Part shown: one piece after another, positions 1-64,000 of the stretch
Position numbering within the stretch: position 1 is the first letter of the stretch
Layout of the letters: each line of letters begins with the position of its first letter
Source: Candidatus Eiseniibacteriota bacterium
GTDB taxonomy: Bacteria > Eisenbacteria > RBG-16-71-46 > CAIMUX01
Direction: 5' to 3'
DNA length: 64,000 nt
Assembly: GCA_963833505.1 (NCBI GenBank)
Contig: CAWHYG010000004.1
Location: 223,025 to 287,024 of the forward strand
Program-made: the position numbers and the translations under genes
The notes under the pieces: model-generated
What the model was told of the DNA's origin: nothing
Database searches by the model: none
Seen by the model: only the letters and a program-made list of their open reading frames with translations

Positions 1-60
1 CGCCTGGCCCGGTTCAAGACCGGGGCGCAGGACTCGCGCAAACCCTGATCGGCGCGCGCT

Positions 61-75
61 CCGGCCTCGCGCCGG
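61..75 (-). terminator. Putative stem-loop (ccggc-ctcgc-gccgg) immediately 3' of the stop of the 85..1726 gene. The same motif recurs after the 1831..4638 gene.
   Basis: The palindrome 'ccggcctcgcgccgg' followed by the palindrome 'gacgcgcgtc' is seen directly. There is no U-tract, which is common in high-GC genomes. Confidence 0.3.
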
Positions 76-84
76 AGACGCGCG

Positions 85-1726
85 TCAGCGGTACAGGCTC
101 TTGATCTGGCCCCAGGTTCGGACCGACACCGGAACGACCACACAGGGACTGGGGTTGCAGGTCGTGCCTGGACCCATCCATTGGCCCTGACAGTTCGCCT
201 GGGTCGTGATGGTGCAGACCTCATTGATGCAGCAAGCGCCGACCGGCGGCGGCGGGCAGGGATTCGGCGCGCATACGCTGCCGGGGCCCTGCCACGTGCC
301 TCCTTCCTGCTGACAGGTGGACCTGGTCAGCACCACACAACTTCCATCCGCGAAACAGCAAGCCCCGCTGGCCGGCTGCGTGCCGGATACGTAGGCGGCG
401 ATCCCAAGCGCCTGCGTCGGACCCCAGATGATCGATGGATCCGCCCACCCCGTCGGATAGCCGATCCCGGGGGCGATGTTCGTGCGCGGCTTGCCGCGCA
501 TTCCGTCCAGATCGGCTGCGACGCCCCAACCGGGGGTCCCGTCGGGCCACTCGCCCCAATATCCGACGAAGAAGTCGCCATTCACCGGCTCGTCCGAGGT
601 GTCGATATCGTGCAGGGTGACCTTCGGCCAGACTCCCGGAGCCGAGATCGAGATCCCGAAATCCACGTTGATCACGCTGGTCGGATTGCACCCGTCGGAA
701 TTCCACAGGTAGGCATCGAGCCTTTGACCGCTGTACATTCCGGGCTCAGCGGTCAGGGCGTACTGCTGGCCGCAGACGGTTCCAGTCGCGTTGTAGCCTT
801 CGGCAAAGGCTCCGTAGTACGGAGCTGTCTCGCCCCCGTACCACCATGTATATGCGCTTTCATAGGTTCCGTCCGCATTCATGTAGAGGTCCGAGCCGGG
901 GCAGGGATTGTTTCGGCGGCCCGCGTCCAAGCGGCCGACTCCATTCCCGACCGACCATGCTGTCTTCCCGCCATGGGCGAGGAGGCTGCCGCCGCGGGCA
1001 GGCACGGTCCCGCTACGGGTGATCGCGCCACTCTTGAATCGCGCCTTCTGGTAGCAGGGGTTCGGCGAGCAGGTCGAGCTTGGACCCAGCCAGTATCCGG
1101 CGCAGTCGGCCAGCGTTGTCATGCTGCAGGCGCCGCAAATGCAGCAGGCGCCGACGGCCACCGGGCAGGGATTTGGATTGCAGATGGTGTTCGCCCCCAT
1201 CCACTGGCCGGAGCAAGTCAACTGGGTCGTGATGGTGCAGGCCCCGTTGATGCAGCAGGCGCCCGACGGCGGGCACGGGTTCGGATTGCACACCGTGTTC
1301 GGACCCATCCACTGGCCGGAGCAGCCGGTCTGGAACGTGATCGTGCAGGTGCCGTTCGCACAACATGCGCCCGGCTGGGGACAGGGATTCGGGCTGCAGA
1401 CTGTGTTCACGCCCTGCCACGTGCCGCCGGCCTGCGAGCACGCCGCCTGCGTCAAGAGCCGGCAGGTGCCGTCCGGGAAGCAGCAAGCGCCCATAGACCT
1501 TCCACACGTCGATGGCGCCGGGACCGGATCCATCGATCCGGCTCACCGCGTTGACACAGGAAGACAAGGGAGCGATGCCGCAGTAGTCCGAGGTGTCCAC
1601 GGTGTACGAGAGGCCGGGGTAGTGGACGATGAGAGTTCCGCCGGCATTCGGTCCGGCCAGGACGAACGGGGCCGCGGTGCCCATTGTCGCCAACACAACC
1701 AGGAGGACATTCACGAGTCGCCGCAT
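85..1726 (-). pseudogene. Truncated tandem paralog of the Cys-rich-repeat secreted protein at 1831-4638. The N-terminal domain reads in one frame and the repeats in another, consistent with a deletion plus a 1-nt frameshift.
   Basis: The frame starting at the ATG at 1726 encodes a signal peptide plus 'AGPNAGGTLIVHYPGLSYTVDTSDYCG...VWKVY', nearly identical to the N-terminus of the 4638 gene. About 1 nt out of frame (ORF 85..1533) follow 5+2 'GACC...PNPCP' repeats, the conserved approximately 190-aa C-domain and the '...TWGQIKSLYR' tail. The junction lies at about 1490-1530. A GGAGG RBS precedes 1726. Confidence 0.5.
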
Positions 1727-1806
1727 CTCACACGCTCCTTCCGCCGGCTCCGCTTCTGGGCCGGGGCGCAAAGCTCGAGGCCCAGCGTTCCGTAACGGTG
1801 CGCCTT

Positions 1807-1821
1807 CCGGCCTCGCGCCGG
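1807..1821 (-). terminator. Putative stem-loop terminator 3' of the 1831..4638 gene. It is the same 'ccggcctcgcgccgg' motif as at 61-75.
   Basis: Identical palindrome, positioned just after the stop at 1831-1833. Confidence 0.3.
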
Positions 1822-1830
1822 AGACGCGCG

Positions 1831-4638
1831 TCAGTGGTACAGGCTCTTGATCCGCCCCCAGGTCTGGATCGAGACGGGAACCGGGGGCGGAGGACCCGTA
1901 AGAATGTAAGCGCCGATCCCGATGGCCTGGGTCGGACCCCAGATCACCGACACGTTGCTCCAACCGGTCGGGTAGCCAATCCCGGGCGCGATGTTCGTCC
2001 GCGGCATGCCGCCGAAGCCGTCGAGGTCGGCGCCGATGAACCAGCCGGCGATTGCGCCCGGCCATTCGCCCCAGTAACCCACGAAGAAGTTGCCGGCGAG
2101 CACCTCGTCCGTCGTGTTGATGTCGGCCAGCGTGAAGCTCGGCCAGATCGCCGGCGTTGAAACGCTCAGGCCGTAGTCGACGTTGATGACGCTGGTCGGA
2201 TTGCAGCCGTCGGAGTTCCAGATGTAGGCGTCGGCCTTCTGGCCTTGGTACATGCCGGACTCGGTCGTGATGGCCCACTGCTGGCCGCAGCAACTACCTG
2301 TCGCGTCGTAGCCCTCGGCAAAGGCGCCGTAGTACGGCGCCACCTCGCCGCCATACCACCAGGTGAAGCCGTTCTCATAGGAGCCGTCCGCATTGAGCAG
2401 AAGCGTAGAGCCCGAGCACGGGTTGGTCCGAGGGCCCGCCTTGATCTTGCCGTGCCCGACGCCCACCGAGCGGGCCGTCCGGCCGGAGTGCGCCAGACCC
2501 CTACCGGTATAACGTTTGACCACCGGGCAGGGATTCGGGTTGCAGGTCGTGCCCGCGCCCATCCACTGGCCCTGGCAGTCGGTCTGCGTGGTGATGGTGC
2601 ATTGGCCGCAGATGCAGCAGGCGCCGGTGGGCGGCTGGGGGCAGGGGTTCGGCGTGCACCCCGTGTTCGCTCCCATCCACTGCCCCGGACAGTTCGCCTG
2701 GGTCGTGATGGTGCAAACCCCGTTGACGCAGCAAGCGCCGGCCGGAGGACACGGATTCGGATTGCACGTCGTGTTCGCTCCCATCCACTGCCCCGAGCAG
2801 TTCGCCTGGGTCGTGATCGTGCAGACCCCGTTGATGCAGCAGGCGCCCGCCGGCGGTTGCGGACACGGATTCGGCGTGCAGGACGTCCCCGCGCCCAGCC
2901 AGTTGCCGGTGCAGGCGCTCTGGAGGGTCACCGTGCAGCTTCCGTCAGGCTGGCAGCACGCGCCCGGCTGCGGGCAGGGATTCGGCGAGCAGGTCGTCCC
3001 CGTGCCCAACCAAGTGCCGGTGCAGGCACTCTGGAGGGTCACCGTGCAGCTCCCGTCCGACTGGCAGCACGCGCCCGGCTGCGGGCAGGGATTCGGACTG
3101 CACACCGTGTTCATGCCCTGCCACGTCCCGCCGGCCTGGGTGCACGCCGCCTGCGTCAAGAGCTGACAAGTGCCGTCCTTGAAACAGCAAGCGCCTTCAG
3201 GCTGCGGGCACGGGTTCGGCGTGCAGGTCGTGTTCGCGCCCATCCATTGGCCCGAGCAGGCAGACTGGGTCGTGATGGTGCAGGCCCCGCTGACGCAGCA
3301 GGCGCCTGACGGCGGGCACGGGTTCGGATTGCACACCGTGTTCGAACCCATCCACTGGCCTGAGCAGCCGGCCTGGAGCGTGATCGTGCAGGTCCCGTTG
3401 GCACAACATGCGCCCAGTTGGGGACAGGGATTCGGGCTGCAGACCGTGTTCGGGCCTTGCCACGAGCCACCGGCCTGCGAGCACTCCGCCCGGTTCAAGA
3501 GCTGGCAGGTGCCATCCGGAAAGCAGCAGGCGCCTTGGAGCTGCGTGCACGGATTCGGGTTGCACACGGTGTTCGGACCTTGCCACGTGCCGCCGGCCTG
3601 CAAGCACGCCGCCGGTCTCAAGAGCTGGCAGGTGCCGTCCTTGAAGCAGCAGGCGCCGATCGGCTGCGGACACGGGTTCGGCGTGCAGGTGGTGTTGTCG
3701 CCCTCATACGTGCCGCCCTGCGCGGTGCAGCCGGTTCTCGTCAGAACCTGGCAGCTTCCATCGGCGAAGCAGCAAGCGCCGGTCGGCCCCGTGCACGGAT
3801 TCGGCGTGCAGGTGGTCTTGTCGCCCTGATAGGTGCCGCCCTGCGACAAGCAGTTGGCCTTCGTCAGGACCTGGCAGGTGCCGTCGTTGAAGCAGCAGGC
3901 ACCCGTCGGCTGCGGGCAGGGGTTGGGATCGCACGAGGTGTTGTCACCCAGATACGTGCCGCCCTGCGAAGCGCAGTTGGTCTGCGTCAGGATCTGGCAG
4001 GTGCCGTCCTTGAAGCAGCACGCGCCCGTCGGCAGGACCACCGGGCAGGGATCATTGCCCGCCGTGCTGAACCCCATCGTTCCATAGGCATCGATTGGAT
4101 CCACCTTCGGCGGGATGGAGTCGTCGGTAAAGTCTCCCCCGAGCGACGGGTTCGGCCCGAGGGTGAAGGTGCCGGCACCTCCGGTGACGTACCCGGCGAA
4201 CCAATAGCACTCCACCAGGATCGTGGTCTGCGGGTTGTCCCAGATCACGGAGTTGCCTGTCCCCGAGCGCGGCCAGGTGTTGTCCGGGAACTCGACATCC
4301 CCGCAGGTGCCGTATTCCTGGGCTGGAATCGTGAGATTCCCGGAGTAGGTGATCCCGAAGCTCACGCCCTTGAGACGAGGGCTGCTGCCACCGACGAAGG
4401 CCGCATAGACCTTCCAGACCTTGACGGCTGACGGGCCGGACCCGTCGATCTCGCTCACCGCGTTGACACAGGAAGACAAGGGAGCGAGACCGCAATAGTC
4501 GGCAGTGTCCGCGGTGTAGGAGAGGTCGGGGTAGTGGACGATGAGAGTTCCGCCGGCATTCGGTCCGGCCAGGGCCCACGGGGCCGCGGTGCCCAAGGCC
4601 GCCATCACCACCAGGAGGACACTCACGATTCGCCGCAT
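1831..4638 (-). CDS. Large secreted Cys-rich repeat protein. It has a signal peptide, a conserved N-terminal approximately 85-aa domain, about 13 tandem 37-42-aa six-Cys repeats, a conserved approximately 190-aa C-domain and a 'TWGRIKSLYH' tail.
   Basis: 935-aa ORF with a GGAGG RBS 9 nt upstream and a hydrophobic signal peptide 'MRRIVSVLLVVMAALGTAAPWALA'. The repeat is 'GACCF(K/N/A/P)DGTCQ(L/V)LTxxxCxxxGGT(W/Y)QGxNTxCxPNPCPQP', alternating with a shorter 'GACCxNGxCTITTQxxCSGQWMGxNTxCxPNPCP' subtype. The C-terminus is shared with gene 85..1726. Confidence 0.8.
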   Translation of the reverse strand: MRRIVSVLLVVMAALGTAAPWALAGPNAGGTLIVHYPDLSYTADTADYCGLAPLSSCVNAVSEIDGSGPSAVKVWKVYAAFVGGSSPRLKGVSFGITYSGNLTIPAQEYGTCGDVEFPDNTWPRSGTGNSVIWDNPQTTILVECYWFAGYVTGGAGTFTLGPNPSLGGDFTDDSIPPKVDPIDAYGTMGFSTAGNDPCPVVLPTGACCFKDGTCQILTQTNCASQGGTYLGDNTSCDPNPCPQPTGACCFNDGTCQVLTKANCLSQGGTYQGDKTTCTPNPCTGPTGACCFADGSCQVLTRTGCTAQGGTYEGDNTTCTPNPCPQPIGACCFKDGTCQLLRPAACLQAGGTWQGPNTVCNPNPCTQLQGACCFPDGTCQLLNRAECSQAGGSWQGPNTVCSPNPCPQLGACCANGTCTITLQAGCSGQWMGSNTVCNPNPCPPSGACCVSGACTITTQSACSGQWMGANTTCTPNPCPQPEGACCFKDGTCQLLTQAACTQAGGTWQGMNTVCSPNPCPQPGACCQSDGSCTVTLQSACTGTWLGTGTTCSPNPCPQPGACCQPDGSCTVTLQSACTGNWLGAGTSCTPNPCPQPPAGACCINGVCTITTQANCSGQWMGANTTCNPNPCPPAGACCVNGVCTITTQANCPGQWMGANTGCTPNPCPQPPTGACCICGQCTITTQTDCQGQWMGAGTTCNPNPCPVVKRYTGRGLAHSGRTARSVGVGHGKIKAGPRTNPCSGSTLLLNADGSYENGFTWWYGGEVAPYYGAFAEGYDATGSCCGQQWAITTESGMYQGQKADAYIWNSDGCNPTSVINVDYGLSVSTPAIWPSFTLADINTTDEVLAGNFFVGYWGEWPGAIAGWFIGADLDGFGGMPRTNIAPGIGYPTGWSNVSVIWGPTQAIGIGAYILTGPPPPVPVSIQTWGRIKSLYH

Positions 4639-4904
4639 CTCACACGCTCCTTCCGCCGGGCCGGTTCAAAACCGGGGCGCAGGACCATCGCGAACTTCGA
4701 GACCGATCGAGCGGCAGAATCCCGGAAGCGAGGAGGGCCAGGTTCAGGAGCGTGCAGCTCGACCCTGGATTTTCAGACGCTGTAATTCTACTAATGAGAA
4801 ATCGCGTTGTCAAGAAGACCCCTCGATCGCTGCGACGCGATCGCAGGTCTCCTCGTCTCTGTCGATTGAGCTCCATGCGACATTCGAAACCGGCAAGGCC
4901 GTAC

Positions 4905-5048
4905 TGAGAGGTCCGCAGGGGAAGGGCCGCTCCGGCGAGTTACGGCAGGGGCCGCTCGCCTGGGGCGGTGGTTCTGGGAAACTCCGCGTCGCGGCGCCCG
5001 CCGTCTGTTTGAGCCGGAGCGGCCCCTTCCCGGAGGACCTCGCCCCCA
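4905..5048 (+). repeat. MITE-like or structured-RNA-like repeat element of about 145 bp with about 30-bp imperfect terminal inverted repeats (copy A).
   Basis: About 85% identical to the reverse complement of 33085..33237. The ends 'gagaggtccgcaggggaagggccgctccggc' and 'gccggagcggccccttcccggaggacctc' are inverted repeats of each other. It is intergenic, between the Cys-rich gene and tkt. Confidence 0.6.
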
Positions 5049-5161
5049 AATCCGATCGACAAGCGGCAGTCGGGCGTCAATCCGGCGATGCTCGGAGCGG
5101 GCCGCTGCGGTATCGTGATCGGGACCGAGCGTGAATCGCAGCAATCCGGCAGGAGAATTCC

Positions 5162-7174
5162 ATGGATCCAACGGACCGAAATCTCGATCAACTCAGTGTC
5201 AACGCCATCCGGTTTCTGGCCGCGGACGCGGTCGAGAACGCCGGGTCGGGCCATCCCGGCATGCCAATGGGCATGGCGCCGGTGGGCATGATCCTCTGGC
5301 GGGAGTTTCTCCGCCACGACCCGTCGGATCCCCGGTGGCCCGATCGCGATCGGTTCGTGCTCTCCGCCGGCCACGGCGCGATGCTGCTCTATGCGCTTCT
5401 CCACCTGACCGGCCATGACTTCCCCCTGGAAGAGCTGCGCCGGTTGCGCCAGTGGGGATCGAAGACGCCGGGACATCCCGAACGCCACCTCGTGCCGGAG
5501 ATCGAGGTCACGACCGGTCCTCTCGGCCAGGGGATTTCGAACGCCGTCGGGCTCGCTCTCGCCGAAAGGAAGCTCGCCGCCGAGTTCAATCGCGAAGGCT
5601 GGATGCCGGTTGATCATCGGACGTGGGTCATCGCTTCCGACGGCGACATGATGGAAGGGATCTCGCACGAATCCTGCTCGCTGGCCGGGCATTGGGGTCT
5701 CGGCAAGCTCAAGGTCATCTACGATGACAACCACATCTCGATCGACGGCCCGACCCGGCTGGCCTTCGATGAAGACGTGACGCGGCGGTTCGACGCCTAT
5801 GGCTGGCACACGCAGAGAATTGCGGACGCCAATGACCTCGACGCTCTCCGCGCGGCGTTTCGGCAGGCCGAGGAGGAGACCGCGCGACCCAGCCTGATCG
5901 CCGTCCGAAGCCACATCGGCTACGGCAGCCCCAAGCAGGACTCGGCCGGCGCCCACGGCGAAGCTTTGGGCGCAGAGGCCATCGCCGCTGCGCGCCGGAC
6001 ACTCGGTTGGAGCTATCCGCCGTTCGTCATCCCGCCTGAGGTCTACCGGCACATGGATGTCCGGGATCGCGGGCGCCGCCTCCAAGAGGAATGGCGGATC
6101 CGCTGGTCGGGCTATGCTGCGGAACATCCCGACCTTGCTCGCGAATTCGAACGGCGGATGCGAGGGCTGGAGCTTCCCGAGGAGTGGGACCGCGATCTCC
6201 CCGACTTCGCCGGCGCGAAGCCTCAGGCCACCCGGACCTCGAGCCAGACGGTCCTCTCGGCCCTGTCGCCGCGGATTCCCGAGCTGATCGGCGGGTCGGC
6301 CGACCTGACGCCGTCGAACCGGACGAGGGCGGCGGATCAGACGGAATTCAGCCTCGAGAATCCCACCGGCCGGTATCTCCACTACGGCGTGCGCGAGCAC
6401 GGGATGGCCGCCATCATGAACGGAATCGCGGCGCACGGCGGCTATCGTCCCTACGGCGGCACGTTCCTGATCTTCAGCGACTACCATCGCCCCGCGGTCC
6501 GCCTGGCGGCGCTCTCGAAGCTGCCGGTGATTTTCGTCTACACGCACGACTCCATCGGGCTGGGCGGAGACGGCCCGACCCACCAGCCGGTCGGCGAGCT
6601 CATGGGCCTCCGCGCCATGCCCGGCCTCTGGGTCATCCGTCCGGCGGATGCGGCCGAAACCAGCGTGGCCTGGAAGCTGGCGCTCGAGCGCATCGGCGGC
6701 CCTACCGCGCTCGTGCTCTCGCGCCAGGATCTCCCGGTGATCGATCGACAGGCGGACGCGCCCGTGGCCGGCATGCTGCGGGGCGGCTATGTTCTCCGCG
6801 AGGTCGAGCGGCCGCAGGCGGCGATCGTCGCCACCGGCAGCGAGGTGCAGCTCGCTCTCCGCGCCGAGGAGCGGCTTCGCTTGGAGGGCCTGCGCGTCCG
6901 GGTCGTGAGCCTGCCGTGCTTTGAGCTGTTCGAATCCCAGGAAGATTCCTATCGACGGTCGGTGCTGCCGGCGGATCTGCCCACGCTGGCGATCGAGGCG
7001 GGAGCGACGCTGGGATGGGAACGCTACGCGGATCGGGTCCTGGGGCTGGATCACTTCGGAGCCAGCGCGCCCGGAGAGGTGATCTTCGAGAAATTCGGAT
7101 TCACCGTGGACAACGTGATCCTCAAGGTCAAGGCGCTGATCGCGCATCGCGATTCGCCGCGAACCGGCGTGTGA
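5162..7174 (+). CDS. tkt: Transketolase
   Basis: 670 aa. The N-terminal 'RFLAADAVENAGSGHPGMPMGMAP' thiamine-diphosphate motif and the overall length are typical of Tkt. AGGAGA RBS. Confidence 0.95.
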   Translation: MDPTDRNLDQLSVNAIRFLAADAVENAGSGHPGMPMGMAPVGMILWREFLRHDPSDPRWPDRDRFVLSAGHGAMLLYALLHLTGHDFPLEELRRLRQWGSKTPGHPERHLVPEIEVTTGPLGQGISNAVGLALAERKLAAEFNREGWMPVDHRTWVIASDGDMMEGISHESCSLAGHWGLGKLKVIYDDNHISIDGPTRLAFDEDVTRRFDAYGWHTQRIADANDLDALRAAFRQAEEETARPSLIAVRSHIGYGSPKQDSAGAHGEALGAEAIAAARRTLGWSYPPFVIPPEVYRHMDVRDRGRRLQEEWRIRWSGYAAEHPDLAREFERRMRGLELPEEWDRDLPDFAGAKPQATRTSSQTVLSALSPRIPELIGGSADLTPSNRTRAADQTEFSLENPTGRYLHYGVREHGMAAIMNGIAAHGGYRPYGGTFLIFSDYHRPAVRLAALSKLPVIFVYTHDSIGLGGDGPTHQPVGELMGLRAMPGLWVIRPADAAETSVAWKLALERIGGPTALVLSRQDLPVIDRQADAPVAGMLRGGYVLREVERPQAAIVATGSEVQLALRAEERLRLEGLRVRVVSLPCFELFESQEDSYRRSVLPADLPTLAIEAGATLGWERYADRVLGLDHFGASAPGEVIFEKFGFTVDNVILKVKALIAHRDSPRTGV

Positions 7175-7333
7175 AGGAGTCGGCTTTGGACAGATGCCGG
7201 ATTGGCGCGGTCTCGCGCCCGCCCGGCGGAGTGAGCACCCGATCGGGCCCGCGCGATTCCGAAGCGCGTGCGCCGTCAGCCGCCACCATGACCGGGCGTT
7301 CTCGACTCCGAACGGCTGCAATAGGAGGAACGG

Positions 7334-8245
7334 ATGGAACTGGGAATGATCGGCCTGGGGCGCATGGGCGCCAACATGGCGGAGCGGTTGATCCGCGGAG
7401 GACACCGGGTCTTCGGTTGGGATCGCTCTTCTGAGGCGATCGCGCTTCTGAAGGCGAAAGGAGGCGTCGCGGCCCAGGATCCCGGATCGCTGGTCCAGGC
7501 GCTGGCGCCGCCCCGGGCGGTCTGGCTCATGGTGCCGGCGGGAGAGGCGGTCGATTCCACCCTCGCGGTCCTCGCGCGGGATCTGCGGAAAGACGACGTC
7601 GTCCTCGACGGTGGCAATTCCAACTACCGCGATTCGCTGCGACGAGCGGCCGATCTGCAGAGTCGCGGGATCCACTTCATCGACGTCGGAACGAGCGGCG
7701 GGCTCTGGGGCCTGGCCGAAGGCTACAGCCTCATGATCGGCGGAGACGCCGAGCCGGTCGAACGCCTGCGTAGCGTGTTCCAGACTCTGGCGCCCGCGCC
7801 CGATCGGGGTTGGGGACGCGTCGGCCCCGCCGGATCGGGGCATTTCGTGAAGATGATCCACAACGGGATCGAGTACGGGATGATGCAGGCCTACGCGGAG
7901 GGCCTGTCCATCCTCAGACACAAGGAGCCTTTCGGGCTGGATCTGCCGCAGGTCGCGGAGATCTGGCGCTCGGGCAGCGTGATCCGCTCCTGGCTTCTGG
8001 ACCTGACCGCGTCGGTCCTGGCGCGGGATCCAAAACTCGCGGATGTGGCGCCCTGGGTGGCCGATTCGGGCGAGGGGCGCTGGACCGTGGACGAGGCGAT
8101 CGACCTGGGCGTCGCCGCTCCGGTCATCACCCTCGCGCTTCTCATGCGGCTGCGTTCCCGCGACGAAGAGGACTGGAGCGACCGTCTGCTCGCCGCCATG
8201 CGCCATGAATTCGGAGGGCACCCGATTCGGAAGGAGACCGCATGA
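7334..8245 (+). CDS. gnd: 6-phosphogluconate dehydrogenase (decarboxylating), short-form Gnd-like
   Basis: 303 aa with the 'MELGMIGLGRMGANMAERL' Rossmann N-terminus typical of short 6PGDH (YqeC/Gnd-like). Lies between tkt and zwf. Confidence 0.8.
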   Translation: MELGMIGLGRMGANMAERLIRGGHRVFGWDRSSEAIALLKAKGGVAAQDPGSLVQALAPPRAVWLMVPAGEAVDSTLAVLARDLRKDDVVLDGGNSNYRDSLRRAADLQSRGIHFIDVGTSGGLWGLAEGYSLMIGGDAEPVERLRSVFQTLAPAPDRGWGRVGPAGSGHFVKMIHNGIEYGMMQAYAEGLSILRHKEPFGLDLPQVAEIWRSGSVIRSWLLDLTASVLARDPKLADVAPWVADSGEGRWTVDEAIDLGVAAPVITLALLMRLRSRDEEDWSDRLLAAMRHEFGGHPIRKETA

Positions 8246-9732
8246 CCCCGGGAGCGGGCCCGCCTCCGATCGGCCGCGCCGAGGGCGCGCCGGCACAGGT
8301 GACCGAGCACACCTTCGTCATCCTGGGTGGCATGGGAGACCTGGCCGGGCGGAAGCTCCTGCCCGCGGTCTTCCGCATGGTCCGGGACGGAAGGCTCAAG
8401 AGCATGCTGATCGTCGCAGCCTCCCGGAATCGGACGATCGACGACGACGCCTATCGCCGCTGGGCGCGACAGGCACTGCTCGACGCGGGCTTCGCCGAGA
8501 CCGAGCTGTCTCGATGGTGCGACGAGTGCCTCTTCTACGAGCCGGTCGGCGAGGGATCGCTCGAGGACTATGAGGCGCTGGGCGAACGGATCCGCTCCCT
8601 GGAGCAGGGACGCGGCCGTTCGGAGAACCGGATCTTCTATCTGGCCCTGCCTCCGGAGGGGTTTTCGCCGGCGATCGAGAGCCTGGGCCGGGCCGGGCTC
8701 AACCACAGCAGCGGCTGGACGCGCATCGTGGTGGAGAAGCCCTTCGGCCGCGATCTGGACTCGGCCCGGTCGCTGAATGAGGTCCTGCACCGGAGCTTCG
8801 ACGAAACGCAGATCTATCGGATCGACCACTACCTGGGCAAGGAGACGGTCCAGAACGTGCTTTGCTTCCGCTTCGCCAATCCCATCTTCGAGTCCCAGTG
8901 GAACCGCGAACGCATCGGCCGGGTCGAGATCACGGTGTCCGAGAGCCTCGGCGTGGAAGGCCGCGGCGGCTATTACGAGCAGGCCGGCGTGCTCCGGGAC
9001 ATGATCCAGAACCACCTCACCCAGCTTCTCACGCTGATCGCGATGGAGGTGCCGGGGGGCTTCGGCGCGGATGAGATCCGCTTCGAGAAGATCAAAGCCC
9101 TCCGCTCCATTCCATCGATCGGGCCGGAGGACGTCGTCTACGGGCAGTACGGGCCGGGACAGATCGAAGGAAAGGCGGTCGTGGGCTACCAGGCGGAATC
9201 GAGGGTCGCGCCCGACTCCAAGGTTCCCACCTTCGTGGCTCTCCGGCTGTCGATCCAGAACTGGCGCTGGCAGGGGGTCCCCTTCCTGCTTCGAACCGGC
9301 AAACGGCTGCCTCGTCGGTCCACGCGGATCGCCGTCGTGTTTCGGCGTCCTCCGGTTTCCATCTTCCGGGATCTGCCGCCGGGCGCGCTGCACGGCAACG
9401 TGCTGCGGCTCGACCTCGAGCCCGATGAAGGCTTCCACCTCACCTTCGACGTGAAGAAACCGGGATCGCCGCGGCGCTTCTCCACCGAGGTTCTGCAGTT
9501 TCTCTACCGCGAGGCGTTCGAGCCGCTGCCGCCTCCGTACGAGACCCTCCTCGTCGACGTCGTCCAGGGGGATCAGACCCTTTTCGTGCACTCCGATGAG
9601 GTCGAGGCTTCCTGGCGCTTGTACACGCCGGTGCTGCAGCAGGAGCGGCCGGTCTTTCCGTATCCGGCGGGAAGCTGGGGGCCGGGGGAAGCGGATGCGC
9701 TGTTGAACGGAGAGGCTTGGATGATGCCCTGA
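8242..9732 (+). CDS. zwf: Glucose-6-phosphate 1-dehydrogenase
   Basis: 496 aa with the 'RIDHYLGKE' G6PD signature. The ATGA overlap with the upstream gnd suggests translational coupling. Confidence 0.9.
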   Translation: MTPGAGPPPIGRAEGAPAQVTEHTFVILGGMGDLAGRKLLPAVFRMVRDGRLKSMLIVAASRNRTIDDDAYRRWARQALLDAGFAETELSRWCDECLFYEPVGEGSLEDYEALGERIRSLEQGRGRSENRIFYLALPPEGFSPAIESLGRAGLNHSSGWTRIVVEKPFGRDLDSARSLNEVLHRSFDETQIYRIDHYLGKETVQNVLCFRFANPIFESQWNRERIGRVEITVSESLGVEGRGGYYEQAGVLRDMIQNHLTQLLTLIAMEVPGGFGADEIRFEKIKALRSIPSIGPEDVVYGQYGPGQIEGKAVVGYQAESRVAPDSKVPTFVALRLSIQNWRWQGVPFLLRTGKRLPRRSTRIAVVFRRPPVSIFRDLPPGALHGNVLRLDLEPDEGFHLTFDVKKPGSPRRFSTEVLQFLYREAFEPLPPPYETLLVDVVQGDQTLFVHSDEVEASWRLYTPVLQQERPVFPYPAGSWGPGEADALLNGEAWMMP

Positions 9733-9760
9733 CCCGGCATCCTGGCCTCTGAGGATCATT

Positions 9761-10921
9761 CTATCTCCCCGGATCAGAGTCTCCGCAGCTCCCCAGCAGC
9801 TCCCCCCGGTAGGCGTAGAGGCTGAAGATCCCTCCGGTGTGCAGGAAGAGGACGTTCTCCCCCGCCCGGAAGCGCCCGCGACGCGCCTCCTCGCACAGGC
9901 CATAGAAAGCCTTCCCGGTATAGACGGGATCAAGCAAGAGACCGTCCTCACGCGCGGTTTCCCGGAGAAACCGGAGCAGCGCCGGCCAGGTCCTGGCGTA
10001 GCCGGGGCCCTTGTATCCTTCGATGATCCGCACGTCCTCCCGCCGGATCAGCGTCTGGCCCGACGCGGAACCATCCGATCCCGCGGCGGCGCCTCGGGCT
10101 GAAAACCGCGCGAAAAACTCCTCCGCGATCGCGAGCACCCGCTCCTCGAAATACGCCGCATCGTCGCAGACGTTCACGCCCCAGATCTTCGTGCGAAGGC
10201 CGCGGTCCCGCGCGCCCAGGAGAAGCCCGGCCAGCGTGCCGCCCGAACCGGTGGCGCAGACGATGTGATCCCACGGGGAATCGATCGGCGCGCCGGGGGT
10301 CGACTCCGGGCCGCAAACCCCGCGGTCCAGATGTCCCAAGATCGGGCCGATCTCCTCGTCCTCGGCGTTGGCTTGGGCGCGGTTCTCCGGCGGGATTCCC
10401 TGCCGGATCAGCTCGTCGATGAGCATCAGATAGCCGCACGATCCCAGCGCGTTCGAGCCGCCTTCGGGGATCACGTAGGGGCGCCGGCCACGGGCGCGCG
10501 CCTCCTCGGCCGCCGCGCGCATGAGCGCCGCGCGATCGGCGTACTGCTCGGGGCTGATGAAGCGAAGCTCGGCGCCTACCAGCACGTTCAGCAGCAGGTT
10601 GCCGTCGCGATCGCCAGGGTCCTCGCCGCGCAGGAACAGAAGGCTGTCCATGTCCAGGCGGCGCGCCGCGACCGCGGTGGCGCGGCAGTGGTTCGATTGC
10701 ACGCCGCCGCAGGTCAGGATCAGGTCGGCGCGCTGCTCACGGGCCTCGGACAGAAGGAACTCGAGCTTCCGCACCTTATTGCCGGAGAGGTCCAGCCCGG
10801 TCTCGTCATCGTGTTTGACGAAGATGCGCGGGCCGGCCAGATCCTCGCTCAACCGCCGAAGAAACCGGATGCGCGTCGGGAAGATCCCGAGATGAATCCG
10901 CGGCGGAAGCTGGAAACTCAC
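9761..10921 (-). CDS. PLP-dependent ACC deaminase / D-cysteine desulfhydrase family protein
   Basis: 386 aa with 'SGNKVRKLEFLL' and 'CGGVQSNHCRATA' motifs of the ACCD/DcyD family. Longer than typical, with internal insertions. Confidence 0.7.
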   Translation of the reverse strand: MSFQLPPRIHLGIFPTRIRFLRRLSEDLAGPRIFVKHDDETGLDLSGNKVRKLEFLLSEAREQRADLILTCGGVQSNHCRATAVAARRLDMDSLLFLRGEDPGDRDGNLLLNVLVGAELRFISPEQYADRAALMRAAAEEARARGRRPYVIPEGGSNALGSCGYLMLIDELIRQGIPPENRAQANAEDEEIGPILGHLDRGVCGPESTPGAPIDSPWDHIVCATGSGGTLAGLLLGARDRGLRTKIWGVNVCDDAAYFEERVLAIAEEFFARFSARGAAAGSDGSASGQTLIRREDVRIIEGYKGPGYARTWPALLRFLRETAREDGLLLDPVYTGKAFYGLCEEARRGRFRAGENVLFLHTGGIFSLYAYRGELLGSCGDSDPGR

Positions 10922-10929
10922 GGGACGGC

Positions 10930-12045
10930 TCAGAAGATCTGCTTGATCTTGCTGAGGAGGCCGACGCGCCCGACGTCATTCCAGATGATCACGACCATGA
11001 GCGCCAGAAGGAGCACCATCCCCACCTGCTGGATCGCCAGCTTGATGCGGGTCGAGATCGGACGGCGGGTCACCGCCTCGATCACGATCATGGCAAGATG
11101 CCCTCCGTCCAGCACCGGAATCGGAAGGATGTTGAGCAGCCCGATGTTGATGCTGATGAAGGCGATGAAGAGCAGCAGCGAGACGGCGCCTCCTTTGGCG
11201 CTCTCGCCGGACCATTTGGCGATGGCGACCGGCCCCGCCAGATCGTGGATCGAGGCCTTGCCGGTGATGAGCATGCCGATGGTGTCGAGCCCGAGCTGCA
11301 GCCGGTCCCAGGTCAGACGAACTCCGGTCAAGAGCGCCAGTCCGAAACCCGCCGGCTGGTAGGTCGGGCGGGGACTGATCCCGATCACTCCGACGTCGAC
11401 GATCTTCCCGTTGACCGGCGCCTTCTGGCGCTCGGGAACGAGCGTCGCCTCCTTGTGCTCTCCGCCGTGATCCCACTCGACCTGGATGCTCTCGCCCGCC
11501 TTGCCGTGGATGATCTGGCTGAGCTGGTCCCAGGTGGCGACCGGCTGCCCGTTGACCGAGAGGATCCGGTCGCCGGGCGCGATCCCGGCATGTTCGGCGG
11601 GAAGTCCCGGGCTGATCGTGTCGACCACGGGATCGTGCACGACCGCGACCCCTTCGGCCAGGGTCACCCCGGAGTAGATTCCGGTCGCCAGCACGAAGTT
11701 CATGATCACGCCCGCGGTGATCACCAGGACCTTCTGCCAGGCCGCCTTGGACATGAACTCATCGGGCGCGCCGGTGATCGCCTCCGGAGATTCCAAGCTT
11801 TCATCGATCATCCCGGCCATCTTGACGTACCCGCCCAGGGGCACGGCGGAGAGGCAGTAGTCGGTGTCGCCGACCTTCTTCCCGACCAGCCGCGGCGGAT
11901 AGCCGATGGAGAACCTCTCGACCCGGATCTTCACCGCCTTGGCGGCGATGAAGTGGCCGAACTCGTGGATGAAGATGACGATTCCGATCACGATGATGAA
12001 AGGAACGAGCGTTCCCGTGACGAACGTGAGCAAGGGCTGCATCAA
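10930..12045 (-). CDS. rseP: RIP site-2 metalloprotease RseP
   Basis: 371 aa with 'HEFGHFIAAK' HExxH in a TM segment, an internal PDZ-like region and a C-terminal TM region. Confidence 0.85.
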   Translation of the reverse strand: MMQPLLTFVTGTLVPFIIVIGIVIFIHEFGHFIAAKAVKIRVERFSIGYPPRLVGKKVGDTDYCLSAVPLGGYVKMAGMIDESLESPEAITGAPDEFMSKAAWQKVLVITAGVIMNFVLATGIYSGVTLAEGVAVVHDPVVDTISPGLPAEHAGIAPGDRILSVNGQPVATWDQLSQIIHGKAGESIQVEWDHGGEHKEATLVPERQKAPVNGKIVDVGVIGISPRPTYQPAGFGLALLTGVRLTWDRLQLGLDTIGMLITGKASIHDLAGPVAIAKWSGESAKGGAVSLLLFIAFISINIGLLNILPIPVLDGGHLAMIVIEAVTRRPISTRIKLAIQQVGMVLLLALMVVIIWNDVGRVGLLSKIKQIF

Positions 12046-12109
12046 GACCCCCGGAGCCAGTGACCGCCCGAACCGCGCCGGCCGGCGCGCCCGGGCGCAT
12101 CGATGAAAA

Positions 12110-12937
12110 TCAGTCGTTTCGCCGGAGCAGTCCGGCCCGGAGCAGGAAGTACAGAAGCTGCAGGATCGCCGCCGAGGCCGCAGCCACGTAGGTCATGGCC
12201 GCCGCCGTCAGGACTTTCTTGACCCCATCCAGCTCGACGCCGGTGACGATCGCCTGCGAGCGCAGCACGCCGATGGCGCGGCGGGAGGCGTCGAATTCCA
12301 CCGGCAGCGTGACGAGCTGGAAGATGACCGCCGCGGAGAAGAAGATGATCCCGAGCTTGACCAGACTGAACGCGCCGAAGATGAACCCGATCATGAGCAG
12401 CGGCCAGGCCAGGTTGGAGCTGACCGTCGTGATGGGCACCATGGCGGTGCGCCACTGGAGCGGAAGGTAGCCGCGGGCGTGCTGCAGGGCATGCCCGGAT
12501 TCGTGCGCCGCGACGCCGACGCTTGAGACCGACCGTCCGTCATAGACCTCCGGAGAAAGCCGGAGGACCCGGGTCCGGGGGTCGTAATGGTCGCTCAGGA
12601 ACCCTGTTACCCGCTCCACTTTCACCCCGAGCGCGGCACTCCGGACGATGCGCTCGGCCGCTTCCGCCCCCGACAGCCCGCCCGCGACAGCGACCTTCGA
12701 GTACTTGGCAAAGGCGCTCTTCACCCAGACCTGGGCGATGATCGACAGGATCAACGCCGGACCGACGATGATGAAATAGATCGGATCAAAAAACATGAGG
12801 CACCTCCGCGGCGAGAAACCGCCTCTCGGGGTATTACGCCCCCGCGGCGGACCGGGTTCCTCGCCCCGACCGACGGCAGGATCTTCGGTCTGGCTTCCAT
12901 AGAGGATTCCAGCCGGAGATCCGATGGTCAAGGCCAT
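12110..12937 (-). CDS. Putative neutral zinc metallopeptidase (Zn_peptidase_2 family membrane protein)
   Basis: 275 aa, N-terminal TM, 'HESGHALQH' motif. The family assignment is from memory. Confidence 0.7.
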   Translation of the reverse strand: MALTIGSPAGILYGSQTEDPAVGRGEEPGPPRGRNTPRGGFSPRRCLMFFDPIYFIIVGPALILSIIAQVWVKSAFAKYSKVAVAGGLSGAEAAERIVRSAALGVKVERVTGFLSDHYDPRTRVLRLSPEVYDGRSVSSVGVAAHESGHALQHARGYLPLQWRTAMVPITTVSSNLAWPLLMIGFIFGAFSLVKLGIIFFSAAVIFQLVTLPVEFDASRRAIGVLRSQAIVTGVELDGVKKVLTAAAMTYVAAASAAILQLLYFLLRAGLLRRND

Positions 12938-13154
12938 TGTACGAACCGCGATTCGCGTCAGGCGCTCGACCGCTCATCCGATTTGCCGATCATCCGCATC
13001 CATGCTGATCGGATTCTCTGGTTCCCTGATTCTCCGCTTGACCGCTCATCCGTCTATCCGCGCGAGCGCCGGGGAGTTATCCCAGCGTCGGTTTGAACCC
13101 CGTGCCAGCGACAGGGGAACGACCGCAGGCAGCTCCGTGCCGATGTGGTGGAAC

Positions 13155-15437
13155 CTATCGCAGCGTCGGCTTCAGCGAAGCGCGGAGCTCGTCCAGGTTT
13201 TTCAGGAGCTTGGTCGCTCCCGGATGGCCGGGTTGCGCGGCGAGCACGATCCTGGTCTGCTGATAGGCCTCTTCCAGCCAGGCGACGGGCACCGGATGGC
13301 CGGCCTCGGCCTCCATGTGCGCCTCGAGAGCCAGGGATCCGGCCAGCCCCAGGTGGGTGGACGGATCGTCCCCACCCCGGGCCAACGCCTGGCGGAAGGC
13401 ATCCACCGCCTCCGCGGGCCGATCAAGGGACACGAGAGCGACCCCGAGATCGTGCCAGTGGTTCAGGCTGGGATCGAGCTGCATGGCGTGGCGGTAGGCG
13501 TCGACCACGAGGTCGGGGCGATTGGCTCCGGTGGCGGCGTATCCGACCAGCTCCCACGAAGTGGCCACCGAGTGGTCCTCCTTCACGAGCTTCTGAAACC
13601 AGTCCAGCGCCGTGCCGTAGTCCTTTTTTTGCAGCCCCAGCTTGCCCAGCATCTCGTAGCCCATGCTGGCAAGGCCGACGTTGTTGGGGTCGTCGGCCAG
13701 GCCCGCCTCATACTCCTTCTCCGCCAGATCGAGCTCTCCGCGCGAGAAGTAGATCGACCCGAGGAGGATGCGGAAGCGGGCGTTCGAGGGGTAGGTCGCA
13801 ACGCAGCGCTGGTACATCTGCTCGGCCCGCTCCATGTCGTTCCCCTTGCGGTAGTACTTGCCGAGCTCCTCGTAGCCGTAGGCGCGGGGAAAGGCGGGAA
13901 AGTCAGCCAGCACGGACGTGAAGCGAGCGATGGAACGCGTCTCCATGTGCAGGAGCGTCACCCACGGCGCGGTCATCAGAAGCCCCACCGCCAGGATCAT
14001 CCCCAGGACCGGATCCGGCCGACCGCTTTCTCTTCCCGCCGCCGCCACCGCTCCCGCGTCCGCGTTCGCGCCTCGTCGACGCTTCGACCCGGGTCGCCTC
14101 GACGTCTCCGGGATCCCGGTTTCGTTCGAAGTCAGGGCCGGGCTCGGCGCAGTCGGGACCGGAATCGCCTCCGGCTCGACCGATGGCCCCAGACGATCTC
14201 CGCCGTCCGCCCTCGGCAACAGCAGGGCCGCCAGCGGGATCAATCCGCCGGAAAGCCCGGCCAGCATGTCCCAGTCGCGCGCGCCGCCGAGCTTCTTGTC
14301 CAGCAGGAAGTAGAACAGGGTGATCGGTACGATCTGGCTGAGCAGGAACGGCACCGGTTCCCGGCGAAGCCTCGGATAGAGACGCCGCCAGCTCGCCAGC
14401 ACCACCACGAGCGGCACCGGGGCCATGATGAGCAGGTCGTTGAACGTGTCCTTCAGGTGATACCAGGAAAAGAGGCCGTAGCTGCCGCGGATCGGAATCC
14501 AGAGGGAGTGGGCGTTCCGGTTCTCGAAGAACTCCTTGTGAACCCAGTAGGCGTTGTAACCCGCGAGAAAATGCAGCCCCGCCGCCAGGCCCAGGAAAAA
14601 CGCCGGAGGGCCGACCGCCAGGAGCCAGCGCCGCCACGCCGGCCGCACGGGCGCTTTCAACGCGAGATAGAGGATGGCGGTGCCACAGAACAAGCTGGTC
14701 AAATGAAAGGCCAGGGCGATCCCGTACAACGTGGAAGCGACCCAGAGCGGAAGCCGCTCCTCCAACACCAGGACTCCCGCGATCAGGAAGGCGTTCATGA
14801 ACAGCAGGAGCCAGGTATAGCTTTCGACGTAGCCGAAGAAGAGCGTGGCCGGCCCGAAAAGGAAGAGGAGCAGGAAAAGGGCGGCCTTGCGCCACGGCTC
14901 CCAGGAGAGCCTCCCGATCAGGCTCCGGTAGAGAAGCACCGCGATCATCCCCGCCAGGACGGAGGCGGTCCGGTACACGCCGAAGGACGTCACCCAGGAC
15001 AGGTGGCGACTGAGATACTCGTACACCCGGACGTGAAAGAGATAGTCGAGGGCGTCAAAGGTGCGGAACTTCACCAGGCGGCCGACCAGCTCTCCGACCA
15101 GGTAGCCGTCCCCCATGAAGAACGAGCGCTCCCGGACGAGCGCGAAGAGCGCGCCGGCCGACGGCACCAGGATCCAGGGAGCGGAGCGGCGCTCGAAGAG
15201 GAAGCGCGGAACCGGGCCCGCCATCGCCGAGGTCAGGCGTTCCTGGGCGCGCGGCCACGCCGCCAGAAGCGCGGCCGCGATCCAGAGCGCGAAAAACCAG
15301 ACCGGCAGATACGCCAGGTGGTTGAAACCCCATGCCGGAGGTCCGGGCACGAAGCGGCCCGCGAACATGAGGACAAGCAGGATGCCAAGCCCGATCCGGA
15401 GGCCCCGGTTCCTCCTGCTGGCGGGATGTCCGTCCAT
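13155..15437 (-). CDS. Polytopic membrane protein (DUF2723 / PMT-like glycosyltransferase-like N-terminus) with a C-terminal TPR repeat domain
   Basis: 760 aa with more than 10 predicted TM helices and TPR-like repeats at the C-terminus ('YYRKGNDMERAEQMYQRCVATYPSN...'). Confidence 0.6.
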   Translation of the reverse strand: MDGHPASRRNRGLRIGLGILLVLMFAGRFVPGPPAWGFNHLAYLPVWFFALWIAAALLAAWPRAQERLTSAMAGPVPRFLFERRSAPWILVPSAGALFALVRERSFFMGDGYLVGELVGRLVKFRTFDALDYLFHVRVYEYLSRHLSWVTSFGVYRTASVLAGMIAVLLYRSLIGRLSWEPWRKAALFLLLFLFGPATLFFGYVESYTWLLLFMNAFLIAGVLVLEERLPLWVASTLYGIALAFHLTSLFCGTAILYLALKAPVRPAWRRWLLAVGPPAFFLGLAAGLHFLAGYNAYWVHKEFFENRNAHSLWIPIRGSYGLFSWYHLKDTFNDLLIMAPVPLVVVLASWRRLYPRLRREPVPFLLSQIVPITLFYFLLDKKLGGARDWDMLAGLSGGLIPLAALLLPRADGGDRLGPSVEPEAIPVPTAPSPALTSNETGIPETSRRPGSKRRRGANADAGAVAAAGRESGRPDPVLGMILAVGLLMTAPWVTLLHMETRSIARFTSVLADFPAFPRAYGYEELGKYYRKGNDMERAEQMYQRCVATYPSNARFRILLGSIYFSRGELDLAEKEYEAGLADDPNNVGLASMGYEMLGKLGLQKKDYGTALDWFQKLVKEDHSVATSWELVGYAATGANRPDLVVDAYRHAMQLDPSLNHWHDLGVALVSLDRPAEAVDAFRQALARGGDDPSTHLGLAGSLALEAHMEAEAGHPVPVAWLEEAYQQTRIVLAAQPGHPGATKLLKNLDELRASLKPTLR

Positions 15438-15816
15438 GCACCCAACCTAGCACAGGTCTTCGGCCGGCGCTCCTCGGGAGAGCAAGCCGGATCGGATCCG
15501 CCGACGACCCGGATTGGATCGTCTGACGACCCGGATTGGATCCTCCGACCACCCAGCCGCAACCACGCTATCGCCCACCGGGGCCGATCCGGACTGGGAG
15601 AAGGCGGTGGTCCGGCAGGTTCCGGGTGCCGCGTGGAAGATCCTGTGCGAAAATGCTCCGGAACGGAGGTCCGGCGGCGACCGATAACAACGGAAGAGCC
15701 TCGTGGAGCCCCGGGTGGATCCGCAGAGCCGACCCTGGCATGTCGGACGACGCGGTCCGGCGCGCGGGGCGGATCGGCGTGCTGCGCGAACCGGCATCAC
15801 GCGGAAGGAGAACAGT

Positions 15817-16650
15817 GTGATCGAGAAACTGCGCATCAAACCCGGCACCCGGGTTACCCTCAAGGACTGGGATCCCGCCGACACCTTCGGCCACTCCCGC
15901 AAGGCGATCGCGGCCGAGCTGGCCGAGCTCAAGGAGACGATCGTCCAGCGCCAGGCGATGCTGCACGCCGATCACCGCCATGCCGTGCTCGTGATCTTCC
16001 AGGCTCTCGACGCCGGCGGCAAGGACGGGGTCATCGGCCATGTCCTCTCGGGCGTCAATCCGCAGGGATGCAGCGTCATCGGCTTCAAACAGCCCACGGC
16101 GGAAGAGCTGGAGCACGACTACCTCTGGCGCATCCACCGCGTGATTCCGGCGGCGGGCATGATCGGGATCTTCAATCGATCCCATTACGAGGACGTGCTC
16201 GCCGTCCGGGTGCGCGATCTGGTGCCGGAAACGGAGTGGCGGGCGCGGTACGAGCAGATCAACCGGTTCGAGCAATACCTGCACGAGAACCGGGTCAAGA
16301 TCCTGAAGTTCTATCTCCACATCTCGAAGAAGGAGCAGCAGCGCCGGCTCCTGGAAAGGCTGCTCGATCCGGAGAAGAACTGGAAGTTCGAGCCCGGCGA
16401 CCTGGTGACCCGGGAGCACTGGAACGCGTACACGGAGGCCTACGAGGAAGCCCTTGGGCGCTGCTCGACCGAGCACGCCCCCTGGTACGTGATTCCGTCC
16501 GATCACAAGTGGTTCCGGAACCTCGCCGTGGCGAAGATCCTCGCCGAAGCGCTGAAGGAGCTTCCCCTCCACTGGCCGAAGCCGAAAGCGGAGACGAAGG
16601 CCCTGGTCAACCTCGCGAAGAAGACGGGGAAGCTTCCGGTCGAGAAGTGA
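15817..16650 (+). CDS. ppk2: Polyphosphate kinase 2 family protein (PPK2)
   Basis: Walker A 'DAGGKDG' plus 'FNRSHYEDVL', typical of PPK2. GTG start at 15817 with GGAAGGAG 7 nt upstream. The ORF-track start at 15703 is probably an over-extension. Confidence 0.85.
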   Translation: MIEKLRIKPGTRVTLKDWDPADTFGHSRKAIAAELAELKETIVQRQAMLHADHRHAVLVIFQALDAGGKDGVIGHVLSGVNPQGCSVIGFKQPTAEELEHDYLWRIHRVIPAAGMIGIFNRSHYEDVLAVRVRDLVPETEWRARYEQINRFEQYLHENRVKILKFYLHISKKEQQRRLLERLLDPEKNWKFEPGDLVTREHWNAYTEAYEEALGRCSTEHAPWYVIPSDHKWFRNLAVAKILAEALKELPLHWPKPKAETKALVNLAKKTGKLPVEK

Positions 16651-16814
16651 TCGTCCCGGGACTGGGCGGCTATCGGCTCGCGGCGCGGCCCGGGACCCTG
16701 GGCATCAACCAGGAGCACCGGACAATCGATCGGCGCTGGATGTTCCACCGGGTCGCGGAGCGCGCGCTTCGTCGGTGCCCCGGGTCGGACGATCCGTTAC
16801 AATGACCGCCAGCC

Positions 16815-17876
16815 ATGCAAAACACGCGCCCGCCCATGGTCCGGCTGATGATGATCGACCGGGAGATTCGAGCCGGACGTTTCCCGAACGCCGCCAGGAT
16901 GGCGAAGCTGCTCGAAACCTCCCCGCGCACGATCCAGCGCGACTTCGAGTTTCTGCGGGATTCCCTGCAGGCTCCCCTGGAGTGGAGCGCGCCCGACAAC
17001 GGCTACCGGTACACCGAGCCCAGCTTCTTCCTGCCCGTCCAGCAGTTGACCGAAGGCGAGCTTCTCGCCGTGCTGGTCGCGGACAAGGCCCTGAACGAAT
17101 TCCGGGGCACGCCGTTCGAGGGGCGGCTGCGATCCATCTTCGAGAAGCTGACTCTGGCTCTCCCGGACGAGGTGACCGTCTCGCCCCGCGAGCTGGCGCA
17201 TGCCTTCTCTTTCCAGTGGACCGCTCCAGTGCCGACCGACGCGAAGATCTTCTGTTCGCTCCAGCAGGGCATCCGCGATGCCGAGACCCTGGCGGTCCTC
17301 TATCACACGCAAAGCCGGGGAACGACCGCCTGGCGGGAAATCGATCCCTTCCATCTCGCCAACGTGGACGGCGAGTGGTACCTGCTCGCCTGGTGCCATC
17401 GCAATCGGGAGATCCGCGTGTTCCGTCCCTCCCGCATCCGGCAATGCAAGGGCACGGGCCGGCATTTCGAGCCTCCGGCCGACTTCGACCCGGCCCACTT
17501 CCTGCGGACGAAATTCCACGCCATGGCCGGGGATCGGCCCGTCGAGGTCCGGATCCGTTTCGATCCGGCCCTGGCCGGCTACGTGACGGAACGGGAGTGG
17601 GGCCCGGCCGCCCGGGTCCAGTACCTGACCGACGGGGGCATCGAGCTGGGTCTGACCTCCGAGAACGCGGACGCGATCGTCCGATGGGTCCTGAACTGGG
17701 GACCGGGCGCCGAGATTCTCGGCCCTCCGTGGGTCCGCCGCCGGGTGCGGTCCATGCTCGCGAAGCTCAGGGCAAGATACGAGGGACAGCCCAGCCGCCG
17801 CCGGTCCTCCGTGCGGCCGAGCCGGACCGCCGGCCGGGTCTACAAACCTCCCTCCGTGAAGGCCCGCGTCCGCTGA
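16815..17876 (+). CDS. WYL-domain transcriptional regulator (N-terminal HTH plus WYL domain, PafBC/BrxR-like architecture)
   Basis: 353 aa. The N-terminal HTH reads 'RMAKLLETSPRTIQRDFEFL'. The WYL core reads 'REIDPFHLANVDGEWYLLAWCHRNREIRVFRPSRI'. Confidence 0.8.
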   Translation: MQNTRPPMVRLMMIDREIRAGRFPNAARMAKLLETSPRTIQRDFEFLRDSLQAPLEWSAPDNGYRYTEPSFFLPVQQLTEGELLAVLVADKALNEFRGTPFEGRLRSIFEKLTLALPDEVTVSPRELAHAFSFQWTAPVPTDAKIFCSLQQGIRDAETLAVLYHTQSRGTTAWREIDPFHLANVDGEWYLLAWCHRNREIRVFRPSRIRQCKGTGRHFEPPADFDPAHFLRTKFHAMAGDRPVEVRIRFDPALAGYVTEREWGPAARVQYLTDGGIELGLTSENADAIVRWVLNWGPGAEILGPPWVRRRVRSMLAKLRARYEGQPSRRRSSVRPSRTAGRVYKPPSVKARVR

Positions 17877-18075
17877 AGGAATCAAGCGGACGGCGCATCG
17901 GGCTTTGCCTTCGTTCCATGAAATTTGCCAGACTTGCCCTCGGCCGGCGGCCTGCCGCCCACCGGGAGGCGGATGCCTCCGAGGCGATTCGCCCCGGAAA
18001 CCGGTCCTTTCGATGCGGGCGCAGACTGCCGATAGACAAGCAGCCGGCCGGCGGGACCAGAGGAGAACCGACGAG

Positions 18076-18636
18076 ATGAACCTCCCAGCCACCCAGATCA
18101 AGGTGGGCCAGGTCGTACTCTACAACGGCGAGCCGTGCCGCGTGGCCAAGACTCTCCATATCACCCCGGGAAACTGGCGTGGCATGGTCCAGATGAAGCT
18201 GGTGAACATCCGCACCGGGACCGGCTACGAGAACCGGTTCCGTTCGGAGGAGAAGCTCGACATCGCCGACATGGAAGAGCATCCCCTCAAGTACCTGTAT
18301 CACCAGGGGGACGAATACCACTTCATGAACACCGAGTCCTACGAGATGATGATGTTGACCGCGGAGACTCTCGGAGACGCCGCCTATTACATCATCGAGG
18401 AGTCGGAGGTGACGGCGCTCTTCTACGAAGGCGCTGCGGTTTCGATCGAGGTCCCGAACTTCGTCGTGCTCACGGTGGCCGAGTGCGATCCCTCCTTGAA
18501 GGGAGCGACGGTCAGCTCGTCCCCCAAGACCGCCAAGACGGAGACCGGTCTGACGATCAAGGTTCCCCAATTCATCGGCATCGGCGACAAGGTCAAGATC
18601 GACACGCGCGACGGCAGCTTCGTGGAACGCGCGTGA
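18076..18636 (+). CDS. efp: Elongation factor P
   Basis: 187 aa 'MNLPATQIKVGQVVLYNGEPCRV...' is the classic EF-P KOW N-terminus. ATG at 18076 after AGGAG. The track ORF starts earlier, at 17905. Confidence 0.9.
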   Translation: MNLPATQIKVGQVVLYNGEPCRVAKTLHITPGNWRGMVQMKLVNIRTGTGYENRFRSEEKLDIADMEEHPLKYLYHQGDEYHFMNTESYEMMMLTAETLGDAAYYIIEESEVTALFYEGAAVSIEVPNFVVLTVAECDPSLKGATVSSSPKTAKTETGLTIKVPQFIGIGDKVKIDTRDGSFVERA

Positions 18637-18771
18637 GACAGTCCGGCGGGAGCGCCCGGCCCGGCGCAACGACGTGCTCGCAGGTCAGCCGCGCCGGAAC
18701 GGCCACGCCGGCGGCTGGACGGTTGCAGGTTTGAAGCCGGCCGGCGGAAACGGCCAGAAAGGGGCAGAGAC

Positions 18772-20136
18772 ATGGCGGACCGACGCATCATGCTGAGTGA
18801 GCAGGAGATTCCCCGGCAGTGGTTCAACATCACGGCGGACATGAAGGACAAGCCGCGGCCTCCGCTCCATCCGGGCACCGGCCAGCCGGTCGGACCGCAG
18901 GATCTGTCCCCGATCTTTCCGATGGCGTTGATCGAGCAGGAGGTCTCCGGCGAACGCTGGATCCCCATCCCGCCTGAGGTCCTGGACGTCTACCGGCTCT
19001 GGCGCCCCACGCCCCTTTTCCGGGCGGAGCGTCTGGAGCAAGCGCTGAAGACGCCGGCCCGCATCTTCTACAAATACGAAGGCGTGAGCCCGGCCGGAAG
19101 CCACAAGCCGAACACGGCGGTCGCCCAGGCCTTCTACAACAAGCGCGAAGGCGTGAAGAGGCTGGCCACCGAGACCGGCGCCGGCCAGTGGGGTTCGTCG
19201 CTGGCCTTCGCCTGCCGCCAGTTCGATCTGGAATGCAAGGTATACATGGTGCGCGTTTCGTACGACCAGAAGCCGTATCGCCGTTCGATGATGCACATCT
19301 GGGGCGCGACGGTCGTCCCCAGTCCGTCCGAGGACACGAACGTCGGCCGGAAGTTCCGGGCCGAGCAGCCGGACAGCCCCGGCAGCCTGGGCATCGCGAT
19401 CAGCGAAGCGGTCGAGGATGCCGCCAGCCGCGCCGACACCAACTACTCCCTCGGCAGCGTGCTCAATCACGTGCTGCTCCACCAGACCGTGATCGGGCTC
19501 GAAGCGCGGACCGCGATGGAGAAGATCGGCGCCTATCCGGACGTCGTGGTCGGCTGCGTCGGCGGCGGAAGCAACTTCGCGGGCATCGCGTTTCCTTTCA
19601 TTGCCGATCGGATCAACGGCCGTCCGGTGCGCGCGCTGGCCTGCGAACCGGCCTCCTGCCCGACCATCACGCGCGGCGAGTTCCGCTACGACTTCGGCGA
19701 CGCCGCGATGATGACCCCGCTTCTGGCCATGCACACCCTGGGCCACACCTTCATGCCCTCCCCCATTCATGCCGGAGGGCTCCGCTACCACGGCATGGCT
19801 CCCCTGGTGAGCCAGCTCCGGGAGAGCGGCCTGATCGAGGCCGTGGCGTTTCCGCAGAATGAGTGCTTCGAGGCCGGAGTGCTCTTCGCGGCCACCGAGG
19901 GGATCATCCCGGCGCCGGAGACGACCCACGCGATCCGCGGGGTCCTGGTCGAAGCGGAGCGGTGCCGGAAGGAGCAGAAGGCGGAGACGATTCTTTTCAA
20001 CTTCAGCGGGCACGGCCACCTGGATCTGGCCGCTTACGACGACTGGTTCGCCGGCAACCTCCAGGACCACGCGTTGCCGAAGGAAGAAATCCAGAAGGCG
20101 CTGGCCGGGCTCGCCGCCCTGCCGCGGATCTCTTGA
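18772..20136 (+). CDS. TrpB2-type tryptophan synthase beta-like PLP enzyme
   Basis: 454 aa with '[25 protein letters not shown]' and a lysine-PLP region. The length matches TrpB2. Confidence 0.8.
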
Positions 20137-20153
20137 TCTCGGGGAGTGCCGGA

Positions 20154-21161
20154 ATGAGGTGGATCACGTGGATGCTGGCGGTCCTGGCCGGAATCACAGC
20201 CGTTTCCGGAACCGCCCGGGCCGTCAACGTCGTGCCGTTCGCCAAGGCGGACTCGACCTCGCGTTCGTTGCTGGCGGCCGACCGCAAGTTCTCCGACGCC
20301 AGCCTCAAGAAGGGGATGCGGGCGTCCTTCCTCGATTATCTGACCGATGACGCGCTGCTCTTTCGCCCGCGGCCGGTCAACGGCAAGAAGTTCCTCACTC
20401 TCAAGGAAACCAATCCCCTGCTCCTGAGCTGGGAACCGACCTATGCCGAAGTCTCCATCTCCGGTGACTTCGGGCTCACGATCGGCACCTGGAAGGTCCG
20501 GCAGAAACCGGATGCGCAACCTCTGGGCCGGGGGGAATACGCCAACGTCTGGCGGCGCGGGCCCGGAGGACCCTGGCGCGTCGCGGTCGACATCGGGATC
20601 ACGCACGGGCGTCCGACTTTCGACCCGACTCCATGGGGCGTCTACCAGCGCCCGCCGATCACCTGGCGGGCCACCCGCCGCGGCGGCGCCTTCGATCTCT
20701 CTTCCGGGGCCCAGAGGCAACTGGTGGATTCCCTGGTCGGGGTCGATCGAACCCTGTCCGGAGAGACCGCCGGAAACCTGATCGGGGCGTACCGCCGCCT
20801 GGCGGCGGACGACTTCCAATGGTTCCGCATGTGGCGGTTTCCTTATCTCGGCTTGGATTCCGTGGACGTGGTGGCAGGCGCGGGCCGTTCGGCATTCCAC
20901 TCCTCCCCCGATTCCGCGCTGGTCGCGCGTTCCGGGGATCTGGGGTGCACCTGGGGTTACTCGGTTTCGAGAGGGTCCGAGAGTTCCCCGCCCGATTCCT
21001 CGAGCTATCTGCGCGTGTGGCGGCGCGAGCCGCTGGTCTCGGGAGTCTCGGGCCAGAAATCGTATCGGGTGGATTGGTCGGAATGGCGGCTCGTGATGGA
21101 GATGATGGATCCGATCAGGCCGAAGACCGCAGCGGACGTTCCAGGAGCCACGAAGCAGTAG
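20154..21161 (+). CDS. Secreted hypothetical protein with two NTF2-like (DUF4440/SnoaL-like) halves
   Basis: Signal peptide 'MRWITWMLAVLAGITAVSGTARA'. ATG at 20154 preceded by GGGGAG. The upstream in-frame extension to 19863 overlaps trpB2 and was rejected. Confidence 0.5.
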   Translation: MRWITWMLAVLAGITAVSGTARAVNVVPFAKADSTSRSLLAADRKFSDASLKKGMRASFLDYLTDDALLFRPRPVNGKKFLTLKETNPLLLSWEPTYAEVSISGDFGLTIGTWKVRQKPDAQPLGRGEYANVWRRGPGGPWRVAVDIGITHGRPTFDPTPWGVYQRPPITWRATRRGGAFDLSSGAQRQLVDSLVGVDRTLSGETAGNLIGAYRRLAADDFQWFRMWRFPYLGLDSVDVVAGAGRSAFHSSPDSALVARSGDLGCTWGYSVSRGSESSPPDSSSYLRVWRREPLVSGVSGQKSYRVDWSEWRLVMEMMDPIRPKTAADVPGATKQ

Positions 21162-21225
21162 CCCGGGCGAGCCGGCAGACGCGGCTTCCGCAGGCTGGAC
21201 CGGAGACCGCCTGCGAACACCGCCA

Positions 21226-21519
21226 GTGGCACAGATGGAGGCAGAAATGATCCGCAGTCTTCATTACGTGCTCGCGCTCTCATCCGCCGTTGCCGCAATT
21301 GGCATCTGGCTGGTGGTTCGCTCCACGCGACATCTACGTGTGGAGGCGCCCCGGATGGGTTTGGTGGGTCGACAGCGGTTCAAGCCGATCTGGGTATTGT
21401 ACAAGGAATACACAGATGCCGGTGCAAGACTCTATCAGGCCGGCGTTGTGCTGATGGTCGCCGCCACGATCGGCTTCGTGACGTTCTTCTATCTGGATCA
21501 CCACGCCGGCGGGCGATGA
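21226..21519 (+). CDS. Small two-TM membrane protein (hypothetical)
   Basis: 97 aa with two hydrophobic helices. Tightly spaced after the previous gene. Confidence 0.35.
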   Translation: MAQMEAEMIRSLHYVLALSSAVAAIGIWLVVRSTRHLRVEAPRMGLVGRQRFKPIWVLYKEYTDAGARLYQAGVVLMVAATIGFVTFFYLDHHAGGR

Positions 21520-21554
21520 AGAGTTCCGTCGCCGTTTCAGACCCCGACCCCAGG

Positions 21555-22196
21555 TCACCGCTTCCGGGGAGCCTTGTTCTGGGCTTCTCTCTTTCCGCCC
21601 GAGCCTGGCGCAGGTCGTGAGCGTCCCCGATCCGGTTCGGAGCCCCCCTCCGGCTCTGATCTCGGTCCGGACGCCGGCCGCTCGTCACCGGGGGTCCCTC
21701 CCGGCCCGCCGACTCCCTCTTGGTCCGCCTCGGAATCCGGGCCGCTGGCTCCCGACTCGGATTTGAAGAGGCCCCCGAGCCCTCCGCCCTTCGGCCGGAA
21801 CTGCCGGAATTCCTGCTCCATCTTCTGCACGCGCTCCCGGCGGCGCCGATCCGCCTCGCCGCCCAGGAACATGCGCTCCATCTCCTCGCGCTTGTCGCGT
21901 TCGCGGGAGTGGAATTCGGCCAGCTCTCCTTCGATCGAAGGTCCACTGCCGCCGCGCGGGAGCTCTTCGATCGGGACCGGGTCGCCGACGTCGAGCCGGA
22001 TCCCGAACGGCCCTTCCAGCCCTTTCAGGATTCCGCGCTGCCGCAGCTCGTGCACGAGGACGTAGGTCTTCTCGTTGGAGAACCCGAGGAGCGATGCCAC
22101 CTCCTCCGGGGTCGGGCTCCGCCCGTCTTTGTGCTGGAGGATCCGAACCGCCGCGACGAGCAGATGGCCTTCTTCGTAGCTGGGAGCTATGTCCAT
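21555..22196 (-). CDS. Hypothetical protein with a structured N-terminal domain and a long Gly/Arg/Glu-rich disordered basic tail
   Basis: 213-aa ORF with an ATG start. The N-terminal approximately 90 aa are non-repetitive. No recognisable domain. Confidence 0.4.
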   Translation of the reverse strand: MDIAPSYEEGHLLVAAVRILQHKDGRSPTPEEVASLLGFSNEKTYVLVHELRQRGILKGLEGPFGIRLDVGDPVPIEELPRGGSGPSIEGELAEFHSRERDKREEMERMFLGGEADRRRRERVQKMEQEFRQFRPKGGGLGGLFKSESGASGPDSEADQEGVGGPGGTPGDERPASGPRSEPEGGSEPDRGRSRPAPGSGGKREAQNKAPRKR

Positions 22197-22637
22197 GGCG
22201 CCGCCAGTCTAGCTCCGGCCTGGACCGGAAGGAAGAGCCGGTTCCGGGGTCCGGCTCCGGTGCGGCGTCCGGCCCCCGTTGGCCTCGATTCGAGGCGGGT
22301 GATTGGAGTCCGGCGCCGACGTCGCGCCCGGCAAGCCGGTCTTCGGACCCAACACATTCACGAGGTACCCGGCCCCTGCCCTCCGGCCTGGGAACACGGG
22401 ACCGGGCCAGGCGGATGGGAAGGACTGCGGGAGTCCTCCGGAAGCGCCGAAAATGAGATCCGGGGGGTTCCGGCGCCGGGCCGGTGGCGCCGCGGGGGCG
22501 GGAACACCCAAAACCGAGGGGTTTACAATCCTTCGGATTTAGGTCATGATTGGCGCTTGCGGAGTGCCGGGCAGGCCCGAGGAGGCGCGCCGGCGCAACA
22601 GGACGGTCTCTAGGCTGGATCGGGAGGTCTGAAGCAG

Positions 22638-22883
22638 ATGGGTCGAGAAAAGCGGATCGCAGAGCGGAGAGCCAAGGAGATCGTAGATCGAACCGTGGGC
22701 AAGCGCCCCGCGACCGAATCCGCCCGGCCGGCTGGCCAGGTCGCAACCCCCGGTCCGACCGCTCCTCTGGCGATCCAACTGGAGCCAACGGGGCTGGGCA
22801 AGGCCATCGTCCAGATCCTGGCGCTCTACCTGATCCCGATCGGCGCCGTCATCCTGATCGGAAAGCTGCTCTTCCGGCTCTAG
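22638..22883 (+). CDS. Small C-terminally membrane-anchored hypothetical protein
   Basis: 81 aa with the C-terminal TM 'AIVQILALYLIPIGAVILIGKLLF'. Confidence 0.3.
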   Translation: MGREKRIAERRAKEIVDRTVGKRPATESARPAGQVATPGPTAPLAIQLEPTGLGKAIVQILALYLIPIGAVILIGKLLFRL

Positions 22884-23084
22884 GTCCAGGCTGGAGGCGC
22901 GCTCCTTTGCCGCCGGGCTCTCTGTCGCCTGGGCGGGCTCCCATGGGAGCGGTGGCGCTGTAAGTTCGGCATCTTCCCCGGTGAGCCCCCGGGGCGTCTA
23001 CCTGCGGAGATTCGGAGATTCTGCCCGCATCGGGGACCCCTCTGCCTCGACCCTGCTGGCCGGTCCGCTTGGTCAGCGCGCCGG

Positions 23085-23892
23085 CTGGCTGGCCGGCCGC
23101 CGAACCAAGACGACCTGGTCAAGCGGGACGCTCTGATTCCGCCTGATTCCGCCGAACCATGACGAGTCGGTCATCCGGGACGCTCTGATTCCGCCGAACC
23201 ATGACGCCTCGGTCATCCGGGACGCTCTGATTCCGCCGAACCATGCCGCCTCGGTCATCCGGGACGCTCTGATTCCGCCGAACCATGACGACCTGGTCAA
23301 GCGGGACGCTCTGATTCCGCCGAACCATCACGCCTTGGTCAACCGGGACGCTCTGATTCCGCCGAACCATGACGCCTTGGTCAACCGGGACGCTCTGATT
23401 CCGCCGAACCATGACGACCTGGTCAAGCGGGACGCTCTGATTCCGCCGAACCATGACGAGTCGGTCATCCGGGACGCTCTGATTCCGCCGAACCATCACG
23501 CCTCGGTCAACCGGGACGCTCTGATTCCGCCGAACCATCACGCCTTGGTCAACCGGGACGCTCTGATTCCGCCGAACCATCACGCCTTGGTCAACCGGGA
23601 CGCTCTGATTCCGCCGAACCATGACGCCTTGGTCAACCGGGACGCTCTGATTCCGCCGAACCATGACGCCTCGGTCAACCGGGGCGCTCTGATTCCGCCG
23701 GACCATGACGACCTGGTCAAGCGGGACGCTCTGATTCCGCCGAACTACGACGCCTCGGTCAACCGGGACGCTCCTGTTCCGCCGAACTACGACGCCTCGG
23801 TCAACCGGGACGCTCTGGTTCCGCCGAACCAGGACGCCTCGGTCGTCCAAGGCGGTTCGCCCCCGCCGAGGTACGAGGTTCTGGTCAACCGG
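23085..23892. repeat. Tandem array of about 18 units of a 42-bp repeat. Each unit has a 24-bp invariant core 'gacgctctgattccgccgaaccat' plus an 18-bp segment with 8 related variants. The first unit carries a 10-bp internal duplication and the last units are degenerate.
   Basis: Units begin at 23179, 23221, 23263 and so on with exact 42-bp phase. Both the + frame (DALIPPNHDxxVxR)n and the - frame (VRRNQSVPVDxGVM)n are open but have only TTG starts. Confidence 0.85.
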
Positions 23893-24329
23893 GGCGGCCC
23901 ACCGGCGCGTGACGAACTCGTCTCATAAACCGACCGAGATTCCGCTCCCGATCGCCGATTCCGGGCATTCCGATCACGGATCCAGAGCCGAGCCGAAGCC
24001 GGGAGATCCCCCCCACAACGTGGCTCTGAGGGATACCCGCGCGGCCCCAGCGGTCAACAGTTGGTCGAACCTCCTTCCCGCTCGGAGCGACGACAGCCCT
24101 CCGCTTCCACCGGGGCGGACTCGACTCATCCGGAAACCGGTCTCGGGTTCCTGGTATCGCCGGCACAGGAGCAACCAATGATCACGCATAGAGCTACGAT
24201 TGCCAGGTCGCGCATTCTCTCCACTCCAGGCCTTCCTCGCCAGCCTCCTCGCCCACGTTATTCATGAACTCCCGGCTGCGGCAGCGGTACCACGGAGTTC
24301 CAGGCCCCCATGCCGGGCTCGCGGCATTC

Positions 24330-25602
24330 CTATCGGATCAGCGTCAACCTGCTGGTCAGCACTCTGGGTCCGGTCGCCAATCGGATCACGTATATGCCGG
24401 ACGGCAGCGGCCTGCCGCCTTCATCGCAGGAATCCCAGCGGATCGAATGTAGGCCGGCGTCCTCTCGTTCACTCACCAGACGCCGGATCTGCCGGCCGGA
24501 AACATCGAGGACGTCCAGGACGACGCTGACGGGAGCCGCCAAGCCGTATCTGATCGCCACCGGGCCGGCGCTGGGGTTCGGTTCCGGCTCAGGCCGCAGG
24601 AATCGAGCGACCTCCCCCACCTGGGCCGAGGAGGTCGGGCACGGGTTCGGGTTGCAGGGGACGCCGTAGCCCTGGAAGAACCCGAGCTCCTGCCAAAGCG
24701 GCGACGCCATTATTTACACCGGTGCCCATGGGGTACCATCCACTTCCATCCCACCGGGCGATGTAGCTCGCCGGTTTCCCGCCGGCCTGGGTGAAAGCTC
24801 CCCCGGCAATCAGGTCCCCGTTATAGACTGCCAAAGCAACGACTGAACCGTTCGTCCCGGAACCGAGGGGCTGCCAGGTCGTGCCGTTCCATGCGGCGAC
24901 GTGGTTCGCTCCTTGCCCGCCCGCCAGCGGAAAGTAGCCGCCCGCAACCACCGTGCCGTTATAGTCCGCCAGTGACTCGACTTCTCCGCTCATCCCTGAC
25001 GACATGGGTGCCCACGTGGTGCCATTCCACTCCGCGATCATGTTCGCCGCGAACCCCCCCGCCGTGTGGAAGCCCCCGCCGACGATGAGATTCGACGCGA
25101 AGGGAAGGAGCACCTGCACGAAGCCATCGCTGATGCCTGACCCCAGCGGCCACCAGGCATTGCCGTCCCACCTCGCGATCGAGTTCGCCGGACGACCGCC
25201 GGCGTGGCCGAAATACCCGCCCACTATCAAGCTTCCCGAGTACACAGCAGCCGCGTAGGCCTCGCCGTTGACTCCCGCGCCGAGGGGCTCCCAGCTCGTG
25301 CCGGACCACTGAGCGACGTAGGAGGCGTTGTCTGGCTCTATGCCCTGGAACGAACCCACCGCGATCAGCGTCCCGTTATAGACCGCCAGTCCCGACACTG
25401 GGGTTTCCGCAGGCGGCCCGCACAGTCCAGCGAGCGTCCCGCACCAATCGGCGCGGGACTGGCACGGCAGCACAAGAAGGCCGGCAATCCCCAGCAGGAG
25501 AACCCAAGCGCCGTGGCTTGCGGTCCGGTGGTTGCCGGATGCCCGCAAAACAGGGAAACCCCACCGACCTGTCCGCGACGCCCCTTCAACGAGCGAGCTC
25601 AT
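24330..25602 (-). CDS. Secreted beta-propeller-like repeat protein with a 'CNPNPCP' linker and a FlgD-Ig/T9SS-like C-terminal domain. Split into two ORFs by a frameshift near 24600-24700.
   Basis: ORF 24589..25602 carries a signal peptide and repeated 'W(N/D)G(T/S)xWxPLGxG' blades. ORF 24330..24710 carries 'GYGVPCNPNPCP' plus '...GIYVIRLATGPRVLTSRLTLIR'. The two ORFs overlap by 120 nt in different frames. Confidence 0.6.
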
Positions 25603-26177
25603 CTCTGAACCTCCATGTGGGCCTGTTCATGACGCTGCCCGACCGTCTCCAGCTGTGGCCGAGGTGCGGTGTCTGGGCCTGGCCACTTCCGGCCGATGAT
25701 CACCCTCGCGGGAGAACCACGACCGGCGCCGTTGGCTGTTCTCAACCACATGAGGCGGCCTCGGTGTGCGTTGTGGGCGGGGCAATGGGAGTCTGCCGAA
25801 AGCTGCGCGACCTGTGGGACCCCGCGACTCATAACGCGCCTCCGCTCGCTGATCATTCTGCACTCCGCACGGCTCGGTTCATTGGAGCGTATATAATCAT
25901 CCCGCATCAGAACCGGGCTGTCAATTCTGATGTTGACTCGCCATGCGAAGGTCACACGACAGCAACTGGCGCGTACCACGGGAGGCCGAGGGACCGCCGG
26001 ACCCGGATCCGCTGCCCCCTTTCTGCCTGGCCCCGCAACGGTCGCGAATCCGGGGCCACGATCCCCTCGTCCCCACGGCACTACGGGCGGGTGCGACCGC
26101 CGCCGTGGCGACGCGTGCCGGAAGGGGCGCAGCCGCGAGGGCGTGTCAGCCGGCCTGCGGCCTCCCTCCCCTCAGGA

Positions 26178-28499
26178 TCAATCCGGCGGCAGATCGTTCC
26201 CCACCTGGATGAAGACGTAGGCGTTCCGGCTCTTCTCCCAGGCAATGCCCCCCTGCACCGGCCCGATCGGCGTCCTCTGCAGCAATCCGCTCTCGAGCCC
26301 CTTCTCCGCCGCCTCGTGCCGGAGCAAGGTCACGCTGTCCCCGCGGAACAGGGCCGTTCCCCGCGTCCAGAAGCTGAGGTTGGTCGCGAATCGAAGCCCG
26401 ACAGTGGCGGAAACGTCGCCGGCGAAGGGCGCGTACAACCCGGGCTCGAAACGGCCCAAGGTCGCACGGGTCAGATCGAGGCGGTGCCAGTAGCGGAAAG
26501 GCAGCCCTCGCGGATTGAGCCCGGCCGCATCGACTCCGGGAATCAGCGACAGCCGGCCCGCGGACACGCTCCAGTCGGCCGAGCCGTTCCACGACGTCAC
26601 GACCTCCCTGGATAGATTCTCGCTGGAGAACTCGGAACGCAGGGTGGCCTGCCCGCCGCGCGTGGGCAGCGCGCGCTCGTCCGAGTTGTCGAAGATGACG
26701 CTCACCGATGCCGTCCGGTCGAGGTCGTTCCAGTCCGGAACGCCGACCGGCTTCTCGCCGCGATCCCGGCGCACTCCAAGGCCGATCATGAAGAGCGCGT
26801 CTTGCCCGCTGGCCAGGCTGGTGCTGAGCTGCGCGTCATGGACGGTGTGCCGGAACTGGTCGGGGGAATCCTCCGAGTAGTCGTCCCGGATGGCGCGGAG
26901 GCGGAGGCTCAGGCCGAAGGGAATTCCGCGCAGCCGGCTGGATCGGACTCCGGTTTCCAGGCCGTTCTGGAACTGCCCCAGGTAGACCGTTCCGTAGATC
27001 GTCTCTCCGAGGTGCAGCAGGTTGTCCCGGCGAAGCTCGGCGTCGAGGTTCATGGATCGGCCGTTGTCGTAGAGGAGGCCGAACGACAGATAGGTGGGAA
27101 CGCGCTCCTCCAGATTGAGGAGGATCCCGACCCGCCCGCTGTCCGGCTGGCTGAGGTACGGCCACACCGCCTGGTAGTTGCCCGTGGCGTAGAGGCGACG
27201 GAGCCCGCGGTCGAGCGCGTCGAGAGAGAAGGCGTCTCCCTTGTCGAAGCCCAGCTCACGCTTCGGAACCCAGACGTACGAGAGCATCTGTTCCTCGAAC
27301 CGCACGAACTGCACCTGGAGCGGCCCGAGGCTCCGCATCAGTTCCTGCGGCGTCGGCCTGGGACGGCGGAGGGGAATCGTCCCCGGCGGAAACAACGCGC
27401 GAATCTTGTCCATCTGCGCCCAGGTCGCCCGATATCCGGCCTCGAACAGCTCTTCCGGACGGCTGAAATCCGTCGCGGACCGGCCGGCCAGATCCGGCTT
27501 GATCCAGACGTCCCAGCCGGTGATCGAGAGGGAATCGACCCTTTGGGACAGCACCTGCAGAACGGCCTGCGCCACCCGGTAGGGGTCGTCGCTCACCGGC
27601 CCTTCTTCCGGGTGCGCGGTGCAATCCACGGCGATCACGCGGTCGCATCCCATTTCCCGGCTCAGGTCGACGGGCAGGTTGTTGACGGGACCGGGGTCCA
27701 CGAAGAGGCGCACCGGATCCCGGCTGGGAATGGGCGGGAAGGCCAGGGGCACCGACATGCTCGAGCGGATGGCTCGGGGAAGATCGCCATCCCGGAACAC
27801 CACGATCGATCGCGAGTCCAGATCGAAGGCCATGGTCCGGAATGGAATGGGCAGGCGATCGAAGCTCCCGCGCGCGGCGAGGGCGGCCGGCGTGGAGTTC
27901 TCGATCAACATCCAGTTCAGATTGAAATCGTTGACCAAAGATCGGGGAAGCCGGTACTCCCATCCGGAGAGGTAGACGCCGAAGGTCTGGGGGTTGAGGA
28001 CGCGCTTCTCGAAGACGTTGCGCTCCCGGTATTCGCCGGGAGAGCGAAAAAGCTCGCTTCGATGCGCGATCGCCTTGAGCTGGGGGATGGTGCAGCCGGA
28101 GGCGTAAAGCCCTCCCACGACCGCGCCGATCGAGACCCCGGCGATTCCGTCGATCGGGATGCCCGCCTCCTCGAGCGCCTGAAGGACGCCGACGTGCGCG
28201 AGGCCGCGGGCGCCGCCGCCGGAGAGGACCAGCGCGACCCGCGGCATCCGGGCGGTCGTGTCAACCGGAGCGCCGGGAAGCGGGCGCGACGCACCGAACG
28301 CGGCCAGCGCCGTGTCGGTCGGGGCCGGACAGCCCAGAGCGAAAATCGCGGCCGCCAAGGCTGCGCGCGCAACCCTTCGCTGGAAGGCATGAATCCGCTT
28401 CGGATGCGTAGGCGGCGTCCAGATCACTCCCCTCTCCCGATTCGGCGGTCGGGACGGATGGATTCTGGCGGTCAAGCGCGTCCGGAGCAAGGTGATCAT
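26178..28499 (-). CDS. Patatin-like phospholipase fused to a C-terminal Omp85-family outer-membrane beta-barrel (PlpD-like, type Vd-like)
   Basis: 773 aa with N-terminal 'VLSGGGARG' and 'GVSIGA' (GxSxG) patatin motifs and 'DGG' further on. The C-terminal approximately 350 aa are beta-strand-rich and end in an aromatic residue. Confidence 0.75.
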   Translation of the reverse strand: MITLLRTRLTARIHPSRPPNRERGVIWTPPTHPKRIHAFQRRVARAALAAAIFALGCPAPTDTALAAFGASRPLPGAPVDTTARMPRVALVLSGGGARGLAHVGVLQALEEAGIPIDGIAGVSIGAVVGGLYASGCTIPQLKAIAHRSELFRSPGEYRERNVFEKRVLNPQTFGVYLSGWEYRLPRSLVNDFNLNWMLIENSTPAALAARGSFDRLPIPFRTMAFDLDSRSIVVFRDGDLPRAIRSSMSVPLAFPPIPSRDPVRLFVDPGPVNNLPVDLSREMGCDRVIAVDCTAHPEEGPVSDDPYRVAQAVLQVLSQRVDSLSITGWDVWIKPDLAGRSATDFSRPEELFEAGYRATWAQMDKIRALFPPGTIPLRRPRPTPQELMRSLGPLQVQFVRFEEQMLSYVWVPKRELGFDKGDAFSLDALDRGLRRLYATGNYQAVWPYLSQPDSGRVGILLNLEERVPTYLSFGLLYDNGRSMNLDAELRRDNLLHLGETIYGTVYLGQFQNGLETGVRSSRLRGIPFGLSLRLRAIRDDYSEDSPDQFRHTVHDAQLSTSLASGQDALFMIGLGVRRDRGEKPVGVPDWNDLDRTASVSVIFDNSDERALPTRGGQATLRSEFSSENLSREVVTSWNGSADWSVSAGRLSLIPGVDAAGLNPRGLPFRYWHRLDLTRATLGRFEPGLYAPFAGDVSATVGLRFATNLSFWTRGTALFRGDSVTLLRHEAAEKGLESGLLQRTPIGPVQGGIAWEKSRNAYVFIQVGNDLPPD

Positions 28500-28686
28500 C
28501 GACGCTCAGGGGCGCCGGGAGCAAGGTGACCATCGACGCTCACGCGCGCCGGGATCGCGTTGATGATCAGCGCCTCCGGATGCTCTCCGATTCTGCGCTC
28601 CCCGAGCTGTCGCGGGATCGCCCTGGTGCTTTGCGGCACGGGCGGGCGTATGCTGCGGCCTCGATTCACGAGTCGGAGGAGTCGAG

Positions 28687-29709
28687 ATGGTCCTGAAAGA
28701 CATCCCCATCGGCATCGGCACCTGGGCGTGGGGCGATCGGCGCTTCTGGGGCTACGGCCGATCCTACGGGGAACAGGATCTCAAAGAGGCGTTCGACGCG
28801 GCTCTGTCCTCGGGAGTGCGCTGCTTCGACACCGCCGAGACTTATGGGCAGGGGCAATCGGAGACCTTGCTGGGCTGTTTTCTTCAGGAGCCCCGCGAGT
28901 CTGGCGAATCCAGCGCGTCCGGCAAGTCTGGCAAGTCGGGCGCGTCCACCGGGTCCGGCAAGGCCGGCGGGTCCGGCGAATCCAGCGCGTCCGGCATGGC
29001 CAGCGAGTCCGGTCAATCCGTCTACGTCGCCACGAAGTTCATGCCCTTTCCCTGGAGGATCAGCGCCTCTTCCCTCGCCCACGCGCTGCGGCGAAGCCTG
29101 ACACGGCTTGGTCTCGCGCACGTCGATCTGTACCAGATCCACTGGCCGATGCCGCCGCGTCCTCCCGAGTCGTGGATGGAGCCGCTGGCCCGGGCGGTCG
29201 AGCAGGGACTGATCCGCGAGGTCGGCGTCAGCAACTACAGCGCCGCGCAGACGCGCCGCGCGCAGGAAGCTCTGGCGCGGCATGGAATCCCGCTCGCTTC
29301 CAATCAGGTCGAATACAACCTGGCCCAGCGCAAGATCGAGCGGAACGGCGTGCTCGAGACCTGCCGGAACCTCGGAGTTCGTGTCATCGCCTACAGCCCG
29401 CTGGCCATGGGCGTCCTTTCCGGCAAGTACACGCCGGAGAATCCGCCGTCCGGAGCCCGCGCCTTCCTCTACCGGAAGGGCAAGCTGCGGAGGATGCGCC
29501 CCTTGCTCGAGTTGCTGGCCGAGATCGCCCGTTCCCGGGGTCGGACCTCGAGCCAGGTGGCTCTGAACTGGCTGATGCAGAAAGGAACCCTTCCGATTCC
29601 CGGCGTCAAGAACGCCGCTCAGGCCACCGAAGTCGCCGGCGCGCTGGGCTGGTCGCTGACCCGGCCTGAATTGGAGCGCCTCGACGCCGCCAGCAGCGCG
29701 TTTGGGTAA
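28687..29709 (+). CDS. Aldo/keto reductase carrying a roughly 40-aa Gly/Ser-rich low-complexity insertion
   Basis: The N-terminus 'IGIGTWAWGDRRFWGYG...FDTAETYGQG' and the C-terminus 'IPGVKNAAQATE' are canonical AKR. The insert is 'ESGESSASGKSGKSGASTGSGKAGGSGESSASGMASESGQS'. Confidence 0.85.
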   Translation: MVLKDIPIGIGTWAWGDRRFWGYGRSYGEQDLKEAFDAALSSGVRCFDTAETYGQGQSETLLGCFLQEPRESGESSASGKSGKSGASTGSGKAGGSGESSASGMASESGQSVYVATKFMPFPWRISASSLAHALRRSLTRLGLAHVDLYQIHWPMPPRPPESWMEPLARAVEQGLIREVGVSNYSAAQTRRAQEALARHGIPLASNQVEYNLAQRKIERNGVLETCRNLGVRVIAYSPLAMGVLSGKYTPENPPSGARAFLYRKGKLRRMRPLLELLAEIARSRGRTSSQVALNWLMQKGTLPIPGVKNAAQATEVAGALGWSLTRPELERLDAASSAFG

Positions 29710-29812
29710 CGCCCGGCCTCCGTGCTATCCTACCGCCACTTCGACTTTACGATCACAAGTCTCGGCGTGATGGAATCGAGGCGACCTCTGTCATGGTGAT
29801 GAAAGGAAGCTG

Positions 29813-30655
29813 ATGGCCGTCGTCGCGCAGGTGCTCGGGATCGCGCAGGACGGGGGGCTCCCGCAGGCGGGCTGCGATTGCCGCAACTGCGCGGCGGTCC
29901 GCCGGGGAGAGCTGCCGCGCCGCCACGTCGCCTGCCTCGCCTTGATCGACGACCGTGAACCCGGAGCCTGGATCATCGACGTCACGCCCGATTTTCCGGA
30001 ACAGCTTCACGCGCTGCGCGAGGCGGCGCCGGGGATTCCGCTTCGCGGCGTCCTGATCACCCATGCGCACATGGGACACTATGCCGGCCTCATCCACCTG
30101 GGCCGCGAGTCCATGAACACGCGCGGGCTGCCCCTCTACGCGGCCGACTCCTGCCGGCGGTTTCTGGAAACCAACGGCCCCTGGTCCCAGTTGATTCGGA
30201 TCGGAAACGTCGCGCCGGTCGCGGTCCCTTTCGAGGAGCCGATCCGTCTGACCGCGGATCTCTCGATCGAGGCGGTGCCCGTTCCCCATCGGGCTGAATA
30301 CAGCGAGACCGTGGCCTATCGAATCCAGGGGCCCGCCCGGACGCTTTTCTACTGCCCGGACATCGATCGGTGGGACGCGTGGGACCGCGATCTCCGCGAG
30401 TTTGTGGGCGGCATCGACGTGGCTGTGCTCGACGGCACCTTCTACGATTCGGCCGAGCTGCCGGAGCGGAATCGGTCCGAGATCCCGCATCCGCCCGTCG
30501 TGGACACCGCCCGCGCCCTGCGCGGCGTGGCCACGGAGATTCGTTTCACGCACCTGAATCACACGAATCCGCTTCACTGCGAGGGAGCGGAACGCAGTTC
30601 GCTCCGGGAGACCGGTTTCGACGTCACCGCCGAGGGCCAGACATGGACGCTGTGA
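29813..30655 (+). CDS. MBL-fold metallo-hydrolase, PqqB-like
   Basis: 'LGIAQDGGLPQAGCDCRNC' N-terminus and the 'HAHMGHYAG' metallo-beta-lactamase motif. No other pqq genes are nearby. Confidence 0.7.
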   Translation: MAVVAQVLGIAQDGGLPQAGCDCRNCAAVRRGELPRRHVACLALIDDREPGAWIIDVTPDFPEQLHALREAAPGIPLRGVLITHAHMGHYAGLIHLGRESMNTRGLPLYAADSCRRFLETNGPWSQLIRIGNVAPVAVPFEEPIRLTADLSIEAVPVPHRAEYSETVAYRIQGPARTLFYCPDIDRWDAWDRDLREFVGGIDVAVLDGTFYDSAELPERNRSEIPHPPVVDTARALRGVATEIRFTHLNHTNPLHCEGAERSSLRETGFDVTAEGQTWTL

Positions 30656-30772
30656 AAGCGATCGGAGAAATCGAAGAAGCGGTCGTTGTGCCGGTGATCG
30701 GACACGCCGGAGGGACGACTGTCCGTCTGGTCCGTCCCGGAGACATGGGCTCGTGGATCAATCGGGGGGACC

Positions 30773-30949
30773 ATGAATAGACAGCTCGCGAGCCTGCTCT
30801 TTCTCGGAGTGTGCATCGTTCTGGCGGTGCTCCTGATCGGCAAGCTCATCAGTTTGGTCGTGAGCTCGGCGATCTTCGCCGTGGCTCTCGCCGTTCTGGG
30901 CGGGCTTTCGCGCGGATTCCGGCGCGGCGGCCGTGTGAGGAGGTCTTGA
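30773..30949 (+). CDS. Small membrane protein (58 aa) immediately upstream of the flotillin gene. Not on the provided ORF track.
   Basis: ATG at 30773 after a GGGGGGA run, two hydrophobic helices, and a stop that lies inside the flotillin RBS. Could be an NfeD-like flotillin partner or spurious. Confidence 0.35.
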   Translation: MNRQLASLLFLGVCIVLAVLLIGKLISLVVSSAIFAVALAVLGGLSRGFRRGGRVRRS

Positions 30950-30950
30950 A

Positions 30951-33050
30951 ATGAACCCGGCGATTCATGTCTCAGTGCTACCGGCCGTGATCGGCGTCGG
31001 CCTCTTCCTGTTTCTGTTCGGATGGGTCTTCCCGTCGATCCGGCGCATCGGTCCGACGGAGATGGGCGTGCTGATCCGCCGCTTCGGGGCCAGGCTTCCC
31101 GGTGAGAACCTGATCGGTTTCCGGGGCGAGGCCGGATATCAGACCGAGATCAAGATGCCGGGTTGGCGGTTCGCCTCCTGGTTCCTCTTTTCCCTTCGGA
31201 AGGAGCCCTGGCCCTCCGTGCCGGCCGGCGAGATCGGACTGGTCTATGCCCAGGTGGGCACGCTTCCGCCGCAGGGCGCCAAGACTGCCTCGTACAAGAA
31301 CAGCTTCGGGAACTTCACCGACGTCCGGGCGTTTGTCGATGGAGGCGGCGAGAAGGGCGTTCAGAGGATGGTCCTTCCGCCGGGGTCGCTTCTGCCCATC
31401 CATCCGGTTGCCTTTCTCGTGATCACGAAGCGGCGCGTCTACGGCATTCCCATGTCGCCCGACCTGGTCGAGGCGGCCCGCCATACCGGTGGCCGGCTCA
31501 CCCTGGCGGCATTCAAGAGCGCTCGCGGGGACAACTCGTCCCTCAAGCCGGAGGACCTGGACGTCACGATCATCGCGCCCCGGACGGTCAAGACTGAGGA
31601 TGAGTTCGACGAGGAAGTGGACGAGTCCGGCAAGGTCCTGCGCAAGCTGATCCATAAGGGAGGCGCCGACAAGGTGATCGACATGGTCGGCGTGGTGCGC
31701 ACGCTGGAAGGCCCGCCGCTCGATCCCAACGACATGGCCTGCCGTCTGGGCGGATTCAACGACATCGCGGAGGCCGAAAAACACGGGCGGCCGGATTCCG
31801 AGGTCATCGAGCTCCTTCTCGGTTCGCAGAACCTCAAGCACAACAACTACCAGAACTACCAGGGGTTCCTGGACGCGGGCGGACGGATGGGACTCCAGCA
31901 CGATCCGCTGCTCTACGGGGCCTACAACCTGAACCCCTACTGCGTCACGGTCGAGCTCGTGCCCATGCTCGTGGTCGAGCAGGGCCAGGTCGCGGTCGTC
32001 AAGTCCTACGTCGGCCTGCCCACCGTGGACACGAGCGGATCGGAGTTCAAGTTCGGGTCCATCGTGAAACCGGGCCACCGGGGCATCTGGGCCGAGCCTC
32101 TGCGGACGGGGAAGTACCCGGTCAATCCCCACATCTATCAGTGGGAGATCGTCCCCACCTCGATTTTGACCCTGAACTGGGCCAAGGCCTACAGCCGGGC
32201 GCACATGCTCGATCGCAACCTCAAGGCGATCCACGCCCGGACCAGCGACGGCTTCGAATTCGACATCGATCTGCAGGTCCAGATCCATGTCGCCGACACC
32301 AAGGCGCCGCTTGTCATCTCCATGGTCGGGACGATGTACAACCTGGTCAACGAGCTGCTTCAGTCCGCGGTCGGGAACCATTTCCGCGACAAGCTGCAAT
32401 CCATGAAGGGAGTGGAGTTCATCATCACGCGCCAGCTCATCCAGGAGCAGGCCAATCAGCACATCACCCAGCACCTCGTCCTCTATCAGGTCGAGACCAA
32501 GGGGGTCTACATCCAGGACGTGGTCATGCCTACCGACCTGGTCGACGTCCTGAAGAACCGGGCCCTGGCGATCCAGCAGAAGGAAACGTACGACCAGCAG
32601 CGGATCGCCCAGGATGCCCGGATCCAAATGGAGAAGCAGACCGGGATGGCCGACCGCCAGAAGGACCTCGCTTCGTCCGAGGTCGCGGTCAAGATCGCGG
32701 AGAACGACGCCATGGCGCTGACCCACAAGGGCCAGGGCGAGGCCTCCTACCTCGCGCAGGTCGGCGAAGCCAAGGGAGTCGAGCCGCGGTCGGTCGGGCT
32801 GGCCAACGCCGACGCCTACTCGGCCCAGGTCCGGGCTCTCGGCCCCCTGAACACTGCTCTGGTCAACATCGCCACCGCCCTCACCTCGGGCAGCCAGAAG
32901 TTCGTCCCGGAGGTGCTCGTCACGGGAGGAGGCGGCTCGGTCGAGGGTCTGGCCGCGGTTCTTACGAAGACCTTGATGGGCGGCGGCAGGCCGGGATCGG
33001 CGCCCGCCGCCACGGAGGCGCCGGTGGCGACGGAGAGCGCGCCGGCGTGA
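30951..33050 (+). CDS. SPFH/band-7 flotillin-like membrane protein
   Basis: 699 aa with an N-terminal TM and an SPFH region ('...PMLVVEQGQVAVVKSYVGL...') followed by a long Ala/Gln-rich flotillin-type coiled-coil C-terminus. Confidence 0.75.
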   Translation: MNPAIHVSVLPAVIGVGLFLFLFGWVFPSIRRIGPTEMGVLIRRFGARLPGENLIGFRGEAGYQTEIKMPGWRFASWFLFSLRKEPWPSVPAGEIGLVYAQVGTLPPQGAKTASYKNSFGNFTDVRAFVDGGGEKGVQRMVLPPGSLLPIHPVAFLVITKRRVYGIPMSPDLVEAARHTGGRLTLAAFKSARGDNSSLKPEDLDVTIIAPRTVKTEDEFDEEVDESGKVLRKLIHKGGADKVIDMVGVVRTLEGPPLDPNDMACRLGGFNDIAEAEKHGRPDSEVIELLLGSQNLKHNNYQNYQGFLDAGGRMGLQHDPLLYGAYNLNPYCVTVELVPMLVVEQGQVAVVKSYVGLPTVDTSGSEFKFGSIVKPGHRGIWAEPLRTGKYPVNPHIYQWEIVPTSILTLNWAKAYSRAHMLDRNLKAIHARTSDGFEFDIDLQVQIHVADTKAPLVISMVGTMYNLVNELLQSAVGNHFRDKLQSMKGVEFIITRQLIQEQANQHITQHLVLYQVETKGVYIQDVVMPTDLVDVLKNRALAIQQKETYDQQRIAQDARIQMEKQTGMADRQKDLASSEVAVKIAENDAMALTHKGQGEASYLAQVGEAKGVEPRSVGLANADAYSAQVRALGPLNTALVNIATALTSGSQKFVPEVLVTGGGGSVEGLAAVLTKTLMGGGRPGSAPAATEAPVATESAPA

Positions 33051-33084
33051 GCTGACCGCGAAAGGACGTTTTTTCAACGGTCCG

Positions 33085-33237
33085 TGGGGGCGAGCTCCTA
33101 CGGGAAAGGGCCGCTCCGGCTCAAACAGACGGCGGGCGCCGCGCCGAAGTTTTCCAGGACGAACCGCCCGATGCGGGCGGCGCCTGCCGTAACTCGCCGG
33201 CGCGGCCCTTTCCCTGCGGACCTCTCAGAATGGCCTT
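33085..33237 (-). repeat. MITE-like repeat element, copy B, in inverted orientation relative to copy A at 4905..5048
   Basis: The reverse complement aligns with 4905..5048 at about 85% identity, including both terminal inverted repeats. It is intergenic, between the flotillin gene and thrS. Confidence 0.6.
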
Positions 33238-33347
33238 GATGGTTCCGAATTCCGCATTCACGCCAACTGCCCGGTTCCCTCTGAGCCCGGATCCCGCTAA
33301 CATGACCCGATCCATCGGGCAGGTTATCGGGCAGATCGGAGGAATCC

Positions 33348-35183
33348 ATGCAGGACACGGAGATCGCCCAAGGGGCGGCGAAACTCACCCCGGAAGAAGA
33401 ACGCCTCTACCGGATCCGCCACTCCCTCGCCCACGTCATGGCGCAGGCCGTGCTGAGCCTTCATCCCGACACCAAGCTCGGGTTCGGCCCGCCGGTGGAC
33501 AACGGCTTCTACTATGACTTCGACTTCTCCGAGCCGATCACGGCCGAGGAGCTTCCCGAGATCGAAAAACGGATGCGGCGGATCATCCAGGAGAAGCAGC
33601 CCTTCGCCCGCACCGACATGGCGCCCGCCGAGGCGCAGGCGCGGATCGCGACCATGGGGCAACCCTTCAAGGAGGAGGCGGCCCATGATCTCGCCGCCGG
33701 CGGCGTGACCACGATCTCGTTCTACGAGAACGGGCCGTTTGTCGACATGTGCGAAGGCCCTCATCTGAACCACACCGGCGAGATCCCGGTGGAGGCCTTC
33801 AAGCTCGATTCCATCGCCGGGGCCTATTGGCGGGGCAGCGAAAAGAACAAGATGCTGACCCGGATCTACGGCCTGGCCTTCGCCGCCAAGGAGGAGCTGA
33901 AGCAGTATCTGGAACGCCGCCGGCTCGCGCAGGAGCGCGATCACCGGAAGCTCGGGCGCGAGCTGGATCTCTTTCACATCGATGACGAGGTCGGGAAGGG
34001 CCTCATCCTCTGGCTGCCCAAGGGAACGGTGCTGCGCGACGAGGTCGAGACGCTGGCCAAGGAGACGGAGTTCCGCTACGGCTATCAGCGCGTGTCCAGC
34101 CCCGTCCTGGCCCGCCAGGAGCTGTACTACCGGAGCGAGCATCTCCCCTATTTCAAGGACAGCATGTTTCCGCCGCTCGAGCTGGAAGAGGAAGACGAAG
34201 CCGGCGGACGCCGGAAGGAGGTCTATTACCTCCGGCCGATGAACTGTCCGCACCATCACAAAATCTACGCGGCGCGCCCACGCTCCTACCGCGAGCTGCC
34301 GCTCCGGCTGGCGGAGTACGGCCTCTGCCACCGCTACGAGAAGTCGGGCGAGCTTTCCGGGCTCCTGCGCGTTCGCGGCTTCACCATGAACGACGCGCAC
34401 ATCTACTGCACGGCCGAACAGCTTCAAGAGGAGGTCTTCTCCCTGCTCCGGATGTACCAGGAGCTGTACGCCGTGTTCGAGTACGACCGCTGGGACATCC
34501 GGCTGTCGCTTCATGATCCCGCGCGGAAGGACAAATATCACTCCGATGAGCGGCTCTGGCAGGAGTCGGAGTCGGCCTTGCGGGCGGCGCTCGACGCCAA
34601 GGGTCTCAAGTACTGGATCGGCGAGGACGAAGCCGCCTTCTACGGTCCCAAGATCGACATCCAGTTCTACAATCTTCTCGGCCGCGGCGAGACCGTCTCG
34701 ACGATCCAGATCGACTATCTGGCGGCGAAGAAGTTCGAGCTGCGCTACGTGGACGAGCACGGCGAGGAAAAGCCGCCCATCGTCATCCACCGGGCTCCGC
34801 TTTCCGCGCACGAGCGGATCGTGGCCTACCTGATCGAGCACTACGGCGGCGCCTTCCCCACCTGGATGGCGCCGGTGCAGGTCCGCCTGGTCACGATCTC
34901 GGACGATCTTCTGCCCTACGCCGACAAGCTGGCGGAGGAGCTGCGGAAGGACCAGATCCGCGTCGAAGTGGATCGGTCCTCGCATTCCTTCAACAAGAAG
35001 ATCCGGAACGGAACGATCGAGAAGCTCCCGATCCTGCTCGTGATCGGACGCAAGGAGGCCGAGGAGGGGACGGTCACGATCCGCCGCTACCAGATCAAGC
35101 AGCAGGAGACGGTTTCCTTCGACGAGTTTCATACCGAGCTGCTCGAGGAGATCGCGGACCGGAAGCACGTCAAGCCGGAGTGA
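33348..35183 (+). CDS. thrS: Threonine--tRNA ligase
   Basis: 611 aa with 'RHSLAHVMAQAV' (editing/second additional domain), a class II core ('YYLRPMNCPHH') and a C-terminal anticodon-binding domain. Confidence 0.9.
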   Translation: MQDTEIAQGAAKLTPEEERLYRIRHSLAHVMAQAVLSLHPDTKLGFGPPVDNGFYYDFDFSEPITAEELPEIEKRMRRIIQEKQPFARTDMAPAEAQARIATMGQPFKEEAAHDLAAGGVTTISFYENGPFVDMCEGPHLNHTGEIPVEAFKLDSIAGAYWRGSEKNKMLTRIYGLAFAAKEELKQYLERRRLAQERDHRKLGRELDLFHIDDEVGKGLILWLPKGTVLRDEVETLAKETEFRYGYQRVSSPVLARQELYYRSEHLPYFKDSMFPPLELEEEDEAGGRRKEVYYLRPMNCPHHHKIYAARPRSYRELPLRLAEYGLCHRYEKSGELSGLLRVRGFTMNDAHIYCTAEQLQEEVFSLLRMYQELYAVFEYDRWDIRLSLHDPARKDKYHSDERLWQESESALRAALDAKGLKYWIGEDEAAFYGPKIDIQFYNLLGRGETVSTIQIDYLAAKKFELRYVDEHGEEKPPIVIHRAPLSAHERIVAYLIEHYGGAFPTWMAPVQVRLVTISDDLLPYADKLAEELRKDQIRVEVDRSSHSFNKKIRNGTIEKLPILLVIGRKEAEEGTVTIRRYQIKQQETVSFDEFHTELLEEIADRKHVKPE

Positions 35184-35227
35184 TCGAGTCGGGCTGACCC
35201 GGCCGCGCGGAGGCGGAGGTCTCATCC

Positions 35228-36310
35228 ATGACTGATCCTGGACCGCGCGACGACCTGACCGACGTCCCGGGCTTTCGCGCCGGCAGCGCGGAGGACCCCG
35301 AAGCCGGCACCGGGTGCACCGTCATTCTCTGTCCCCCGGACGGCGCGGTGGGAGGCGTCGATCAGCGCGGCGGCGCTCCCGGTACCCGCGAGACCGATCC
35401 GCTTCGCCCGCTCCACCTCGTCGAACGCTGCCATGCCGTGCTCCTGACCGGCGGAAGCGCGTTCGGCCTCGACGCGGCCGGCGGAGTCGTCCGCTATCTC
35501 GAGCGTCTCGGTGTCGGCTTCGACACGCGGGCAGCGCGGGTCCCCATCGTTCCCGCGGCGGTGCTCTACGATCTCGCGTTCGGCCGATCCGATGTGCGTC
35601 CGGATTCCGACATGGGGCAAGACGCCTGTCGTGAGGCCGAGCGCGGTGCACCGGTGCGCCAAGGCAACGCCGGCGCGGGCTGCGGCGCGACCGTAGGGAA
35701 GATCTTCGGCCTCGACCGCGCGAGCAAAGGAGGGCTCGGCTCGGCCTCCGATCAGGTCGCGCCGGGCTTGTTCGTCGGGGCGATCGCGGCGGTCAACGCG
35801 TTCGGAGACGTGGTTGATCCAGCCAGCGGTGAGATCATGGCGGGAGCGCGGGGGCCCTCGGAAGGCCCGCTTTGGGCGGACACGGTCGAAGTCATGCGCA
35901 GACAGGGGGGCATCCGCGGGTTTGACCGCGATCCGGCATCAACCTCCGTAACCTCCGCCGGAGGCGCCGGGACGACGGCGCATGCCGGCACCGACCAACC
36001 CGAGCCCCGGGGCACCAGCACCGTTCTCGTGGTCGTCGCGACGAATGCCCGGTTGGACAAGGAAGGGGCCAACATCCTCGCGCTCATGGCCGGCGCGGGC
36101 ATGGCCCGGACCGTGCGCCCGGTCCACACGTCGGTCGACGGCGACATCGTCTTCGCGTTGGCGGCGGGAGATCGCGCGTGCGACGTCAACCTGCTTGGAG
36201 CCGCCGCGGCGGATGTGGCGGCCCGAGCCATCGTGGCGGCGGTGACGCGCGCGGAGAGCCTGCACGGCGTGCCGTGCGCTCGCGAGGTGAGGGCGTCGCG
36301 GTCCGTCTGA
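35228..36310 (+). CDS. P1/S58 family peptidase (DmpA/L-aminopeptidase D-Ala-esterase family)
   Basis: 360 aa with 'VPGFRAGSAED...GTGCTVILCP' and 'LLTGGSAFGLDAAGGVVRYLE', typical of the S58/DmpA fold. Confidence 0.75.
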   Translation: MTDPGPRDDLTDVPGFRAGSAEDPEAGTGCTVILCPPDGAVGGVDQRGGAPGTRETDPLRPLHLVERCHAVLLTGGSAFGLDAAGGVVRYLERLGVGFDTRAARVPIVPAAVLYDLAFGRSDVRPDSDMGQDACREAERGAPVRQGNAGAGCGATVGKIFGLDRASKGGLGSASDQVAPGLFVGAIAAVNAFGDVVDPASGEIMAGARGPSEGPLWADTVEVMRRQGGIRGFDRDPASTSVTSAGGAGTTAHAGTDQPEPRGTSTVLVVVATNARLDKEGANILALMAGAGMARTVRPVHTSVDGDIVFALAAGDRACDVNLLGAAAADVAARAIVAAVTRAESLHGVPCAREVRASRSV

Positions 36311-36452
36311 CCTTGCCTTTCACTCACCGCCGTTTCGGGTGTCACGTATGCCCCGTATAGGCCGGCATAGACGTCCGGCCCGGGCGCCATCGCGGCCAGG
36401 CCGACGAGCTGGAAGGGCACGAATTGACCCGGGGAATGGCTCCGCCATGGTC

Positions 36453-37877
36453 CTACCGCACGAGGGTCGCGGGTGCGGACCACCGGCGTCCGGCGGCATC
36501 GGTCACGACCAGGAAGTACCGGCCCGCGGGCGCGGGTCCGCCCCGGCTGTTCCGGCCGTCCCAGGTGATGGTGGTCCCGCCGGCCGGCACCGGGCCGAGA
36601 GCCCAGGACTGGACCGGGATTCCGAGGACATCGATCACCCGGGCCTGCATCCAGCCGGCGGAGGGCACGCGCAGGTCCCAGGTGATCCGGTCGCGGCTGG
36701 GATTCGGGTGGCCGGGGGAGAGGACAAGGCTTGTGATCCCGTGCGCCGGCTCGGGAGCCGAGGAGGCCGTGCAGCCCTGCCCCCGGGCACCGATCAACTG
36801 CTGGCACGGGCTGTTCTGCGGCAGGCATGGGGAGATGTTGGTCAGGGTCCAGTCGCCGTCCGTCGTTTGCGAGCAGGCTACAGGACCGCAAAACTCCGGG
36901 TCGGTGTAGACGCAGTGGGCGTCGTATTGGATGGCGACGCCATCCCACGAGTACATGCTTGTGGTATCTACGTCGCTGCAGGCGAAAGCGGCTCCATTCA
37001 TGGCTGCCCACAGCTCGCCGCCCTGCTCGGGTGCGCAGTTTCCCCAGAGTATGCACCGTGTGAGCATCGCTTTTTGGTTTGTTTCCACGCCGCCGCCGAT
37101 GGTGCTCGAAACGTTCGCGGTGATCGTGCATCCGGAGAGGGCGTCGCCGTCGTAACCGTCCGCGAAGCATACGCCTCCCCCGCCGCCTTCTCCAGCTCGG
37201 TTCCCCGAGATCAGGCAGTTCGTGATCCGAACGTCGATGTTGAATCGGGTCAGGATCCCTCCGCCGCCATCATCTGCCTTGTTTCCGCTGATCACGCAGT
37301 GGTCCACCACCCCGCCAAAGTCGAGCAAACAGATTCCCCCTCCGTCGTAGGCGTGGCAGTCGAGGATCCGGCACTGTGAGATCGTCGGCCCGCTGGCCTC
37401 GCAGAGAATGCCTCCGCCATCGGGGTAGTTGTCATCGTTAAGTCCGGTGCCGTTCTCGATCGTGAGGTTTTCGATCCGCGAATGGGAGCCCTCCCACTCA
37501 TGCACCCAGAATCCGCGCCCGAGACCCTGGCAGTCGAGGATGGTCTGACCGGCGCCTCCACCCGAAGTCACATCTACAGCTAGGCCGTGGAGCTCGATGT
37601 CCCGGTTGCCGGGGCCGGAATAGGTCCCCGGAGCGATGAGCACGATGTCTCCATCGACGCTGCTGTTGATCGCCGCCTGGATGGTCGGGTAGTCGCCGGG
37701 AACGTGCCGCACGGTCGCGTCCGCCCGGCTTGCGAGACCCGCAAACCCGAGCAGCGCGGCGATGGAACGGACGAGGAACAAGGACCGGGACGATCGAGGG
37801 ATACCGGCGAGGGCGTTCATGGCATGCCTCCGAGAAGCCGTGCGCCCAGACGGCACCGGGCGCACGGCTCTCTTCAT
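36453..37877 (-). CDS. Secreted right-handed beta-helix (pectate-lyase-like) repeat protein with a FlgD-Ig/T9SS-like C-terminal domain
   Basis: Signal peptide, 'NCxISGNxA..GGG' parallel beta-helix repeats, and a C-terminus '...GRYFLVVTDAAGRRWSAPATLVR'. It is a paralog of 62560..63978. Confidence 0.75.
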   Translation of the reverse strand: MKRAVRPVPSGRTASRRHAMNALAGIPRSSRSLFLVRSIAALLGFAGLASRADATVRHVPGDYPTIQAAINSSVDGDIVLIAPGTYSGPGNRDIELHGLAVDVTSGGGAGQTILDCQGLGRGFWVHEWEGSHSRIENLTIENGTGLNDDNYPDGGGILCEASGPTISQCRILDCHAYDGGGICLLDFGGVVDHCVISGNKADDGGGGILTRFNIDVRITNCLISGNRAGEGGGGGVCFADGYDGDALSGCTITANVSSTIGGGVETNQKAMLTRCILWGNCAPEQGGELWAAMNGAAFACSDVDTTSMYSWDGVAIQYDAHCVYTDPEFCGPVACSQTTDGDWTLTNISPCLPQNSPCQQLIGARGQGCTASSAPEPAHGITSLVLSPGHPNPSRDRITWDLRVPSAGWMQARVIDVLGIPVQSWALGPVPAGGTTITWDGRNSRGGPAPAGRYFLVVTDAAGRRWSAPATLVR

Positions 37878-38458
37878 TACCTGATGATGGTAACAGAATT
37901 GCTCTTCGTCTTTCCAGTCTCATCCGTGACGAGAAGGAAGTAGCGCCCTGAAGCGACGCGGTTGCCGCGGCTGTCGCGGCCGTCCCAGAGGAGGGAGGTG
38001 CCCTTGTTGCTTCCCGGCCAGCCGGTCATGGCCAGTTCGAAGTCCGTGCACGTGCCATAGGCGCGGACGACCGTGCCGGTTCCATCGCTGTAGTCGCCAT
38101 CGTAGCTCACGCCGAACGTGAGCCCCTTCAAACGCGGGCTGCTGCCCGGCGGGAAGGCCGCGTACACCTTCCACACCCGCAGGGTGTCGGGCCCCGCGTC
38201 ATCGATCTCCGCCCGGACGTCGCCGCACGAGTCCGGCGCCGTCCCCTGGCTGCACACGTTCCCGCCAACGTACGTGATCCCGGGAGCGTGGATCACGAGT
38301 ACGCCACCGGCGTTCGGTCCGGCCAAAGCGGCGGACGCCGCAAGCATCAGGGCGAACGGAACAATCAGTGGGTGAGTGCGTGCGTGCGAACGGAACTCAT
38401 TTGCGTCCAAGAACCGCTTGCCGGGCGGGCGGTCCCCGCGCACCTCTCGAGCGTTCAT
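37877..38458 (-). CDS. Small secreted protein. It fuses the N-terminal 'AGPNAGG...VWKVYAAFPPGSSPRLKG' domain shared with the Cys-rich repeat proteins directly to a FlgD-like C-terminal domain.
   Basis: 193 aa. The N-terminal domain aligns with residues 25-100 of the 4638 gene. The C-terminus reads '...GRYFLLVTDETGKTKSNSVTIIR'. Confidence 0.65.
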   Translation of the reverse strand: MNAREVRGDRPPGKRFLDANEFRSHARTHPLIVPFALMLAASAALAGPNAGGVLVIHAPGITYVGGNVCSQGTAPDSCGDVRAEIDDAGPDTLRVWKVYAAFPPGSSPRLKGLTFGVSYDGDYSDGTGTVVRAYGTCTDFELAMTGWPGSNKGTSLLWDGRDSRGNRVASGRYFLLVTDETGKTKSNSVTIIR

Positions 38459-38723
38459 GGCAGACCTCCAATCGTTTCACTGACACTCTCCGCCTTTCGG
38501 GCGGAGCAACTTGCCTACGATTCAGGTCTCGCGGTGGGAACGACCGGGAGACCGCCCTGGCAAGGGCGCATCCCCGCGTCCGTTCCCCCGAATCCGCTCG
38601 AACTTGATGCCGTCCCAAGATGTCCAACGATCGAGCAACCGACAGTGAAGTTACACTGCCGCGGTGGAGTTGTCAAGATGGAATGCGATCCAACACAACG
38701 AAATGGAGTGACCTCTCTTGCGC

Positions 38724-39194
38724 TCACCGCCGTTTCGGGTTCCTCACGTTCAGCCGCACCGCGCGCCATCCGCCCGGATCGAACGTCTCGCGCAGGGAGA
38801 CCGGCCGTTGATCGAGCGAGGTGACCTGCGCATGGTTGGTCACGGTGTCGAAGGCGACTCGGACGTCGGCGGCGCCGTCCCCGTCGAGGTCCACCTCTTC
38901 CTCGATCCGGGCCGGAAGCTTCGCCTCGCCCACCGGTTTCCAATCGATCTGCACAAACCCCGACGGCCGCTGCCGGAACAGCCCGTCGAAGACCGGCCGG
39001 TGGATGATGGTCTGCCAGGTTCCATGATTGACTGAGCGAACCGCCTCGCCTCCGGTGAACCACGGAGAAACCTGGAGGCCGGTAGCGCTCACGAAACCCT
39101 TCGAGAGCGTGTTCATTCCGAAGAATCCGGCCAGGACGACCGGAAGGGCGGCCGCCGCCCAGATGGTTCCGAGAATGCTCTGGAATCGTCTCAT
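38724..39194 (-). CDS. Hypothetical N-terminally anchored exported protein, first gene of a putative three-gene redox operon
   Basis: 156 aa with one N-terminal TM. Same strand as, and tightly spaced with, the polyferredoxin gene. Confidence 0.4.
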   Translation of the reverse strand: MRRFQSILGTIWAAAALPVVLAGFFGMNTLSKGFVSATGLQVSPWFTGGEAVRSVNHGTWQTIIHRPVFDGLFRQRPSGFVQIDWKPVGEAKLPARIEEEVDLDGDGAADVRVAFDTVTNHAQVTSLDQRPVSLRETFDPGGWRAVRLNVRNPKRR

Positions 39195-39234
39195 GCTGTC
39201 GCCACCAAGCGGCTCCTCCGAGTCATGACAGCGC

Positions 39235-40413
39235 TCATGCGATCATCCGCCCGGTGGTGACCAGCAGCACCAGCCGATGGATCGCCGCCTGGATCATCCC
39301 GCCGCTCATCGTGGCCAGAAAGAGAAAGGCCGGATAGATGAACAGAAGCCGCGCCCTCTCCGGCGACGCGCGCAGGTTCGTCCCCCGGATGTGAAAGACG
39401 GCGGCTCCTTCGGGACACGCGTCGACGCAAGCTCCGCACTTGCAGCAGGAGATCCGCGCCGAGCTTCGCTGCACGCTCTCCTCGTCGATCGAGAAGGTGG
39501 GACAGGCCTTCAGGCATCGGCGGCAGTCCGTGCAGGCGGTCCGATCGACCTTCACCTCGAACGGATTGACGTGGTTGGTGAACGACTGGAACGCCCCGAA
39601 AGGACAGAACAGTCCGCACTGCGTCCGCTTCCGGGTCAGGATCGGCAACGCCACGACGAGCGCGCCGAACAAGGAGAAGCAGATCCCCGCCTGGACCACC
39701 GTTCGGGTCGAAGTCACCTGTTCGAACTCCGTGACCGACTTGAAGGGGCAAAGCCACATGCAATAGGTCGGGCTCATCGCCGCTGCGGAAGTCAGCACGA
39801 TCGTGAGGAGAATCGCATAGGGCAGATAGCTCCAGATTCTGGGGATCTTGCGGATCCTCGCCCGGCGCAGCAGCCGGGAGAAGCCGTCCTCGATCCCGCC
39901 GAAGAAACAGCCCCAGGCGCAGAATCCCCGGCCCAGCGCCAGGGAAGCGGCCAGCCAGAGAATGATCATCCCCGCGATGGGGGCGAATCCTCCGAGCAGG
40001 TGCCCGGGGAAGACGATCGTGCGGGTCAGCACCGCCGGGATGATCGTCATCGGGATGACCATGTGGCAGAAGGGAGTCCGGCCTTCGATCATGTCCCCGC
40101 GCGAGACCATCATGCTGCCCCGCGTCTCGACCAGATTCGGAATGAAGGTGAGGACGAAGGCGACGGCCATGGCGATGAAGAGGATCGCCCGGTACCGCTC
40201 GGTGCGTCCGGTCCGGAGCATCTTGTAGAAGAGAACGTTGACCAGGGCGAAGGTGATCAGGAACGGTACAAGCCTGCCGGCCTCATGGGGTGGAGGTCCG
40301 CCGGCCAGCATGAGGAAGGTGAGCAGGAACATGGGGACGGTGAGAAGGATTGCGCGGAGGCGGCTTCGTCGCGGCGTCCGGACCGCGGATGGCGTGCGGA
40401 GCGAGTCCGTCAT
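39235..40413 (-). CDS. NapH/MauN-family 4Fe-4S polyferredoxin membrane protein
   Basis: The 'GRGFCAWGCFFGG' motif plus two C-terminal CxxCxxCxxxCP ferredoxin motifs and multiple TM helices. ATG at 40413. The track ORF start at 41088 is an over-extension. Confidence 0.7.
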   Translation of the reverse strand: MTDSLRTPSAVRTPRRSRLRAILLTVPMFLLTFLMLAGGPPPHEAGRLVPFLITFALVNVLFYKMLRTGRTERYRAILFIAMAVAFVLTFIPNLVETRGSMMVSRGDMIEGRTPFCHMVIPMTIIPAVLTRTIVFPGHLLGGFAPIAGMIILWLAASLALGRGFCAWGCFFGGIEDGFSRLLRRARIRKIPRIWSYLPYAILLTIVLTSAAAMSPTYCMWLCPFKSVTEFEQVTSTRTVVQAGICFSLFGALVVALPILTRKRTQCGLFCPFGAFQSFTNHVNPFEVKVDRTACTDCRRCLKACPTFSIDEESVQRSSARISCCKCGACVDACPEGAAVFHIRGTNLRASPERARLLFIYPAFLFLATMSGGMIQAAIHRLVLLVTTGRMIA

Positions 40414-40496
40414 GAATGCCCTCTGTGTTCTCCCGCTGAATTGGACGTCGTCCGTCCGCTTCCGGCGTTCGGCAGCGATCCGCGGCCATGTTTCGT

Positions 40497-41138
40497 TCAC
40501 ATCAGGGCGGATCTTAGCATGACGAGGCCCAGGACGCAGTAGTAGCCGCCGAGGAGAACCGCGGTCATCCGGCCCACCGTGCGGATCTCCGGCCGCCGGT
40601 GAACGGCTCCGAGGACCGGAAGCGGCAGAAAGAAGATCGTCGTCCCGAGATAGAAACTGAGGAAGAAGATCACGCTTCCCCCGAGGCTTCCGCGGGAGGC
40701 GCCTTCGGTGATGGCCAGCAGAAAGGGCGGACAGAGATTCAACCCGGTGAGGAGTCCGAGGGCCGCCGGCATCAGCGGTGCCCCGCCCGCCGGCAGTCTC
40801 TTCAGAGCTCCCCCTGAGATGCGCGCCGCGCAGAGCGTGGTCGGCTTTCCCAATCCCTGGGCGACCAGGAGCGCGCCCAGGATGACGAACGCGCCGGCCT
40901 CGACCCGATGCCCCCAGGAGGAGCCGGAAGGCCACGAAGCCGAGAGAATCCGCCCGGCGGCCCAGGCCAGCACCGCGAAGGCCAGATACCCCACCAGACG
41001 CCCGGTCAGGAACGACAGGAGCAGGACGAAGCTCTCGCGCATCTTCCTGCCCTCCGAAAGCACGAGGGAGATCAGGACGGGCACGCACGCGGTCAGGCAG
41101 GCGGATCCGTTGGCCAGGCCGAGCAAGAAACCACGCAT
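40497..41138 (-). CDS. Polytopic membrane protein, possibly a CcdA/DsbD-like thiol-disulfide transporter
   Basis: 213 aa with about 6 TM helices and Cys pairs in TM1 ('CLTAC') and TM4 ('LCPP'). The assignment is tentative. Confidence 0.35.
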   Translation of the reverse strand: MRGFLLGLANGSACLTACVPVLISLVLSEGRKMRESFVLLLSFLTGRLVGYLAFAVLAWAAGRILSASWPSGSSWGHRVEAGAFVILGALLVAQGLGKPTTLCAARISGGALKRLPAGGAPLMPAALGLLTGLNLCPPFLLAITEGASRGSLGGSVIFFLSFYLGTTIFFLPLPVLGAVHRRPEIRTVGRMTAVLLGGYYCVLGLVMLRSALM

Positions 41139-41193
41139 CCGTTCTCTCCTCGGCCGCTTCGGCCTCGCGGATCGGGAACCTCGAACCGGCCTT

Positions 41194-43731
41194 CTACGGC
41201 CTGGCGGGATAGATCTCCTGGTCGATCCCCAGCCCCTTGGAGTTCGGCGCCCGGCGCGTCAACCATTCGAGGTTGTTCCCGCGATCGGGACGCGACAGAG
41301 GATGCGCCTTGACGCCGGCGCTGTCGGACTCCTCCCACTGGTACACGTCCTGCCCTTGCGTGTCCATGAAGATGCCAATGGACTCGAGGTCGTCCCGGAA
41401 GGAACGAAACGGCGTGTACCGGGTGGCAGTGCCCATCGGCGGCGTGTCGGTCCAGCCGTTGGGCGGGCCTAGCAGCTCATAGCGCACGTGATAGACGTCG
41501 TTGCCGCGCCGGTCCCAGAAGAGCCCGATGGAGTTGAGGTCCGCCGAGCCGCCGCAGTGGCTCCGCCAGTAGTACTCGTCATTGCCGTCGCCGTCGATCG
41601 AAATGCCGATCGACCCGTCGCGCGCGTGTCCTTGATACTGGTTCACAGCCACGTCGTTGTCGACGTTGTAGCGATCATCCCCGGATAGATCGACCTGGCA
41701 TCCAATGGCGAAGTGGGCTCCCGCGCCCAGGGAGTACTTGCCGTTCCGGTAGGTGTCGTTGCCGCCGAGGTCTTCCAGGATGCCGAGCGACCACCAGTAG
41801 CCCGCTCCGTCGCTCCAGGCCGTGGCGTGATAGGAGTCGTCCCCGGCGCCGTCGACCAGAACGCCGATGCCTCCGGCCAGCGAGTGGCCGTCTCCAAGAT
41901 CGGCGCGGCGTCCCTGGCCGACTCCCTGGGCCATGGACACCGAGAGACCGTTGTACAGAGGATCCGGATTTCCGTCGTCCCGCGCCAGGTAGGAATCATT
42001 CCCTTTCACATCGATCAGGAAGCCGGCGCCCAGCGTGCTGCCTAATCCCTGGGCGTCGTAGCCACAGACGTAGTGGTCATCTCCGGCCTGATCGACCAGC
42101 AGACCGACTCCGACCATGCCCATGCCTTCGCCCTCGTGGGTGTCCAGCGTGTAGGTGTCGTTCCCGCCGAAGTCCATCAGGATCCCGGTCCCGAAACAGC
42201 CCATGCCCAGGCCGGCTTCGGCACAGCGATAGTGATCGTCGCCCGAAAGGTCGAAGATCGCCCCCAAGCCGAAAAGGCCGCAGGAGAGCGAAGCCGGCTC
42301 CGGACCGCCCTCGTAGGTGTCGTTGCCCGCCAGATCCAGAACCAGGCCGATCGGCTGAGTCCGGCCGAGCGGAACGCCGTGCACTCCCCGGTAGAGATCA
42401 TCGCCGCCGAGGTCGAGCGTGAAGAAGGCCCGGTCGTCGATGGTGTCGCGGCCTGTGCCGAAGATGTGGACCGGACCCAGAGGCGTCGTGAAACGGCAGC
42501 CTCGGAAGGCGGGCGGAATGGCATTCGCCGACGAATCGCCCGCTCCGGCGCGCTGGTACTCCCGTAACGCGCGCCGGAAATGCGCCAGGAAGACAACCGA
42601 GCCAAAAGCCATATAGTCGCGATCAAATCGATCCAGCATTTCGAGCGAGGTTCGGGAGAGCGTGGCGGGTTGGTCCAGACGGGCGTCCCGCCAAGGAGCC
42701 ATCGCGAAGTGATAGCGGGCGGTCAGGGCGGCCGTGTCGGCGAATGCCCCTGCGGGAGCTTCGGAAGCCTGATTGCGTGCGCTCGCCTTGGAGTGCTTGC
42801 TCGGCGGCTTGGCCTGACCGCTTGCCGCCGAGGAATTCCCCGCCTCGAAGACCTGCGCGAAAACCGGGTCGTCATAGGCCTTCTCCAGCCAGGGCGCCGC
42901 GTCGTCAGCCCCGAGCACGATTCGGACCACCAATCTCTGGACTCGCAGTGGAAGCTGGGCGAAGGCCGCGCGCTCGGATGCCGCCAGCTCGTATGGATCG
43001 CCATGGACTTCAGTGTGCCGGAGATACGCCTCGAGCGCCTCGAGCGGAGAGGCCTGCTTGGGAACCCATTCGGGGCCCCAGGTCAGGCTGTCGGGCAAGG
43101 GGATGTTCCGGCCCGCCGACACGTCGGTCAGCGCGTAGGCGCGAGTGACCAGCTCCGCCGGATCCTGCGCGTTCTGGATCAGGTCCTCGGACAGTTTGCC
43201 GCTGAATCGCGGAATGGCACGGACGTCGTGAAAGAGATTCCGCACCGTGCGCAGGATGGAGTCGTCGTGCCCGTAATTGGCCATCTCCTCGGTCGTGAAG
43301 CCGATTGGCCGGCCGGTGCGGCCCAGTTTCGCCAGGACCGCGTCCCAGAGGCTGTCCGGGATCGCCAGATCGGCCCGGGCTGGGCCTGGCCAGGACAGCC
43401 GCGGATACCCGGCGGCCGGGGCCGCGGCGTTCGGAGCTGACTTGGCTTTGACTGCCTTGCCCGAGGCCAGCTTGGCCGAGGCCGGCTTGCCCGAGGCCGC
43501 CTTGCCCGAGGCCGGCTTGCCCGGGGCAGCCTTGCTCGAGACCAGCTTGGCAGAGATCGGCTTGTCCGAGGTCGCCTTGTCCGGGGCCGCCGTGCTCGGG
43601 GCCATTGTGGCCAAGGCGTTGCGCCCGTTGCCGGCGCTAGTCGGACTTATCCAAGCAACCACGGGCCGGGAATCGAACAGGGTTGCGATCAGAGCAATCA
43701 GGATCCAGGCGGACCAACGGACACGGTTCAC
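41194..43731 (-). CDS. Large secreted repeat protein with 'DL(S/A)G(N/D)DxY...G.G.G.L.D..G.D.Y' beta-helix-like repeats and an N-terminal (KPASG)n low-complexity linker
   Basis: Probable GTG start at 43731 after an AAGGGGG run, followed by a signal peptide 'VNRVRWSAWILIALIATLF'. Fifteen-bp DNA repeats at about 43440-43590 encode K-P-A-S-G. Confidence 0.6.
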   Translation of the reverse strand: MNRVRWSAWILIALIATLFDSRPVVAWISPTSAGNGRNALATMAPSTAAPDKATSDKPISAKLVSSKAAPGKPASGKAASGKPASAKLASGKAVKAKSAPNAAAPAAGYPRLSWPGPARADLAIPDSLWDAVLAKLGRTGRPIGFTTEEMANYGHDDSILRTVRNLFHDVRAIPRFSGKLSEDLIQNAQDPAELVTRAYALTDVSAGRNIPLPDSLTWGPEWVPKQASPLEALEAYLRHTEVHGDPYELAASERAAFAQLPLRVQRLVVRIVLGADDAAPWLEKAYDDPVFAQVFEAGNSSAASGQAKPPSKHSKASARNQASEAPAGAFADTAALTARYHFAMAPWRDARLDQPATLSRTSLEMLDRFDRDYMAFGSVVFLAHFRRALREYQRAGAGDSSANAIPPAFRGCRFTTPLGPVHIFGTGRDTIDDRAFFTLDLGGDDLYRGVHGVPLGRTQPIGLVLDLAGNDTYEGGPEPASLSCGLFGLGAIFDLSGDDHYRCAEAGLGMGCFGTGILMDFGGNDTYTLDTHEGEGMGMVGVGLLVDQAGDDHYVCGYDAQGLGSTLGAGFLIDVKGNDSYLARDDGNPDPLYNGLSVSMAQGVGQGRRADLGDGHSLAGGIGVLVDGAGDDSYHATAWSDGAGYWWSLGILEDLGGNDTYRNGKYSLGAGAHFAIGCQVDLSGDDRYNVDNDVAVNQYQGHARDGSIGISIDGDGNDEYYWRSHCGGSADLNSIGLFWDRRGNDVYHVRYELLGPPNGWTDTPPMGTATRYTPFRSFRDDLESIGIFMDTQGQDVYQWEESDSAGVKAHPLSRPDRGNNLEWLTRRAPNSKGLGIDQEIYPARP

Positions 43732-43961
43732 GACGGCACCCCCCTTCGGAGCATGGTTCTTTGACACGCCGAGAATAGGACACTCGTCGGCACCCGGAAA
43801 CCGCAAAGCTGCGGGTCGAACAGAGGCCGGATCGTCTTGCGGCCCGTCAGATCCGTTGACCACTGCGCCCCGACGTCTTTAGCCTGGGATGGACACGCCG
43901 CTCCCGGGACCGGGAGTTCGGGAACGTGAAACGATCGAAATCGTGAAACGGAGACAATCCC

Positions 43962-44471
43962 ATGAAGATGACCGAGTGGTTTTCTGCCCAGCTGGAGCGC
44001 GAGGGGCCGAAGACGCGGCGCGCCCTCGAGCGCGTGCCGACCGGACGCGACGACTGGAAGCCGCACGAGAAGTCGATGCCTCTCGGCCAGCTGGCTGTCC
44101 TGGTCGCCACGATGCCGTCGTGGGTACCCATGATCGTCAGCCGCGACGATCTGGAGCTGAACCCGCCGGCGGGTTCGAACCCGCGTCCGCAGGTGAAGTG
44201 TGTGCCGTCCGATCTCATGTCGGCTCTCGACAGCGGGCTGGTCGAAGCACGCAACGTGCTGCAAACCGCCACCGAGGATCACCTGATGAAGCCCTGGCGG
44301 CTGATGGTCTCCGGCCAGGTGGTGAGCGAGGATCCACGGTACGTCGTGCTGCGAGACACGCTGATGCACTGGGCTCATCACCGGGGTCAATTGACCGTCT
44401 ATCTGAGGATGAACGGGGTGCCGATCCCTTCGATCTACGGGCCGACCGCGGATGAGCACTCGTTCGCTTGA
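43962..44471 (+). CDS. DinB/YfiT-like superfamily protein
   Basis: 169 aa with the 'HWAHHRGQL' motif characteristic of the DinB_2 four-helix-bundle family. Confidence 0.7.
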   Translation: MKMTEWFSAQLEREGPKTRRALERVPTGRDDWKPHEKSMPLGQLAVLVATMPSWVPMIVSRDDLELNPPAGSNPRPQVKCVPSDLMSALDSGLVEARNVLQTATEDHLMKPWRLMVSGQVVSEDPRYVVLRDTLMHWAHHRGQLTVYLRMNGVPIPSIYGPTADEHSFA

Positions 44472-44511
44472 TCCCGTCGATCTACGGCCCGCGGATCAGC
44501 CCGAACTGGAC

Positions 44512-44540
44512 TTGACGACGGCTCCAGCGTCGCGTATAAT
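44512..44540 (+). promoter_or_regulatory. Consensus sigma70-type promoter TTGACG-N17-TATAAT, followed by an approximately 150-nt 5' UTR with a palindrome 'ccgcatgatgcgg' just before the RBS
   Basis: -35 at 44512-44517 and -10 at 44535-44540 with an exact 17-bp spacer. It lies upstream of the 44697 gene. Confidence 0.5.
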
Positions 44541-44696
44541 ACGGACGGGTTTACCAAGACGCTTTTCGGGCTCGCACCCTTTGTGAGAGTGTGAGCAAGC
44601 TCGGCTCCTTGTCCACGGCAGTCACGCCGGGCGCATCATTCCTGAGCCTGGCCCCTGGGCCGGGTCCCGCATGATGCGGACCGGGGAGGTGAAAAC

Positions 44697-45470
44697 ATGA
44701 GTCGGCGATTTGCTCTCATCCTGCTGTTGCTTGTCTGGGCGCCATCCGCGTTCGCCGTGCAGACGGCATCGGCGCCCAATGTCATCACTCCGAACCCGGG
44801 CTGGATCCACGGTCCGAGCCGGGCCACCATGGCTCTGCTCGAAACCACGACGACCGCTCTCGGCGGTGTGCTCAGCGCGCTGGGCTATGGCTACGACGAG
44901 TACCAGGGTCCTCCGTTCCCGACGAGCCTGTCCGGCTACACGGATGTGTTCCTTGGGATGGACGGCGGTCTGGTTGAGCCGTCTGACGTTCAGAACCTGG
45001 CCAACTACGCTTCGGCCGGCGGCCGGCTGCACTTCTTCGGCGGCACCTGCTGGCAGGACTACGTCAACGGGATGAACACCTACCTGGTCCAGAACAACAC
45101 CAGCAACTACTGCTGGACCGAGGTCGGCGGATATCCCGACGTCACGGTCGTCGATCCCGAGAACGGTCTGGCTTCGGGACTTCCGGCGACCTATGAGTTC
45201 ACCAACCCGGCGGCGTCGTTCTATCAGTTCCGCGCCACCGACCCCGCCATCGCGGTCGCGTGCGACAACGGGGACGGCTACCACATGCTCTTCTCGAAGC
45301 GGATCGGTTCCGGCGACTTCGATTACTGCATCAACAGCTCTTACATCAGCTACTGGGCCGGCCAGGACCTGGCCTGGATGACCACGGTCGTCTCGAACAT
45401 GCTCGTGTGCTGCGGCCCGGTCCCGGTACAGAGCGTGACCTGGGGGCGAATCAAGGTCACCTATCGGTAG
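44697..45470 (+). CDS. Secreted hypothetical protein that ends in the 'PVQSVTWGRIKVTYR' tail shared with the Cys-rich repeat proteins
   Basis: 257 aa with the signal peptide 'MSRRFALILLLLVWAPSAFA'. The C-terminal 15 aa match the tails of the 85 and 1831 genes. Confidence 0.65.
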   Translation: MSRRFALILLLLVWAPSAFAVQTASAPNVITPNPGWIHGPSRATMALLETTTTALGGVLSALGYGYDEYQGPPFPTSLSGYTDVFLGMDGGLVEPSDVQNLANYASAGGRLHFFGGTCWQDYVNGMNTYLVQNNTSNYCWTEVGGYPDVTVVDPENGLASGLPATYEFTNPAASFYQFRATDPAIAVACDNGDGYHMLFSKRIGSGDFDYCINSSYISYWAGQDLAWMTTVVSNMLVCCGPVPVQSVTWGRIKVTYR

Positions 45471-45831
45471 ACGACTTCAAACCGCCGTCGCTTGACGGCA
45501 GCTCCACGACCTGGCCTGGACGACCACGGCCGTCACCAACATGATGGATCGCGAAGGAATCTCATCTCGCCGGACCTGCCGGACCAGGCTTCGTACCCCT
45601 TGCGGCCATCGTGGCTCGAGGACAGACCAACCGCCGCTCGCCCTCGCAAGGCCCTTGTCCCGCCATGATCTTGCTTCTAGACTAGTTCTCGATTCATCCG
45701 ACAAGGACTCGCCTGGAACGCAGAGTACGGCGGTGGTTCTACCGGGTTGACCAGGGCGGGACCAGCAAGGGAGGCCGATTCTGGCCGAAGCCGCGCGATA
45801 TCGGATCTGTGCGCGTCTTGGCGCCGGGGGC

Positions 45832-48535
45832 ATGGGTGTCGTCTACCGCGCAGAAGACACCGTGCTGCTGAGGCCAGTTGCGCTCAAGATCATCACCAGC
45901 GGGCTGTCCAATGAACCACGCGGCCGCGCCCGGATCCTGCGTGAGGCGCGGGCGGCAGCCGCGCTCACGCACCCGAACATCTGCACGATCTACGAAGCCG
46001 GTGAGCTTCCGGCAGGCACACCACTTCCCCCCGGTCCCGGAGCCGATGACCCGCCCGGATCTCTCCCGACCGGCGCCCCGTACCTCGCCATGGAGCTGGT
46101 CGAAGGCCAAACCCTCGATGCCCTGATCCGCGAGCGAGGCCCGTTCCCACTCCCCGAGCTCCTTGATATCGCCGTCCAGGTGTCCGAGGGACTCGCGGCC
46201 GCACACGGGCGCGGGATCGTCCACCGCGATCTCAAGCCCGGGAACGTGATGGTTACGGGGGACCGCCGGATCAAGATCCTCGACTTCGGTCTGGCTCGTC
46301 TCCTCGCGCCGCGGCCGGTCGACACGGGCGGCTCCCCGCTTCTCGATGCGGACTCCCGCGACCTCGCCCGCGACGGACAGGTCCTGGGCACCCTTGGCTA
46401 TGTCTCGCCGGAGCGCGCACTGGGGAGGCCGGGAGCTTCCCAGACGGACGTCTTTTCCCTCGGGGTCATGCTCTATGAGATGGCTTCGGGAATGCGTCCC
46501 TTCCGCGGGGAATCCACCACCGCGGTGCTGGCGAAGATCATCGAGGCCGAGCCTCAACCGCTCGTGCAGCTTCGACCCGATCTTCCCCCCCGGCTTGCTG
46601 GCATCATCACCCGTTGCCTGAGGAAGACACCGGAGGAGCGCTACAACGACACGCGCGACCTGGTGGTCGCGCTGGGCGAGATCCGGGAGCGGAGCGTCCG
46701 GCGGAATGAGGTGCTGGAGGTCACGGCCCCGGTGCCGGCGCCCCCGCCACGGCAAGGCCCTGTGCCAAGACAGGGGCCGGCGACGCGCCGGATGCGGCGT
46801 GTCCTGCCGTGGATCGCGGGTACCGTGTTGCTTGGGGCTGCCATCGCCGTCACGTTGGCGCTCTCACACCGTCCTCCGGTGCAGGGCCGTCTCCGGACCT
46901 ACCGCGTCACCGAAACGGCCGACGTCAAGTCCCCGGCGATCTCGCCGGACGGCAACTTCGTTGCCTTTGTTCGAATGCGGCCTGGTCTCGGCGACGCCGC
47001 CTTCGTGCACGATCTGCGAACGGGAAGCGAGCTGGAGGTCTACCGCGGAGGCCTCATTGGGCCGGACCTCGGGTGGGCGCCCGACGGCTCCGAGCTGGCG
47101 CTCACCGTAAACTCACTGACCACGGGAAGATCCCAGACGCTGGTGGTTTCACTCTTGGGCGGACAGCCCAAGATCGTGAGCAACGAGTGTTTGGGCGCCC
47201 TGAGCTGGTCTCCTGACGGGAAACGAATCGTGGGCGCCGACGCGGACGGCCGCCTCGCGATCGTGGACAAAGCCTCTGGCACGCCAACCTACCTGAATAA
47301 CCAGGAGCGGCATACCTGGATCGAGGGAACCGCCTGGTCTCCGCAGGGCCGTCTTGTCCTGCTCCATGCCCGCAATGCGGCCGGGGCCTGGGAAGCATGG
47401 ATTCTGCCTCTCGATGGCCATCGCGAATTCCGCCTCGAGGTCCCGCGCCTGGTCAGCAGCTGCCCCCAATGGTCGCCATTCTGGTAAGGCGATCTACTGG
47501 AGTGCTGATGGAGGTCTTTGGAAGCTACCTGTTGACTCGGAAAGCGGTCGGCCCGCGGGGCAGCCGGTCAAGCTGTCCGAGATAGGGATAGGCGGCAAGA
47601 TCACAGTCTCGCGGGACGCAAAGAAGCTCGCGTATGTGGTCGATGCTCTCGCGGCCGAGCTCATGGTGATCCGTGTCGCCGACGACGGCGTCGCGTCCGC
47701 GCCCGAGGCCTGGTCATCGCAATCCCGCACCAACGTCGCAAGCTCGCCCCGGTACTCCCCCAACGGCACCTCCCTCGCCTTCGTTCGCAACACACCGGTT
47801 GGCGGCCATGGCGCATGCGCGGTGATGATCGCCGATCTCGCGACCCACACAGAGAGGGTCGTCCTGTCTGCGAGCGCGATCACTCAGATCGCATGGTCTC
47901 CCGATGGCTCGGAGATCCTCTGCCTTCTCAACCAGAGAGGCGTTGCTTCCATCCGACGGATCAATGTGGCCACGGCTGCGTCGCAGGGCCCCCTGGCGAT
48001 CGACGCGCACCGGGAAATGGCATGGGCGGCGGGCGGCGGCGTGATCTACCAGCGGTCCGACAGGCGCAATTACACGCGGTTGGATCTGGACACCGGAGTC
48101 GGAAGGCCGCTCCTCGCCGAAGACGAAGTGGCAGTCTGGCAGATTCGCGCCGCCCCCGACGGCCGGTCCATCGCCTTTGCCAGAACTTCGGATCGGGCCT
48201 CCGGGATGTCGGTCTGTGTCGCGTCCATCGCCGACGGTACCGTGCGGGTGCTCTATCCGGGCCGAGCGGCCCCGGTCGGCTGGTCGGCCGATGGACGCCG
48301 GGTGTTCCTGGTGCGGGATGATCCCGACGAGGCGAAGGTCGGGAAGCGGGTTGAAGAGGTCGTGGCCTGTTCCGTCGAAAGCGGCAGGATCGAACCCGTG
48401 GCGCCGTTGCCCGGCATGGATTTCGGCTGGAGCGCGATTGACGTGAGCGCAGATGGCCGTCACATTGCCTATGCGCGAACAAGCACGCTCTCGGACGTAT
48501 GGGTGGCGGAGGATTTCGATCCGGAGGTGCGCTGA
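45832..48535 (+). CDS. Ser/Thr protein kinase with a single TM and a periplasmic TolB-like beta-propeller. It is interrupted by a 1-nt frameshift at a C5 run near 47462 (ORFs 45832..47487 and 47354..48535).
   Basis: The kinase motifs 'HRDLKPGN' and 'DFGLA' are present. The TM is 'VLPWIAGTVLLGAAIAVTLAL'. The motifs 'SPDG..xA', 'WSPDGS' and 'PDGRSIAF' recur across both ORFs. The in-frame region upstream of the ATG still encodes 'RYRICARLGAGG', so the true start is probably a non-ATG codon near 45778-45781 after AAGGGAGG. Confidence 0.7.
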
Positions 48536-48576
48536 GGCCGGTACGACCCTTGCTTCTCTCCTCGCTCGGATGATTC

Positions 48577-50112
48577 ATGAGTCCTCCGGGCCAGGTCGTC
48601 ACTCGGACGCGGGGAGAGCAGGCGGACATGGTCGGGCCGAAGAAAACTCCGGAGTTCCTGGGCCGCTTCCGGTTTCACCGGGGTGCCGGTCGCGGTTCGG
48701 CCGCTCACCAGCGGGGTTTCGAATTCATGATGGGATTGTTCATCCGCCAGGGCCCGGGCAGTGGATCGTTTCTCCCTCTCGAGGCGGGGGAAAGCCCCTA
48801 TGTGCTGGGCCGCTCGCCGGAAGCGACCATCCGGCTTGAAGGCGAGGGCGTCTCGCGCCGGCACGCAGAGATTGCCTATGCTCGCGGCCGCTGGATGGTG
48901 CGTGACCTCGGGAGCCGGAACGGCACCTTTGTGAACTCGCTCCCGGTGCGCGAGAGCGAGCTTTCGCCGCGGGACGTGATTGTCCTGGGAACGATTGAGC
49001 TTCTCGTCGTCCTGCGGGAGCCGGGCACTGAACCTCCCAGGACTCCGAACTGCGAGGACGCATCCGGCACGCTGCCGCTCGCCCTGACGCCGCTCGTCGG
49101 CCTGGTCGGCGAGAGCGGTTCCATGCAGGCCGTGCGTGATGCCATCCGCCGGGTGGCCCCCCTCGACGTGACCGTGGTGCTTCGCGGGGAGTCCGGAACC
49201 GGGAAAGAGCTGGTGGCGAGGGCCATCCATGCAGCGAGCACCCGCCGGGCGGGTCCTTTCGTGACGGTGAACTGCGCGGCCATCCCCGAGGCTCTCGTGG
49301 ACAGCGAGCTCTTCGGTCACGAACGGGGCGCCTTCACCGGCGCGACTTCGGAACGCATGGGTCGATTCGAAGAGGTCTCCGGGGGGACCCTTTTTCTCGA
49401 TGAAGTCGGTGACCTGCCCTTGGCGGTGCAGGCGAGCCTTCTCCGGGTGCTGGAGGACGGCATCCTGAGGCGCGTGGGAGGGAAAAAGGACCTGCGCGTG
49501 GACGTGCGCGTGGTGGCCGCGACGCATCGCGACCTGGAACGGGCCGTCCGCCGGGGCGGGTTCCGGAACGATCTCTACCACCGCCTCAACGTCTTCGAAA
49601 TCGCGATCCCGCCGCTGCGGGATCGGGTCGAGGACCTCCCGCTTCTTGCCGCTCATTTCTTCTCCGGGATCTCGGCCACGATCGGCTGCGCTCCTCTCCG
49701 GCTGTCGGACGAGGCGATGGCGCTCCTCCGTTCCCATCCCTGGCCGGGAAACGTCCGCGAACTTCGAAACGTGCTCGAGCGGGCCGCGATCAGCGCCCGT
49801 TCCGCCGTGATCGGGCCGGGGGATATCCAACTCGCGCCGCTTTCCCTCGCGATCGGGGAGAGTGAGGACCAGGACGCGGACAGCATCCCGGCCGCGAGCG
49901 GGAGCGCCTTCGGCAGCAGAACCGGTGCGAGCCCTCCCCGCGGCGAATCGCTGCCCGAGCATCTCACGCAACGGGAACGCGACATCGTCAGGGCCGCCCT
50001 CGAAGCGTCGCACTGGAACCAGTCGGAGGCCGCCCGCCGGCTGGGCGTCTCGGAGTCGAAGATCCGGAAGTGCATCCGCCAGTACGGGATCGAACGCCCG
50101 GGGACGAAGTAG
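48577..50112 (+). CDS. Sigma-54-dependent transcriptional activator with an N-terminal FHA domain
   Basis: The FHA region reads '[27 protein letters not shown]...[13 protein letters not shown]'. The AAA+ domain carries 'GESGTGKE' and 'GAFTGA', and the C-terminus has a Fis-type HTH. The start may instead be the internal ATG at 48727. Confidence 0.85.
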
Positions 50113-50609
50113 GCGAGGACCGACCGCGCCGCCTGGGGTGACGCGCCGTTCATGCTCGCCCGTGGATCGCGCCCTCTGTCGCACTGGGGCCCTGCAGGCT
50201 CGATGTGACATCTTGTCCGACGTTTGGCCGGGCGCACAGGTCCTCCGGGAAAAAACCTCTCAGACCGACCCTGCCGGTTACGAAAGTCCCATTGAGCCTG
50301 CCCCGGTTCGAAGCTCGCCTGTAAGCCTTCCGGCCCGTCCGATCGTACGACCCATTCGTCCGCCTGGACGAATGGTGCCGGCCAAGCCTGAAAGCAAGCG
50401 AGCCCCCTAACCCGCTCCGTAGCGCCCAACCTCCCTTCATGGTCGGAATCCCGCGCACGACAAGGCGCGGATGCACCGGTTGCCCGCGGCCGTCAGCCGC
50501 ATTCATTCCCTGGCACCCTGATTGCAAACAGAGCGTTCGAACCAGGCCTCCGCGGTACTGGTCACAAGGGTCATCGTTTTTCCAGAGGAGATCGAGAAGG
50601 AGGATGTCC

Positions 50610-53600
50610 ATGAACACGGTAAACAGCCGATCCAAGTTGTACGCCGGCGTTGGAACGCGAGATCCAAACGGCCCTAGACGTTCCGCGGCGCTGTTCCTGT
50701 GTGCGTTCCTGTTGCTGTTCTCCACGCCACATCATTCGGCAGCGTCGCCCTATGCCGTCGGCGTGCGGCTTGATTTTGCCACCGGCACCGCTCCCCATGC
50801 GATGGCGGTCGGAGATCTGGACGGCGACGGCAATACCGACATGGTGGTCGCAAACTACACCTCAAACACCGTGTCGGTCCTGCTCGGCTACGGCACGGGG
50901 AAACTCTCGGCCAGGCGGGACTTCGCCGTCGGAACGACTCCCTGGGGAATCGCGGTCGGGGACGTGAACGGCGACGGGCATCTCGACGTCGTAACCGCGA
51001 ACTACTCGTCCAACACGGTGTCGGTGCTCCTGGGAGACGGCGCGGGCGGATTCTCGCCGAAGCGGGACTTCGCGACCGGAGCGCATCCACTTTCGGTCGC
51101 GATCCGGGACGTCAACGGAGACGGAAGGTCCGACCTGGTTGTGGCCGACTGGAGCGCGAACACGGTTTCGGTGCTGCTGGGCGATGGTCAGGGAGGCTTC
51201 GGGACCAAGACCGACTACGTGACCGGAACCCAGCCTTTCTGGGTCGCGATCGAGGATGTGAGCGGAGACGGCAGGCCGGACCTCGTGGTGGCAAGCCACA
51301 TCTCGAACGCCGTCTCCGTGCTGCTGGCCGACAGCCTGGGAGGCTTCCGTCCCAAGGTCGACTACCCGACCGGGAACGGTCCGTATTGCGTGGCGATCTC
51401 GGACGTGAACAACGACGGAAAGCCCGACCTGGCGGTTGCGAACATCGACGCCAACACGGTGTCCGTGCTTCTGAACACCGGCGGCGGAGTCTTCGGCACG
51501 AAGACCGACTATGCGGCCGGCTCCTCCCCCACCTCGGTCCGAATCGGAGACCTGAACGGCGATGGGAAGGCGGACCTGGTGGCCACGAACGCCGCCTCCA
51601 ACACCGTGTCCGTGTTTCTCGGCAACGGCAACGGCACCTTCGGAACGAAGACCGACTTCACCACAGGAACCGAGCCGCGGGCGGTCGCGCTCTGCGACAT
51701 GAACGGCGACGGCCAGGTCGATCTGGCGTTGGTCGACCGCGCCGCCAACACTGCCTCGGTTCTGCTCGGCAACACCCGGGGCCTCTTCGGGGCGAGCGAC
51801 AGCCTCCGCACCGGGCACAATCCCAGCGCGATGGCTTCCGGCGATCTGAACGGGGATGGGATTCCCGACGTGGCGGTCACCAACGCCGGCTCCAACACGG
51901 TATCGGTCTTCCTCGGCCTGAGCGCGGGCGGGTTCGCGGCAAAGACCGACTTCGCGACCGGGACCCGTCCCATGGGGGTCGCCATCGGGGATGTGAACCT
52001 CGACGGACATCCCGACCTTGCCGTGGCGAACATCAGCTCCAGCACGGTCTCGGTCCTGCTCGGAAACGGCGCGGGCGGGTTCGGGACCAAGACCGATTTC
52101 CCAACCGGATCAGGTCCCAACTCCGTTTCTCTGGTAGACGTCAGCAACGACGGGAAGGCGGACCTGGTGGTGACCAACCAGAACGCAGGCACCGTTTCGG
52201 TTCTCCTCGGCAACGGCAGTGGCGGATTCGGGACGAAAACCGACTTCACGTGCGGAACCTATCCCAATTCCGTCGCCGTCGGCGACCTGAACGGAGACGG
52301 GAATCCGGACCTGTCGGTGGCCAACCTGGGCTCCAACTCGGTGTCGGTTCTCCTCGGCAACGGTGCGGGCGGGTTCGGCACGAAGACCGACTTCACGACG
52401 GGGACGTATCCGCGATCGATCGTGATCGGGGATCTGAACGCCGACACCAGGCTGGACGTCGCGGTGGCGGACTCGGGCTCCAACGCCGTCTCGGTGCTCC
52501 TCGGCAACGGAACGGGCGGGTTCGGCACGAAGACGGACTTCCCGACCGGAGCGGGGCCCCGGTCGATGATCATCGGAGACTTGAACGGGGACGGAAACCT
52601 CGACCTAGCCACGGCGAACCCGAACGCCAGTTCGATTTCGGTGCTACTCGGCAACGGCGCTGGAGCGTTCGGATCTGTGAGCAGCTACCACGCGAACGGC
52701 CCCGCATGTCTCGCTGAATTCGGGGCGTCTTACGACGCTGAAAGCGGACAATGGATCGATTCGAGTGACATTTGTGATCTCCCGTGGGACGAGGACGATG
52801 TCTGCTGGTTTGGGGGGCATAAGCACGTACGGCCGGCACATGGGCACGGCACGCTTCATTGCCCAACCGCCTTTCCCAGCCCACCCAGCCCGGAACTCCT
52901 GGGTGGCCCGCTCCCGTTGACCTTCCAGGTGTGCATGACCGACGTCGGGACCCTCCAGGCCCCGGCCGACTCGGTGCGCTTCTTCGATGGCACGACCCTC
53001 CTCGGCACCTCTCCGGTGAACGTGAACGGGCAGGCCGGTCTGACCCTGCCCGCCCTGTATCTCGGTGAGCGTTCGCTCACCGCCGTCTACACCGGCAGCG
53101 ACTCGCTCTTCGGCTGGATCGCGGCGCCGCAGACGATCCATGTCGTCTCCACCGCCAAGCCGGCGATCACCGGCATCACCGATGTCAGGAACGACCAAGG
53201 CCGACAGGTCCGCCTGACCTTCACGCGAAGCCCGTTCGACATCCTGAATTCGGGCACGCCGATCACGGGCTACCAGGTGTACCGGAGGATCGCGGGAGCG
53301 GAAGGAGGGGGAGGACAAGCGCTGATGACCTTCCCGCCGGCATCGCGCCATGTTCCGAGGCCCTCGGCGCAAGACGTCCAGTGCGCCGGCTGGGACTACG
53401 TCCTGACGGTGCCGGCGACAACCGAGGACATCTACGAGACCGTGGTGCCGACGCTGGCCGATTCGAACTCCTTCGGCATCCACCGGAACACCTTCTTCGT
53501 GCGCGCGGCCACGGCCACCGCCAGCGTCTACTACGATTCGCCGCCCGATTCCGGCTACTCGGTGGACAACCTGCCGCCGCTGCCGCCCGAAAAATTCGGC

Positions 53601-54137
53601 GGCGACTACGCAGGCAACTCCACAATCCTTCATTGGGCCCCGAATCTCGAACCTGATCTGTGGGACTACCATCTCTATCGCGGCAGCACGCCGGACTTCG
53701 TGCCCGGGTCGCAAAACCTGGTCGCGATCTGCGCCGACACCAGCTACGTGGACGCCGGACCGCCGGGGAACTACTACAAACTGTCCGCCATGGATGTAAA
53801 CAGCAACGAGAGCGGTTTCGCGACGACCGGACCCGTCTATCCGTCGAACGCGCCCGGCGGCGGCGCCCTCGTCTTCGCGCTCGACGGGGTGCGGCCCAAT
53901 CCGTCCTTGGGAAAGGATCTGAGGGTGACGTTCTCGCTGCCCGATGCGGCGCCGGCGCGGTTGGAGCTGATCGACCCGGCCGGGCGGCGGGTGGCGGAGC
54001 GCGAAGTCGGGTCCATGGGAGGTGGACGTCACACGGTGGACCTCGCCGCCGGTCGCAGGATGGCCGCGGGGTTCTACCTGGCGCGGTTGACGCGCGGCGG
54101 GAGCGAGCGCGTGGCGAGCGTCGTGGTTCTGAGATAA
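50610..54137 (+). CDS. Giant secreted FG-GAP/VCBS-like repeat protein (about 17 repeats of approximately 57 aa) with Ig-like region(s) and a FlgD-Ig/T9SS-like C-terminal domain
   Basis: ATG at 50610 sits 6 nt after GAAGGAGG. The signal peptide is followed by 'DLNGDGxxDLxVANxxSNTVSVLLGNGxGGFGTKTDFxTG' repeats. The C-terminus reads '...GFYLARLTRGGSERVASVVVLR'. Confidence 0.8.
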   Translation: MNTVNSRSKLYAGVGTRDPNGPRRSAALFLCAFLLLFSTPHHSAASPYAVGVRLDFATGTAPHAMAVGDLDGDGNTDMVVANYTSNTVSVLLGYGTGKLSARRDFAVGTTPWGIAVGDVNGDGHLDVVTANYSSNTVSVLLGDGAGGFSPKRDFATGAHPLSVAIRDVNGDGRSDLVVADWSANTVSVLLGDGQGGFGTKTDYVTGTQPFWVAIEDVSGDGRPDLVVASHISNAVSVLLADSLGGFRPKVDYPTGNGPYCVAISDVNNDGKPDLAVANIDANTVSVLLNTGGGVFGTKTDYAAGSSPTSVRIGDLNGDGKADLVATNAASNTVSVFLGNGNGTFGTKTDFTTGTEPRAVALCDMNGDGQVDLALVDRAANTASVLLGNTRGLFGASDSLRTGHNPSAMASGDLNGDGIPDVAVTNAGSNTVSVFLGLSAGGFAAKTDFATGTRPMGVAIGDVNLDGHPDLAVANISSSTVSVLLGNGAGGFGTKTDFPTGSGPNSVSLVDVSNDGKADLVVTNQNAGTVSVLLGNGSGGFGTKTDFTCGTYPNSVAVGDLNGDGNPDLSVANLGSNSVSVLLGNGAGGFGTKTDFTTGTYPRSIVIGDLNADTRLDVAVADSGSNAVSVLLGNGTGGFGTKTDFPTGAGPRSMIIGDLNGDGNLDLATANPNASSISVLLGNGAGAFGSVSSYHANGPACLAEFGASYDAESGQWIDSSDICDLPWDEDDVCWFGGHKHVRPAHGHGTLHCPTAFPSPPSPELLGGPLPLTFQVCMTDVGTLQAPADSVRFFDGTTLLGTSPVNVNGQAGLTLPALYLGERSLTAVYTGSDSLFGWIAAPQTIHVVSTAKPAITGITDVRNDQGRQVRLTFTRSPFDILNSGTPITGYQVYRRIAGAEGGGGQALMTFPPASRHVPRPSAQDVQCAGWDYVLTVPATTEDIYETVVPTLADSNSFGIHRNTFFVRAATATASVYYDSPPDSGYSVDNLPPLPPEKFGGDYAGNSTILHWAPNLEPDLWDYHLYRGSTPDFVPGSQNLVAICADTSYVDAGPPGNYYKLSAMDVNSNESGFATTGPVYPSNAPGGGALVFALDGVRPNPSLGKDLRVTFSLPDAAPARLELIDPAGRRVAEREVGSMGGGRHTVDLAAGRRMAAGFYLARLTRGGSERVASVVVLR

Positions 54138-54579
54138 CCTGGAACGACCCGGTCAAGGGGTCACGGAGGCCGCTTCCCTGGTTGGGGGGCGGCCTCTTCC
54201 GAGTGAAGGAAACCGCCCCCGATGGCCAACTGCACATCCCGGCCCGAGGTGAACATCCATTCCGGTCCGCACTGCCACTGAGACCTCTTCGCGATTGATT
54301 GGAGAACGTCGTTGCCCGCGGCGCCGTCAGCGTTCGCCTCATCCGAGCCCGCTGTCTCCCGCCAAGTCGGGGACGACCGCGCTCACGGCGTCACCGCGCT
54401 CCACGTTCACGGCGTCCTTGACCCCGCGGTTCCGGTGAGTGATCCTTCGCGGGGCCGCAACGGACATCAAACCGCGCATGCCGCCGCGAACCTTCACGCG
54501 CGGATCCGCGGCGCGCGCCGGCCCATCGGCGACGCAAGCGGAGCCGACCCATCGGCTGCAGGGTTGAGGAGGGGGGACG

Positions 54580-56295
54580 ATGGCACAGCCTCTGAAGCAC
54601 GATGTCCTCATTCTGGGCGCCGGACTCGCGGGACTTCGAGCCGCGGTCGAGATCGCCCGCCAATCCAACGGCAAGATCGATATCGGGATCGTCTCCAAGG
54701 TCCAGCTCATGCGGGCCCATTCGGTCTGCGCCGAAGGGGGCACCGCGGCCATGCTGCGGCCCGAGGAGGGGGACTCGTTCGACCTCCACGCCTGGGACAC
54801 GGTCAAGGGATCGGATTTCCTGGCCGACCAGGACGTGATCCGCCGCTTCGTCCACGCCATGCCCGAGGAGATCCTCCTCCTGGATCACTGGGGCATCCCG
54901 TGGACGCGGGATGCTTCCGGGCGGATCGAGCAGCGCCCCTTCGGCGGCCATTCCTATCCTCGCGCCACGCTGGCCGCGGACAAGACCGGCTTCTTCGAGA
55001 TGCAGACGCTGTACGACACGCTTCTGCGCTACCGCGGCTTCACGCGGTACGACGAGCTCTTCGTCACCGACATCCTCGCCGACGACGGCCGGTTCGCCGG
55101 GCTTCTCGGATTCCACGCCCCGACCGGCGAACGCGTGACCTTGTCGGCCAAGGCGCTGCTCATCGCTTCGGGCGGCGGCGGGACGCTCTACGGCTTCACG
55201 ACCTATTCGCAGACCGTGACCGGCGACGGCATGGCCATGGCCTGGCGCGCCGGACTTCCGCTCGAGGACATGGAGTTCCTGCAGTTTCATCCCACCGGAC
55301 TGGTTCCCTCCGGGATCCTCATGACGGAAGCCTGCCGCGGCGAGGGCGGCTACCTGCGCAACGCCTCCGCCGAGCGTTTCATGACGAAGTACGCCCCTTC
55401 CCTGATGGAGCTGGCCCCGCGCGACATGGTGTCGAGGGCAGAGCAGACCGAGCTTCTCGAAGGACGCGGCATTCCCGGGCCGGACGGGCTTCCCTGCATC
55501 CATCTCGATCTCACCCATCTGGGCGCGGACCGGATCAACAAGCGGCTTCCCCTGATCCGGGAAGTGGCGATCAAGTTCATCGGCGTGGATCCGATCCAAC
55601 AGCCGATTCCGATCCGGCCGGTGGCGCATTACTCCATGGGCGGGATCGAGACGGACATCGACGGCAAGACCCGGGTCGGAGGGATCTGGGCGGCGGGTGA
55701 AGCCGCCTGCGTCTCGCTGCACGGAGCCAACCGGCTCGGCTCCAATTCGACGGCGGAATGCCTGGTCTGGGGCGGGATCACCGGCGGACGCATCGTGGCC
55801 GAGCTCGGCAAGCTGCCGTCGCCCCCGCCGATTCCGGCCGCGAAGGAGAAGGCGGCCTCCGACCATATCACGCAGATCCTGGCCCGCCAGGGCAAGGAGA
55901 ACCTCTACGACCTCCGGCGCGAGCTCCGGGCCACCATGGACACGGAGGTCGGCGTCTTCCGCACCGGCGAGGGGCTGGCGCGGGCGCTCGAGACGATCCG
56001 CTCGATCCGCCGGCGGATGGCGCAAGCCCCGGTGCAGGACAAGAGCGCTTTGTACAACTCGAACCTGATCCATGCCCTCGAGCTGGAGAACCTGGTCGAT
56101 CTGGCCGAGGTGACGGTGGCGGGCGCGCTGGCGCGGCAGGAGTCGCGCGGGGCCCACGCCCGTCGCGACTTCGCGAAGCGCGACGATGAGAAGTGGCTGC
56201 AACACACCCTGGCCTTCTGGACCGGCGCGGAACCGAGATTCGACCACAAGCCGGTCACGATCGACACCTGGGTGCCGGTCGAGCGGAAGTACTGA
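54580..56295 (+). CDS. sdhA: Succinate dehydrogenase/fumarate reductase flavoprotein subunit
   Basis: 571 aa with 'DVLILGAGLAGLRAA' FAD binding and the 'RAHSVCAEGG' covalent-FAD His region. Confidence 0.9.
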   Translation: MAQPLKHDVLILGAGLAGLRAAVEIARQSNGKIDIGIVSKVQLMRAHSVCAEGGTAAMLRPEEGDSFDLHAWDTVKGSDFLADQDVIRRFVHAMPEEILLLDHWGIPWTRDASGRIEQRPFGGHSYPRATLAADKTGFFEMQTLYDTLLRYRGFTRYDELFVTDILADDGRFAGLLGFHAPTGERVTLSAKALLIASGGGGTLYGFTTYSQTVTGDGMAMAWRAGLPLEDMEFLQFHPTGLVPSGILMTEACRGEGGYLRNASAERFMTKYAPSLMELAPRDMVSRAEQTELLEGRGIPGPDGLPCIHLDLTHLGADRINKRLPLIREVAIKFIGVDPIQQPIPIRPVAHYSMGGIETDIDGKTRVGGIWAAGEAACVSLHGANRLGSNSTAECLVWGGITGGRIVAELGKLPSPPPIPAAKEKAASDHITQILARQGKENLYDLRRELRATMDTEVGVFRTGEGLARALETIRSIRRRMAQAPVQDKSALYNSNLIHALELENLVDLAEVTVAGALARQESRGAHARRDFAKRDDEKWLQHTLAFWTGAEPRFDHKPVTIDTWVPVERKY

Positions 56296-56311
56296 GGCGA
56301 AGGAGGCTTTG

Positions 56312-56779
56312 ATGAGATCGGAATCGGGCTATGCGGGTCCGCTCTCCGGCCGGGGAGGCCGGCCCAATCGCCTGGGCCTGGCCGGCTGGCTGGCCGGCGG
56401 CCGCTGGGGACCGGAGAGATACTTGTACACCCTCCATCGGGTGACCGGTCTGGGCATCCTTCTTTACTTCGTGCTTCACATCTTCGTCACCAGCTCGCGC
56501 GTCTTCGGACAGGCCGCCTGGGAGCGTGCGATGACCCAGGTCGGAGGCCCGATCTTCAAGATCGGCGAATACCTGGTCTTTGCGGCTTTCTGCTACCACG
56601 CGCTCAACGGAATCCGCCTGGTCACGGTCGAGCTGGGCTTCGGGATCGGCCCGCCGATCGAGCCGGTCTATCCCTATCGCACGTCGGTGGGCCGGCAGCG
56701 ACCCCTGGCGGTCATCGCCATGATCCTGGCCGCCGCGGCGGTCGTCCTGGGCGGAGCGGACTTCTTTGTCCTTCACTGA
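56312..56779 (+). CDS. Succinate dehydrogenase/fumarate reductase cytochrome b-type membrane subunit (SdhC-like)
   Basis: 155 aa with three TM helices and conserved His residues. ATG at 56312 after AGGAGG. Confidence 0.55.
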   Translation: MRSESGYAGPLSGRGGRPNRLGLAGWLAGGRWGPERYLYTLHRVTGLGILLYFVLHIFVTSSRVFGQAAWERAMTQVGGPIFKIGEYLVFAAFCYHALNGIRLVTVELGFGIGPPIEPVYPYRTSVGRQRPLAVIAMILAAAAVVLGGADFFVLH

Positions 56780-56859
56780 GCGGAGTCTTTGGGTCGGCTA
56801 TGGGCCCGCCCGCGCCTTTCGCGGCCCGGCCGAAGCCGATCGAGCAGGAGAGCACGGAC

Positions 56860-57306
56860 ATGCGTGATCAATCCCTCTGGACCTGGCATCTGGCGGCGGG
56901 CGCGGTCATCCTCGTCCTCCTCGGGTTGCACATGGTCAATATGCACCTGGAGGCGATCTTCCACGTTCTCAACCCGGCCGGCGGCCATCCCACCGACTGG
57001 GCCAACGTGGTGGCCCGGGCCCGGCACGCCGCCTTCATGGTCATCTACATCCTGCTTCTCGGCAGCGCGCTCTATCACGGCTTCTACGGCCTCCGGAACA
57101 TCCTCTTCGAGCTGAACCCCGGGGCCGGGCTTCGCACCGCCATTACGGGAGTGCTCGTGGTCGGCGGGATCGGCCTGTTCGTCCTGGGGACGTGGGCCGC
57201 CATCGAAGGATTCCAGCACGCCCAGATCGCCCAGGCGTTTTCGGCTTCTCCGGCCGCCCGGGCGTTCGCGCCGTGGTTGCTGATCGGACGCAGGGGGAAC
57301 GCATGA
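56860..57306 (+). CDS. Succinate dehydrogenase/fumarate reductase membrane anchor subunit (SdhD-like)
   Basis: Three TM helices. Its stop overlaps the sdhB start as ATGA. Confidence 0.5.
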   Translation: MRDQSLWTWHLAAGAVILVLLGLHMVNMHLEAIFHVLNPAGGHPTDWANVVARARHAAFMVIYILLLGSALYHGFYGLRNILFELNPGAGLRTAITGVLVVGGIGLFVLGTWAAIEGFQHAQIAQAFSASPAARAFAPWLLIGRRGNA

Positions 57307-58136
57307 GCGCCGAAGTTTCGAAGGAAGTCGTCTTTCGCGTCCGCCGATTCACTCCGGGGCGGGACGCGGCGCCGGAATGGAAGGACTACCGCATCCCCTC
57401 GCCGCCGGGCATGACCGTGCTCGACGGGCTCTGGAAGATCAAGGAGACGGTCTCGCCCGACCTTTCGTGGCGGTTCTCCTGCCGGATGGGCATCTGTGGA
57501 TCCTGCGGGATGATGATCAACGGCTTGCCCCGCCTGGCCTGCAACACGCAGGTCTCCGATCTCGGAGGCGGAATGGTCGCAATCGCGCCGCTGCCCAACT
57601 TCGACATCATCCGCGATCTTGTCCCCGATCTGTCCCCGATGTTCGACACCCACGCCGCCTTGGGACCGCACCTGATCCGGGAGGACGTCCAGGAGCAGGA
57701 GCATCCCACCGGGGAATTCCTGCAGTCGGCGCACGAGCTGGAGGAGTATCTCCAGTTCTCCTATTGCATCAAGTGCGGATGCTGCATGGCCGCCTGCCCG
57801 ACCTTCGCCACCGACCCCGAGTACGCCGGTCCGATGCCGCTGGCCCAGGCCCAGCGCTACAACGCGGACAGCCGCGACGGCGGGTTCGGCGAACGGCGGA
57901 AGACGCTCTCCGGCGGGCGGGGTCCGTGGCGCTGCCACTTCGCCGGCGAGTGCTCGCGGGTCTGCCCCAAGGGCGTCGATCCGGCGAAGGCGATCCAGCT
58001 CATGAAGCGCTCGCTCGTGCTCGACTTCCTCAAGCTGCGGAAGCGCGGATGCCCGGCCAAGGTGGCGCCGGCCCGCACGGACGCCGTTCGCCGCGAGGGG
58101 ATTCCGGCGGCGCCGGCGCGGACGATCCCGGCTTAG
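57303..58136 (+). CDS. sdhB: Succinate dehydrogenase/fumarate reductase iron-sulfur subunit
   Basis: The 2Fe-2S region 'CRMGICGSCGMMINGLPRLAC' plus 'CIKCGCCMAACP' and 'CHFAGECSRVCP' clusters. Confidence 0.85.
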   Translation: MSAEVSKEVVFRVRRFTPGRDAAPEWKDYRIPSPPGMTVLDGLWKIKETVSPDLSWRFSCRMGICGSCGMMINGLPRLACNTQVSDLGGGMVAIAPLPNFDIIRDLVPDLSPMFDTHAALGPHLIREDVQEQEHPTGEFLQSAHELEEYLQFSYCIKCGCCMAACPTFATDPEYAGPMPLAQAQRYNADSRDGGFGERRKTLSGGRGPWRCHFAGECSRVCPKGVDPAKAIQLMKRSLVLDFLKLRKRGCPAKVAPARTDAVRREGIPAAPARTIPA

Positions 58137-58978
58137 CCGGTGAAAGCGGCAGCGACAAAGCAAGACTGATCGTGGTGCTGCAGGCCTGGGGCGGGGGAGG
58201 TCCGGAGGTCTGCTCCGAAGAGATCTTGGCGACCCCCTCCGCGCTTCGCGCGGAGGGTCGGTCCTCCTCCGGGGTCGCGCTTCGCGCTCCGTCCTTCGCT
58301 TCGCTTCGGACCTCGACCCGCTCCGCGGGTCTCGCCCTCCGTCCTCCCTGTCGCACGCTCGCTGCGCTCGCTCGGACCCTTGCCCTCCCACGTTTCACAT
58401 GGAAGATGGAAACAGCGACCGCATGGGTCGTTACGTGGAGACGGTGAGCGGTGGTGATGAACCATTGCCTCTTTGACGCCACCGGCTGCAACCCGGCCAG
58501 CGGAAGCCTGTGGCTCATATCCCCGGAGGCCACCCGCATGTCTACCTTCCCCGGGGTTCGCTGCTGCACGTCCCAATACACCCATCCGGCGCTGGGATTG
58601 GGCCGACCCCGCCCGCCTGGCACCAACCCAGAAGGACCTGTATCCCGCCTTCACGGCGGGATCGGACCCCCCGCGGGCACGGAAGAACTCGTCGTCGATG
58701 ACCTTTTGTGGGCTCCCGGAAGCTGACCGTGTCCGGACACAACAATGGTCCGATCGAGACCGGGCCCTGGGTGAACCGCACGTCGGAGAATGAGCGCTGC
58801 CATGGACCACGGCAAGATCGCGGTTCGGACCATCCACGAGATTCGTGTCCCTTCGGCACCGGTGCGTAGGCGCGTCGATTCCCGGGATTCCGCTGGGATT
58901 GGCCGGGGCGCCGCCGTCCGGTGGCGTGTCTCGGTCCCGGGTGGCAGGGAGGCGGGGCGTGAAAGGAGAGAAGCCGGG

Positions 58979-60701
58979 CTACCCCGGCGGGCCTGTCGCC
59001 GGCGCGCTGGTGCCCAGTGCGTCTCGATAGTTCCAGGGCATCCAGCCGGAGGGGTTGGCGGCCGTCTCGCGGGGGTGTCGGAGAACATCGACGAGATAGC
59101 GGAAGGGATCGGCCCCGCTGAGCTCGGCCGTGTGGATCAGGCTCATGAAGAGGTCCCCCACCCGGGCGCCGTTCTGCGTCTTGTAAAAGAGGGAGTTCTT
59201 GCGGTGCACAATGGCGCGCTTCAGAGCTCTTTTCGCAGATCGTGTTATCAAGGGGTGCGCCGGGTTTCCTGAGGAACAACGTGAGCTTGTCCCAGTGCTT
59301 TTCCATATAGGAGATGGCGTCGCCCAGGCCCGAGTTCGGCTCGACCAGGTGCTCCTCGAACTGCTCCCGGCCCCACGTCCTGAGCTTCTCCATGATGGGT
59401 CCGCTCTGGTCCCGGTGAAAGGCGAGGCGCTCCTCGGTTCCCATCTTCCGCTCGCGAGCGAGAGCGTCGTTCCGGTAGACCGCGCGCAAAGTCTCGAACA
59501 CGTAGCGGCATTCGTCGGGGAAGCGATCGGCCACCTGGACGAAGTTCCTCCTGGCATGGACGAGACAGCTCCCCACGATCGTCTCAAAGTCTCCGCTGGT
59601 GTTCCGGGAGAGCGCATCGCACATCTGGATGGGCGGGGACAACTCCTCCGCCCGTCGCTTCAGCACCTGCTCCAGGTTCTCTCCCGCGTGCTTGCGACCG
59701 GTGAAGAAGAGCGCCATCCGGTGCTCTCCCGTCCGTGAGACAATCCCGGAGGTGAAGATCCCGGTGCGCTCCTTGGGATCCTTTTCGGGTTCCGGCCGGC
59801 CGACGGCCTCCACGTCGGGATCGGCCTCCGTTTCCCCCACGAGATCCGTTCGGATGCCTGGCATCACCTCTCGGTTCGACGACTTCATCAGCTCGAGAAC
59901 CTTCATCGTGGTGTCGTCATTGTAGAAGACCTCCCCCTGGGCGGCCTGTCGGATGAGCTCCTCATGAACCGGTTCGAGCGCTTTGGCGCCGCCGGCCACC
60001 AGTTCCCATTGCGTGGCGGCGGGCAACGGGATGCCCAGGCTGCCCTCCAGCTTCTCCAACCGGTTGAAAGGAAGGCCGCAACCGTAGCGGAGAAGTCCGA
60101 TCATAGCCGTGGCCGATTCGTCGTACTTCGCCGTACCGACCCCCGGGGGCGGTTCGGCCGAGAAAACCTGGCCGCAGGCGTTGCAGCGGAGGCGCTCCAG
60201 CTCGAAGACCGAAGCTTGCAAGGGAGCCATCCCCGTGATCCGCAGCAGAGAGGCCGGTTCGTTCTGCAGGTACACCTTCCCGCGGCCGCACTCGGGACAC
60301 CCGGCGCCGTGCGTCAGCGACGCGTGCGGCACCGGCACCTTCTTCGCGCCCCAGTAGGCTTCCACTCCATGGCGGCCGTGCCCATGAGGCTTCACGGCCG
60401 ATGCTTCCTTCGACGGCGAGCCGGTCGCGCCGGCCTCTCCACCGGCGGCGGCATGGCCCTCGAACACGTCCCGGAGCACCCGGCTCGTCTTCTCCGTGCT
60501 CGGCCCGAAGAGCAACCGCCGCAGCCGATCGATCGAGGTCCCCTTCGACTCCAGCTCCCGGGTCAGAAAGCCCAGCGTATCCACCGCTGCCCTCAGCTTC
60601 CCGTGCTCCTCCGCATTCAAAGCCCCTTCTCGGGTCCGCTCGAGGATCGCCTCCAGTTCCTTCCACTCGACCTCGCGGCGCCGCATCTCTCGTCGATTCA
60701 T
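58979..60701 (-). pseudogene. tnpC: IS66 family transposase TnpC, frameshifted (+1) at an A-run near 59223-59228
   Basis: The N-terminal coiled-coil/zf-IS66 reads 'MNRREMRRREVEWKELEAILERT...'. The DDE core contains 'NDDTTMKVL'. The canonical C-terminal module 'RALKRAIVHRKNSLFYKTQNGARVGDLFMSLIHTAELSGADPFRYLVDVL' is in a different frame (ORF 58979..59617). Confidence 0.8.
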
Positions 60702-61612
60702 GCCGACCTCGTGAGGTGTTCCCGAAAGTGCCGGGTCAGCGGATAGACAAGCACATCCTTGCGCGGACGGTTGGGCCGACCGGTCTGGTCGTTCTTGCCC
60801 CGACCCGTCGTTTGACCCACGCAGATCCAGTTCGCCGCCCGGTAACAGGTGCCGCGCCACCGGGTGCGGTCGACGAAGGTCTCAGCCAGGTGAACCGGAT
60901 GGTGGTACCACCACTCCCATTCCCCCGGAAGCATCCGTACCATCCGACCGAGCAGATGGGACGCCAAATGCGGGACTTCCACCCAGGGCAGGATGAGGAA
61001 CCGGCTGTTGTAGCCGACGAAGCGGATGTTCTCGCGCCGGGCCTGAGCCGACCAACCGATGAACCGATCCCGCGGGCCGAGATGGCGGGGCGCCGAGGTC
61101 CAGAGAAAACAGGCCACCGGCCGGCCGGCCGCGAAGACCAGGTGCTTCAGGTGCTCGCCCACCGGTCGCGTGAAGCCGAGGTAGTGATGTCTTCGGATCA
61201 GGCCGTCGAACCTTCGCTCTTCCTCGGTCCGCCGCACCTGACGGAAAGTCAACGAACCCAGTTCCGCCAACGAACCGCGGATCGGCGGGGCTTCCCACGG
61301 AAGAAGCGTCGGCTCCGGTGACGGCCGCGATCGGTCGGGCATCTTCATGCGCGGCGGCGGCAGCGTGATCTCGCCCGCACGGTCCAGGGCCAGGAGCAAC
61401 CCGCGGCAGACACCATCGCGCGGGTATCCGTTCGGTTGCATCCAACCCCAGGCCGCGCACAGTTCGAGCGACAGGGCGCGCCGACTCGCACTCGGGTTCT
61501 TCGCCAGAAGCTCGCGGACCAAGAGCACATCCGACTCGGTGATCGGACGGCCTCGATACTGCAGAACCGTGCTCATGCGGAAGGGAATAACCGAGGGCGG
61601 AAAAGAACGCAA
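60698..61612 (-). CDS. DUF4338-like protein (the domain family that includes Druantia DruA, recalled from memory), carried as a passenger inside the IS66 element
   Basis: 304 aa with the motifs 'IRRHHYLGFTRPVGEHLKHLVF', 'FLWTSAPRHLGPRDRFIGW', 'RFLILPWVEVPHLASHLLG' and 'GTCYRAANWICVGQTTGRG'. Its stop overlaps the tnpC ATG as ATGA. Confidence 0.5.
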   Translation of the reverse strand: MRSFPPSVIPFRMSTVLQYRGRPITESDVLLVRELLAKNPSASRRALSLELCAAWGWMQPNGYPRDGVCRGLLLALDRAGEITLPPPRMKMPDRSRPSPEPTLLPWEAPPIRGSLAELGSLTFRQVRRTEEERRFDGLIRRHHYLGFTRPVGEHLKHLVFAAGRPVACFLWTSAPRHLGPRDRFIGWSAQARRENIRFVGYNSRFLILPWVEVPHLASHLLGRMVRMLPGEWEWWYHHPVHLAETFVDRTRWRGTCYRAANWICVGQTTGRGKNDQTGRPNRPRKDVLVYPLTRHFREHLTRSA

Positions 61613-61655
61613 GAGAAAAAACGATCGCCGGAAGAAAAGAGGGGGGCGCCCAGTC

Positions 61656-62018
61656 TCACGCCCCCACCGTGACCCGACGCCAGATCGGCGCCGCCCGGGT
61701 CGAACCGGGATCTCCGCCGGAGAAGAGCACCGCCAGCTCGTGCGCCCGCATCGAGCTCGCCCGCTCCTTCTCGTCCGCGGGCCACCAGCGGAATCGGCCG
61801 CTCGAGAGACGCTTGTAGCAAAGCCAAAAGCCTTGGCCGTCGTACACGATCACCTTGAGGCCCGTCCCACGACGATTGCGGAACACAAAGACCGTGCCGG
61901 AGAACGGATCAGCCTTGAGGACGCTCCGACACACGCGCGAGAGACCGTCGATGCCGCAGCGGAAATCCGCCGGTTCCACCGCCACCAAGACCCGCATCTG
62001 CGGGGTGATCTGGAGCAT
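61656..62018 (-). CDS. tnpB: IS66 family accessory protein TnpB (IS66 Orf2)
   Basis: 121 aa 'MLQITPQMRVLVAVEPADFRCGIDGLSRVCRSVLKADPFSGTVFVFRNRRGTGLKVIVYDGQGFWLCYKRLSSGRF' matches IS66 Orf2. The track ORF extends to 62453 in-frame, but that part overlaps tnpA. Confidence 0.8.
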   Translation of the reverse strand: MLQITPQMRVLVAVEPADFRCGIDGLSRVCRSVLKADPFSGTVFVFRNRRGTGLKVIVYDGQGFWLCYKRLSSGRFRWWPADEKERASSMRAHELAVLFSGGDPGSTRAAPIWRRVTVGA

Positions 62019-62446
62019 CAGCGTTGCTTCCAGAGAGCGGCGGCCAGGACCAGCACCTCCGCACGTTCGTGGGTCGACAACCGGACGACGAGCCGGGAAC
62101 CGTCGGCTCCCCAGAGCTCCACCGCCGGGCCGTCGATCGTGGATCGCCCGAGCAACGACTCCGCGCCGAGTTCGACGAACCGAGTCGGTCCTCTCTTCTC
62201 CGCGCCTGCCTCGGCGCCGGCGACCCTCCGCTTCAGGGCGCCGTAGTCGAGACGCAAGGCCCGCGAGATGGGAGCGATGCCGTGCAACCGCGCCAGGAAA
62301 ACCGCGGCTTCCCACAGCTTCTCCGGCATCGCCCGCGAATCGCGATGCCGACGCCAATGCTCGATGCGGGTCCGAAGCCCATGCACCCGGGCGGGGAGTG
62401 CTCCGTCCTTCCTTGCCATGAGTCGTCCTCCTTTGGGTCCGTCCAC
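62018..62446 (-). CDS. tnpA: IS66 family TnpA-like (Orf1) protein
   Basis: 142 aa, basic and helix-rich. It sits immediately upstream of tnpB and overlaps it by 1 nt, as is usual for IS66. Confidence 0.6.
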   Translation of the reverse strand: MDGPKGGRLMARKDGALPARVHGLRTRIEHWRRHRDSRAMPEKLWEAAVFLARLHGIAPISRALRLDYGALKRRVAGAEAGAEKRGPTRFVELGAESLLGRSTIDGPAVELWGADGSRLVVRLSTHERAEVLVLAAALWKQR

Positions 62447-62559
62447 GACTCATGACGGTAGGGGGAGGCTACGCGCGAATCACGCAGCCGGGCCGAAGGG
62501 ACACCGAGATTCTGGTGGAGAGGCTTCCGGGATAGGGTTGCGTTAAGATCACCCCGCCC

Positions 62560-63978
62560 TTACCGCACGATGGTCGCAGGCGCGGACCACGAGCGCCCGC
62601 CGGCAGCGGTCACGATGAGGAAGTACCGGCCCGGAGCCGCCGCAGCTCCGCGAGAGTTCCGGCCGTCCCAGACGATGGTCGTCCCACCAGCGGGTACCTG
62701 ACCGAGAGCCCAGGACTTGATCCGGCTCCCCAGGACATCGACGACCTTGGCGCTCAGCCAGCCGCGGCTGGGAACTTGGAGCTGCCAGGCAATCCGGCCG
62801 GCGCTCGGATCGGGCCGTCCCGCGGACAAGCCGGAGCCTTCCGGCGGGCGGGTCTGCCCCGGGACTCCCGAAGGATCACTGCATCCCTGTCCCTCCGCGC
62901 CGATCAACTGGCCGCAGAGGCTGCGTTGGGGCAGGCAGAGCGAAAGGCTGTTGAGCGTCCAGTCACCGGCCGTGGTCTGGCTGCAGGCGACCGCGCCGCA
63001 GAACATCGGGTCGCTGTAGATGCAGGAAGGATCGTATTGGATGGCGCCGGATTCAGTGTATACACCGGTGGAATCGATGTCAGTGCAGGTAAGGCCACTC
63101 CCGCCGCTCGAGTAGAGCTGAGCCCCTAGACCCGGCGAGCAGTTGCCCCAGACGATCGATCGCTCCAGCGTAGACTGACCAATGAGCATGCCACCTCCAC
63201 CCGCCTCAGAGTAGTTAGCCGAGATCGTGCAGTTGTTGATGAGTTCTTGGTCCTCCACCAGGATGCCGCCGCCGCCGTACTTGCCGTTGTTGCCCGTGAT
63301 CACGCAATCGGTGATAACGGTCCCGGAGTCAAAGTAGACGTACATGCCCCCCCCACGTCGGCCAGAGTTTCCGGAGATGACACATCCGCTGACCGTCGAC
63401 CCGTAGACGTAAAGGGCAAGCCCTCCCCCCTCGTCACCCGTACAGTTGATGATCTTGCAGTTCCTGATCACCGGGGAAGCCGTGTCGCAGAGGATGCCGC
63501 CGCCGTCGTCATCGGGTTGCAGCCCGAGCGAGTTCCCGTTCTCGATCGTCAGCCCCTGGATGCACGCGGTGCTCGGCTCGAAATGTCCCACGTTGAATCC
63601 GCGTCCGGCGTTCTGGCAGTCAATGATCGTCTGGTCGGCTCCCGCCTGGGATGTGATCACGATGTCCTTGCCCTTGAGGTCGATGTTCCGGTTCCCCGAG
63701 CCCCGGTAGATCCCCGGGCTGATCAGCACGGTGTCCCGGTTGGCCGAGTTGTCGATCGCGTTTTGGATGGTCGGATAGACCTGGGGAACCAATCGGGTTT
63801 TGGCCGACGTCTTGCCGGGGCCGCTCCATAGGAGGATTACGGCAGCGAGGATCGGAAGGCAGCCCCTGCGGCCATTGCGGACAGGTCGATTCCAATGAGA
63901 TGCAGTCGCCACAGGAAACCTCCCGGGAGGGCGCGCTCCGCAACAGGCCGGGGCGCGCCTCGATCCGTCAGCGTACAA
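62560..63978 (-). CDS. Secreted right-handed beta-helix repeat protein with a FlgD-Ig/T9SS-like C-terminal domain, paralog of 36453..37877
   Basis: The signal region is 'CLPILAAVILLWSG'. The motif 'VYPTIQNAIDNSANRDTVLISPGIYRGSGNRNIDL' aligns with the paralog. The C-terminus reads '...GRYFLIVTAAGGRSWSAPATIVR'. Confidence 0.75.
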   Translation of the reverse strand: MYADGSRRAPACCGARPPGRFPVATASHWNRPVRNGRRGCLPILAAVILLWSGPGKTSAKTRLVPQVYPTIQNAIDNSANRDTVLISPGIYRGSGNRNIDLKGKDIVITSQAGADQTIIDCQNAGRGFNVGHFEPSTACIQGLTIENGNSLGLQPDDDGGGILCDTASPVIRNCKIINCTGDEGGGLALYVYGSTVSGCVISGNSGRRGGGMYVYFDSGTVITDCVITGNNGKYGGGGILVEDQELINNCTISANYSEAGGGGMLIGQSTLERSIVWGNCSPGLGAQLYSSGGSGLTCTDIDSTGVYTESGAIQYDPSCIYSDPMFCGAVACSQTTAGDWTLNSLSLCLPQRSLCGQLIGAEGQGCSDPSGVPGQTRPPEGSGLSAGRPDPSAGRIAWQLQVPSRGWLSAKVVDVLGSRIKSWALGQVPAGGTTIVWDGRNSRGAAAAPGRYFLIVTAAGGRSWSAPATIVR

Positions 63979-64000
63979 TGGTAACCGTGCTGACCCTCTT

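What the first reader, a model, noticed from the sequence alone, without database searches (positions are those of the whole stretch)
58979..62446. IS66-family element carrying a DUF4338-like passenger gene translationally coupled to tnpC, with tnpC frameshifted at an A-run
tnpA (62446-62018) and tnpB (62018-61656) are followed not by tnpC but by a 304-aa ORF whose motifs I recognise as DUF4338 (to my recollection the DruA domain family of the Druantia defence system). Its stop overlaps the tnpC ATG as ATGA, so it is expressed with the transposase. The tnpC C-terminal module is in another frame after a 'gaaaag' run at about 59223-59228. I could not find the IS66 terminal inverted repeats. The 840-bp gene-less stretch at 58137-58978 may contain the right end or older IS debris.
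Basis: partly seen in the sequence, partly recalled or inferred. Interest (0 to 1): 0.65.

Follow-up and report, generated by a model that had tools for sequence, protein, structure and literature searches.

The report
Four-gene IS66 element with Mom-like gene
This is a complete copy of a very widespread jumping gene (IS66 family) whose extra DUF4338 gene is not cargo but an ancestral accessory gene, and its predicted structure most resembles Mom, the DNA-modifying enzyme of phage Mu.

Summary
On the minus strand lie tnpA, tnpB, a PF14236 (DruA/DUF4338) gene whose stop overlaps the tnpC start as ATGA, and an IS66 tnpC broken by one extra A (59230-59233).

The element is 3,660 bp.

"Passenger" is the wrong word. 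The order tnpB, DUF4338, tnpC recurs in about 75 of 83 loci from many phyla, and 53 of 74 junctions keep the 4-nt overlap. Variable cargo sits after tnpC. Among 70 loci chosen by TnpC similarity alone, 51 carry the gene and 17 lack it. The gene-less ones form four small clusters nested among gene-bearing ones, some with deletion scars, so the gene is ancestral and dispensable.

The frameshift is not programmed, so this copy is probably non-autonomous. What the protein does is inferred, not shown.

The parts
62505..62512 (.). Target-site duplication, copy next to the left (tnpA-side) end: CGAGATTC on the + strand
   Evidence: identical 8-mer at 58837-58844. An 8-bp duplication is also seen in 12 related loci.
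62482..62504 (-). Left terminal inverted repeat. Tip GTGTCCCTTCGGCC... read on the minus strand.
   Evidence: pair I3, 23 nt, 87% complementary. Near-identical copies L086-L088 start or diverge exactly at this tip. The motif GTGWSYTTYCGGYRAGCGTGCRTG is conserved in 12 other loci.
62018..62419 (-). tnpA (133 aa plus stop). Its TGA overlaps the tnpB ATG by 1 nt (TGATG). A Shine-Dalgarno AAAGGAGG lies at 62427-62434.
   Evidence: sequence; 34% identity, E 1e-13, to the first ORF of a canonical IS66 element. No Pfam or NCBIfam hit.
61656..62018 (-). tnpB (120 aa), the IS66 Orf2-type accessory protein
   Evidence: PF05717, E 4.6e-30. NF033819, 98.9 bits, above the cut-off of 50.
61642..61665 (-). 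Terminator-like GC hairpin spanning the tnpB stop codon, followed by a T-rich tract. Present in this copy; not generally conserved.
   Evidence: Spacer folds of relatives are not consistently more stable than shuffles.
61584..61613 (-). Conserved spacer motif CTTGCGTTC (61605-61613) with sigma-70-like geometry: TTGCGT, 17 nt, TATTCC (61584-61589), then 7 nt to the ATG. Candidate internal promoter giving a leaderless DUF4338-tnpC mRNA.
   Evidence: The motif, or a one-base variant, is visible in nearly all of the 65 distinct tnpB-DUF4338 spacers. A2 and T6 of the -10 box and the TG of an extended -10 are conserved. Function not tested. The E. coli-consensus scan does not call a promoter here.
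60698..61576 (-). DUF4338/DruA-family gene (292 aa plus stop): an N-terminal domain of about 70 aa plus a Mom-like GNAT domain
60698..60701 (-). ATGA stop/start overlap between the DUF4338 gene and tnpC (translational coupling)
   Evidence: A 4-nt RTGA overlap is present in 53 of 74 related loci.
58979..60701 (-). tnpC, an IS66-type DDE transposase. It would be 573 aa if one A were removed. As written, the frame breaks after codon 490.
   Evidence: Relatives encode 560-570 aa in a single frame.
59230..59233 (-). Run of four A (GAAAAGA) where relatives imply three. This is a 1-nt insertion causing a +1 frameshift inside the conserved DN..ER motif.
   Evidence: The short-read unitig L087 ends exactly at ...GCGAAA. 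No relative shows a frame change at this position.
58845..58867 (+). Right terminal inverted repeat (GTGTCCCTTCGGCACCGGTGCGT on the + strand)
58837..58844 (.). Target-site duplication, copy next to the right end: CGAGATTC

Best explanation
The locus is a complete, IR-delimited 3,660-bp copy (58845-62504, 8-bp target duplication) of a four-gene branch of the IS66 family, inserted in an intergenic region.

Gene order is tnpA, tnpB, a DUF4338 gene, then tnpC. The DUF4338 gene is an ancestral, usually retained but dispensable accessory gene of this branch. It is not cargo.

The DUF4338 gene and tnpC are probably transcribed from a conserved promoter-like motif in the tnpB-DUF4338 spacer, as a near-leaderless bicistronic mRNA. 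They are translated in a coupled way through the ATGA overlap, so the protein would be made together with, and in cis to, the transposase.

The protein has a small N-terminal domain and a GNAT-fold domain. The closest solved relative of that domain is phage Mu Mom, an acetyl-CoA- and iron-dependent enzyme that modifies adenine N6 in DNA.

My best guess at mechanism is that it is a DNA-directed, Mom-like acyl/carbamoyl transferase, or less likely a protein acetyltransferase, that modulates transposition or protects or marks transposon DNA. I do not think it catalyses strand transfer.

This particular copy has a 1-nt insertion in tnpC, so it cannot make full-length transposase. It is at best mobilisable in trans.

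Shown: anatomy, ends, synteny, coupling, fold. Inferred: promoter, enzymatic activity, role in transposition.
For: Anatomy and ends:
-.
- Three near-identical copies with different flanks begin or diverge exactly at the IR tip.
- Twelve further loci have the same IR motif plus exact 8-bp duplications.

The gene is a core part of this branch:
- About 75 of 83 loci picked by the DUF4338 protein show tnpB, DUF4338, tnpC in that order.
- 53 of 74 junctions have the 4-nt overlap.
- Identity levels co-vary with TnpB and TnpC, Spearman 0.58 and 0.44.

Unbiased test:
- Of 70 loci picked by TnpC similarity alone with room upstream, 51 have the gene.
- The gene-less ones form four small clusters nested in gene-bearing clades. 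Some carry scars: an internal-deletion remnant (L169), or the retained motif, ATG and ATGA (L106, L109, L111, L129).

Link to transposases in general:
- A 2,364-bp IS50-like element (ends CTGACTATTA...) consists only of a DUF4338 gene overlapping a Tn5-like transposase gene by 4 nt.
- Single-chain fusions exist with IS66, Tn5-like, IS4 (DDE_Tnp_1), DDE_5 and ISAs1-type transposases.

Fold:
- Model pLDDT 93.4.
- 39 of 73 family members hit Pfam Mom, best E 1.7e-6.
- hhalign against a Mom alignment gives E 0.0022 over 153 columns, including Mom's C-terminal extension.
- Mom H48, Y49, S114, D139 and Y149 align with H131 (73/73), Y132 (65/73), S206 (72/73), D/E236 (65/73) and Y245 (70/73). Their roles in Mom are from PMC7261163.
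Against: - Dispensability. 17 of 70 close TnpC relatives lack the gene and still occur in several contigs. It is therefore not required for transposition, and a selfish or host-directed role cannot be excluded.
- The sequence link to Mom is weak. hhalign probability is only 13%. The window protein itself scores 11 bits on Pfam Mom against a cut-off of 27. Mom's substrate residue R101 has no counterpart.
- The N-terminal domain was not identified by any search.
- The promoter-like motif does not reach the E. coli consensus threshold in this copy.
- No experiment on any DUF4338 protein was found.
Confidence: 0.6

Rival explanations
1. The DUF4338 gene is cargo in the functional sense. It would be a defence, anti-defence or host-modifying gene, for example a Mom-like anti-restriction DNA modifier or a solo relative of Druantia DruA. 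It would ride on insertion sequences because that spreads it, and it would play no part in transposition.
For: - It belongs to the Pfam family named after Druantia DruA.
- 52 of 73 family members weakly hit PADLOC DruA models.
- Mom itself is an anti-restriction enzyme (PMC7261163).
- The gene has been lost at least four times without extinction of the element.
- A few loci have the gene without a nearby tnpC (L023, L044, L046, L056).
Against: - It has a fixed internal position and a conserved 4-nt overlap with the transposase start. Demonstrably variable cargo sits after tnpC.
- It co-diverges with TnpB and TnpC.
- It is repeatedly fused in one polypeptide with DDE transposases of at least five types. 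That is hard to explain for a gene with no role alongside the transposase.
- The window protein gives no PADLOC hit, and there are no druB-E neighbours.
Confidence: 0.2
2. The GNAT domain is an ordinary protein or small-molecule acetyltransferase, or a catalytically dead scaffold. It would regulate the transposase by acetylating it or a host DNA-bending protein, or by simply binding it. DNA would not be modified.
For: - Y245 and S206 correspond to general GNAT cofactor contacts (PMC7261163).
- The 2024 NAR survey calls DUF4338 simply a GNAT domain.
Against: - Mom is the top structural hit with both models.
- Mom is the only second Pfam family hit recurrently, in 39 of 73 members.
- The Mom-specific H48/Y49 and D139 positions, and the C-terminal extension, also align.
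- Invariant family residues (H131, R169, W175, R192, E232, W250) argue against a dead scaffold.
Confidence: 0.15
3. The tnpC frameshift is not biological. It would be a homopolymer error of the assembly, so this copy is in fact an intact, autonomous element.
For: - The defect is a single extra base in a homopolymer.
- Other copies in the same assemblies show frameshifted DUF4338 genes, split into 231 + 78 aa at the same place in two contigs. That pattern fits systematic long-read errors.
Against: - A short-read (Logan) unitig of a 99.9%-identical copy ends exactly at ...GCGAAA. This is what a graph branch between a 3-A and a 4-A allele would produce.
- Four A is a short run for such an error.
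- An exact-pattern scan of JGI metagenomes found neither allele, so this stays unresolved.
Confidence: 0.3

Closest known systems
Canonical IS66-family insertion sequences (IS66, IS679, ISRm14 type: tnpA-tnpB-tnpC)
   Same: - IS66-type DDE transposase with the C-terminal IS66_C motif.
- IS66 TnpB.
- TnpA homologue overlapping tnpB.
- Terminal inverted repeats and an 8-bp target duplication.
   Different: - A fourth gene of about 290 aa lies between tnpB and tnpC.
- Length is 3.66 kb. As I recall the ISfinder summary, the family is usually 2-3 kb.
- IR tips are GTGTCC/GTGAG. As I recall, the family's usual tip is GTAAGCG.
- TnpC scores below NCBIfam's equivalog cut-off: 130 + 42 bits against 180.
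- There is a separate conserved promoter-like motif in front of the fourth gene.
Phage Mu Mom (PDB 8bv8; Pfam PF25680), an acetyl-CoA/Fe-dependent adenine N6 methylcarbamoyl transferase
   Same: - Five of six functionally mapped residues align with conserved family residues, and the C-terminal extension aligns too.
- Both genes are carried by DDE-transposing elements. Mu is a transposable phage; that point is from my own knowledge.
   Different: - The window protein does not reach the Pfam Mom threshold.
- There is no counterpart of Mom R101.
- It has an extra N-terminal domain of about 70 aa and a 25-residue helical insertion (residues 162-186) holding the invariant R169, W175 and R180.
- It has no Com-like translational activator; instead it overlaps the downstream transposase gene.
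- Activity is untested.
DruA of type I Druantia (the DruABCDE anti-phage system), namesake of PF14236
   Same: Same Pfam family: 88 bits against a cut-off of 27.
   Different: - No PADLOC DruA hit for this protein.
- No druB-E genes. The neighbours are IS66 tnpB and tnpC.
- The match covers only profile positions 40-224 of 297.
IS50/Tn5-like two-gene element found here (L089-L092)
   Same: A DUF4338 gene (38% identical) lies directly upstream of the DDE transposase gene and overlaps it by 4 nt, inside the inverted repeats.
   Different: - The transposase family differs (Tnp_DNA_bind + DDE_Tnp_1 + Dimer_Tnp_Tn5).
- The ends are IS50-like (CTGACTATTA...).
- There is no tnpA or tnpB.
- The element is 2,364 bp.

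Membership tests
IS66 family (insertion sequences) | IS66-type DDE transposase (PF03050 plus the IS66 C-terminal motif) | tested here: met
   PF03050, E 7e-42 on the repaired protein; PF13817 weak. NCBIfam equivalog below cut-off.
IS66 family (insertion sequences) | tnpB (IS66 Orf2) and an upstream tnpA overlapping it | tested here: met
   (tnpB). (tnpA: TGATG overlap, 34% identity to a canonical IS66 first ORF).
IS66 family (insertion sequences) | Terminal inverted repeats and an 8-bp target-site duplication | tested here: met
   The tip sequence differs from the GTAAGCG I recall for the family.
IS66 family (insertion sequences) | Three-gene organisation, tnpC directly after tnpB, length about 2-3 kb | tested here: not met
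   Four genes, 3,660 bp. The same holds in about 75 of 83 relatives.
Pfam PF14236 (DruA / DUF4338) | Score above the curated gathering threshold | tested here: met
   87.9 bits against 27
Type I Druantia defence system | DruA encoded next to druB-druE (a DruE helicase of about 2,000 aa) | tested here: not met
   Neighbours are tnpB and tnpC inside the inverted repeats. No ORF above 1,300 aa anywhere in the window.
Type I Druantia defence system | Match to PADLOC DruA models | tested here: not met
   no hit for the window protein even at E <= 1. 52 of 73 relatives hit weakly.
Mom family (adenine methylcarbamoylation, PF25680) | GNAT fold closest to Mom | tested here: met
   [not shown]
Mom family (adenine methylcarbamoylation, PF25680) | Score above the Pfam gathering threshold | tested here: not met
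   11.2 bits against 27.1 for the window protein. Best family member E 1.7e-6.
Mom family (adenine methylcarbamoylation, PF25680) | Cofactor and iron residues H48, Y49, S114, D139, Y149, and substrate residue R101 | tested here: inconclusive
   Five of six align with conserved residues, but the alignment is weak (E 0.002) and R101 has no counterpart.
Mom family (adenine methylcarbamoylation, PF25680) | DNA adenine N6 modification activity | not testable with these tools
   Needs expression plus LC-MS/MS or modification-aware sequencing.
Programmed ribosomal frameshift / transcriptional slippage in an IS transposase | Frame change at a conserved slippery site shared by relatives | tested here: not met
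   most relatives give one tnpC hit spanning residue 490 in a single frame, and none of the split hits breaks there; intact 568-aa TnpC in L001.
Passenger (cargo) gene of a transporter IS | Variable content, peripheral position, not co-evolving with the transposition genes | tested here: not met
   for the DUF4338 gene. The criterion is met by the genes after tnpC in relatives.

The most novel reading that the evidence does not exclude
DUF4338 proteins would be Mom-like, acyl-CoA/iron-dependent DNA base-modifying enzymes that evolved as cis-acting partners of DDE transposases in several IS families (IS66, IS4/Tn5-like, ISAs1, DDE_5). They would mark or protect transposon, donor or target DNA. 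Mu Mom and Druantia DruA would be offshoots of this transposon-associated family. In that case DruA would be the unidentified enzyme behind the 'm6A-like' signal reported in hosts carrying type I Druantia, which has no methylase domain (preprint 10.1101/2024.04.14.589459).
Probability: 0.25. Interest if true: 0.85.

Novelty: new variant of a known kind. Interest (0 to 1): 0.62.

Why it matters
IS66 is a large but mechanistically poorly understood IS family. The roles of TnpA and TnpB are still unknown.

This work shows three things:
- A very abundant, cross-phylum branch carries a fourth conserved gene.
- The same domain is coupled or fused to at least four other kinds of DDE transposase.
- The domain looks like the only known GNAT-fold DNA-modifying enzyme.

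Together these point to an unrecognised layer of transposition control, or of transposon-host interaction, based on covalent modification.

The result also gives a concrete, testable biochemical hypothesis for DruA, the uncharacterised first gene of type I Druantia. It may explain a published observation of new adenine-modification signals in cells carrying that system.

In the paper library searched, no article mentions DUF4338 together with IS66, or DruA together with Mom. ISfinder and TnPedia could not be consulted, so the four-gene elements may already be catalogued there without comment on function.

For the window itself the practical message is modest: it holds one ordinary, probably defective IS copy in an intergenic region.

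Tried and rejected
- **Programmed +1 frameshift or slippage at the A-run.** Rejected. No relative changes frame at that position.
- **Older IS debris or a hidden gene or RNA in 58137-58836.** No Pfam, Rfam, tRNA or tandem-repeat signal, and no further copy of the IR in the 64-kb window.
- **Druantia membership.** PADLOC negative, no druB-E.
- **Sequence search of the PDB with the family profile.** Nothing.
- **First structure model from 23 close homologues.** Poor (pLDDT 66). Replaced by a 73-sequence model.
- **AFDB50 fold search.** The library was not available.
- **Exact-pattern scan of JGI metagenomes for the 3-A and 4-A alleles.** No match, so the allele question stays open.
- **Look-ups of other copies in the 2.45-Mb and 704-kb contigs.** No DNA returned.
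- **Conserved RNA hairpin in the tnpB-DUF4338 spacer.** The folds of relatives are not consistently better than shuffles. Only the sequence motif is conserved.
- **Literature searches for IS66 with extra genes.** No relevant paper.
- **Recent Druantia papers.** They deal with DruE and DruH and say nothing on DruA function.


Full report
**1. What is in the sequence**

On the minus strand between 62,512 and 58,837 lie four co-oriented genes.

- **tnpA.** It most likely runs from ATG 62419, preceded by AAAGGAGG, to TGA 62018-62020 (133 aa). It has no Pfam or NCBIfam hit. It is 34% identical (E 1e-13) to the first ORF of a canonical three-gene IS66 element on a Thiodictyon plasmid.
- **tnpB (61656-62018).** It overlaps tnpA by one base. 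It is a clear IS66 Orf2 protein: PF05717 E 4.6e-30, and NF033819 above its cut-off.
- **The third gene.** It hits PF14236 (DruA/DUF4338) at 88 bits against a cut-off of 27. The mechanical ORF starts at TTG 61612 (304 aa). The listed homologues are mostly 290-294 aa and align from the ATG at 61576, so 292 aa is the likely product.
- **tnpC.** The third gene's TGA (60698-60700) overlaps the tnpC ATG (60699-60701). tnpC reads through 490 codons to GAA at 59232-59234. After one extra A the rest of the protein (83 aa, stop at 58979-58981) continues in the +1 frame. Removing one A gives a 573-aa protein with an uninterrupted PF03050 match across the junction.

**2. The ends**

They are at 58845-58867 and 62482-62504 (23 nt, 20 complementary). 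They are flanked by an exact 8-bp direct repeat, CGAGATTC, at 58837-58844 and 62505-62512. The element is 3,660 bp.

Three independent lines support these ends:

- **Near-identical copies.** Three 99.9%-identical copies were recovered from short-read unitigs. One begins exactly at the IR tip. Two have different flanking DNA that diverges exactly at the tip.
- **A distant relative.** L001 (67% protein identity) has the same tip, GTGTCCTTTCGG, at both ends and its own 8-bp duplication, GGTACAAA.
- **A blind search.** A search for an IR plus an exact 8-bp duplication found 12 further loci with the consensus GTGWSYTTYCGGYRAGCGTGCRTG. These include two copies of one 5,015-bp element in one genome with different duplications.

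Its first 134 bp (58845-58978) are the right end of the IS. The other 700 bp (58137-58836) are featureless intergenic DNA. The IS sits between a succinate dehydrogenase/fumarate reductase iron-sulphur subunit-like gene and the 3' end of a beta-helix/FlgD_ig gene.

**3. Passenger or core?**

The DUF4338 protein has an enormous family of close relatives. The capped search returned 7,999 hits with E <= 0.001; the 120 best listed are 63-82% identical to the query apart from one near-identical hit. Most lie on 3-5 kb contigs, which is typical of repeats that break assemblies.

The 80 best come from bins labelled Acidobacteriota, Planctomycetota, Gemmatimonadota, Proteobacteria, NC10, Elusimicrobia, Myxococcales/Polyangiaceae and other groups, including one archaeal bin. 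One Bryobacterales genome has four copies.

Several properties argue against cargo:

- In about 75 of 83 loci the order is tnpB, DUF4338, tnpC on one strand.
- 53 of 74 junctions have the same 4-nt RTGA overlap.
- Mean identity to the window proteins is 59.8% for DUF4338, 60.1% for TnpB and 52.7% for TnpC, and the values co-vary.
- Genes that really vary lie after tnpC, just inside the right IR. They include DUF1186, PRiA4_ORF3, a resolvase, a CcbP-like protein, unknowns and a nested IS.

Those loci were chosen through the DUF4338 protein, so I ran the reverse test. I fetched 80 metagenome loci chosen only by similarity to TnpC (48-59% identity).

- Of the 70 with room upstream, 51 have the DUF4338 gene directly upstream.
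- 17 are plain tnpB-tnpC elements.
- One (L169) keeps only the first 61 codons and the C-terminal tail. One more (L147) keeps only the last 38 codons at the edge of its short contig.
- On a neighbour-joining TnpC tree of 126 sequences the gene-less elements form four small clusters nested within gene-bearing clades. The root is reconstructed as gene-bearing.
- One gene-less group (L106, L109, L111, L129) still has the upstream motif, the ATG, two codons and the ATGA junction.

So the gene is ancestral to this branch, is usually retained, and has been deleted several times. It is an accessory gene, not an essential one, and not cargo.

**4. The same domain with other transposases**

A second DUF4338 subfamily is 38% identical and also has thousands of members, on contigs of about 2.5 kb. 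It belongs to a 2,364-bp element with IS50-like ends (CTGACTATTA...). That element contains only the DUF4338 gene and a Tn5-like transposase gene, overlapping by 4 nt. Four contigs are identical over exactly that span and differ outside it.

Among the best 150 cluster representatives there are single-chain fusions of the domain with:

- an IS66 transposase;
- Tn5-like transposases;
- IS4-type DDE_Tnp_1;
- DDE_5;
- an HTH module.

A Thiodictyon plasmid carries an annotated 'ISAs1 family transposase' with the domain at its N terminus. Repeated coupling and fusion with unrelated DDE transposases is the strongest argument that the protein works together with transposases.

**5. What the protein looks like**

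A model built on 73 diverse sequences is confident (mean pLDDT 93.4, pTM 0.78). It has an N-terminal domain of about 70 residues (a beta-hairpin plus three helices), a disordered linker, and a GNAT-fold domain with a C-terminal extension.

- **Viral models.** The best hits are phage NAT_SF and Mom proteins.
- **Pfam.** 39 of 73 family members hit Pfam Mom (best E 1.7e-6). No other family recurs.
- **Profile comparison.** A comparison with a 32-sequence Mom alignment gives E 0.0022 over 153 columns, extending into Mom's basic C-terminal region. This is weak: the hhalign probability is 13%.
- **Functional residues.** In that alignment the residues shown by mutagenesis to bind acetyl-CoA and/or iron in Mom are H48, Y49, S114, D139 and Y149 (PMC7261163). 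They fall on H131 (73/73), Y132 (65/73), S206 (72/73), D/E236 (65/73) and Y245 (70/73). Mom's R101 has no counterpart.
- **Family-specific feature.** The family has its own insertion (residues 162-186) with the invariant R169, W175 and R180.
- **Prior literature.** A 2024 survey had already called DUF4338 a GNAT domain. I found no paper linking it to Mom or to transposons.

**6. Expression signals**

The tnpB-DUF4338 spacer contains the motif CTTGCGTTC in nearly all of the 65 distinct spacers examined, a few with a one-base variant. The geometry is TTGCGT, 17 nt (often with TG at -15/-14), yAyrCT, then about 7 nt to the start codon. There is no Shine-Dalgarno sequence.

This looks like an internal promoter producing a leaderless or near-leaderless DUF4338-tnpC transcript. 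It is untested. In this copy the -10 box (TATTCC) is poor by E. coli standards.

A terminator-like hairpin spans the tnpB stop codon in this copy (61642-61665) but is not general.

**7. The frameshift**

Relatives encode TnpC in one frame through this position, so the frameshift is not programmed. It falls in the conserved DN..ER motif at the end of the DDE domain. The product as written lacks the last 83 residues, so the copy is probably non-autonomous.

Whether the extra A is real cannot be settled here.

- A short-read unitig of a near-identical copy ends exactly at ...GCGAAA. That is what a 3-A/4-A polymorphism would cause in a de Bruijn graph.
- Other copies in the same assemblies show a DUF4338 gene split at one and the same place. 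That could mean inherited defects or systematic homopolymer errors.
- The exact-allele scan of JGI metagenomes was empty.

**8. Most likely mechanism and its rivals**

- **Best reading (confidence about 0.9 for anatomy, about 0.4 for function).** This is a four-gene IS66 element whose DUF4338 protein is made with, and next to, the transposase. It acts as a Mom-like modifying enzyme on DNA, or less likely on protein, to modulate transposition or to protect or mark transposon DNA.
- **Rival 1.** The gene serves a host-directed or anti-defence function and merely rides on ISs. Its repeated loss favours this. Its fixed position, coupling and fusions argue against.
- **Rival 2.** It is an ordinary protein acetyltransferase or a scaffold.
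- **Rival 3.** The frameshift is an assembly artefact.

**9. Comparison with what is known, and verdict**

By transposase, TnpB, TnpA, inverted repeats and 8-bp duplication the element is a member of the IS66 family. It departs from the family's three-gene plan.

The extra protein is a member of PF14236. It is not part of a Druantia system, and it does not meet the Pfam threshold for the Mom family although it resembles Mom most.

I rate it a new variant of a known kind. The copy in the window is ordinary and probably defective. The gene architecture it exemplifies is very widespread, apparently undescribed in the searchable literature, and mechanistically suggestive.

The preprint reporting new m6A-like signals in cells with type I Druantia, which lacks a methylase, makes the Mom-like reading of the DruA family directly testable.

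Noticed in passing
L089:4908-7271 (also L090-L092): A 2,364-bp IS50-like element (ends CTGACTATTAACCACATCTC / CTGACTATTACCCATATCTC) made only of a DUF4338 gene and a Tn5-like transposase gene that overlap by 4 nt. Four contigs are 100% identical over exactly this span. The DUF4338 subfamily has thousands of members on contigs of about 2.5 kb.
   Followed up: partly
P0198, P0229, P0230, P0241, P0246, P0252, P0262, P0215; L085:3920-5251: Single-chain fusions of the DUF4338 domain with IS66, Tn5-like, DDE_Tnp_1, DDE_5 and ISAs1-type transposase domains or an HTH module. The Thiodictyon protein is annotated simply as 'ISAs1 family transposase'.
   Followed up: partly
window 61584-61613 (minus strand) and the equivalent spacers of 64 loci: The motif CTTGCGTTC is almost invariant across elements whose proteins are only about 55-60% identical to those of this copy. 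That is stronger conservation than a -35 box usually shows, so it may also be a protein-binding site.
   Followed up: partly
L169:2300-2698; L106, L109, L111, L129 spacers: Deletion derivatives of the DUF4338 gene. L169 keeps 61 N-terminal codons plus the C-terminal tail. The L106 group keeps the promoter-like motif, the ATG, two codons and the ATGA junction with tnpC.
   Followed up: yes
L001:10651-11532; L034:8586-9158; L020:8459-10080; L078:8384-11672: Variable cargo between tnpC and the right IR in relatives: DUF1186, PRiA4_ORF3, resolvase plus a CcbP-like calcium-binding protein plus an unknown, and a nested DUF4372/DDE_Tnp_1 IS. A recurrent unknown protein of about 190 aa (MNQGQSKSQPRWTDVKAKL... 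/ MASRSKSQPTWTAVKAKL...) sits last in L020 and L078.
   Followed up: partly
P0122/P0123 and P0126/P0127 (other copies in the 2.45-Mb and 704-kb contigs of the source assemblies): Two other copies of this element have the DUF4338 gene split into 231 + 78 aa by a frameshift at the same place (after ...EVPH). This is either an inherited defect of copies mobilised in trans or a systematic homopolymer error.
   Followed up: no
window 61642-61665 (minus strand): An 8-bp GC stem whose loop holds the tnpB stop codon, followed by CTCTTTTCTT. It is terminator-like and might separate tnpAB from DUF4338-tnpC transcription in this copy. It is not conserved in relatives.
   Followed up: partly
window 58137-58836: 700 bp of GC-rich DNA between the sdhB-like gene and the IS. 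It has no detectable gene, RNA family, tRNA or repeat. It contains short GC-rich runs (CTTCG x3, TCGC x6).
   Followed up: partly
L084:4971-8173 (Thiodictyon plasmid pTs485): A solo DUF4338 gene followed by a site-specific integrase and an IS91-family transposase, together with an IS4 element. The block is inserted between two DUF2235 gene fragments. This may be yet another mobile context for the domain.
   Followed up: no
L089:2856-4076 (minus strand): A called 406-aa gene with hits to DruA, DDE_Tnp_1_assoc, DDE_Tnp_IS66 and IS66_C at once. It is probably a mosaic or decayed ORF in an IS-rich region.
   Followed up: no
L040 around 4975 and 8761-8830: Runs of N (masked sequence) flank the element in this Gemmatimonadota chromosome. 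They produced a false IR/duplication call in my scan.
   Followed up: yes
literature: preprint 10.1101/2024.04.14.589459: Type I Druantia is reported to create new m6A-type signals in host DNA although it has no methylase domain. A Mom-like DruA would explain this. That link is my inference and is not stated in the paper.
   Followed up: no
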